Part shown: in pieces, positions 1 through 51,673 of the stretch
Numbering within the stretch: the stretch's first letter is position 1
Layout: every line of letters begins with the position of its first letter
Assembly: GCA_021432655.1 (NCBI GenBank)
Contig: MU271508.1
Coordinates: 1 to 51,673 of the forward strand
Length of the DNA stretch: 51,673 bases
Source: Atractiella rhizophila
Lineage: Eukaryota
Direction of reading: 5' to 3'
Notes under the pieces: generated by a model
Told to the model about the DNA's origin: nothing
What the model saw: the letters and a program-made list of their open reading frames with translations, nothing else
Database searches by the model: none
Position numbers and translations under genes: made by a program

Positions 1-3000
1 GGTGCGGGAGGAGATGAGCCTGCTTGGGTGCGCGAGCAGGAGAGGGAACGGAGAAGGAGGGAAATTAAGAGAGAAGAGGACGAGCTGGAGGCGAGGTTGC
101 GGGAATTGAGGGAGAAGAAGAGGGTGAAGGAGGACATGTTGGGTGTCAAAAAGCGGAAAAGAGGTGTTGAAGCGGAAAATGAGAGAGCAGAAGAGAATTG
201 GCTCCTCGAAGATAAGAGGGAGGACGCGATTGGAACTGATGGTTTGAGCAATAGGGTCAGAGAGATGCTTCAAAAGTTCGTCTCTTCGCTTCCCTTCATG
301 TCTCAGTATGTTGGGACGATGCATATGCTCACGATGGACTGATGGCAGGCAAAAGGCGGAGCTTTTCTCAGATTCTAGCGCAAAGAATAAATGGTTCACC
401 GACCCCAAGGCGGCACATTACGCTCCAAATGGGAGACTGCTCGTTTCTAAGGCACGTCGAATTAAATCTTTCCAATCGCCGTCAATAACAGCGATTGAAG
501 GTCTACCTTGCCTCCCGCACCCATTCGCAGCTCTCCCAAATGCTTCAAGAGCTGTCAAAAACGCACTTTCCCGAACAAGGACTCCGAGTCCTCGCATTGG
601 GGAGTAGGAAACACCTTTGTGTTCATGAGGGTGTGAGGGATAGGGAGGACGTGAACGAAGTCTGTTTGGAGATGCAACGCGGTCCGTCTTTTACTCTCAG
701 ATTGCTCGTCGCCACAAAGCAGCACTAAACTAATGGGCTAGGTATGGTTCTTGCTCTTTGAGGTTGGGATTGGAGAAATTGATTTCAAATCTCTTCTCGT
801 TTGCCAGCGGGAAACAAACGATGTCCCTATCTTCCAAAGATGGATGACCCCACGGACCCTCTACTCACCTTCGCCGACGAAGCTTTTGTACGTCCTATTT
901 GCCCAATCTTCCAACTTGATAATTCCAACCAGGCAACACCACACGACATTGAGTCCCTCTTAGCACTCGGACAGGCACACAAACTGTGTTCCTACTACGG
1001 TGCGCGCAGAGCACTACCCTTTGCCCAGCTCGTACTGCTTCCCTATCCCCTGCTACTGTCAGCAGAAGCAAGGGACTCTCTTGGTATCCCATTAGATAAA
1101 GATGGGACGTGCGTGGTGATCGACGAGGCACATAACCTGCTCCCAACTTTGTTGCAGATGCATAGCGTCTCCATAGGCGCCCACCAGATAAGGCTAATAG
1201 GAACGGCAACGGCAACGTACGTTGCAAAGTGGGGGAGGAGGATGAAGGGTACCAATGAGGAGAAAATCAAGTCAGTCCGACCCTGTGGTCATTCTTTATC
1301 TCGAGAACACTAGCTGAGGTTACTCTCTAGGACTCTGGAGGTTGTCATTCGGAGATTGCAGCAGTGGATGACAAAGGATAAAGCCGGTGATGCGAAGGAA
1401 CAGATCTGGAAAGTGGCGGAAGCGGTGGAAGAGATGAGGTTGCAGAATGTCGACCTTGGTTCTTTGGACCAATGGATGACCGATGTGAAAGTTGTACGCA
1501 AAGTATGTCTTTCAGTCGCCTCCGTCAGAGCAAGCTCAGCGCTATAACACCTACACAGATCGGAGGTTACGCAGATCTGTTGTCCTCTGAAGCTGCAGCT
1601 GAAGGGATAGAAAGCAAAAAGCGGAAACGAGGAGAAGAGCGGGTGCGAGCCCATACGGAAGCCAGTCGAGCTTTCTTCGCGCTCCAATCTTTCTTGAGAG
1701 CGCTATCGAACCCTTCGAAGGATGGGAGGATCATCATTGGCGAAGAAGGAGGGACGAGGACGATTAAATACCTCCTACTCAATCCTGCCGGCGTGTTCAG
1801 AGATGTGGTGGAGGAAGCACGCTCGGTTGTACTCGCTGGAGGGACGATGCATCCCGTAGGCTTATTTTGATCCATTCTACACGCGTGGAAGGTAGACTAA
1901 TGTTAAGTAGACGGACGAAGTCATCCATCAGATTTTTCCAAGACGCGATGTCCAAGTCTTCGCATATGATCACATCGTCCCGAACCAGCATCTGTGTGTT
2001 CGAACGATTGGAAAGGGTCCGAAAGGGGAGAGAATGGCGTTTACATACGAGAAAAGGAACGATGGCAATCTTGTCTGTCCACTCACACTCTCTGCTCAAC
2101 ACTATCAGTGGCTGATGTAAGTTGGTGATACGTGATGTTGTTGCAGATGGACGAACTGGGGCGGACGATAATCAATATTGGAAACCTCGTTAAAGAGGGA
2201 GTTGTAGTCTTTTTTCCTAGCTATGACTTTTTGAAGAAAGTCAAGAAGAGGTGGATGGAGAGCGGGATATGGGCTAGACTGGAGGGTAAGAAGAAGGTGA
2301 GCTCGATCCTCATTGCGATCCGATACTCGCAACCTGAAATCGTCCACGTCCAACATCAGGTTTTCGAAGAGCCGAAGAACGGGAACCAGGTCGACGCGGT
2401 CTTGGCCGGCTACGCAGAGTCTGTCAAACAAGTGCGTATTTGCGCGGCAACTCTGATCCGATCCATCAGTGTTCTGACGGAATGGGATTTGGTAGAAACA
2501 AGGAGTAATAATGTTTGCCGTCGTCGGCGCGAAGCTTTCGGAGGGCATCAACTTCTCTGACGATCTCGCCCGGACGGTGGTCGTGTGCGGGATTCCTTAT
2601 CCCAACGCGAACTCTCCTGAGCTGAACGAACGGATAAAATATGTGAACGAGCTCAATGGAGGAGAGGAGGCTGGGAGACAACTTTGTACGCTTCCTCTAG
2701 CTTCTTCCTTTAGTGCAGAAAGGTGATTGTGTGATATAGATCAAAATATCGCGTTTAAAGCGGTAAATCAGTCTATAGGTGCGTTTTCCCCATCGTATTG
2801 GAGGGTTGAATTCACACAGACAAACAGGGCGTGCAATTCGTAAGCGTGGCATATCTCGCTTGACTTGACTGCTGATGGAAGATGATTTTCAGGCCACGCA
2901 AACGATTGGGCATCAATCATCCTGATCGATGAACGGTATAGCTCGAAAGCAGTAAAGTCTAAGCTGCCGGGATGGCTCGGGGGACAGTCTATCAAGACGT

Positions 3001-3074
3001 GCGAGTCGTTTGGCGAGCTTGTTCGAGACTTGGCTGGATTCTTGAAGGAACGTCGACGGACATCGAATTCTTAA
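1..3074 (+). CDS. CHL1: Chl1/DDX11 Fe-S DNA helicase (XPD/Rad3 family), 5'-truncated by the window, multi-exon
   Basis: Spliced motifs KVYLASRTHSQLSQ, LGSRKHLC, CSYYGAR, VVIDEAHNL (DEAH), VVLAGGTMHP, GVVVFFPSY, GAKLSEGINFSD, CGIPYPN and [26 protein letters not shown]. Stop TAA at 3072-3074. Confidence 0.95.
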
Positions 3075-3332
3075 CTGCTTTCTTTGTATACCTTTCCTTT
3101 ATTCCATATTCTTGTTTAGTGATGATGCCATATTGATATTTCTTGTTCACGGAATCTTGCTCAACCATTTGCTGCGTAAGCGACAATTGCTTGGCTCAAT
3201 TAACATTCGGTGAATTATCCGACAGTCGGGTGTCTGCGCCGATGACAAATACGTGCATACATCCATTCATCAACGTTTTCACGGTTCCCCTAAATATAAT
3301 CTCCACATCGACCTGGCCTCATTCCCCAGGTC

Positions 3333-4713
3333 ATGCCTCCGCCCGACCGTCCCCATACGCCACTATCAGCCTCGTCGCGGAACTCTTCGCCGTCGCTCCT
3401 CAAGCTGACGCTGCCGCTGCCCCGCCCTTTTCATCCGAAACAGAGCTCTGTGTTCAGCACGAGCAGCGCCATCTCCCGGGGGAGCATAAGGAGTGGGCGG
3501 AGCGGGAGGGAGGTGTGGGAGACGCCGACGGAGGAGAGGGAGAATATGTTCGATGAGCTCCCGCTCGAGGAGAGTGTGTCGTTCGATGTGCCAGTGCCTC
3601 CTGAGAGCCAAACAAGCACGTCACAGTCGCAGGTATGTCTTCTTGTTGCAATTTTAGCTCAGACTATGTGGATGGTCTATTTGTGTAGGATGGATGTTGA
3701 CGGTGTGATGTGATAGGAGACACACAAGGACGGTTTGGGTTTGATCAACATCAATGGTGTTCATCCATCGTCGCTGAAGGAAAAAGAAGACGAAGATGTC
3801 ACGGCAAAGCATGCACCAGCTCCTTCTCTCCCTCTCCCTCTTTTACAACACGCGAAAGACACAACAACGTCCACCTCCACGTCCCTACAAGCAACTCGAG
3901 GCAACATCACGCACGAACCGCTCTCCGCCGAACCCGAAGCTCTATCTTCCTCGTCCCTTGCAACGCCCTCCCTCTCCCACCCGCGCTCGCACACAGTAGG
4001 GGGAGGATCGACGAGCCTCGCTCCAGCCTCACGCCCACTCCCAACACGCCCACTTCGACGATCCATCCTCCCCCTCCGCCTCTCACTCCCGCCCGCATCC
4101 CCACATCTCCCACTCAGATCCGCACCACCGACTCCATCCCGCCGCCCAACGCCATCCAGACCCTTCCACCTCCACCGCCCACTCGCACTCTCACTTCCCA
4201 ACCCACTCCCACCAACACTCGCCGTCCGGCCAAATCCTCGGCGGCGTGTGTCCCTCCACCGCCATAGCACGCACCTTCATAGGTCCTCACATCGTCCGTC
4301 TGCGGTCGAACAATCCCAGTAATAACCTGGCGTCGACACTGAGCGGCGGGTTCTCTCAGGGAAGCTCGCAGGGCAACTCGGGAAGTTCGCGGCCTGGCTT
4401 ACATAATAGGTTCACGAGCGACGTGCCGTCCATTGGTGGTGGTGGACATGCGGGGAGGGAGGTTAGTGGATTTGAGGAGTGGGAAGATATGGGGGCTAGC
4501 TTCACTGCTGCTGTTAATGGGCCTGCTGTTGGAACGGGAGGGCTTGGGGGGACGTTGGGTTTGGGCGGATTCGGCAGTGGGGGTGGAGCGGGACAGGGGA
4601 GGAGGAGGAAGAGAGCGATGTGGGAGGGTGTGAGTTATGAGATTGGAGGGAGGGAGAGGGAGTGGGAGAGGTTCGAGGTGGAGAAGATGGAGAGGGAAAG
4701 ATTGTTGAGGTGA
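3333..4713 (+). CDS. Hypothetical Ser/Pro/His-rich disordered protein with an apparent frameshift at 3999-4003
   Basis: ATG 3333; intron 3633-3716 (GTATGT...ATAG) joins the 3735 frame. Coding-like sequence continues in the +1 frame from ~4000 to TGA at 4713. No recognisable domain. Confidence 0.6.
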
Positions 4714-5328
4714 GTGGATTTGTTGAGAGATTTAGGATTGGATTGTTTCTTGTTTTTGAGCAGAAGAGAGAGGACGCGAAATAAGGAAGCGTTGTGGTGT
4801 TTTTGCTCTGTTGTCTATCTATCTCATAATTAGCAGCGAAAGGTTGCCTTTGTGCTCTATACGACAATAGGGGCGTTACACCAATTCACATTCAAGGCGC
4901 CAGCCTTTTCGCCTCGTTATAGAGCCAGAGATAGTTTTGCCTTGCCCTTGATAAAACAAGGGGTAGATGGGACATCGGGAAAGCCTTGTGTGGGGAGGGA
5001 GGTGCAAATTGATTAATTTTGTGACTGATTCTTTACGTCAGTATGTGCGTTTGGAGGGGAGAATATATTTCAATTTCACCCCGTGTTGTGCTACTGCTGT
5101 GCAAAGAGGCGGAAACCACAAGCAGGGAAACCGTCGATAAGATTTACACTGTTGCGTTTGCTGACATTAGAACCTTACAGCTCACACTCGTATTCCTTGA
5201 ATGTTACCCATCCATCTCGCGTCGGTTCCTCCCACTCACATTCTCACTCGAACCAACCAGTCAACCTCCAAGCTTCGAACTCGACCGGCGCGACAACGCA
5301 CCTATCCCACCTCTCCCATCACTCCGGT

Positions 5329-8300
5329 ATGGCACTCCTATCCGACTCTTCGTCTACCTCGTCTCCGATCAAGACCCGCAAATCCTACCATTCTCCTCGG
5401 CTCCCCAGCACGAATTCGATCCTCTCTCGGTTTCGGAGCAGCTCGACTTCTCGTGAGAGGGAGAAGGAGAGGGAGAGTAGAGGGAAAGGAAAGGAAAGGT
5501 CGATGGATGGGGAGCCATCCGTCTATTATACTCCAGGAGACTTTAGCCTCGCCTCTCCCCCTGCTTTGTTAGAGAACGAGTATCCCGACCGCATACACGA
5601 GCTGTTGAGGACTAAAAGCGATAAGCCTTCGGCTACTGCTTCTGAAACGGAAGTAGAGCTCGATCGGCCGCACGAAGAGACAGGGGATGATGGGAAGGCT
5701 TTGAGTATCGCAGAGGGGGAGAAGTTTGAGCCGACTCGGAATAGTCTGCCTTCTCGGAGCGCGCTTAGGAAGATGAACATCGCTGGACGGAATGAGGAGA
5801 AACTCAAGATCGTGCAGTTCGTGCACACCGAGCCTCCGAAGAAGGATAGAGGAAGGGAGAGGTCGGGAAGCGGAAGTAATACCGGAGCTTCTTCGAGTCG
5901 GGCTGGACAGCAGAGAACGTCGTGGTCCAAATTTGTAGTCAGTGGAGATCAGCCGCCGGCCAGTCCTGAGCAAGTGTTGGCGAGGAGCACGGAGCAGGAG
6001 TTGATGGATTTCGTGCAACCTGATCCCGTTGAGAGGAGGAGAGTGGCGACTGAGAAGAATAGGCAGAGGATGATTATGCACGATCGGATGCTAGTCAAAG
6101 TCGAATGGACGATTCAGTCCCTCCCTCCAGGTTATAATGAGACCATAGCCTTGGGTATCAAAAAGGACACCGAGCCTTGGGAGGAGTTTGCAGTCGTGTG
6201 GAAGAGGGGAAAGATCGAGTTATGGGTCGATTATAAGATCCCGCTCAGGGAGTCATTTTCGGGTCATAAGAGGCTTAAGCACGTTATTCCAATCAAGCCC
6301 GGGAAGACAAGGCTATCATTATACAGCTTCACTGATCGGATCTTTTGCCTCTATTTCGAGCCGACGGAGGTGTTCTCGAGAAATTCAGGCAAAGCTCAGA
6401 AGCGAGGGATCTTTCATTGGCGTCACGAAGGGACCAACATCTTCCTCTTTCGAGCTAGATGCCCCTCGATTGGGTCGGATTGGCTCTGGCAACTCTTCCT
6501 TGAGCTCGGAGGAAAGATTCCAGAGACACTCGAACTCAATATCTCCTCACTCGACATCACCGTTCGATTCCCCATTCCGGAACTGGCGAGAGAAGGGGCG
6601 GCGGACTTTGACCCGGATGGTCAAACCGTCGGACAGATGTATGGGAAAGGATTGAAATTTTTCACTGTCCAGAATCTGATCGACCATTCGACGAGACTGT
6701 TGGAGGGCTATTCGGAATTTTCAAACTTAGTTGAGGAGAGAAGGAAGAAGGGAGGGGTACTTGCTCTCGCTTGGAGGAGGGGGCAGTTGCTTGATTGGGT
6801 GTCGGAAGAGTTCGACATGGAGGGAAAGGAAAGGATAAACGCTGTCATCGGTCCAGCTGTAATGTTGGCGAACCCTTCAAAGAGGATCGATCAGGATCTC
6901 AGTCTTGAGTTGAGGGTCGCACAACATTACCCTACCTACGTTAGCTTGGGAGTCGCCAAACGACTAAACGAGCCTTCCCCCATAGAAGGATACGTATCGC
7001 GGATACGTCTCAAAACTGACACCAAAGAACGATTATATCTCGCGACTTACGACGGACATCTTTTCGTCATCACTCGCCAACATGCCTTTCCACCCGATCC
7101 TCCGACTCATGGTTCGATGGACAGAACTATACCTGGCATGGCCATGGCGCCGTTTCACTCCACCATCGGGTTCGCCGCGCCAGAAAAGCTCGCTAGATCC
7201 AACAAGAAGAAGGTGCGAAATGTTCTCCTCAGCCTGCTCTCGCTCGGATACGTTCAGCCTCAAGCCCCGACTCCAGAGGAGCCTGTGGATGAGACGCCTA
7301 TGGAGAGGTTTAGAAGAAAAGAGAAGGCGAGAGCCGTTCATCACATCATGCGCTGTCAGGGTTACCTGGACTTGAGGGATATCATCGCTGTAGTGCGATG
7401 GAACCCAGATCTTCTTCAGAAGACAAAGCAGGAGTTGAGTCAACTCACAGTCGCCGATTCCGACCCAACGCCGTTGCCAGACGAGAAAGATATGTCACCT
7501 GAGGAGCTCAGGATCAAACGGTCTTTTGCTGTCATTGTGGGGAAAGGCGCCCTGTACCGCTTCGAAGTTCGTCTTGCTTTGCTATGACAGTAGACATCCT
7601 AACCTTATAAACAGGCAATGAGTCCTCAAGTTGCTGGAGAGTGGATTTCTCGCCTGAATGAGTTGGCTCGGTACTGGAAGCGTCGGCAACAAAAAAAAAC
7701 CGTTGCCAGAGGAGAAAGATATGTCACCTGAGGAGCTCAGAATCAAACGGTCTTTTGCTGTCATTGTGGGGAAAGGCGCCCTGTACCGCTTCGAAGTTCG
7801 TCTTGCTTTGCTATGACAGTAGAAATCCTAACCTTATAAACAGGCAATGAGTCCTCAAGTTGCTGGAGAGTGGATTTCTCGCCTGAATGAGTTGGCTCGG
7901 TACTGGAAGCGTCGGCAACAAGAGGATGCAGCGGAGCAGATGGAGATTACTCCATCCACACACGATGTGTTGAATCACTTCCGTAAGAAACCAGATGATG
8001 ACGAGGTCAGTTTAGACGATCGTCTGAAATTTGGTGGACCACTGCTGGGGGCAATCTACAATTGGTGTATTCTGAACGGCTGCCGGACGATCATCAAATG
8101 CGGTCGTCTCTACATACGTGCTGGAGTTAACAAACTCTACAAAGAACGCTATATGATCATCGTCGATGGTCATTTGCTCCAGTTTCTCATACCCCCGCGC
8201 CATGAAGCTGTCAAAACTGGCCAATCAGAGGTATACCACCAGCGAAAGAACATCACTTCTCTCAAGGACTGCTACGTCTACACTGGACGAATGGTCAACA

Positions 8301-8617
8301 TTCGCTACAAGGCAAACTCGCGCTTCAATCCTGCCAACCTACAATCCAACAACTTTCCTCGTATCTATCCTGATGGTCTCATGTCCATAGACGCTGAAGA
8401 CGAGTGCACCTTTGTCATTTTTCGGAAGATAAGCAACGACGGAAAGGGTCTAGGAAAGAGGGGCACAGCGAGGGTGATGCGAGCGAGGAGCAAAGTGGAA
8501 AGGGATGAGTGGGTGTTTGCGCTCAATACGGAGCTCGAGAAACTTGTCAGGAAGGACAGAAAGCATGAAGAGGGGATGCGCGATTTCGGTAAGACTACGA
8601 TGGCCTCCTCGAATTAA
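5329..8617 (+). CDS. Spo71/Mug56-like multi-PH-domain protein
   Basis: Motifs DRMLVKVEWT, WEEFAVVW, LSLYSFTDRIFCL, GTNIFLFRARC, PIEGYVSR, LKDCYVYTG and RARSKVERDEWVFALNTELEK. The ORF is clean if donor 7567 joins acceptor 7843. The start is uncertain because an upstream exon with acceptor 5180 is possible. Confidence 0.8.
7471..7921 (+). repeat. Near-identical 222-bp direct tandem duplication (period 229) inside the Spo71-like gene
   Basis: 7471-7692 matches 7700-7921 with 3 substitutions (7482/7711, 7512/7741, 7595/7824). The copies are joined by an A9 run at 7691-7699. Confidence 0.95.
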
Positions 8618-9131
8618 ATTGTTATTGTGGTCTACGGACTTTATTACCTATCTTTTCTATTTTACTATTTTTTGCTTTTGGGTTTATTCTTTCGTGGATC
8701 GGTTGGGCTTGCTTTGGGCGTCGGATTGTTTCATTCATTCATCATCTCTCTCATCAGTGCATTCCACGTACATCATTCTTGCCACAACAATCATTCCTCT
8801 CTTCTCAGTACGTTTCATTTTTGAAAAGAAGTCCTTCCGTTACAATCGATCCCATTTGTATTCCAACTACACAAACTTATATTATCGCGATAGTAAAACG
8901 TCGACTACAGTAAATACCCCACATTACATGTCTCGTGGAGTCCCCCATTTTATGCCAATCAATTTCGTGTCTTACATTCCCTTGTCACCACACATATTGT
9001 CGGAACCTACTAGTGGCATGTTCATCATTCGACATTCCCTTGTTTCGCCGCAGCAACCAGCACAGACCGGCTTAACTTTTTGCTCCAACCAACCACGACA
9101 TCCAAACAAGTCTCAAAGCCATAGCGTTGAA

Positions 9132-10491
9132 ATGGAATTGTTAACAGACCTCCACGTATCGTATATTCAGTCGCTGAACGCTCCATCTGCACGCCAAACG
9201 ATAGCTTACCATTTCACTGAGCACCTACGGATGAATGGGCTTTATTGGGGTTTAACTGCTCTTGCATTATTGGGAAGAGAGGATGCACTTCCGAAAGAAG
9301 AGGTAGTGGACTGGGTTTTATCGTGCTATGATGAAGAGACGGGTGATATCTCTGTTCCTGCCTCACGCATGATGTTAACAATCTCGAAAGGTGGCTTCGC
9401 ACCTCATCCAAATCACGATGCGCACATCCATTCTACATTGTCCGCAATTCAAATCCTCGCAATAGAGGACTCTATTTCCGCCTTGGAATCCAAAAGATCA
9501 AAGATTGTTACATGTAAGTTCTACATAGATTCTCAAATCACCCACCTGAACTGATATTTCCCGAACTATCAAGTTATCCTTTCGCTCTACGACGTAAAAA
9601 CAGGTCGATGGGCAGGCGATGCGTTTGGAGAATCCGATATCCGTTTTACGATGTGTGCAATTGCGGCGCTCGCCCTTCTGAACTCTCTGGCAGAGCTAGG
9701 GGACGAACGTGTGCTATCCTCTCCGCTCTCTCCATTATCTAAGAGCTCGATATTGATATGGTATAGGACAGGGATAGAAGGAACCCTTGAATACTTGGAT
9801 AAGTGTAGGAACTTCGATGGCGGCTATGGGACAACTGAAGGTGCAGAATCACACGCATCGTACGGTATGTCCTCGTGCTGTAATTCCTATGTCCCTCCTC
9901 CAACCCCTCTTGGATAGTCTGGACGTCCCTTGGCACACATTCCATACTCGGCAGGATGGACAAGGTTGATGCATCTACCTTAAGCTGGTGGCTGTGCGAG
10001 AGGCAGCTCCCGATTGGAGGGCTGAATGGAAGACCAGAAAAACTAGAAGACGTATGCAATTCCCCGCTTCTCTTTTCCTACGACCATATTTATTATCAAT
10101 CTGAATCCCTCTTCCCATGGCAAGGTCTGTTATTCCTGGTGGTGCCTCGCCTCCCTTTCCATCCTCCGCACCGCACACTGGATCAATGGAGCGAAACTGA
10201 AAGAGTTCATCCTCAGCTGTCAAGATGAGGAAAAAGGCGGAATTGCAGATCGACCCGAAGATGTAGCTGATGTTTGGCATACGGTTTTTGGACTAGCCGG
10301 TTTGTCCTTCCCTCACTCAGTCTCACAAAAACTAGTTGACGAGTGATCCTAATTCGGTTGGTGCTCGGTAAAATGGCGCAGGTCTCTCACTACTCAAATT
10401 TGAAGGCATGAAGGCTGTTGATCCAGTGTTTTGCATGCCCTCCGAAGTTACGGAGAGGGTGATAAAGGGGCATAAAGCTCTCGCTCTCTGA
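9132..10491 (+). CDS. BET2: Rab geranylgeranyltransferase (GGTase-II) beta subunit
   Basis: [46 protein letters not shown]...[57 protein letters not shown] and VDPVFCMP. Six introns; stop TGA at 10489-10491. Confidence 0.95.
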
Positions 10492-10583
10492 TCCCTTGAT
10501 TGACCCTTGAGTATGGAGTTCAGAATGTACGAATGTGATAAATTAAACATGCCTAAGCTGTAACGAAGTACGCGTTATACACA

Positions 10584-13500
10584 TTACTTTTCCTCCTCCC
10601 TCTGCGTCAGGTCAATGTCGTTGTTGCGCTCTCTAGTCGCAGCATCTGAGGCGTCGCCTGCTTTCGATCTTGTACGCTTCTTCTGGGCAGCTAGAAGTTT
10701 CAGCTCCCTCTTCTTCCCCCTCACTGTCTTTTCCTCCAAAAACCGCTCCACCTCTTCAGACGACATCACGCCGTTATCAATCGCTAGCTCTTTCAGGAGT
10801 TTATGGCTCGCCCTCGCTTCCTCCGTATCTCGGTCAGCAGATGCAGAGATCATGACCTTCATGCATTCCTTTTGTAGGTCTTTCCTACCCCCAAGTTGGG
10901 AGAACACGACTTCTGCCGCACTCAACCAGTGACCAATCCCACACAAAGATGACACTGCTGCTATCAACACCTCATCGTACTTCATCCATGCAGGGAGGTC
11001 ACGTAGTGTCTGAAGGAGGGTATCGGGTGCATTTGCCTGCGCGCAAATTCTGAAGAATTGGAGGACTGCCGGGAGGTCTTTAGGGGTGAGGTTGGAAGCA
11101 ATTTCAGACCAGATGGTCCAGATGATTTCGTAAACCTCAAAGCGGGCGTACGACACCATTAGGTTGAACAAGAAGACATTGTCAAAGGTGTATCCTCGAT
11201 GAGCACGTGCTAGACGATGGATGTTGTGGATACCATCGAAGGCATGATTTCGCACATCAAGGTCGAGGGTGGAGTCCTTCGTGGGTTCGGGTATGAAGTA
11301 AAGGTAATGATTGAGCCACAACGTCCAGAAGTAGGTATCCGGGACGATGCCGTTCTCGCTCATATGTTCGAGGACCTCTTCAAGGTAGGAAAAGGGGAGG
11401 CAGACAAACCGCTTCGTCTCTCGCTCTTCCCGCACCACCTCCTTCAACCCAAGCAACGCTTGCCAGTCTCCTGATTGGAACTTGGGCTCCATATCTTCCT
11501 CTGAAGGCGGCTCCTCCATCCGCAACGAGGTGAGGTACTCCACAATATGGTTGTATTCCTTGAGGGTGAAAACGGGCAAGCGGTCGAGAGGAACTTTGGC
11601 AAGCTCTCGCTGCTTTTTCTCCTTCACATAAATGGCGAGATATGCGTTCCAAGCTTCACTATAACTGTTCGCGACCGCCTTCATCATCGCTCGCACAAAT
11701 TTACCATTCGTCCTGCTTCCACTGGACTGCGGCTGAATGTAGTAACCCTCCTTGACAAGATGATGAAGAACTTGAATCGCGAAATCGTTGGCATCCTTCT
11801 TCGTACCAGTTAAAGGTTCTGGATTAGCTTCAATGTCAATGCGGGACGATTTTGCGAGCATCAAAGGCGTGGGAGTATGACGGGAGACCTTGCGAGAACC
11901 AGCACCCGCCATGGTGGAGAAATTGAGGATGTTATAGTAGCTTTCTCGGTCAAGGGGCCTATCGTTCTCTATGGATGTTTGAAGAAGATGACGATAAACC
12001 ATCTGTCCGACCTCCCATCTCGAAAGCCTTTTCCCAGACGACGGAATCTCGAACGTATCACTGTCATCCCACAGATAGCCTAAGCTGAAAAGAAGGTCAG
12101 AAGCGATAGCCTGATCCTTAAGGACGTTCTGCGTCCCAACAGCATGATCATAAAGGTATATGGCATCTTGAAGCTTCGCAGAATGAGACTCTCTCGTCTC
12201 GCCACTCACTTTGGTGTTCGTCTGTGGGAGAGAGAACTTGGAGAGCAGTGCAGTGACGTCTTCAGGATCGGCACGATAGGACGGACCAATCATGTCGGTT
12301 TGAAGGCGTCCTAGAACTTCGAGGGCTGTTTCTCCCTTCCTACGATCGGTATCTGGGTTAAAACTCTGGAAGAGGTATTTTGAGATGTCTTTTGCGTCCC
12401 TGAGGTCGCCTAAGGCCAGGTGGAAGATGCGAGCAGTCTCCTCGAACCCTTCCTCCCGTGCGGAGTAGCTGAGAAGAGCTTTCCAATACGAGAGGCGAAG
12501 ACTTTGTGTGATTTCCTCTGCACTCTTCCCAACGAGGCGAGCGGGATAGACTGGGGGGACTTGAAATTCCCCATGCATTCGATGAAGGAGCGACGCTTTC
12601 GATTTGCTCGTAACGCGTTTCCATAGCTTGTGACGAGCGTTCTTGAATGTCATGGTCTCACATTCCAACACAGTCCTCCACGTCTCTGCATTCCTCCACT
12701 TTCCCATCCTCCTCAAAGTCCCGAACGCAGCCCCATCCGACTCCAGAAGTTGATATTCGAGAAGGAGGTTGCGGAAATACGCCATCTGAGCATAAGAACG
12801 AGTACCAGCGTAGCGATTCATAAGGTGCCAGTTCTTGTAAAAGAGGACAGGGAAGTCATCGAGAAAGCCACGCAGGAGGAGGTAAAATTGTTGGGGAGTG
12901 GGAGTGTAGTTGAGATGAAGCATCGCGCTTTTCAGAAACTTCGAAATGGCTGTAGGATCGCGAGCTAAACTGAAGGCGACAACAACCACATCATAACGTT
13001 CAGTGGTGTGAAACTCCTCCAGAGACTGCCCAAAAATCTCAGTACTATCCTCAAACACCGTCTGGATCAATTTCGCCCTCTTCTTGCTGTTCCCCGGCGC
13101 TTTCTTAGCTAGAACAGCCATGAAGAGATCCAAGTCCTCAATCGAGATCCTCCCGTCATACGGTCTCCTCTTTGTCCCTCTCTCCCGTGGCCCATATCTC
13201 CTCTCGTCCAACTCAATGAGCGCAGAATAAGCGTTTTCTAACTCCTCCAACTGCTCCTCATCCAGAGACGGTGCGCTCATTCGACCGCCAGCAGCATCCA
13301 AAAGCATTAAGAATTTGGTTTCCAGAGGCTGCCGACGGGCGAGATACTCCTTCTCAGAGAGCCTCAAGAAAGGAGCAATGACCCGTTGGAAGAATCCTTT
13401 TGGCGGTGTTGGTGATTTGGACGGGGACGGGATGACGGTGGTGTCGGTAGGTGCAGAAGCGAGAGAATTGGAGGTCGAGGTGGAAGCATGGCGGGAGGGA

Positions 13501-13646
13501 GGAGAGAGGCTATCGAGTGCGCGTACTTGAGCAATTTGAGGAGAGGAACGGTGAAGTAGGGTGGGATGAAGGCGACGTAGGTGTCGACGCTGATACCTCG
13601 AGAAGAGGATTACGGAATTGATGTTTCGACGACGGTATAGAGGCAT
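10584..13646 (-). CDS. Large intronless mitochondrial helical-repeat (PPR-like) protein, ~1020 aa
   Basis: Arg/Ser-rich, acid-poor N-terminus from ATG 13646 (MPLYRRRNINSVILFSRYQRRHLRRLH...). Degenerate PPR-like motifs: LDRESYYNILNF, FTLKEYNHIVEYL, MSENGIVPDTYFWTLWLNHY, FDNVFLFNLMVSYAR. Confidence 0.7.
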   Translation of the reverse strand: MPLYRRRNINSVILFSRYQRRHLRRLHPTLLHRSSPQIAQVRALDSLSPPSRHASTSTSNSLASAPTDTTVIPSPSKSPTPPKGFFQRVIAPFLRLSEKEYLARRQPLETKFLMLLDAAGGRMSAPSLDEEQLEELENAYSALIELDERRYGPRERGTKRRPYDGRISIEDLDLFMAVLAKKAPGNSKKRAKLIQTVFEDSTEIFGQSLEEFHTTERYDVVVVAFSLARDPTAISKFLKSAMLHLNYTPTPQQFYLLLRGFLDDFPVLFYKNWHLMNRYAGTRSYAQMAYFRNLLLEYQLLESDGAAFGTLRRMGKWRNAETWRTVLECETMTFKNARHKLWKRVTSKSKASLLHRMHGEFQVPPVYPARLVGKSAEEITQSLRLSYWKALLSYSAREEGFEETARIFHLALGDLRDAKDISKYLFQSFNPDTDRRKGETALEVLGRLQTDMIGPSYRADPEDVTALLSKFSLPQTNTKVSGETRESHSAKLQDAIYLYDHAVGTQNVLKDQAIASDLLFSLGYLWDDSDTFEIPSSGKRLSRWEVGQMVYRHLLQTSIENDRPLDRESYYNILNFSTMAGAGSRKVSRHTPTPLMLAKSSRIDIEANPEPLTGTKKDANDFAIQVLHHLVKEGYYIQPQSSGSRTNGKFVRAMMKAVANSYSEAWNAYLAIYVKEKKQRELAKVPLDRLPVFTLKEYNHIVEYLTSLRMEEPPSEEDMEPKFQSGDWQALLGLKEVVREERETKRFVCLPFSYLEEVLEHMSENGIVPDTYFWTLWLNHYLYFIPEPTKDSTLDLDVRNHAFDGIHNIHRLARAHRGYTFDNVFLFNLMVSYARFEVYEIIWTIWSEIASNLTPKDLPAVLQFFRICAQANAPDTLLQTLRDLPAWMKYDEVLIAAVSSLCGIGHWLSAAEVVFSQLGGRKDLQKECMKVMISASADRDTEEARASHKLLKELAIDNGVMSSEEVERFLEEKTVRGKKRELKLLAAQKKRTRSKAGDASDAATRERNNDIDLTQREEEK

Positions 13647-16048
13647 GTGGCATGATTTTGGACTGGAAGAAAACAAAAAAAAAATATCAACGCTTCGTTC
13701 TTGCAGTATTTCTCATGCGGCTCTCTACACGAAGCAGAATCGACGTGCTCAAGCATTGACACCAACACCATTCCCAATCACAATGCATAAAAACTCACTT
13801 GCGTCCTACTCCCTAGCTCAGAACACCCTTCACCGCATAAGAATTTCCTCTCTCCTGCAGATTTGTGGACGGGTAGGAAATTTAGTCGTTTGTCTCGGAT
13901 GCGGCGGTCGGATTTCAGTTGTTGACACTTCCCACTTCCAGAGATGACAGGTTGCGACGCGTTTATATATCAAGTGAGAATATCTCAGAGAAGGTGTGTA
14001 CTGACGCGCACAGCTTTCAGTGGCATTACGCAGTCTTTTTCATCTGAAGGACAAGTGATCTTTGCAGACGGTTGGGAACTACCTGTCAATATCTGCGCTG
14101 CTGTCACTTCACTCCCGTGGCATATCAGTGGCATGCTATCAAATATATCAAACTGAGCTCAGGCTAATTATCTGAGGCAAAAGGCATCATGCATCATATA
14201 TTATAACATGGTGTGTGATATTACAATAATGTATTATTCATGTTTGAAATTCGATCAACAGCGATCTTGAAAACTCGATGTTCCCTCAGTGAGCTTGTGA
14301 GCGTCACTTCATTTCCTGTTCTTGCGTGCCGTCACAGCGAACCCAGGGCCAAGGCTGTCATGACGTTGTACTGTATTTTCCTTGCTTTTATGTGAAACAT
14401 CTTGTCCGTTCTTTCGACGGCATCAATATTGAAGTGCTGTCTCTCTGCCTGCTCTGCAGATTAAAACCAGTCGTGACTAGTCCTAATCGATCAAGGTATC
14501 GGAAAGAATAGTAGAAAGGAAATTCAGAATTATATTGAACAATGAAAACACGAATTTGACACATGTGAAAGTAGATGAAAGCCATCTCAGCCTAGAACCC
14601 ATATACAGAAAAATGTTTCGCACAATTTGTCACTACTTATTCAGTACCACCAGTTGGTGAAATTCCTCAATCCCCCAATCCGACCATTATTCATGGGACG
14701 GGATGACGGTGGTGTCGGTAGGTGCAGAAGCGAGAGAATTGGAGGTCGAGGTGGAAGCATGGCGGGAGGGAGGAGAGACGCTATCGAGTGCGCGTACTTG
14801 AGTGACTTGAGGAGAGGAACGGTGAAGTAGGGTGGGATGAAGGCGAAGTAGGTGTCGACGCTGACACCTCGAGAAGAGGATTACGGAATTGATGTTTCGA
14901 CGACGGTATAGAGGCATGTGGCATGATTTTGGACTGGAAGCAAAGTAATAAAAACCATCAGCGCTTCGTTCTTGCAGCATTTCTCATGCTCTCTGTTTAC
15001 TGCACGAAGCAGAATTGACATGCTCAAGCATTGGGGAACAACACCGTTCCCAATCATAATGCATAAAAAACTCACTTGTGTTCTACTCCCTAGCTCAGAA
15101 CACCATTCACCGCATAAGAATTTCCTTTCTCCTGCAGATTTGTGGACGCGTAGCAAATTTAGTCGTTTGTCTCGGATGCGGCGGTCGGATTCCAGTTGTT
15201 GACAATGACAGGTTGCGACGCGTTTCTCAAATATTTCAAGTGAGAATATCTCAGAGAAGCTGTGTACTGACGCGCACAGCTGTCAGTGGCATCACGCAGT
15301 CTTTGTCATCTGAAGGACAAATGATCTTTGCAGACGGTTGGGAACGTGTTAACATCTGCGCTGCTGTCACTTCACTTCAGTGGCATATCAGTGGCAGGCT
15401 ATCAAATATATCAAACCGAACTCAGGCTAATTATCTGGGGCAAAAGGCATCATGCATCATAGCATGATGTGTGATATTACAATGATGTATTATTCATGTT
15501 TGAAATTCCGTCGACATCCATCTTGAAAACTCGATGTTCCCTCAGTGAGCTTGTGAGCGTCACTTCATTTCTCCTTCTCCCCTCTCCGCTCGCCTTAGAC
15601 CGAAGGAAAGTGCTGATGCTGAACTTTGAAATGTGATGGATGTGGACGTGGTGGGGGCTCCTGTTCTTGCGTGCCTGTCATTCCACACGAACCAAGGGCC
15701 AAGGCTGTCACGACGTTGTTCTGTATTTCCTTGCCTTTATGTGAAACAATCTTGTCCGTTCTTTCGACGGCATCAATATTGAAGTGCTCTCTCTCTGCCT
15801 GCTCTGCAAATTAAAACCAGTCGTGAGTGGTCCTAATCGATCAAGGCATCGGAAAGAATAGTAGAAAGGAAATTCAGAATTATATTGAACAATGAAACAC
15901 AAATTTGACACATGTGAAAGTTGATGAAAGCCATCTCTCAGCCCTGAACCCATATACAGAAAAATGTTTCGCACAATTTGACACTACTTATTCAGTACCA
16001 CCAGTTGGTGAAATTCCTCGGTCTCCCAATCCGGCCATTATTCATGGG
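13424..16048. repeat. Diverged ~1.3-kb tandem segmental duplication (copy A 13424-14697, copy B 14695-16048)
   Basis: The copies are colinear with scattered substitutions and small indels. Copy B has an extra ~90 bp (~15571-15660). The junction shares GGG microhomology at 14695-14697. Confidence 0.95.
14687..14917 (-). pseudogene. Duplicated 5' fragment (presequence only, 76 aa) of the PPR-like gene
   Basis: Matches the first 74 aa of the 13646 gene with Y18C, R24L, I38V, A39T and L47V, then stops two codons after the junction (...VIPSHE*). Confidence 0.75.
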
Positions 16049-16651
16049 CAGTCCGTCATAACATGTTCTCCTATCACCGTAAGCGTTGCCCTGTATATGT
16101 AGACACCCCATACATCAGTGTTATCCTTTGGCGTATCGAAGCAGGGTAGGGAAATTAGGAGAGGTATCACCTGCAGCCTGGCGTGCATCTGTCTCCAAAT
16201 GACGGCTAAATCCTCCAAGCTCTCTCTCAAATCTTTTATGTCACGTTTATACATGTCCAGAACTTGCTCGAGTCTCGTCTGTTCTTCCCAACTCAACACG
16301 ATACCACGGCGGCTCCCCATCCCGGTATTGAGCATTTGGAGGAAGCGGGAGACGTCACGAGGGGTTCTGCGCAGGGGTTGGACGTTTATCTGAAAATTCC
16401 GAGCTCTTTTAGTTTCCATGTCATTGTACACGTTGCGCGAATTGAAGGACGTAGGACAGAAGATGGAAGGAATGAGTGAAAGGACAAACCTTGAGCCCGT
16501 ACTGTCGAAGTGAGTGCTTGGTTCTAAACATCTCTTGCTGAAGTCTCCTCCTCTCCAATCGAAGTGTTTGAACGGTGTGTAGCAGCTCATGATCTTCTAG
16601 AATTTGATTGAGTCTGTTAGAGGTGGCACGGCTGTGACTGTAGATGGACAT
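15992..16651 (-). CDS. Small hypothetical helical/coiled-coil protein (3 exons, ~160 aa)
   Basis: MSIYSHSRATSNRLNQILEDHELL...QYGLK | INVQPLRR...MHARLQ | GNAYGDRR...FTNWWY*, joined by two phase-0 GT-AG introns (~16489-16390 and 16170-16091). Confidence 0.6.
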
Positions 16652-17183
16652 GTTGGTGAGACCTTCAGAGACGATAAAGTGTCGAAAATCCGATTGCAGA
16701 AAGGATTTATTAAAAAGCGATGTCGTGAATGCGTGTACAGTCGTCTCTGGCGGCAAAAAGAAATCGAGGGATGCGGGTTAAATAGTAAATCGCATCATGT
16801 AAGTATTGGGTCAATGGGAAAGTGGGAAAACTGCGATAATTTCAAGACTGCCACAGCCCGCCGTGGTCATCACTGCATCAGCAATGAATTCTGTGGCCAC
16901 AGTAGGGATATTTACGACATACAATACAGTGTGTCTTCATTTTGAAGATGTCACACTTAACACGACAGGAGAGAGTTCGACGATTGTAAAAACGCTTTGA
17001 GTTCAAGCTTGGTTCATAAACCCTATCTCATATGGAGTTGTGCATCAGATAAGGTTTCAATATTTTCTTACGGCGACGTGCAACCCTGTGGGATGCTCAA
17101 AGGCTAGGAAGCTTACCTCCTGTGGTGAGAATTGGCTTATTGCTCAGAAACATGCTAAAGCTTACTTTGACTACTAGATCAAA

Positions 17184-18416
17184 ATGCTATTCTCTCGTTG
17201 TTGCTCAAGCTGCACTACTTCTTTCGAACGACACCTCCTCTATCTTCCTTCTCGCACTCCCCACCGACCAAAAACCCAAGATCACATTCGTAGTGTATCA
17301 ACAAAACGATTCATGCGGAATTTTGATGCAAGCCTGACCACAGTCTTGAATCGTAGAAGTAGTCGGACGCCATCGTCGTTGAAAAAAGCCACACCCTCTT
17401 CAAGTTCTACCTCCACCTCACGTTACATAAACCACGTTGGTTCGGATACCACAAACTATATCTCTAATACGGATAGTCTGTCTGAAGATACCGGGAAGGG
17501 TACATCATCGAATCGCAAGCCACCAGTCATCACGCCTTCTGTCGTTGGTCAACATTCCTCTAAAGATCCCCCTTCAATCCAAAATATTGACACAGAGTCA
17601 TCAATTTCTTCCCCTCATCACCGCATCCTCCATTCTCAAGTAGGAGAACCCGAAGAAGGCTATTGGCTCTCGTTCCGCCCTGGAGTGGAGCTGACAAAGT
17701 CGATGGAGGACAAATTTGATGATTGGTTCGCCAAAAACATATGGGAGGAGGGAAAGCTCAGTAGCTGGGCGAAGGAAATGCGTGTAGTGTTTGCTTTCCC
17801 TAGCCATTTCTTTGACTGGCTCTCCTAACAGAAATTTTTTGGTAGACGAGGTCAGAGCAATAAGGTCCTTATCCAATGGCACAGCTTGGACGATTGCAAG
17901 CGAGCGAAGATAGTTTACAATCCTTACCGAAGACTCATGCACTGCGACTTCCAAGCCTCTCTATGGCCCCTTCATGATTATTACACATCAACACTGGAAA
18001 TCTTTGGCTTGTCAGAACTCGATGAGGTGGAGAGTGTACGGAATCAGTTCCCATATCTCTCCGGTTCCAAAGAGACCCAAATAAAAGGCTGGGAGGGAGG
18101 AGGAAGCAAAAAGTGAGAGTCTCATCCAAACCATTTCTTGCCTAGTCACTAGTCACTAAAGATGTGGGTGGGTGGAAAAAGATTTGCGCTGTTGGAATGT
18201 GCTAACAACGAGGAATTGCTACTCGCCATCAAACGTGGACCCCTTGGCACTTTTCAACGACGGCACTGGGCGTTAACAGGCTCGCTATGTCGCCCAAAAC
18301 TGTTGGAAGATATCAAGAAGGAGGCAACAAGTCAAGCGGACTTCAGGGTTAGGCTACTAAACATCCATGACCAGATGTTCCCTCCAAGCGATTATGAAAA
18401 ACTACCGGAAATGTAA
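17184..18416 (+). CDS. Putative mitochondrial tandem RRM-like protein, paralog 1
   Basis: Presequence-like N-terminus; phase-2 introns 17789-17845 and 18113-18181. Motifs FDDWFAKNIW, KVLIQWHSLDDCKRA, QASLWPLHDYYTSTLEIFGL, NQFPYLS and KFALLECANNEELLLAIKRGPLG are shared with two other genes in the window. Confidence 0.75.
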
Positions 18417-18502
18417 ATTGGAACGTAGTTGCTAAAATGCTCCGCATTACATATTTGCCTAAATCAAAAAATGAGGACGAATAGAAATGCGCAAAGAGAC
18501 AG

Positions 18503-19617
18503 TCATGATCTTTCCACCTCCTCCACCGCACCTTCATCCCCGTGATCGTAACCGCCATCACTGTCGTCCCTCAGCGATGCCGTCCTCGCCTGCCTACGCT
18601 CCCATCCCGGTTTCACCTCGACATCTGACGACTGTATCCTCTCCAGTTTTTCTTCCAACTCAAACGTAGGTTCCCCCGCCGCTTTCCTCAGTTCCATCTC
18701 TACCTTCAACCCAGTTGCACTCGCGCGAAGCCGCCAACGCGCCCGCTCAACTCTTCCTACTGGTCCTTCTTGCAAAGCACGCTTAACCTCGAAGCTAGAA
18801 GAGCATTCCCAGATGGCAAAACTACAAAAACTCAGTCGAATGAGCTAATATCTTCACGAATGAAAGAATGGAAGATGGGCATGAGATATTGCTGGACCGA
18901 CCTCTTTGTGCCTGTTTTGAAGTTCTGGATGAATAGACGTTTCGGAGGTGACAGATAAGGAAATTGGCTGAGGATGGATTCTTCCGTCTCAGACTCGGAG
19001 ATTCCACTGATGCGCATCGTTGTCGTCTGTGGATCTTGCAGGGGCCAAAGTGTAGGTTGAATCTTAAGCTTGACATAAGGGCCTTTTGTTCGCGCTCGAA
19101 GGAGCGTGTACGCCTTCTTCAGGTCCTCGAAAGACTGCCACTCTACCAGAACGCGACTGCCGGTTTGTCCTGGTCTACAATCCAGAACTCAGTCACAACA
19201 AACTAGGTTGTTAAGGAACAAAGTTCCACGAGAAGAAATAAAGGCGCACAGGACCACGTATTTTCTCGCAAGCTTTCGTATGAGCCGTTCCCGGCTCCAA
19301 AATTTGTGAATGAACCATTCAGAATAGTTGTCTCCATCAAGTGGTTTGACATTTTTCGGGCCGGAAGAAGAGGCGGCGGGTTCTGAGGCAGGAAAGGTCT
19401 CCGTCCAATAACCGCGGTATGGGAAACCTGAAGAACGTGAAGGATTTTTCGACACTGACGGTTTCGACGGTGATGGCTTGGAAGTGAAGTGTTTCTCTCC
19501 AGCCTGTGATGGTTCCACGTCTTGCTTTCCTCGGTTGCGCCCGCCTGAAAGATCTGACTCTTTCGCACTCTTCGCAGTTGAGTAAAAGCGGTGGCATATC
19601 GGGCGAAAACGCTGCAT
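18503..19617 (-). CDS. Putative mitochondrial tandem RRM-like protein, paralog 2
   Basis: Presequence MQRFRPICHRFYSTAKS; phase-2 introns 19249-19175 and 18901-18822. Motifs YSEWFIHKFW, RVLVEWQSFEDLKKA, QPTLWPLQDPQTTTMRISGI, SQFPYLS and SFAIWECSSSFEVKRALQEGPVG. Confidence 0.8.
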
Positions 19618-19951
19618 AGTGTCAAATGGGAAGGAAAGGTAGACAAAAATTTGGGTATTTTATCCGAATCTTATCTGGATGCTCACCTTGTTATTGTTAA
19701 CCTTGTTTTCTTGGGGCGGGCGGAAAACGGTCACCCTCGGCCTCTCCTGTTGCCGAGCCTATCCGCGCTCTGGATGGATAAAAGCACCTTCTTCGTCAAC
19801 CCCACCTTCCCCTTCCCCAGATTTACCTAGGCAGCTCTCATCTGCCTGTACATTGCATTCGTGAGTGGCTTTCACATCCTGCGTGAACAGAAGGTGTTGA
19901 CTATGCCGCACAGTAAAACCCGCGAACTGCTCAAGGAACCAAATTGCAGTG

Positions 19952-21931
19952 ATGTCGAAGCCCAATAGGCCTGTCTACGTGATCGGAGTCGGTTCCACAG
20001 CATATATCAAGCCTCGAGGTTTATACGATTACCCTGAGTTAGCGCTCGAAGCGACCACGAAAGCGTTGCTGGATGCGGGAATCAACTATGACGATGTGGA
20101 GGCTGCTTTTGCAGGATATTGTTACGGAGACTCCACATTAGTAGTACTCCAGGACCTGCAAGGTCTTGATACACAACATGCTGTTACTTATGTATTTTTG
20201 GAACGCAGATGTGGTCAACGCGCACTTTACGCTTTAGGAATGACGCAGATCCCAGTTGTCAATGTAAACAACAACGCAAGTCCTTCTGTCTTCTCTCCCA
20301 TGGTAGAGCATATGCTAATCGAAATCTAGTGCTCGACTGGTTCCTCTGCTCTCTGGCTTGCTCGTCAAATGGTCGCATCAGGATTGCACGACTGTGCTCT
20401 TGCCGTTGGCTTTGAAAAAATGGCACCTGGCTCTCTCGGATCCAACTTCACGTCGCACACGAATCCCATCGATCTCACAATGATGATGACAGCCGAAACC
20501 AGAGGCATTAGCATCGGTCCTGGAGCTGCTCAAATATTTGGGAATGGTGGACAAGAATACGTGGAAAAATTCGGTGCTTCATGGGAAGACATTGCGCAAA
20601 TTGGTGAGCCGTTGCGCCAAAGCTTAGCTGGAAGCGAGTTTTAACGTTCTCTGTTGGTGGAAGCATCAAAGAACCACACTCATTCGGTGGTTAATCCTTA
20701 CTCTCAATTCCGCAACGGCATGAGTGTTGAGGAAGTCCTCAAAGACAAACAAGTCACAGATTACGTGCGTATTTCTGTTTTATTTCATTAAGTTTATGCC
20801 TAAACGAGGATTGTGCAGATGACCCGCGCGATGTGTTGTCCTACTTCAGACGGCTCATCCGCAGCCGTACTAGCTTCTGAGGAGTTTGTAAAGAAGCATA
20901 ACCTTCAGAATCAAGCTATACAGATCGCTGCCATGGCCATGCACACTGATTCGCCCAATTTGTATAAAAATAAGAGCAGCATGGAACTTACTGGAGTTCG
21001 TCGTCCCGCTGTTTTGCCGAGATTGTTTCTGACGGTGCTGGAGCAGTTGGACATGACGAGGAAATGCGCCGAAGATGTCTATAGGGATGCGGGAATCACT
21101 CCGGACGATGTGAAAGTCATCGAGTTACACGACTGTTTCGCAGCCAATGAGGTATGTTTCCTCCATGAAATCGAAGAGCCGACGTTTGACTCGCATTCTT
21201 GATTGTAGCTTTTGGTATACGACGGCTTGAAGCTGACTTCGCCGGGAAAAGCTCATGAGATTTGCCGACGAGGAGACAACACTTACGGTGGGAAGTGGGT
21301 CATCAATCCTTCTGGAGGACTCGAGTCGAAGGGGTACGCCTTCAGAATTTTCACAGGCTATTCTGATTGCTTAATCCGATAAAGACATCCACTTGGTGCC
21401 ACAGGCCTTGGCATGACATTTTACCTTGTCAATCAACTTCGCGGATGGGGTGGCGAGTGCGTTTCCTCTTCTCTAAACTGACCATAAACATTCATCTCAC
21501 GGGCCAATAGCATGCAAGTTGATGCTTGCCGACCTGAGAAAGCGACTCCTGGAGGAAAAGGTCCCTACGCTCTTCTGCACAATCTTGGCCTTGGTACATC
21601 TTCTCTCCTCACTAACCTTGATTTCGGGTTAACGTGCGGTTCAGGTGGAGCTGCTGTGATGGCAGCCTTTGTAAGGCCATCCTTCTACAAACAAGGAGGA
21701 GAGGATGGGCGTTCACGGTTAGTTTCTTCGCAATTCTTGTCAAATTCAGTATTAATGTTTGGAATATATAGATTGGGCTACAATCACGGTGGTGAATACC
21801 GCAAGGTCACCCCTGAAGATGTGGCAAAAGTACGCAGTAAGACGGCCTACAGTCCATACGCTGCAACACCTGGCATGAAGTTGGAGAAGCCGAAGCGTCG
21901 CGATGCAAAGCCTAACAGAGCAAACTTGTAA
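19952..21931 (+). CDS. SCP-x-type thiolase (lipid-transfer protein thiolase), no recognisable C-terminal SCP2 domain
   Basis: VYVIGVG, GYCYGDST-CGQRALY, NVNNN-CSTGSSAL (catalytic Cys), LAVGFEKMAPGSL, CCPTSDGSSAAVLASE, VIELHDCFAANE, INPSGGLESKGHPLGATGL and LLHNLGLGG. Confidence 0.92.
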
Positions 21932-22336
21932 TTGCGTGCGCGAGCTGGTCCTGTATTCAATCTTGTATTTCGTGTATTAGTACCACCACCATGAAATTGG
22001 AGCTCTGCTTGTCTGGAAGCCGTTTTCATCCTGTGCCTGCTGTGAGAATTCGATGAGTGTGATTCCGTACGGATCTGTAGTGTCCCAACCTTCGAACCTT
22101 CAACCAGATTATCGGCAAACTGTGCGTGACCCAGACGTGACCTCAGCAAAAAAAAGTGAGCAGCTACATACAATAACCTGAGAGGGAAAGCTTCGTAGAT
22201 TTCGAGCAATTTAGTCTGATAAAGTTGTCTTGCAAGGTGAATCCATTTCTCTCCCTTTGCCGCAACGTCATGAACTTCTCGCAGAGATACTCGAATTTGA
22301 TGCTCCGTTGACCTAGCAAACCCCCCATGTCATCAA

Positions 22337-23602
22337 ATGCCCACTCAGCCTCTTCCATCGTCCTCCGAGAAAGGCCCAGACATCCAGTCTCTGGACTACA
22401 TTATTCGCACCGGTCTCGCAGGCGGATTTGCTGGCGGTCTCGTGAGTGCATTTCTGCCCTCTCCTTCGATGGCTTGCCGCTCACAGGTATTTTTCGAATC
22501 GCCTGTAGGCGAAGACCTCGATTGCTCCTTTAGATCGAGTAAAGATCCTCTTTCAAACGAACCATCAAGATTTTGCCAAGTATACAGGCTGGTCCATTCC
22601 TGGTTGCTATCGGATCAATTATGGCTGACCGGGAAGAACAGGGTCATGGAGGGGTATCGGCCAGTCGCTTCAACACATAGTAAAGACCCATGGAATGAAA
22701 GGTCTCTTTCGTGGACACTCCCTTACTCTTGCAAGAACCATACCTCATGCTGCAATCGGGTATACAGCCTACGATCAAGCTAAGGCTGTTAGTCCTCTTT
22801 CTTCAAGTCCTGCCAACATAAGCACTGGCTGACACCAGATATATAGTATCTCATGGCAACCCCAGAGACGCAGACACCTTTCCGCCGTTTCCTCTGTGGG
22901 GTAATTGCCGGTTCGTCTCTGCCATACCTCCCTCTGCTTGCTCATGCATTACCGGTTTGGATAGGAACTGCCTCCCTACCCGTGACCTACCCCTTTGAGC
23001 TCATACGTGTCCGAATGGCTACTGACACACGTCATACGACACTCTCTCCAGTCGCCGCCATCCGATCCATCTATCACGAAGGAGAAGCTCCTCCGCCCTC
23101 CTCTTCCACCAACAACGCAGGAACGGCAAAGCTTGCCGCTAAACGCGCAATTCGACAAACGAGACGCATCTTCCCCATCCTGCAGTTCTACCGTGGCTTC
23201 GCCGTTTCCCTAGTCGGCACCGTTCCCTATCGCGGAGGAATCTTCCTTGTCTGGGAAACACTCAACTCCTTCGTACACGGTCGAATGGACGACAGGATGT
23301 TTCATGAGAACCGCACTCGAATACACTTTGTCCTTGGAGCCATCTCTGGAGCGACTGCTCAGGTGGCAACCTATCCGTTAGAGGTGGTGAGACGCTTACA
23401 ACAGGTCGGTGGGACCCGGAACCCAGATCGGATGATCAGTTTTTGGGAGGTCGTGCAGGAGGTTTGGAAAACGAGAGGGGTAAGAGGATTTTATGTCGGA
23501 CTCGGACTCGGACTCGTGAAACAGGTCCCCATGACTAGTATCAGTTTGACGAGCTATTGGTGGGCAAAGAGGGTATTGGGCATCGATCAGGATGGTCGTT
23601 GA
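22337..23602 (+). CDS. Mitochondrial carrier protein, Leu5/SLC25A16-like (probable CoA transporter)
   Basis: [45 protein letters not shown], FYRGF and TYPLEVVRRLQQVGG: three Px[DE]xx[KR] carrier repeats. Confidence 0.88.
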
Positions 23603-23692
23603 CCCTCATATAGCACATTTTCTTGCAGTGACATGTATATTTATTCCCCCATCCAGGTGCATCAGCCGTCAGGAAAACGCTTTCTTAACATA

Positions 23693-24317
23693 TCACATGG
23701 AGAGGCGAGTCCAGCTCCCACTCCTCCCTCCGCTTTTCTCGACAACCATAATGCCTCCAATCTCCATCTCTCTCCCTCCGACGCTTTTCAACATATCCCA
23801 AACGGTCAATAATGCGGTGCTAACTCCAACCAGAGCTTCCATCTCCACTCCCGTCTTCCCTTCACACTCCGCCAGGCACTTTGCATGTAGCACCCCTGCT
23901 TCCTCATCAAGGTCAAAATCCACAACTACATCCGTCAATCCAACCGAATGACAGAGAGGGATGAGGGCATCAGTTCGTTTCGCAGCTTGAATACCCGCGA
24001 CACGGGAGACTGTGATTACGTCTCCTTTCTTCGATACAGCGGGATGAAGAAGTGACTGCACAGCAGGAGGAGGGAGACGGATGAAACCCACTGCGACAGC
24101 TCGGCGTATAGAAGACGTTTTGGAAGTGATGGGGGACATTTTGAGGCGACCTGATGGCGAAATATGGGTGAGGCCGTGTGCATCCAATGGTTGTTCTTCT
24201 TCCCTCTCGGGGTTTTGTTCCTTCGTAGTAGTAGCAGTAGAATGAGTGGAATAAGTTCTGGCGTGGCGGAACAGATTTGAGCTAGAGGGTGGATGCAACC
24301 ATGGAAGAAAGGATCGT
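23693..24317 (-). CDS. cPMP synthase (MoaC/MOCS1B) domain, reachable only as a spliced fusion to MoaA
   Basis: LTH...GRLKM, KKGDVITVSRVAGIQAAKRTDALIPLCH, GKTGVEMEAL, LTVWDMLKSV and EKSGGRSG. There is no in-frame ATG before the LTH motif. The frame joins MoaA via acceptor 24318. Confidence 0.9.
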
Positions 24318-25751
24318 CTACCCGCTACTTAGCATCAGCTTCTGTCACTCGAATGGACAGAAGACACACCCAATCCCAACCATCGGCCCACTACGACCGT
24401 TGCGCGCAATGTCTTCAGGCATCGCATGACCGTCGTGCTTCCATTTCTTTCCTTGTAGCGCTCCTTGCACTCTGGTGTAGATCTCTTCATCGGTCGAACC
24501 GTTCCTGAGCAACTCGCGAAGCTGAAGAACTGGTGCACCGAACAGACATACCTGTTTGAAGTTCATCACCATTTGTTGTATGTTGCATTGAAAAGGAAAG
24601 AGATAACGTACCTTCAGTCCTCCATCTGCTCCAACCCGAATTCTGTCACAGCCTGCACAGAAGTGTTCCGTCATACTGCTAATAAATCCTATCCTCCCCA
24701 GGCTCCCATCGATACTCCACACTCTAGTGGTAGCGTGCCTCTCCATTGGGAGTTGGGCGAACGAAGGATGGACTGCCTTGATGCGTTCCTGTAAGACAGA
24801 CGAAGGAACCAGTTTCTTTGTAGACCAGCGATTATCCTCGAATGGCATATATTCGATAAACCGCACTTGTATTGGCCTATCCCGCACGAAAGAGACGAAT
24901 TGGAGCACCTCGGCATCATTCAGACCAGCAATGACGACGCAGTTCAGCTTCACTTTGAATCCTACGGCAACAGCTTCGTCTAGACAGGAAAGAACGGCTT
25001 CAAAGCCTGCTCAAGACCATGAATATAGCATTGAAGATATGAGGTGAACACTCGGACACACCTCGACGTCGTGTGATGAGCTCGAATTTGAAGGGATCTA
25101 AAGTGTCCAGCGAAAGATTGATATTGTCCAATCCTGCATCCTTCAGACTCTTCAGCTTCCGTCGTAAGGCAATGCCATTGCTTGTCATGCCTATCGACTC
25201 TAATCCATTGTTCTTCAAGCTGGCGATCCGATCTAGGTTCCTCTTCGGTTACTTCCACAGTGTTGCAGCGAAGAATATGAAAACCCCCACCCACAATCTC
25301 CACAATGTCCCGACGAATAGTTGGTTCACCACCAGTTAAGCGGACCTTTTTCACTCCTTGCTTAACAAAGAGGTCGGCTAGTTTGTACAACTCGTCCGCA
25401 GTCAGAATGTTCTCCTTAGGAAGGAGCTCAACGCCAGTGTCAGGCATGCAATACGTGCCTGGGCCCCGTAAATGTCTTCAGGTCTCTTGCCACAAGTTCC
25501 AGTACTAAACCCTACATCTGAGGTTACATTTCTCAGTCAAGGAAAGCCGCAGGTATGTGTGCTGACGATTGAAGCTGTCTATCAAGTACGGAGACGTCTT
25601 ATCCAGAGATTGAATGCGTGCCTGTTAGGTCAACAGGAATGAGAATTACTCGATGGCTCGACAAAAACATCAAAAGACGAACTCGTGCTATCTCAGCCAC
25701 CGTGGATGCAGATCTACCGAGAGTCGAAGTCACGCTCCTTATGCTTCGCAT
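24318..25751 (-). CDS. MOCS1: GTP 3',8-cyclase (MoaA/MOCS1A), radical SAM enzyme of molybdenum cofactor synthesis
   Basis: ATG 25751. Motifs [27 protein letters not shown] (CxxxCxxC), [27 protein letters not shown] and FCAGCDRIR...KVCLFG. Intron 24369-24325 gives the canonical C-terminus PMVGIGG followed by TAG (24320-24318). Confidence 0.95.
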
Positions 25752-26233
25752 CTTTCCAAACCTTCGTCCACTAGTACTTCAGTCGACACGAATGTTGCAG
25801 AGGCGACCAAAGCTTGAAGCCAGGCTTGAAGCTGTGATATCCCACTTATAAAGCAAGTCGGGGTGATTCGAAGGAGATCGGCGGGCAACCTAAACGGTGT
25901 CAGCGCAAGAGGAACGCACTGGAGAACGTTTAACACCGCGATTTTCGAATTTTCAGGTAGGAATGTCGATGTTTATGTTTTAGCAGGTTTTGGTGGTCGA
26001 GCAGGATGCATACGAAAGTAGGCACGTGTTCTCATCCTCCCAAGATGATTTTTGGAGGAAGAAGGGAGAATCATACATCGGCATGGGATGAAACAGCAAA
26101 GCACAAAATGATACTGTATTGCAACAGAGTTTGGAAGTGAGTGCTCTCGATGAGAGCTGCGATTCGACCATTCACCTTCCTGCATGAGTCCCTCAGGAAA
26201 GCCGACGATGGACTGTTGTAGGATTGAACCCCG

Positions 26234-27685
26234 TCAAAAGATAGCCATAGCATTCGGAGGCGAAGCCTGTTTACAATAAGCATACATGAGAATGAGGTGG
26301 TAAGCAAGCGGAAGAATAGGACGAACCACATTCCCTTCCACTCTCAAAGGAGCACTGGTGAAAAAGAAGCTCCACCGTTCGTTCCTCTCACATGCGGCCG
26401 AGAGAGCGTCCAGATCCCAAAGCTCTCCTATCGGGCATCCAAAGCCTCCCAGCAAGGATTGTCGCATGGATAGGCCTTTTGTGCCTTCGCCAGCTGGATT
26501 AGGCGCTGCGTCACGGGTCAGCATTCTGAAAGGAAAGAGAAGAATCTATTGGGGACTTGGTTAGACACGGGATAACGTACGCACGGCTTCTATGCTCGGA
26601 GAATCTGTTGCTATCGCTGCGATTCGCTGTTCCCACAGAAGCTTTAAGAGTGCCTCTTCTTGCAAGAGTCCGACATAGCGATCAATCACATCAGCTTCGT
26701 GAAAGATGAGATCCTTTTGATTCTGCATTGGCAAATTCTCGTATTCTCCAGCATGTCCTGCCAACCTCTCATCAGCTATGCTCCTTGAAGGGAATGCATA
26801 CCTGTCCTGATAAGCAATATGTCGCCAGGCTCAACTTTCAATTGCTCTTCATCTAGAATGTGCGCTAGGATCTCAGCGTTGATTGAACAAGATGAGAAGG
26901 CGGAGTACCCGTCGACACCAATTTTCTTTATATATCTCGCAAAATCGACAAGTATTCCGCGGCCAACTATCCCGTGTGGTGCTATCTCTGAAACAATTAA
27001 TCCATCAGAAATTTGCCAAGGGCGGATCAAAACGAGGAAGGGAACCTCTCGCTTCTGGCGCCGCTTTGACGGTGGGAGCTGGGGTGGGAGAAGGCGACCG
27101 TTTGTCTTCCAGCGCTTGGGAGAGTGGGCTGGAAGGAGGGGATGCAGGGACCGTAGCGAATGAGACACCGCCCCAGTCTTTAAATGTGTCAAATCTTCTG
27201 CCAGCAATGATCTAGCAGGGAATCATACCCCAATGGCTGGAAGCCTTTGTATCTGTTTTGCGATTGAGCTGTAGAAGAAGATATGAGCTAAAGACGCACC
27301 GATGCGCAAGGCTTCCTCTACTTCTTCACCTCGGTTTTTAATTTCTTGTCTCATTCTCTTCCTGTTACAATAAGGACTGCAATAGATCAGTTCTTCCACG
27401 GTTTCGTGGCGAGTACAAGAAAGCATACTATTTTGGCATATCCAGCTTCCAATCCAAAGACACAGTTTCGCCAGTCTTGATCGTAGCTGCCGCTTGTGCG
27501 ACAACAGCAGGCGATAAGTGGTTCTGTACAATCGATTAGTTGATGCCTCTTTCTACAGAAGAGAAATGGGAATGTCTGACGAGCGTGCCAAATGCCTCGC
27601 ATTCAGCGAATACCCCTCCCGCATAATGGGGAGTCGGAGTTGAAGGTAGCTCTTCAAATGATGGGAAAGGGTCAGGGATGGCCAT
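26234..27685 (-). CDS. Putative cyclase / kynurenine formamidase-like family protein
   Basis: ATG 27685 (MAIPDPFPSFEELP). Motifs IKTGETVSLDW, GIVGRGILVDF, VEPGDILLIRTG, IAAIATDSPSIE, GCPIGELWDLDAL, RWSFFFTSAPL and ASPPNAMAIF*. Confidence 0.85.
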
Positions 27686-27903
27686 GCTGCGACGTGTCCT
27701 CGATATCGATGAGGAGGCTGGGAAGGCTGCAATGTGGCTTTTGTATCTAACGAAGACGCATCCTGGGCTTCGAGCCCAGATTGACGTGCTGCCCGAAGAT
27801 AAAGTTTGGTAAACAGATGAAGCAAGATCGAGTTAAAGGGATGGTCCAAACACGTGCTCATGGCCAAACAGATGTAAAAGAGGGAATAACGAAGCCTACT
27901 GGA

Positions 27904-29045
27904 CTAACGAGTCCATATGGTTCTCATTTCTTCTGAAGAAAAGACATTTTCTTCCAAATAATCAATCACAGCAGCAAAAGATGGAAGATCATTGAAGTAA
28001 GTCCTTTCTGCTTTCGTCTTCAGCCATCTCTTCTCCATCATGAAAGAAAGGTGTCGATGAAAGAGAGGAAACAACAACGAGGTCTCTGTCGAGATTTGCA
28101 CAAAATCAGCTATGACCCTAGCAGGCGTTCCCTGCCGACCCTCTTCGGAGAACAGTGCCGGATTCTCCAAGAGCCCCCTCGCGCTCATCACACCTTTCAC
28201 GCCACAAACATCCCGCAACCTTTGTGCGGTCTCAAGGTCCCAACACTCTCCATTTGCCACCACCGGAACGTTCCATGGATCTGCCAACTCTCTACAGAAG
28301 CGAATAGCATCTAAGTCTGCGGGCTCATTCGAGGACTGTTGGCGCGTCCGACCGTGCACCGTGATGTGGCTGATGGGAGGGAGGTGCAAGAGAGTGTCCA
28401 TAAGCCGAGAGGTGTACGACAGGTCCTTATCGACTCGTATTTTGACTGAGATCGGAAAGTCGTTTCCCACGCGAGCCTGGGTGCTCTTGACTATATCCGC
28501 TATTCGTTCGGGATGTCGAAGAAGGAAAGATCCTATGTGTTCCTTATATGCCCACGATTGGGGACAACCACAATTCAGATCGACGCCTAGATGTATTCCC
28601 TTCGGCCCTTCAGCAGAAAGGCCAGCAAAAAGAAGCGACGGACCATCGCAGTATGGTTTCACTAATTCAGCTGCTGCCGCAAAATCCCCATTGTCTTCTG
28701 CACTTGTAGCGAACTGTACAATCATACATCCCCTCGTTTTTCGCCCATTGATATCGAATATTGCCCGTTCCGAATCTGAAGTGGTAAAATCAGAATCCCT
28801 TGCCTCTTTCGATCGTATGAATTGCTGCGCAAGAATCATCTGGAATGTGCCCTGTCAGTAGTGATATATGTTAGAATGCAAGATGCACGCACAGGGGTAT
28901 GCGTGATATGCACACCGTAACGAGAAATCGTCTTTCGGAAGCTGTGTTTGGAATATCGGACCATTGGCGCAGCGATGTTGACATCGCATCCAGATTGCAA
29001 AATTTCGCGAGGCGACATACGAACTTCATCATAGCTTTCATTCAT
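27904..29045 (-). CDS. DUS4: tRNA-dihydrouridine synthase, Dus4-like
   Basis: IAAPMVRYSK, TPMILA, IVQF, GVDLNCGCPQSWA, SVKIR, ITVHGRT, VVANG and GVMSARGLLENPALF. Two introns. Confidence 0.9.
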
Positions 29046-29095
29046 TGTGCAAGAGATCTACTCAAAACCTAAGTCACGAAGTCAGATCATTGTTT

Positions 29096-29109
29096 AAATC
29101 ACGTGATTT
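29096..29109. promoter_or_regulatory. Palindromic E-box (AAATCACGTGATTT) in the divergent DUS4/golgin promoter
   Basis: A perfect 14-bp palindrome centred on CACGTG lies ~50 bp upstream of the DUS4 ATG. Function is inferred only. Confidence 0.3.
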
Positions 29110-29498
29110 TAAAGATTGTGCGGAACTCCTGCATGTCCCTGCTAAAGACTGAAGTGACGCGCCAAAGGCCAGACCAATTTTTTTTCGTACACGGGCCGCT
29201 TTATATAAGAAATCTGAATCCAAGGCATCATCCCCGATATGAGGACGTGACGCTCTTTGGTTTGCTCAACTGAAACAGTAGAATAAATATCTCACCTTCA
29301 ACAATTGTACCCTTTGTTATCACTCTCTCCCAATTGTAAAGCTTATTCTCCCCAAGTACCTGGACTGTATTTCTATTTCTTCGAGATCGTCGTTCAACTA
29401 CTGTAGGTAAGAGTCATGGTCTGTTGTTCCACGTTACGACCATTTCTTTGCGGTGTTTTGGTGTTTGCTAGGCTTAGGAGGGTAAGAAAGAGATAAGA

Positions 29499-32400
29499 AT
29501 GGATCCTGCGGCAGCTGCAAAGGAGCGAGCGGAAAAGGCAGCGCGGGCGAAAGAGCGGGTTCGTGTTCCTGTTGGTTGTCGCAACCTGCGTGCTCACCGC
29601 CGTGCATTGGCTGGTGTTTTGATTGCAGCTGAAGAAATTTCAAAGCACCAAGGCGGGAAGAGGTGCTTCTCCTGCTCCCGCTTCTGCAAGCAGCAGCAGA
29701 GTTGCTAGTCCGAAGACTGAGGAGGTTGCTAGCCCACCTCTGGATTCTGTTGTTGGTGATCTGGTAGAAGACTCGAAGGTGGCACCTGAGACGTGAGTTT
29801 CTGCTTCGCTGTAAGGGATTGGTAATGGTGATGGGTTGACTGGGTGGCATGCACCTGCTGTCGCCTCAAGTGTAAACTCGCATGTTGCCCGCTGCGAGAT
29901 GATTCCTGAGCAACTTGTCATCATTGACTGTTGGATGAACTCTTAAGCTTGATGCTGATAAACTTGTAAACAGGAAACGCCGGTCGTCAGAAGGTAAACG
30001 CCCGTCTCATCCAACTTCCCCAACTGCTTCCATCGCGTCAAAGCGAGAGTCTCCCGTACCTAAACCCTCCTCTCCTCCGTCCTCTCCTATTCAACGGTCG
30101 TCCTCCGTCCGTTCCAAACGAGGTTCACTTAACGGCTCCTCCTCCCCCCGCGGTCGTGGTACGCGTTCTCCTGCTGGCTCAATCTCGGGCTCTATCACGT
30201 CACCGCCCCTCAATTCAGCAAATATCTCCTCCCCTCCCATTGCGACTGCAAGCTCAGACGCTCAAACTATCTCTCTCCTCATTTCATCCAAGAGCGCTTT
30301 GCAGTCACAGCTTACTGCCTTGCAGACGTCGTATGCACAAGTCTCGGAACAGCTAGAGGGCTTGAAGGAGGAATTGGGTGATGCTAAGGCGCGGAATGAA
30401 GAACTAGAGCCTCTGGCGAAGGCGCTCGAGGAAGTTCGAGAGTCGTTAGCGAAGGCAGAAGAGCGCGCAAATACATTGGAGGTTGAAGGTCAGAAAGAGA
30501 GAGAGAAGGAGAGAAGGGAGAGGAGGGAACTGGAGGGGAGATTGGAGGAAGAGAGAAGGAGGGCGGGTGAGGAGAGGGAAAGAGAGGAGAAGGAGAAGGA
30601 GCGGAGGCATGAGGCGAGACTTGGAGAATTGGAGAGAGAGGTTGGCAGGTTACGCATTGCTGAGAAGGTAAGGCTACCGCTTGCTTGTCTGAATAATAAT
30701 ATTTAAAAGGAGACAGAATGCAGAGGCGCTAAAGACAGAACTCGAAGCAGTGAGAGCAACATTGGAATCGTCGAATTCGGACAATCTGTCTCTGAAGGAG
30801 CAACTCGACAAACTCGCGCTTCTCCCATCTCAGCTTTCGGAATCCGAACGTAAATATGCTTCGCTTCTCGAGTCTAATGTCTCGCTTGAGACAACTCTAA
30901 AGGATTTCCGAAACGAAAAGGCTGCCATGTCGCGGCAACTGGAGGAGCTGGAGAAGGAACTACTCGATTCTAAGGAGGCTGCAGAGCGGGCAACCAAAGA
31001 GAGGGAAAAGGAGGAGAAGAGCCGCTTGGCTGAAGTAAAGAGGAGGGAAGAGCTGCAGAGCGAAAATGGCAAGCTTTTGGAGGGGCTACAAGAGTAAGTT
31101 CTTCTTTGGAGGGTGAGATACAATAATAACGGTGCTGTTGGTGTAGGCTAAGGACAAAGGTGGTTGACACAACGAATGAGAAAGATGAAGCTTGCGGAAC
31201 AAGTTCAAAGCGTGGAAAGTGAGGTCAAGCACTTGCAAGCGGAACAACAGGAGCTGAAGACGTCCCTTCAGACCAAGGAGAAGGAGGTCGCGGACATCGA
31301 AGCGCGGTCTAGCCAAGTACGTTCCCTCCAGTATCTTTATGGCGCATTCTAAGCAATTTGGTCAGAACTGTGCAATCGATATCCTCGGAACTCAGCGAGG
31401 CAAATTCTAAAGCTGCAGCTTTACAGGATGACCTTGCACGCTCTGCTGCTGAAGTTGAGGTGTTACAAAAGTCCCTTACCGCTTCTTCCACCACAATCGA
31501 ATCGTTACGTGTTTCAGAGGCCCAAAATTCCGTTGAGGTGGTTAGACTGAAAGAAGAGATCGAGGAGCTACGTTCGCAAGTTGATTCACTAGGGACAGAC
31601 GTCATCGCTAAGATGGAGGAGGTGGATGTGATTCAAAAGCATGCTTCAGACAAGGAAAGTTCTTACAATTCGCTACGGGCTGAGATGGAGAAGCTACGCG
31701 GCGAGTTAGCGAATAGGGAGGAGGAGGTTCTGTCGTACCAGAACTCTAACAAGGAGAAGAGGGATATGGTTGACCGGGAACACCTCGATTCGATCATTGC
31801 TCAACATAAGGAATATATCGACTCCCTCAACCAGTCCCATGAGATCGATCTCTCAAAAGCTCGGGTGCAGATTAAGAACCTCGAATCTCAGGTCTATCAG
31901 CATCAAGATGAGAATCTCGTCCTGCGCAAACAGATTGGTGGACTAGAGGACGATGTACACTCACTGACAATGTCGGTTACGAACCTCAAGAAGGAACGAA
32001 AGGGACTTGATGTCCCTCATCATCGTTCTCCATCCCCTGGCCTCATCACACAGTCCATGCGGCCAATCTCACCTTCCCCTGCTCCAACTCGCACTCCATC
32101 GCCCTCTTCCACTGGCCTCCCACGCCGTACAGTTTCCGAACGATTGCCTCACCGTCGATCTGCCTCCCATCTCCCGACCCTCAACGAATCTGTTTCTCTT
32201 CACCGCTCACAGTCAGACCCATACTCCCCGATCCCTCCTTCTCCTCTGGATGAAGCGCCACTCACGCCTGCTGTACGTCACGCTCGTCGCGCTTCATTGG
32301 TAGCATTGAAGTCACGGATGGAAGAAGAACTTGGAATTAAGGACTTGACGCCAGCTCCTGCAACTGGTAGAGGTTTGACTTTCAATATTGAAGAAGCCAC

Positions 32401-32554
32401 TCCTCCACCACCGGATAGCGCGATCATGAACGTGTTCCCACCGACACCTACAACGGCTCAAGGATGGGATGGACAGCCAGTGGTCAGGAGAACGAAGATT
32501 GGCGATGATGTGATTTGGTGCAGCAGTTGCAGAGGTGATCTGTTTGTTGTTTAG
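29499..32554 (+). CDS. Long coiled-coil golgin-like protein
   Basis: N-terminus MDPAAAAKERAEKAARAKER|LKKFQ; long E/K/R heptad regions; C-terminus WCSSCRGDLFVV*. Exons join in frame (e.g. intron 29793-29973). Confidence 0.75.
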
Positions 32555-33001
32555 TTGTTCTTTTCGGCTCCCAAGTCCTGCAAAGCATGGACCCTGCTCC
32601 ATTTCTGGATTCGCGAACTCTGCAATGTCGCTGTTGTCTTTACACAGGAGATATTGGCATGAGAATGGCAAGGGTACAGATCATTGCACTGCAACTCGAG
32701 ACTATGTTGGGGAACAACATCTTGTCACTAATTGTTCAGTCAATCGTCGTCATAACATTTTTACGTTTTCGTCTCACAAACAAGCCCAGGGACAATGGAC
32801 AATGTATTAGGATTAGGAGCATTCACAAACAGGAAGCCCCCCGAAAACATGGTGATTTGGCATTAACCAAGGCCACTTTTAGCCACTGTGCAACATAGGA
32901 TGACACTGCGTCGTATCGAAACAGTCTTGGATCCAACAGGAGCAAAGGTCAACGACGAAACGAGGCAGCCGGTATTCACAACAGATTGAACCTTTAAAGC
33001 A

Positions 33002-35373
33002 TCAGAGTCTGACTGTCTTAACGCTTTTATCGACGCCTCTCGCTTCCTTCTCCTTCTGCAGCTCCTTTATAACCTTTCCCCTTTCCTTTCCAAATTGTTC
33101 CTTATTGTGCTTCTTTTCCTCTCTCCTTCCTTTCCTCTCTTCTTTAACAGCTTGCTTCCGCGCTTTCTTCTCCTCTGCCGCCTCGTCCCGTGAACGCGTG
33201 ATGGTTGTGTGCGAAGGGAAAGATGAATCCTCATCATCTGAATGGGGGGACTCCGCATCTTCGACGATGGGTGAGGGGCGTGAGACGAGAGGCATACCAC
33301 GCTTGTCGAGCGTGATACGAACTTCTCCATTTGCGTTGACTGCATTGCGCGCTTTCACCTGCTTCTTCAGACGGAGGATCTTGGGATGGTTTTCAAGATT
33401 CGTTTTTGTAGCTGTTATGATCTCATCAGTGGCCGGGGAACGAAGAATAGATTAAGCGCACTGAGGATACTCTCGACATCCCATTTCTCTTCCTGCGGTC
33501 CAATACCGATAATCGTCATTTCCTGCAGCTTCTCCTGCCATCCATTTCCCGCCATGATCTGTGCAGCACGCTCAAGCACGTCCTTCTTCCCATCTTGATC
33601 GAGTAATAATTCTCTTCGTAATGTACCGAGTTTGTCTAATCCTGTCTCTCCATCCATCATTGTCCGCACATGGGATCCCAACAGCTCGTATTGATTGAGA
33701 AACTCGTCCAACACCTCGTTACGCGGTCCTTCTGGAAAGGAATCATCCTCTTCCTCTAGTTCTGAATCTTCATCCTCGTATTGCTTTTGGATCTACCCAT
33801 GAGTTAGTACAGAAGAAAATGGAAGGAGAAGAGTGTCCAGCGAACCTGCTCAAATCTTTCATCCAAGTCTCTCAAGCCCTCGCTTCGAAATTTGCTCGCC
33901 GCCGACATACCACTCATGGCGGATTCAGCTTTCATCCATTCTTTCTTGCTTCCTCCGTGTGCTCCATAATCAGGCAAGCTACCAAGTTCATCCATCTCCT
34001 CATACTCCTCTATATCGTACTCACTTCCGAATTCCACCTTCTTACTTCCGGTCTTGAATGCTCCGATCTCCTTCTCCCATGCAGTCTCCTCTGGCCTCCC
34101 AAACACTTCTCTCCTCGAAGCATCTTTTTCTTCCCCTCCTTCTAGCAGTTCCCCAAAGAAATCGTCATCGTCGCCTTCATCTTCCTCTCTGACCCCTGCC
34201 TCTTTCTTCTCCTTGGGCAGAGCAACCGTTTCCGTCTTCTCCACATACGCCTCGTCATCTAAAGCCTCTAAGACCTCTCGAAGGTCAAAATCCATATCTG
34301 GATCAAGCCTCTTCTCCCCCTTTTCCGCTTGTTTCTCAAGCCAAGCTCGATATTCCTTCATCCCTCCCAAGTTTTGGGGAGCGATAACATCCTGGGGTAG
34401 AGAATCGATCACTTCTATATCACCCTTAAGTTTCGATGACGCAGCAGAGTCATTCGGTGCGGCGAGAAAAACACCTCCTTTGGACTCGCCTATCGTACGA
34501 AGGTGCTTCGTATAGTCGTAGTAGCGATCATCGAAGTTTATGCCATAGAGGGGTGCCTGACCTGCCTGATGTTGTGCCTTCGAAGCTGACGTCGATGCAA
34601 CCTGTGAAAGTGACCGTGTTAGAGCACGATATGAGAGATGTACATCTGTCTTCAGGAGTAAGGGAATTTCTTCTTTTCAACGATATGTCAACATATCCCC
34701 CTAGAAGTCCTTCTGCCTTCAAAGCAGCACACATCAAACGCTCCGGGAGTTTGGTGCGTATTTTCTCCTCCACATTTCTATTTCTACAGTTCTCGATGAA
34801 GTATAGGCAGTTGGATGGGTTGGTCTCAAAGCGTACACTGCCTGTCATATTCGATAATAACCTTGCAGCAAATCTAGCATGGGTTGCTGACGGCGTGCAG
34901 GTTGCAATAAAATAGCAGCTGAATCAACATGCAACGCAATGTCCATGTTGGAGGCCACCTGAACGTTTGCAATAAAGCAAAACCTCGTTGATACATTTTG
35001 GATCCGCGCCACATTAGCACACTACACCAGTGCAGAAATAGTGACAACAGTAAAATGAACCCCGCACGCTCTCGTTTAAGAATAAGCGTACCTTTTCCTC
35101 CTCCTCATCCTCAATTTCAAACTCCAAGTCATCGAGCTCTCCCTCCTCGCCTTTCTCTAGCTCCTTTCCCCTCTTTTTTCTCTCAATCTCTTCGAAAACT
35201 CTTTCCCCATAGTCTGGATCATTAAGTAATGGATCCCTCTGTGATCGATGGATGAGTTTGTAGTGCCGTGAATTGTCCTTTCGAAACGCAGATTTCGCTT
35301 TTGGTTTGGGATTGATCGTCTTTCCTACTGGCTCGATAAACTCAGTGGTGGTTGGGGCTGGATCCGTCGACAT
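33002..35373 (-). CDS. LTV1: Ltv1 pre-40S ribosome biogenesis factor
   Basis: YKLIHRSQRDPL, LYGINFDDRYYDYTKHLRTIG, DPDMDFDLREVLEALDDEAY, SKFRSEGLRDLDERFE, WDVESILSTKTNLENHPKI and EEKKARKQAVKEERK. Confidence 0.93.
34602..35091 (-). ncRNA. Candidate intron-encoded structured RNA (possible H/ACA snoRNA) in the 490-nt LTV1 intron 1
   Basis: The intron is ~8x the usual length and has multiple stems, an H-box-like ATAGAA (34781-34776) and an ACA at 34649-34647. Coordinates are those of the whole intron; the family is not identified. Confidence 0.35.
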
Positions 35374-35937
35374 TTGAACACTTCTGCGAAGTAACACCCT
35401 CTTCAAACAGCGCTGCAAAATCGTCCAGTCTGTCAGGACGATCGAAAGAAAAGATAAAAAAACAAAGTTCGGAACGAAATAGCAAATGGATCGAAAGGAG
35501 CAAAAAGGTGACGCTTCAGTGGCTTGAACACTGGGCCTTCAGATTGCTAACTGTAACTTCAGTCTGACGCTCTCCCAACTGAGCTAAAGCGTCTGGATAT
35601 TGCATTATCCCCAAATAATATTTATATACTACCGGTACACTGCTTTGCATTGAAAGGTAAGGCTTGCCTCATGGTCATCCTGTCTCACTTTCATGTCCAG
35701 AGCAGTGAGATTCTAGATCAAAAAGTTTCCTGACTGCTTTGAACGCAGCACAGCAGCAAAGATATTTAACTTTCTTCTGGGTCACGGAAGAGGAAACTTG
35801 TGTGACTTGCTGTGTACACTTCCTCACTCCAAAAGAGTTGGGCATCCAAATACGACATCAAAGTATGTCCAAGTGGCAAGAAAGACATTACTTCATTCCA
35901 CAGAATGTGACCAGCTAAACTCACAGATCATCGGGAA

Positions 35938-36852
35938 CTACGAATCCTCTTCCTCCTCGCTGTCCAATATCGGCTCCTCCTCCTCGATTCGTACCTTTCC
36001 ACCTCCCCTCCTCGCGCTCCTATCTCCACCCATCGCCCTCCTCTCGTTCGCCAATGCCTCCTCGTCCTCCAGGTCAAGGTCCAGTGAGAACCTGTAGTCG
36101 CGCGCCGCATTCAAGTCAATTGCAGCGGGACGCTTGAAAATGGATTTGCCCGAACTGTGCAACTACCAGTCAGCAAGGGAATGTTAGACGGGGGGACGAC
36201 GTACCGTCGCATGACAGAAGCGAGGCGGAAGAATTGGATCCCGTTCCTTCCGATGAGGAGGAAGGTGTCGAACATTTCTTCTCCTTTGGCTGAACAGCCA
36301 GAGAAGAAGATGAACATGAGCGTGAGGATGCAGAAGAGGGTTATAAGCAGGTCGAAGATGTTGTATGGTGACTTCCAAAATTGCTGTCAATCAACAGTCC
36401 GTTTAGCGAAGCTGCTCGGAAGAAGAGTCATGGAGAGCTTAAGGAGACACACCTTTCCGAATGCCACCCAACGAATTGCTACCTCGAGGATGAGAGATAA
36501 GTTGACTACTGTTTCGAGCACGTAGAAAGAGGCGGTGGGACATTCGTTCATTAGGGAGAGGACGAGGGTGGTAAGGCTGAGCGCAGCCATGGTAAGGTAT
36601 CTTGTCCCAATGTCAAGTTGCAACCAGAGAGCAAGAGGGAGAAACGCACAGGTAAATATATGCTAATGAAAAGACAAAGCGATTTGCAACTCCTTTGAAG
36701 ACCTCACTTCGCGAAATGTAATACTGGCTCCTCGTGCCCCTTCAACACAACATTTATCTGTCCATCACCCCTTTGAAATGCAGCGAGAGGAAGGCATACC
36801 TCACTTCCCCACTACTTCCCATCGCTGGATTAACCGTAGGCAGCCCATCCAT
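35938..36852 (-). CDS. Four-TM voltage-sensor/ion-transport-domain-like membrane protein
   Basis: Spliced product: VANRFVFSLAYIYLYLTMAALSLTTLVLSL; FYVLETVVNLSLILEVAIRWVAFG (S2-like); FWKSPYNIFDLLI (S3-like); LLIGRNGIQFFRLASVMRR (S4-like); acidic tail. The 5' exon is tentative. Confidence 0.7.
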
Positions 36853-37060
36853 CAATCTTCACTCCTTTGGAACTATGGATTCCTCCTCAAGAATGGTCGC
36901 TTCGCTTCGTTTGGTGAGGCTGTCGCAGTGGCAAGGTTGACATCAAGCATTCCTACCAAACAAATCCATCACGAAAGTCGCGTCCAAAACATCTCAGCCA
37001 ATTTCCAGACGTGTTTGGTGCAAACGGACTAGCATCTGATATCCACAGATTGCCTCACAT

Positions 37061-38372
37061 ATGGCTCCTAGAAGACGCACCAGAGCAATTGCCACCTCAC
37101 CTCTGGACTCACCGGCTGGTTCAGAGGACGAAGCTCCAGCACCAGAAGCAGTAAGGAAACGGCGCATGGTTGCAAAGAAGGAAAAGAAACCTCAAATTTC
37201 TTCTAGAGACTTCGAGGAAGAGGAGAACAAGGCGGATATGGAGTTGGACTTCGATTTCGACACGGATGATGTATTTATTGGGAAGGACATTGGAGGGAGG
37301 AAGTTGAATAACTTAATCACAGAGTGGAACGTAAAGGAAATGGCTTTGAATGAGGGTTTGGACTTTATTAAGCAAGCGGCGATCGATGTGGAGGAGTGTA
37401 AGGTGTTTCAGGATGGTGTTGGTGTGAGTATCCAACTATGCTGTCCCTTTATTCTTTATTGGGACGGTGTGTCGAACGTATGAAACAGGATGATGTCGTT
37501 GTGATGCTCGATAAAGAATGGAGGGCGTTGAGCGACAAGATCTCTGAGCTGGAAGCGTGGAGGACTGCCTTGTCCAACCTCCGGTCACGTTTATCGCGAG
37601 ACGATGAAGTGGTTCGTTGCCCCTCATACCTACATCAATATACTGAAGATTAATTCTTGGAAAAAATCAATAGACTCAACCAGCAGAGACGGTACGGGAG
37701 GCAGTCGCGGCAGCAACGTCAGAGTTGGCAAACAAAACAGAGGTGCAGAAATACGGAAAGAATAAGGCGTACGCTCAATTCAGACAGGAGATTCACGTTC
37801 GCCTTCTTCCCTCGCTCTCCCTCTGGAATTCTTTATGTCTCATCTGCGAGAGCAGGAAGTCAACAACTCCGGCACGGCGATGAAGCCAGCCAAATCCTTT
37901 CTTCCTAGTACGTTATTTCTCATTTTACCCTTCACATTTGACGGTATGAACGTGTTTATCATCTGATTATTTGGGAGCAGAAGGCGATGGTGAATCCGAC
38001 TCGGATTCCGACATCGAAGTTGGGGGATCCACTCAAACTTTCAAATGTCCAATCACTATGGGTTGGCTCGAGGATGCTGTGAAAAGCACAGTTTGCGGGC
38101 ACCAGTACTCTCGCGAAGGCGTTTACAGTTATATTAGGGAAAATAGTGGTGCGGTTGAATGCCCTGTGACTGGCTGCGATAAAAAGTATGTCTCACAGTC
38201 CCTACCTATTACCACTCTGGTGGGATCTAAGATGGTATTTAGGATCACGATGAATAGCTTGAGAGATGACCCGAATCTGTCTAGGAGAGTCAAGGAACAT
38301 CGGCGGAGGGATGAAGGAAGGAGACAGATGGGTGCGACACAGTTTCAGAACATTGAAGATGATAGCGATTGA
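37061..38372 (+). CDS. MMS21: Nse2/Mms21 SP-RING SUMO ligase of Smc5/6
   Basis: An N-terminal helical region followed by DSDIEVGG..FKCPIT...AVKSTVCGHQYSRE.V...VECPVTGC (Nse2-type SP-RING). Confidence 0.85.
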
Positions 38373-38661
38373 TGATACCTGTGAGCATCTGCCTTAAATT
38401 CGAGTAGTAATCTTTGTGAAATAATTACTTCGTTTTTCTGTGAGGCCAGTCTGAAGGAGTTACTCTTGCTGACAAAACGTCTCATACCCGCCATTGTCGT
38501 CTTCATTCAGGACCTCTCAAGACAGTCACAACTGCCTAAACTACTCCGGGCATGATGGCTACATTCAGCTAATTTAGTATCTCATTACTAAAATCACATA
38601 CGCAATCTAAACATCTAACGTCCCAGACGTGTATTTACGATCAAGAGCGAAACAACCATTA

Positions 38662-39558
38662 CTAAAGCCACAGTGCCGCATCGGGGTATCTCTGCACTGG
38701 GACATCCCATCTCCTCCGACCATCCCACGACCAAAAATCCCTCCACCCTCTCGAAGACCATCCTCTTTCCTTCCTCTGTCTCCCCTGTCTCATCTCATCG
38801 AGGTCCCGCTCTGACGTTTCCCATGGCTTTCTCTTTATTTGCATCCCTAACCTCGCAAGCTCTTCAACTCCCACTCGCGTGTCGAAACCGTACTCGTTTC
38901 CTGGAGGGAACTCGTGGNNNNNNNNNNNNNNNNNNNNNNNNNNNNNNNNNNNNNNNNNNNNNNNNNNNNNNNNNNNNNNNNNNNNNNNNNNNNNNNNNNN
39001 NNNNNNNNNNNNNNNNNNNNNNNNNNNNNNNNNNNNNNNNNNNNNNNNNNNNNNNNNNNNNNNNNNNNNNNNNNNNNNNNNNNNNNNNNNNNNNNNNNNN
39101 NNNNNNNNNNNNNNNNNNNNNNNNNNNNNNNNNNNNNNNNNNNNNNNNNNNNNNNNNNNNNNNNNNNNNNNNNNNNNNNNNNNNNNNNNNNNNNNNNNNN
39201 NNNNNNNNNNNNNNNNNNNNNNNNNNNNNNNNNNNNNNNNNNNNNNNNNNNNNNNNNNNNNNNNNNNNNNNNNNNNNNNNNNNNNNNNNNNNNNNNNNNN
39301 NNNNNNNNNNNNNNNNNNNNNNNNNNNNNNNNNNNNNNNNNNNNNNNNNNNNNNNNNNNNNNNNNNNNNNNNNNNNNNNNNNNNNNNNNNNNNNNNNNNN
39401 NNNNNNNNNNNNNNNNNNNNNNNNNNNNNNNNNNNNNNNNNCCTGCATCGTGACGATTATCAGCAATTGCTTTTCGAGCTGAAGACGGAGATGGCACACC
39501 ATTTCTTCGCTCCGACAATGCGAGAGCTGCTTCCTGGTAGAGGTTGAACAAAAGGCAT
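38662..39558 (-). CDS. Hypothetical protein interrupted by the assembly gap
   Basis: Probable first exon MPFVQPLPGSSSRIVGAKK, then a GT...CTGAT...CAG intron ending at the gap edge. After the gap an open frame reads HEFPPGNEYGFDTRVG...RYPDAALWL*. Joining the two parts is an assumption. Confidence 0.4.
38918..39441. other. Assembly gap (524 N)
   Basis: Run of N characters. Confidence 1.
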
Positions 39559-40331
39559 TATTTGGTTAGGTTGAAGATGCGATTGGAAAAGAGAACGTGT
39601 TTGGATGAGCATAAGGTGAACATATTCGTGCCTTTTTATGGACATATTTGGCAGGCTGGAAACAATGAGGATCAAAGTCTTGCATGCCTTGTGTTGGCTG
39701 ATTACCGCTCTCCCTTCTTCTCTCTCTTGACAATCACGAGTGACCAGGAACAATTGATATCGAGACAAGGACCAGAGAAAATCTGGCCTTGTCTTGGTGA
39801 CAAAGGAGCGACAACTGCTTCAGCAGCGTTGTCCCTTGTGCGAATGCGCCTGGTTTCTTCGTCTTTCTGTACCAACGCATGCCGTTCGAAATGTGCTGCA
39901 TTCCTGTCACCGTCCAAATCTGGTTGAAGTCTGTTAATTCGTGATCATTCACTTCGGCTCTGCCGCTCCTACTGATAAGCTGTGATAACTATTAAATACC
40001 GACGCAAAGAAGGGCGAATTGGGCAATCGGTGTTACCGCACTCCCTTGTTTCGGATCTATCTGCAAGTTGCTGATCGCCTTAAGATCGCCTCGAACACGC
40101 GAAACTAAGAAGGTTCCCACTGTCTGGGATAAATTGAAGCTCCGCTCTAGAGGGCTCCAGAAGTCTTCAAGAGCTTGTCAAAAGCGTAAAGACGACCAGG
40201 ACGGCATCTCCAGGCGTCCAATATTCTCTGTTCGACTTCAATCTTTTCAGACGCTTTCTCTTCTTCGGTCTTTTCTTTCCACCATCGAACCTCCAGTTTC
40301 GACGATTCCCAACCCAAAACGACCAGCGACG

Positions 40332-42366
40332 ATGAGGCTCGCGAAGATATCACCCTTTGGCGTGGTGGCATTGATGGCAACAACATCTGTGATGGCACAG
40401 GATGGTGGTGTGAATACGACGCTCCCAGGATGTATGAGCTTGGCTGGCAGCGTTATGTGTCCCAGGTCGGTTTCTCCTCTTTGCTTATTTTGGGTTCGAG
40501 CGCCACATCTCGTCTCAAGATGCTCTCTCGGGCATGCTTGCTACGACGTTGGGCGTCTGCTTACGTTGATCAGGCTTTCGAGCTTGCAGCAAGCGTTAAG
40601 AAAATTTCTCAACCATTTGATTCGGGGAAGGAAGATCGTGTGAGCAAGTGTTGATTAGTGCATTGCAGGTTCCAAGACCAGTTCCTCAAGCCTTCTGCAT
40701 TGGCGGCTCAGTGGCCATTCTTTTCTTCCATCGATACCACCTCTGGACTCTCCGTCGTCTCCTTCGATTCCTTCTTTCGCAACTATCTCACTTCCCAATT
40801 CGCCATCCAAAAAATCAGGGACGAGCTGGGCTGTTCTAACTTCAATTATGGAAATCAAATCCAGTGGGGTTCGTTTTCTTTCCCATTCCTGCAGCGGATC
40901 GAAATGACATCGTTTTGGTTTGAAGCTCAAACGATGATCTGTGGCGTCTTCGTTGCTGGTTCTCAAGACTGCTTCAATGGGACGAGTGTCGATCATCGAA
41001 TGACTTGTCAATCGACTTGCTACGAAATGAGCTTCTCGGAATTGGCCCTCGTCAACAATACCAATGTATGCCCACCACCTGCACTGCCAGGTTCATCTCG
41101 AGAGAAGACTTTGTGAGTTTACGTTGGTAATAAACGTGTGGAAACTGAGGCGAGTGGTCACAGAACTGCCGATTTCGTCGCTTGTACAAATTGGACGAGC
41201 CTTCAGACCAACAATACAGCTACATGTATTGAAGGTTCAACCAACGAACCCAATTGTGGTTTTGGTTCAGCAATGAACCAGTTGTGCTCGTCAGTCCTCT
41301 TTCGCTCAGATGAACACGTCTGACTTGGATATGGATGTGGATGGACAGATACTGCAATCCCCAAAACCACACTGTTCTCGTTTCAGAATGTTGTACGCGT
41401 TCGAACGTCGACCTTTCGCAGTGTAACTACACGATTGAACCGAGCGACGTTCGCATCACGCCGAGTGTTGGTACGTGTTGTCCAAGTTTGCTTCGTTATG
41501 TCTCATATTGCTTCGTTTGCTTCAGGACCTACTTCTCCTCCGAGCCAACCGTTATACACCAGCTCACCTGCCAGCACGACTGCTCTCACCTCTACCGCAC
41601 TCAATGGAACTGCCCCGGGTGGTGAAAGCAGCGACTCGAGTGGAGGTCTCTCGAATGCAGAGAAAATAGGTGGGTTGTTCTTCCACGCCATTCCCACTCA
41701 ATGCCAACTCTCGAGAAACGTCAGGTATTGCCCTTGGAGTCACTGGGTTCACTTTCATAGTTTTGGTCGCCCTGCTTGCAGTGTTTCTCCGCCGAAATAA
41801 GAAACCATATGAGCCGGAGGAAGAGTCTGAAAAACAACAATTTGCCCAAGTTGAGCCCACTGGAACACGGAGAAGGTACGTTTCACGGTCAGTTTTGTCT
41901 AAAGTAGCTAACGGAATGCAATAGCGATTCGACATACGCAACCCCTCGATCCAATTACAAGCCAGCTTTTGCCCCGCCGCCGTCTCAAATCCCAGCGGGG
42001 ATTCTCTCCATCAAGCGTCCAACAACGGCTGCATCTGAGGATCGGACGATCGTGAAAGCATATGCGGACAAGTACTCGCACGGGCTGATAACAAAAAATA
42101 CTCTCGTCAGAGTCGTATATCCGTACGAAAAGTCACTGGACGACGAACTCACTCTCAAAGTCGGAGACAAGATCAAGGTGAAGACGGTCTATGATGACGG
42201 ATGGTGCCTGGGAATGATGTTGAAGGAGGGAACTATGGAAGTGGATGAGGAGCTGGAAGGCGCGTTCCCACTCGTTTGTGTCACGATTGGGGCAAAGGAG
42301 GAAGAGGAGGGGAGGAGTAGGCAGACGAGTTTCAACAGCGCAATCGAAGATCGTCCCACAGTATGA
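40332..42366 (+). CDS. Type I membrane protein: signal peptide, Cys-rich ectodomain, S/T stalk, TM helix and C-terminal SH3
   Basis: Signal MRLAKISPFGVVALMATTSVMAQ; CMSLAGSVMCP, CQSTC and CIEGSTNEPNCGFG; TM IALGVTGFTFIVLVALLAVFL followed by RRNKK; SH3 RVVYPYEKSLDDELTLKVGDKI...YDDGWC...GAFPLVCV. Confidence 0.88.
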
Positions 42367-42862
42367 AGTTTGAAGTCAGTCTACAATTGTTCTGTCCTTT
42401 TCCCTTTTCTTTTCTTTCGTTGTTGGCAGTAATGCAGTATCGAAGAGTACAAGTCATGATACTTTCGCTGTTGGTTGACATTTTTCGTTCATTCTGGATG
42501 TGTTCGATTCGAACCAGTATTAGTTTGAGTCTCATCACTTTTTCCATTTTTCATTTGTTTCTCATGCCGATTACATCCAACTTTTCACCGAAATGTTCGC
42601 AGTTGTCGGCGTGCATCCATGTATCCCCCAAGTAATGTATCCCAGTCCGTAATATCCTCAATGTAACTTTATAAATTACCCTTCACCTCTTTTGTCGCAT
42701 GCCTGAAGGCCTTTCCAACACCGAAGCCGTACATAGTGCCGAAAGCAAGTGGGTGTGGCCCAGCTGGCAGAGCGCAGAGCGGGAAGGAAGATAAGGACGT
42801 GTTGAGAAACACAATAAAAGTTCACAATAAGGGAATATATACACAAACAAATCCCCTGAACC

Positions 42863-44534
42863 TCAAACCCTTCCACTCCCAGCAGATCGTGGAGTAGGAG
42901 TTCCCCATCCTCGTTCCTCCACCTTCCTTCTCCCAATTTCGGCTCCCAAGCCTCTCACACTCCTTCCCAACAGCTTCTTCCCCGCAGGTGTAAGACCTTT
43001 TGCTCTCTCTCGCGGTGTTTTCCCTCCAGCCGCCGCCGGGGTACCAATCGACCTTCTCGCGCTTTCCCCGCCCGTCGCTCTCTTCGCCGCCATCCTGTGA
43101 GCGAGGACCTCCCTTCTGGGGTTGGAGGTATGCGAAACGGACCATCGAATTGAGGGTCAGGGTCTGAGCTGTCGGTTACGGCTCGAGGAGTGGCAGAGAT
43201 GGTTCCCCAGGTCATGAGTTCGTCGGCGGGGAGAGCGTGAGGGACTGGAGTGGGCAGTTCGGAGACGAACCCGTAGCCGTTCACTCGTGGGGTCATGAGC
43301 GAAGGTCGCGAGGGATGGGGCGTGCCCGCGATCGCGGCGGCGATGTGACTTCGACTGGGGGAGGGAGGAATTGAGGTGGAGGTTGAGGAGTGACGGGTGT
43401 CGTTTGGTAGACGGGTGTTTTCGTACATTATCTTGGGAGGTTCTTGGGGGAGTGAGAGCTCAGTTTTGTTCTGTTCTTTCTTGAGAGTTGTTTTGAGGCC
43501 TTGTACGGGAACGTCGACGTCTGGAGGAAACATGAGCGAGTTCCGTGCCTACTCTTCCATCAGAATTGGTTCATACACAGTGTTGTGGATGGGCGTACTT
43601 TGTAAGGCCAAGGCTCAACCAGGGTCTGTTCAGTTTCCAATACTACCCTAGGCAGGCTCTCGTCCTCTTCCTCCTCTTGAAGATCGATCTTCTCCACCTC
43701 CTCATCTTTCCTCCCTCCCTCCTTCACCGACGCTCCTTCAATCATCAACCTCTCCTTCCTCCCTCCATCCTCAATGGGCAACCACCTCCCACTCTCCGTC
43801 TGTCTACCCATAACAAGCTTTCTATCGCCCGGTCGTCCAGGTGCACCTTCAATGAGACGGACCTCTCCACCATCACTTATCATCCTACTGATCTCGACCA
43901 CTCGTTCCCTCTCCAACCTCTTCTCTCTCTCCCTCGCATTCGCCTCTTCCTCCGCCTCGTAAGCCCACGCGTACTTGCGCTTCCGCTCCGCATTCGAACT
44001 CTCGAGGATGTTGGAGAACGAACTGTTGTCTTCGGACGTGAAACGGGCCTGGTAGTCGGAGAGGGAAAGCGTGGATGGGATGTGCGGGAAGATGCTGTTG
44101 AAGGAACGGAGTTGGGGGTCGGGAACGGCAGTGCGAAGAGGGGTGTCGCCGAATGCAGTGAAGGGTGTCCGACCTGGGGTCACGTCTGCGATAAGAACAC
44201 AATCAGCATCTTCTCCCTGCTCGAGTTCAATATTGAAGTGATTTAGGGTTTGCGATGCCCAACCCAATGTGAAGAGTGAAAGAGACAACACACCTTCCCG
44301 TCTGCTCTTCTGCTTGCTCTTTTCCGTCTCAAGTTCCTTCCTAACCCTCTCATTGAACCCAATCTCCGCCGCTCTCCTCGTCTCGATCTCAGTATCGATG
44401 TCCAAGAGCTGAGGGAAGAAGTCGCGCTTGATGATGTACGACAGCCCATCGATGTAGTCTTCTTCAGCGAGCACCTGCTGCGAGTAGATAGACCGTGCTC
44501 CTGCGTTCTTCGTAACAAGGGCGGAGGATGTCAT
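42863..44534 (-). CDS. ESS2: Ess2/DGCR14 splicing factor (apparent 1-nt frameshift at 43118-43121)
   Basis: VLAEEDYIDGLSYIIKRDFFP, LSLSDYQARFTSEDNSSF, WPYK, NTRLP, PRVNGYGFV, LMTWG, FRIPPTP and LTPAGKKLL. Confidence 0.92.
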
Positions 44535-44719
44535 CTGTTGCCTAAACCTTTCCAATCCAACAAAGCGTTCTACCTTACCTGAATATTCTTTGGACAAAGT
44601 TGGGTTTTGCCACTGAGATTAGATTTGCTGCGGTCAAACATTTTGTGTTTACCAACTTTGCCGCTATTTTTTCAAAGACTGCAACGCTCATCTGAGCAAC
44701 TAATCAACTGGGAACCTGA

Positions 44720-45806
44720 ATGCTTCGAATATTTGCCATAAATCCCAAAATGCTTCGCTCCAGCCGGCAAACTGTCTTTCCTATCTCACGAACCATTTCA
44801 TTTCAACCAGCTCGACCACAAACACCCTTGCTTCTCACTCTTCCTTTCCGACACTTCTCAAGCACCATCCCACGCACCCAAGACTCGAACTCAGCCTCAA
44901 ACTCGGAGGCAGACACAAACACCGATTCGACGGAACGCCCAATCAGAAGAAAATTCGACAGGTCGCGGCTGCAGCAGCCAGACCCTTCTCGAGCCTGGCT
45001 CAAATGGGGCTTCTTCACTCACATCCCTCCTCCTCCCGAGAGCGCTTTCAGGGACGAGAAAGAGTATCTTCGATGGTTTGGGAAGGAGATTTGGGCTCCG
45101 TGGGGCGGTCACCGACCTCGACTAGACACCATGGCACAGCGGTATTTCGTCTTGTCCGTCCTCCTTCCTAACCTCTCCTTTTTTTTCTTTCTCGTTTCAT
45201 TGTTGACCGAAGGAACGCAACTGGTGTAGAAAGGGACACGAAAACTCACCTCTGCCGCGTATCCTGGCCCGATTCGAAACCTTCGAAGCGATGGCAAAAG
45301 CCTGGCACGCATTCCCAGGTCAAATGGTGATCCAACCCACCCTCTTCCCCCTTGTCCATCCCTTCACGACCACTCTCCGCATCAACAACGTTCCACGAGG
45401 AATCACAAAGGACGAGATGGCCCGAAACTTTCCCTACCTCTCCTTTCCCCGGTTGCTCTACCACCGAACCCAACGGTACTCGAACGATTTGAACCAGGTG
45501 GCGGTCGTTTGGGAGTGCAAGAATAATGAAGAGGTTACTTTGGCTATGAAGCATGGAGCGGTGGGGAGTGGAAAGGGCATTTGGAGGGTGAGCTGTATGG
45601 GGACCGCTAAGCAGATTCTTCGTGGTCTCGATGAAGCTAAACCCAAAGAGGGGGAGGAGGGGGAGAGCAAGACGGACAGTTTGGAGGCTTTCGTGAAAGG
45701 AGAAGTGAAAGGAGAAGGGAAAGAGAACGACAAAGGGGAGGGCGATTCTTCTAACCCTCTTCTAGAGTATCTGAGCGGCAGAGCGGCTAGAGATTCGAAC
45801 CATTAG
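44720..45806 (+). CDS. Putative mitochondrial tandem RRM-like protein, paralog 3
   Basis: Presequence ...LPFRHFSST; phase-2 intron 45154-45229. Motifs YLRWFGKEIW, RILARFETFEAMAKA, QPTLFPLVHPFTTTLRINNVP, RNFPYLS and VVWECKNNEEVTLAMKHGAVG. The start may instead be ATG 44750. Confidence 0.8.
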
Positions 45807-45914
45807 CTTGAATTAATATTTTGACCGAGTGATTCCAACACAAAATAGTAGTAGCACCATGCACGGATATGACAGAATCAGAACAACAAAACAACAAAAC
45901 ATAAAAGGAGATCG

Positions 45915-47041
45915 TTACTGAACACCTTCATTCTCCAACACCGTCCTCAACCTCTCGACTTCATCCCTCAAAGCTCGATTTCCCTCTTCAGTCCATTTAA
46001 CCAAATCCACAGCCTTCTCCAAAATCAAACTCTTACTAGCACCACCTCCCACCTCCGCCTTCCTCCCTCGCCCCCTCTTCATCCCCTTCCCCTCGTCCCC
46101 CCCGCCTTCCAAGACCTTGATCGAGATCCCGCTCTGCTCTTCCATCAAGTTCAAAATGTCGACCAGCTCCTGAAACCCAATCTTGATCGCGTTCCGCCGC
46201 TTTTGTTCGGACAGGATGTGGTTCGAACGTCGCTGGGATTCGCTCAACAGACCTATTTTCGACGCCGCCATCGCCGCCGATGACGATGCCGCCGCCGCTG
46301 AGGTCAGCGTCGATGTGGACGCTGCTGAGGCGGAGGTTGGAGGGGAGAGGTGGACGGGGTCAAAGGATGGTGACGTTTTCCGCCTCTTCGTGGCTGGCGG
46401 ATCAGATGTCAGACCAGGTCGAGTGGTGGAGGAGGTCGGAATGGAGACAGCGGGTGCGGAGATGGAATGATGGATTCCAGTGCGGTGGGGAGGAGCGGTG
46501 GGATCGAAGAGTTGTGTGTGGGTTGTGTGGGGGGTATGGGGTGGCGGGGTGAAGAGGAGTTGGGAGTGGGAGGGGTCGTGATGAGGAGGCGGGGAGGAGT
46601 AGATGGTCCCGTTTGTTGACAGGTTCCTGATCGCAGTTTGGTCCAATGTCCTCCCCACTCCATGTTCGTGAACGGAATAGTCTGGCATGGAGATATTCAT
46701 CATCCCTCCATTCATTCCTTCCACCAATGGCGCAGTCGTCCATGTGGTCTCCATCGCCATCCCTGGATAAGGAGGAGCGGAGGTGGGAAATGGAAAGTCA
46801 AAGGTGAAATCGAAGTTATTCGACTCGTCCAAGTTATCCAGGAATCCGAATATGTTGGCTGATTCCGATGCGTCCAGCAACGGAGCTGGACCGGTTAAGC
46901 CGAACCGGTGTGGCGGAGGATGGGGGAAGGCAGGGGTGAAGGAGGAGGTGGAGGCAAAGTGGAAGTCTGATCGCTCACATCAGTGAATCAGTGATACGAC
47001 GAATGGGCAAGCTCACCTTCGTAAGGTACCGGCATGGGCAT
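45915..47041 (-). CDS. bHLH(-zipper) transcription factor, Ino4/Mlx-like
   Basis: LLSESQRRSNHILSEQKRRNAIKIGFQELVDIL...SKSLILEKAVD...NRALRDEVERL. A short first exon MPMPVPYE is followed by a GTGAGC...CAG intron. Confidence 0.85.
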
Positions 47042-47836
47042 TAGATCACTGGAAGGCGGGGGTACAAATTGTGGATCAAAGATGTAAGGAGACGAATGCT
47101 CCCCTGAGCTCGAAGGAAGCATAGGAGACTGGTCCATCATATCCAAGCGGTTTTCCAGTAATTTTGAGCCCTAATAATCTGCCAAATGGTCCTGCAGAAG
47201 ACGTGCTGGACTGCGTGAAGTTTATCAACCTTTGCCTTCTCCACAGCTGGAGGTGTGTCTCCAACTCGAAAGCGTTTCCAATGCGAAGGTCTCCAGGCTG
47301 ATGCGAGATGGAGACTCGGACGGGAGAGGGACAGCGACTGGACAGGGGCAGGAATTCGAATGAAACTGGTCGCCTTGACAAGTTCGAGTGTTGATATAGA
47401 AGTTCACATTTTGATATCACGATCGGGAATCTGCGGAAGTTAATACAACCCGAGGGGCTTCCATTTTGGCGTTGCTGTCTGTACCTTGCAGGTTCCAGGG
47501 ATGGATATAAGGTAGATGTGCTAGTGAGCCTAATGGGATGATGGCGACTGCAATACCACGAATATGCGGCTGACATTGCGTGTCATCCCGCACCTACCGT
47601 TCCGTTCCATGTTTCACGAGTTGACGACAATTATACATTTAATTTCGTTAGGTTAATCCCACGACATTGCAATTGCATGAGCAAGGATTAACCTGTTATC
47701 TCCCAGCTTCAAAGACGAAGGTAGAAGCGGCGCAACGGGCGGCTATCTTCAGATCATATTGTGAGGCCGATTGTTGACTGCATCGGGGCTACTTGCTTCC
47801 AAATCCACATCTCATGTAGGATCTATCGACAGAACA

Positions 47837-48777
47837 ATGAACATCGACGACTTCCATCACAGCCTGACCGACCTTCAAGTCGAGCTAGACAGCGACGCTC
47901 AGACCCGAGATGCCTTGCGAGATGTCATCCGTCCTCTCGATCGACAGGTCAGGGCAACCCAGACGATCTTGTCCAAGGTGCACGGAGCAGGAGTCGGGCA
48001 AAAAGATTCCATTTTGAGCGAGAGCGAAGAGAGCATCAACTCCGTTAGAGAAGGACTCGGGAGGTTGCAGGGTCTTGTCAAAGACGGTGAATTTTGGTAA
48101 CCCTTCCTCTCAGGCTTGCTCTTAATATCGCAATATCGAAGATTTGTCATGCGAGATTGATGTGGCTGAGTAGGAAATGGTACGACATGTGGAAGAACGT
48201 GGTGCAATCGGCTTCCTTCTGCGTTCTCATGAGGAGATGGTTATCCGATGGTGGGTGTAGCGAAAAAGAGGAAGTGGCATCTGAACTCGGTCGTTGGTCT
48301 CTTTCAATTCTTCACTCCGGCTTTTAACTTTAATAAACAATATTGTCTCCAGTTGCTTCGCCCACTTTCTGTCTCACCACAGAAGACTATCTGCATTCTC
48401 TGCTCACCCTCGTCTCTGAGCTCTCCCGTCTATCCGTCAATTGTATCCCGCTCCGAGATTACAGAACGCCTCTCAAGATTTCCTCGTTTGCGAAGGACAT
48501 CTCGAACGGATTCGGATTGCTCGAACTACGCAACGATAGTCTGCGAAGACATTTCGATGGTTTGGTCAGCTTTTCTCCTCATCATACGTGCTCTGTGTTG
48601 ATGTTGATAGACGTCGTAGAAATACGATAATAAGAGGTGTGAAGATGGTGAGTTCCGAGCTGTGAGTGAATCGAGGACGAAGTTGAACTCGAAACAGTGG
48701 TCTATGATCTTTCCCTTCGAGGGTTGATCCCCCCAGAGACGGAAGGGAGTGAAGGAGACAAGAAACCGAATTTGTAA
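47837..48777 (+). CDS. TSN1: Translin
   Basis: LTTEDYLHSLLTLVSELSRLSVNC...DYRTPLKISSF, GFGLLELRNDSLRRHFDGLKYD and VVYDLSLRGL. Stop TAA at 48775-48777. Confidence 0.93.
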
Positions 48778-48841
48778 AGGCAGAGAACACGGAGTGAGAT
48801 TTTTAAGTGTACACAATGTATCGAAAACGCAACCCATGCGA

Positions 48842-50676
48842 CTATCTCCTACTCTTACTCCTCTTGCCTGCAGCCGAATTCGAATCGACCGTCTGAACCT
48901 CCTCCTCCTCAGCGTCCATATCAACTCCAACACCAGGCAAATTGAGCATATCCCACTGAACATCCTCCGCACCTCCGTCAGCCGCAGCTTCGACAAAGGC
49001 TTGCTCTTCATGATCGACTTCATCTACATGATCCAGTGTTGGGAGGAAATCTTCGTCCTCATCCTCCGAACTCTGACGCGACTCTCGAACGTGGGAGCGT
49101 GAAGAGGAGATCGGAAGGATGGAGATGTGCTCTTGAAGCGTCTCCCGTTTCACGGCTGACGTGTCCTCCTGTTCAGCCCCTCTTCAGTAAATGGGATAGG
49201 GCTGATAAGTGAGAAAAAGCACGATGTCGAATTCATCCTCTCTCTCTTCGTATTCTACGTTCTCTTCTAATTCCTCGAATCCCGGCGCATATGCAGCCCA
49301 TGTTTCAGCTACGCTGGTGCTCCATATGTGAATGAGACCAATATTCGAGACCGATGCGACCACCGGCCGTGTGGGATGCCACTGTCGCAACAATTTAGTA
49401 GAGTGCGAGAAATGACTGAGGATAAGCACATCAAAGTCTTCGAAAGGATCCGGTGGACCTTCTAGCATCTTTACGAGCACTCCAGCTGCACGGTCCCAGA
49501 TATGGATATTATGAGCTGCCTTATCGCCAGCCCCTATCATCCGATGTTGGTAACATCACCATCGAATAGTCCTACTTACCACCTACGACGTAGTCGCCAC
49601 TTGTTGAAAAGCCACAGCCAGTCCATGGCATCTTGTTAACGAGATCTTGAAATCTATGGAATCCGTGAGCATTCCTTAGACGAGGGAGAGGAACCGCGCA
49701 CCGATGATCCAGTCGCACGCTAAAATCCTTCTCGAGTCCAAACACACGAATGCTCCGATCCGACGAATTTGTGACAATGGAGGTTCCGCGTTTGTCAAAG
49801 CGCAGGGTCTTGATCAAGGCTGGCGGCGTAAGAGGTACAGTGTTGACAAGCTGCCAAACGTTGAGATTTCGCAGGGAGGGGTGAGGCGCTGACACACTTG
49901 TTTTGTGTTCGCGTCAAATATCCGCAGGTTTCCCTGACTGGTGCCCACGTAGATGAAATCTCCCGTAGGAGTAAATCGGGCGACCGTTGAATATTCTCTG
50001 TTTGAGCATTAGTCTTTGTTGAGAATAGAGAAAGACGCACTTTCGCTTTTTGCTGCCTTCCTCGAGATTGGGGTGGGTTGCAACATCAAGCTCCCACCGC
50101 ATTCCGCTTGTCAAGTCCACCAAGACAGCTTCCGACTGTAACGCCAGAGTTACCAGGATGAGTTTCCTACAATACGTCACACGCTTTCTCAAGCTATGGT
50201 AAGCAAAAAAAACCTGTTTTGAGGATGGAATTCAGCACTGCTAACAGGAGCATCGAAACGAATCGTATCGCTCCTCTCGCCATGCTTGAGATCCCAAATT
50301 ATCACATTCCAGTCCCTACTCGCGCTGAGAACATGGCGCCCGTTTCTACTCCAACTAGGTATCTTCGTCAGCAGTGTCGTCGAGTAAAACGGGCGAACTC
50401 ACGAAATGGCCGAAATGGCCTTTACGTGTCCCTCCAAAAAGCGCACGATACCTTTGGTTTCCAAATCAATGATAGAGACACAGCCGTCCGACCTTCCAAC
50501 GGCCAGAAAGTGTCCTGCAAACTTGCCTCGAGGATTGAAGCGTGCAATGAGGGCCGACGCGTCCAAAGAAGACTCCACGAACTCGGGCAGCTCCTGTGCA
50601 AATGTGTCTACTCAAGAATTCCAGTTGAATATAGCAAAAGAGCAGTGAGAAGCGCACTTAGTAGCTCTAAATTCAT
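48842..50676 (-). CDS. SWD1: COMPASS WD40 subunit Swd1/RBBP5
   Basis: MNLELL, WSRNGRHVLSASRDWNVIIWDL, TNSSDRSIRVF, HRFQDLVNKMPW, HNIHIWDR...LVKMLEGP, WHPTRP and WAAYAPGFEELEENVEYEEREDEFD. Confidence 0.95.
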
Positions 50677-51479
50677 CCAGCCTCGATCTAAGCAGTCAAA
50701 CTTTAGGACAAGTAGCCACACTCCCGACGTGAGCGCTGTAACCTTTTGTAGATGTTCAAAATTCACCAAAATAAGTCGCAGATTAGCTAGAGTGTGTTGA
50801 AGGCTGAACGAGGAGGATTTGTTAGAGAGAAGTGATGCTGAGATTGGTTGTTGGATCTGCGCAGTAATATTAACTTTCCATTGGGCCGGTTCAATCTAAA
50901 GTCTCCTCTAATCTGGTTTACAACTTTGCCCCAGACTACTGGTAGTTAATCCCCAGCTCCCTTGTCCAGACTATGTGCTGTAACTGCTGTGATTCGGTTC
51001 GAGCCGATCAGAGTAAACGTTGTACTCAAAGTGAAGCTGTGGCCTGAAGCACTAGTATTCTCGGTCTCACAGTAACGTAGTTCAAGCAACCTGAGCGAGC
51101 GAGAGGGTTATGTTGGGTCCTACCGTACTAGTCGAGTGAGAGGGTTTTGCTAGATCCTTACCGTACTCAAAATGAAGCGTTTCAAACTTATAACGGGGCC
51201 GTCGTCAGAGAGTTTCCGAGTTAGAAGGTATGAAATGCTAGGCGGCACCTGAAAGAATATCGGTGACGTTGTTCAGGGGGCTAGCATCCGCAATCACGGC
51301 GGACAGGTTTCGTTAACCCTAGATTTCGACGACTGTGTTGGAGTATCAAAGAGACTACTGTGAAGGCCACAAGCGTGATCGCAAAGAAAGGATGTCTTGG
51401 AAAGCTTGTGCGGCCTGACAGGCAGCATGCTCACGGAGAGTGAACGTTGAAATATTAGTAGGATTACCGATTATGTCTA

Positions 51480-51673
51480 CTAGTAGATGCCAGGGAAGAT
51501 TCGAGACGGAACTTTCTTGCAATAGATGTCCCAGTCCTTTCCATACCTGCACCCTGATAAGCCTCCAACCGACGACTCTAGCAAAGACGCACTTCTTCTT
51601 ACAGTTTTCATCGTCCCGACGCTGCCTATGTACTAAAAGCACAAGGAAGTATACAAAGTAGAAGTAGGTCAAA
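51480..51673 (-). CDS. ERG24: C-14 sterol reductase (Erg24/LBR family), last two exons only
   Basis: TYFYFVYFLVLLVHRQRRDDENCKKK | YGKDWDIYCKKVPSRIFPGIY*. Stop TAG at 51482-51480. Confidence 0.88.

Follow-up and report, generated by a model that had tools for sequence, protein, structure and literature searches.

The window, the whole 51,673-nucleotide stretch of Atractiella rhizophila DNA analyzed here, carries on its minus strand a gene of seven exons (ATG at 25751) in which a MoaA region is followed by a linker and a MoaC domain (Table 1). The organism is one that we take to be a basidiomycete of the Pucciniomycotina. Pfam searches matched the upstream open reading frame (ORF) pieces to Radical_SAM (PF04055) and Mob_synth_C (PF06463), which together correspond to MoaA, and the spliced translation contains the radical-SAM motif CxxxCxxC as CNLRCTYC. 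The ORF at 23693..24328 (211 codons) matched MoaC (PF01967, E 1e-43) over profile positions 1-136 of 136. The MoaC domain lies downstream of MoaA on the same strand and in the same transcript, has no start codon of its own, and is joined to MoaA in the RNA contigs of two runs (X14 and X4), which extend from MoaA exons over the junction and reach the linker. Judged by its domains and their order, the gene is a MoaA-MoaC gene of the MOCS1/nit-7 type.

The five introns other than the last one are 55-61 nt long, and each of them is backed by joints from one to three RNA runs. The N-terminus of the MoaA translation is rich in Arg and Ser, a feature that hints at mitochondrial targeting. Spliced as a fusion, the gene model comprises 571 amino acids and differs from the public A. 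rhizophila fusion protein (P0001) at 4 of 571 residues, three of which lie in the linker. Among the matches listed, the closest one to the MoaC exon was a 571-amino-acid A. rhizophila "molybdenum cofactor biosynthesis protein" (99% identity), and the sole public protein for this gene was the fusion form.

On the plus strand, a convergent neighbor at 22847-23602 encodes a mitochondrial carrier protein (PF00153, E 1.8e-31). Since a 1359-letter contig of X14 runs from the 3' end of MoaC across position 23500 into this carrier gene, the two transcripts may overlap at their 3' ends. An ORF piece upstream of the MoaA-MoaC gene (26779-27222, minus strand) weakly matched Putative cyclase (PF04199, E 1.6e-05).

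Table 1. Features of the MoaA-linker-MoaC gene, with positions counted in the window.
Feature	Position	Strand	Basis or remark
MoaA-linker-MoaC gene (MOCS1/nit-7/cnxABC-type)	23693..25751	-	ATG 25751-25749 to MoaC stop 23695-23693
Intron 1, 61 nt	25622..25682	-	Joint in X14 and X4
Intron 2, 57 nt, splits CxxxCxxC	25459..25515	-	Joint in X14 only, 27 letters on the shorter side; translation
Intron 3, 58 nt	25233..25290	-	Joint in X14 and X2
Intron 4, 55 nt	25007..25061	-	Joint in X14 and X4
Intron 5, 60 nt	24552..24611	-	Joint in X14, X1 and X4
Last exon shared by the MoaA form and the candidate fusion form	24370..24551	-	Ends ATG GTT GGG ATT GG (...PMVGI plus two bases of the first Gly codon)
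45-nt intron, GTGTGT...TAAGTAG	24325..24369	-	Removal gives MoaA ending Gly-Gly-TAG, 365 amino acids
Candidate branch site GTGAC (A24345)	24344..24348	-	20 and 27 nt to the two TAGs; proposed
Candidate branch site CTGAT (A24335)	24334..24338	-	10 nt to the first TAG, 17 nt to the second; proposed
7-nt segment CGGGTAG	24318..24324	-	Last base of Gly364, Gly365, TAG stop
TAG, MoaA stop and candidate second acceptor (AG 24319-24318, 52-nt intron)	24318..24320	-	Sequence
Linker, 48 residues, from the junction Gly (completed by 24317) to LTH	24173..24317	-	Translation; no in-frame ATG
R-T-Y-S in the linker	24259-24248	-	29 residues before LTH
MoaC domain, LTH to last codon	23696..24172	-	PF01967, E 1e-43

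Two TAGs at the last intron

The donor of the last intron (ATT GG|GTGTGT) splits the first codon of the terminal double glycine of MoaA, 24370 being the last base of the exon and G24369 T24368 of the minus strand the first two of the intron. This donor, two TAG acceptors that delimit introns of 45 and 52 nt, and the motifs GTGAC and CTGAT had been pointed out in an earlier note, and reading the minus strand located every one of them where it had been placed. From the first TAG (24327-24325), the exon restarts at 24324 and reads GG+C, GGG, TAG, i.e., I-G-G-stop. From the second TAG (24320-24318), it would restart at 24317 and read GG+A, CGA, TCC, i.e., I-G-R-S-F-L-P-W, so that the segment 24318..24324 belongs to the exon in the MoaA form and would make up the 3' end of the intron in the fusion form. 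The public model P0001 reads ...MVGIGRSFLPW and accordingly treats this segment as intron (52-nt splice). ORF analysis and translation agreed with the earlier note that the 52-nt choice is in frame with MoaC, the frame being open through 207 codons to the MoaC end with a product of 571 amino acids, and that the ORF 23693..24328 contains no in-frame ATG before the LTH motif of MoaC.

After the 45-nt splice, MoaC sits in the +1 frame relative to MoaA. The MoaC frame is shut by a TAG at 24331-24329, four codons above the second acceptor, and 24317 is the nearest exon start past Gly-Gly-stop that opens it. Two earlier AGs are in MoaC phase but lead directly into stops, while more open in-frame acceptors follow at exon starts 24281, 24257, and 24203. 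An AAG at 24330-24328, three bases before the first TAG, would as an acceptor give ...IGSG-stop, and the unspliced reading of the last intron has no Gly-Gly end. As the 45-nt splice is required to create Gly-Gly-stop, active MoaA depends on splicing and not on intron retention. Read-through of the stop codon was rejected as a route to MoaC, which is one base out of frame after the 45-nt splice and cannot be reached in this way. An alternative donor (ATG|GTTGGG) was likewise rejected, as inspection by eye revealed no AG in the right phase for it.

In NAGNAG tandem acceptors, two closely spaced AGs compete downstream of a single branch site. The two acceptors of such a pair differ by 3 nt and keep the frame, whereas the Atractiella pair differs by 7 nt, a distance that changes the frame and removes the stop. 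Candidate branch sites in two other introns of the Atractiella gene lie 14 and 16 nt from the used acceptor, and in intron 3 AGs at ∼7 and ∼9 nt from the candidate branch site are skipped; the AAG described above lies 7 nt from CTGAT. Compared with this spacing, both TAGs of the last intron appear to be at a usable distance from a candidate branch site and could compete. In the samples seen, the first TAG wins, as judged from the RNA contigs.

Assembled contigs of four RNA runs (X14, X4, X1, and X2) were placed on positions 23500-25900, and contig depth was not used to rank isoforms. The 45-nt junction 24370^24324 was found in the contigs of two of the four runs, as CT..AC on the plus strand and hence GT..AG on the gene strand. 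In X14, it is carried by one contig of 985 letters (depth 71.8, shorter side 69 letters), in which four other introns of the gene are spliced too, and in X4, a root metatranscriptome, by one contig with a depth of 3.58 and a shorter side of 56 letters. Its presence in RNA-derived contigs of two of four runs sets the 45-nt splice apart from a chance pattern. An mRNA whose MoaA part ends in Gly-Gly-stop thus occurs in both runs, as the earlier note had predicted for the acceptor at 24325. In this main assembled mRNA, removal of the 45 nt completes Gly-Gly-TAG and yields a MoaA of 365 amino acids with the double glycine that it needs.

The 52-nt junction 24370^24317 was found in none of the four runs, and junctions to the exon starts 24281 and 24257 were also absent from the contigs of all four, absences that count as weak evidence because contigs may drop rare forms. 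X1 spans the junction unspliced (24239-24389). Since other introns of the gene are unspliced in X1 as well (25490-25885), we read this form as pre-mRNA or DNA and rejected it as a specific retained-intron isoform. The X2 contigs do not reach the junction. The X14 assembly preserved minor joints elsewhere in the gene (depth 8 and 13.2 beside 34.6); because it retained these other splice alternatives, the fusion form is probably not abundant in X14 and at best rare there, or else the 7-nt difference was merged away.

The minor joints of X14 concern exon 2 and intron 2. An extra joint 25517->25567 inside coding exon 2 leaves out 49 nt with GT..AG ends on the gene strand; a second one, 25458->25567, has only 'AT' in between and corresponds to a 2-nt micro-exon; and a loose end points to a third acceptor slightly inside intron 2. 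These extra joints (25459-25567, minus strand; depth 8-13 vs. 34.6 for the normal one, shorter sides of 24-27 letters) delete the CxxxCxxC region and shift the frame, and may represent unproductive splicing.

At the protein level, neither a fragment with the fused junction nor one with the junction of the 45-nt form was found in a large protein collection. A near-identical fragment of linker and MoaC was not present among proteins of 113-363 amino acids at E <= 1e-40, a cut-off at which a diverged MoaC paralog would escape listing, and no near-identical linker fragment was present among proteins of 39-126 amino acids.

The linker, other fungi, and known MoaA-MoaC systems

The linker contains the sequence R-T-Y-S, and the corresponding pattern R-x-[FYL]-[SAT] was found in 37 of 50 fungal linkers vs. 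11.7 expected from shuffles, mostly 17-30 residues before LTH. We take this pattern to resemble the R-3 site of the mitochondrial processing peptidase. On this reading of the sequence, the motif fits a precursor from which MoaC is cut. Overall, the linker is far more variable than both enzyme domains. X14 contains two versions of the linker region (24128-24285) with depths of 72 and 50, one of which has five differences from the window, four of them altering a linker residue; only the change from E to Q is common to the public protein P0001. In X1, the first linker codon (24315) is changed from R to Q. The organism or the sample carries at least two alleles.

Among the 120 proteins listed, 57 were fusion models, of which the 50 with the motif PM[IV][LG]I (from Rhodotorula, Microbotryum, Mrakia, and Exidia, among others) were counted and the 7 without it left out. 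These 50 models are predictions, are not independent, belong in many cases to close relatives, and come in several cases from single genera, so that the following counts describe a pattern and not a statistic: the residue after PM[IV][LG]I is D in 22, G in 16, A in 6, V in 5, and E in 1, which are exactly the residues whose codons begin with G, and Gly-Gly is kept in only 3 of the 50. Such a rule is expected if gene callers across the Dikarya end the exon inside the first Gly codon and skip Gly-Gly-stop.

A scan of metagenomes with an alignment of 26 fungal fusions kept 80 loci, 32 of which had a MoaA part as judged by tblastn. Nearly all of these loci are uninterrupted bacterial-type moaA/moaC arrangements or MoaA-only ORFs, and each of the three uninterrupted MoaA ORFs inspected ends in IGG-stop; no basidiomycete genomic relative was found among the 80 kept loci. 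The corresponding locus of Ustilaginomycetes (P0004, P0053, P0068, P0083) is annotated in two ways, either as a fusion of 870-900 amino acids with Gly-Gly kept in frame or as a separate MoaC of 430-440 amino acids that starts from an ATG in a very long acidic linker. This arrangement may match neither the Neurospora type nor the Atractiella type.

Probst et al. are said to have dealt with nit-7 of Neurospora crassa in 2014, and Gray and Nicholls reportedly described human MOCS1 types I, II, and III in 2000. According to the available part of a more recent study (Wajmann et al., 2020, PMC7232280), the unspliced nit-7 mRNA gives NIT-7A, with Gly-Gly and the stop inside the single intron, and the spliced mRNA (deletion 1460-1696) gives NIT-7AB with an inactive A domain; in the nit-7 constructs, the donor is 1459|1460 and the CDS 1-1467. 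The B domain of NIT-7AB is freed after mitochondrial import, and separately expressed NIT-7B neither complemented nor arrived in the mitochondria (PMC7232280). The description of ascomycete genes as simple fusions, on which the earlier note had relied, is therefore outdated, as nit-7 uses a splice switch.

As far as the available part of that study goes, nit-7 and the Atractiella gene are alike in being single MoaA-linker-MoaC genes with an intron that interrupts the first codon of the terminal Gly-Gly, and in having one mRNA that ends MoaA at Gly-Gly-stop. The fusion mRNA of nit-7 loses Gly-Gly and the stop, and its equivalent in Atractiella would be the candidate 52-nt splice. In contrast, Gly-Gly and the stop form the first 8 nt of a 237-nt intron in nit-7 but lie at the 3' end of the 45/52-nt intron in Atractiella. 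Active MoaA is accordingly made from the unspliced mRNA in N. crassa and from the 45-nt-spliced mRNA in Atractiella, where a Gly-Gly-stop at the 5' end of the intron, with the unspliced mRNA encoding active MoaA, was not found. The extra variant of N. crassa results from a second donor, whereas the Atractiella choice is between two acceptors 7 nt apart.

For human MOCS1, the available part of Mayr et al. [quoted passage not shown] The reported shares are 41% for type I and 55% for type III, and MOCS1B is never translated alone; in MOCS1AB, the signals for import and for cleavage lie in the linker, and the B domain is set free (10.1101/429183). The same source states that the double glycine of MoaA is essential (Hänzelmann, 2002, as cited in 10.1101/429183). 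While the human switch, as described there, is a cassette exon 9, the Atractiella candidate is a 7-nt acceptor shift in which the stop codon would supply the AG.

The cnxABC locus of Aspergillus nidulans encodes MoaA and MoaC domains and is described as having one transcript for a two-domain protein, and we know of no documented splice switch for it. It was once discussed as bicistronic, as mentioned in the available part of Wajmann et al. (PMC7232280). The same source lists plant CNX2 and CNX3, the same two enzymes, as both mitochondrial and encoded by two separate genes (PMC7232280). Plants with their separate genes need no switch.

Because N. crassa nit-7 and human MOCS1 both switch at Gly-Gly/stop, the principle of the fungal switch is not new. 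The earlier note knew of no description of such an animal-like arrangement in basidiomycetes; for fungi as a whole, an animal-like switch has already been published with nit-7. Our literature search found no paper on a MoaA/MoaC splice switch in basidiomycetes or Atractiella. A search for tandem acceptors with a stop codon in fungi returned nothing relevant.

How one gene may supply both enzymes

A splice that skips the stop is the best explanation of the locus because MoaC lacks an in-frame ATG before LTH, and its frame does not open until the 3' end of the intron. We consider it quite likely that some such splice makes the MoaA-MoaC fusion. For the more specific reading that the last intron is the switch and that the fusion is made via the 24317 acceptor in a minority of transcripts, we estimate a probability of about 0.6. 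One gene would then supply both enzymes that make cPMP, which is the first step in the synthesis of the molybdenum cofactor. In the 45-nt form, MoaC lies behind the stop, untranslated and one base out of frame. In a minority of transcripts, the next AG, that of the TAG stop 7 nt downstream, would be used, which would delete the second Gly together with the stop and shift the frame by one base. The product would be a fusion of 571 amino acids consisting of MoaA without Gly-Gly, the linker, and MoaC. By analogy to NIT-7AB of N. crassa and human MOCS1AB, this fusion would serve only for the delivery of MoaC to the mitochondria, where MoaC would be cut off within or near R-T-Y-S of the linker. The proposal of the earlier note that both enzymes are made through a 7-nt tandem acceptor has thereby received RNA support for its first half, the 45-nt junction in two of four runs, and none for its second, the 52-nt junction having appeared in none of the four.

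The fusion might also be made through an acceptor further downstream, with the exon starting at 24281 (after CCACCCTCTAG) or 24257 (after CGCCACGCCAG), an 88- or 112-nt intron, and a shortened linker, in which case the TAG at 24320-24318 would merely be a stop codon. Both sites have the MoaC phase, open frames, and pyrimidine-rich contexts, and the contigs lack the 52-nt junction. However, their own junctions are equally missing in all four runs, the spliceosome would have to skip two TAGs that are closer to the candidate branch sites, the 112-nt intron would delete R-T of R-T-Y-S, and the public model picks 24317 and neither of these sites, all of which makes this explanation unlikely. Slightly less probable still is that there is no fusion at all, and that translation of MoaC begins behind the MoaA stop of the 45-nt-spliced two-ORF mRNA (reinitiation, a non-AUG start or internal entry) or that MoaC comes from a separate internal promoter. 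The two-ORF form is indeed the only one that was assembled, and the bicistronic interpretation of A. nidulans cnxABC (available part of PMC7232280) also speaks for it. Against it stand the missing in-frame ATG before LTH and the fungal linkers, which carry a presequence-like cleavage motif and no start codon. It also disagrees with the failure of NIT-7B alone to complement or to reach the mitochondria in N. crassa (PMC7232280) and with the human type I mRNA, whose first ORF alone is translated (10.1101/429183), as far as the available parts of both studies show.

It appears very improbable to us that the gene mainly makes the annotated fusion, with the 45-nt form as a minor or aberrant by-product, even though the only public protein for the gene is the fusion. 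Wherever a spliced contig covers the site, in two runs, it shows the 45-nt form and never the 52-nt form, and a fusion that lacks Gly-Gly would deprive the cell of active MoaA, for which the double glycine is essential (Hänzelmann, 2002, cited in the available part of 10.1101/429183). The public fusion model may be a prediction made without RNA support.

Beyond the use of the 24317 acceptor as such, the two TAGs might represent a regulated, frame-shifting tandem acceptor and at the same time a lineage-specific version of an ancestral switch at the first Gly codon, a combination that we put forward tentatively and regard as rather doubtful. If so, acceptor choice might set the ratio of MoaA to MoaC, for example according to nitrate or nitrogen status, as in the splicing of N. 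crassa nit-7. The switch might then be ancestral to the Dikarya, perhaps even common to animals, and Gly-Gly-stop, located at the 5' intron end in the Neurospora type, might have moved to the 3' end in the Atractiella type.

The principle of making MoaA and MoaC from one gene by splicing is known; what would be new is the two-acceptor anatomy, provided that the second acceptor is used, and the occurrence in a basidiomycete. The difference from the known systems that is seen in both sequence and RNA is the location of Gly-Gly-stop at the 3' end of a very short intron. The public annotation can be corrected, since the deposited protein is the fusion and the assembled RNA encodes the 365-amino-acid MoaA; the practical value is modest and consists in better gene models for molybdenum-cofactor synthesis in basidiomycetes. 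The break at the first Gly codon in the fungal models suggests that the switch is old and widespread, and this rule makes its evolution testable across fungal genomes. The problem to be solved with one gene is that an enzyme needs a free Gly-Gly end and a fusion must lack that end. If our main reading is true, Atractiella would represent a third solution to it, besides exon skipping in humans and intron retention in Neurospora, and would offer, in compact natural form, a stop codon that doubles as a splice acceptor.
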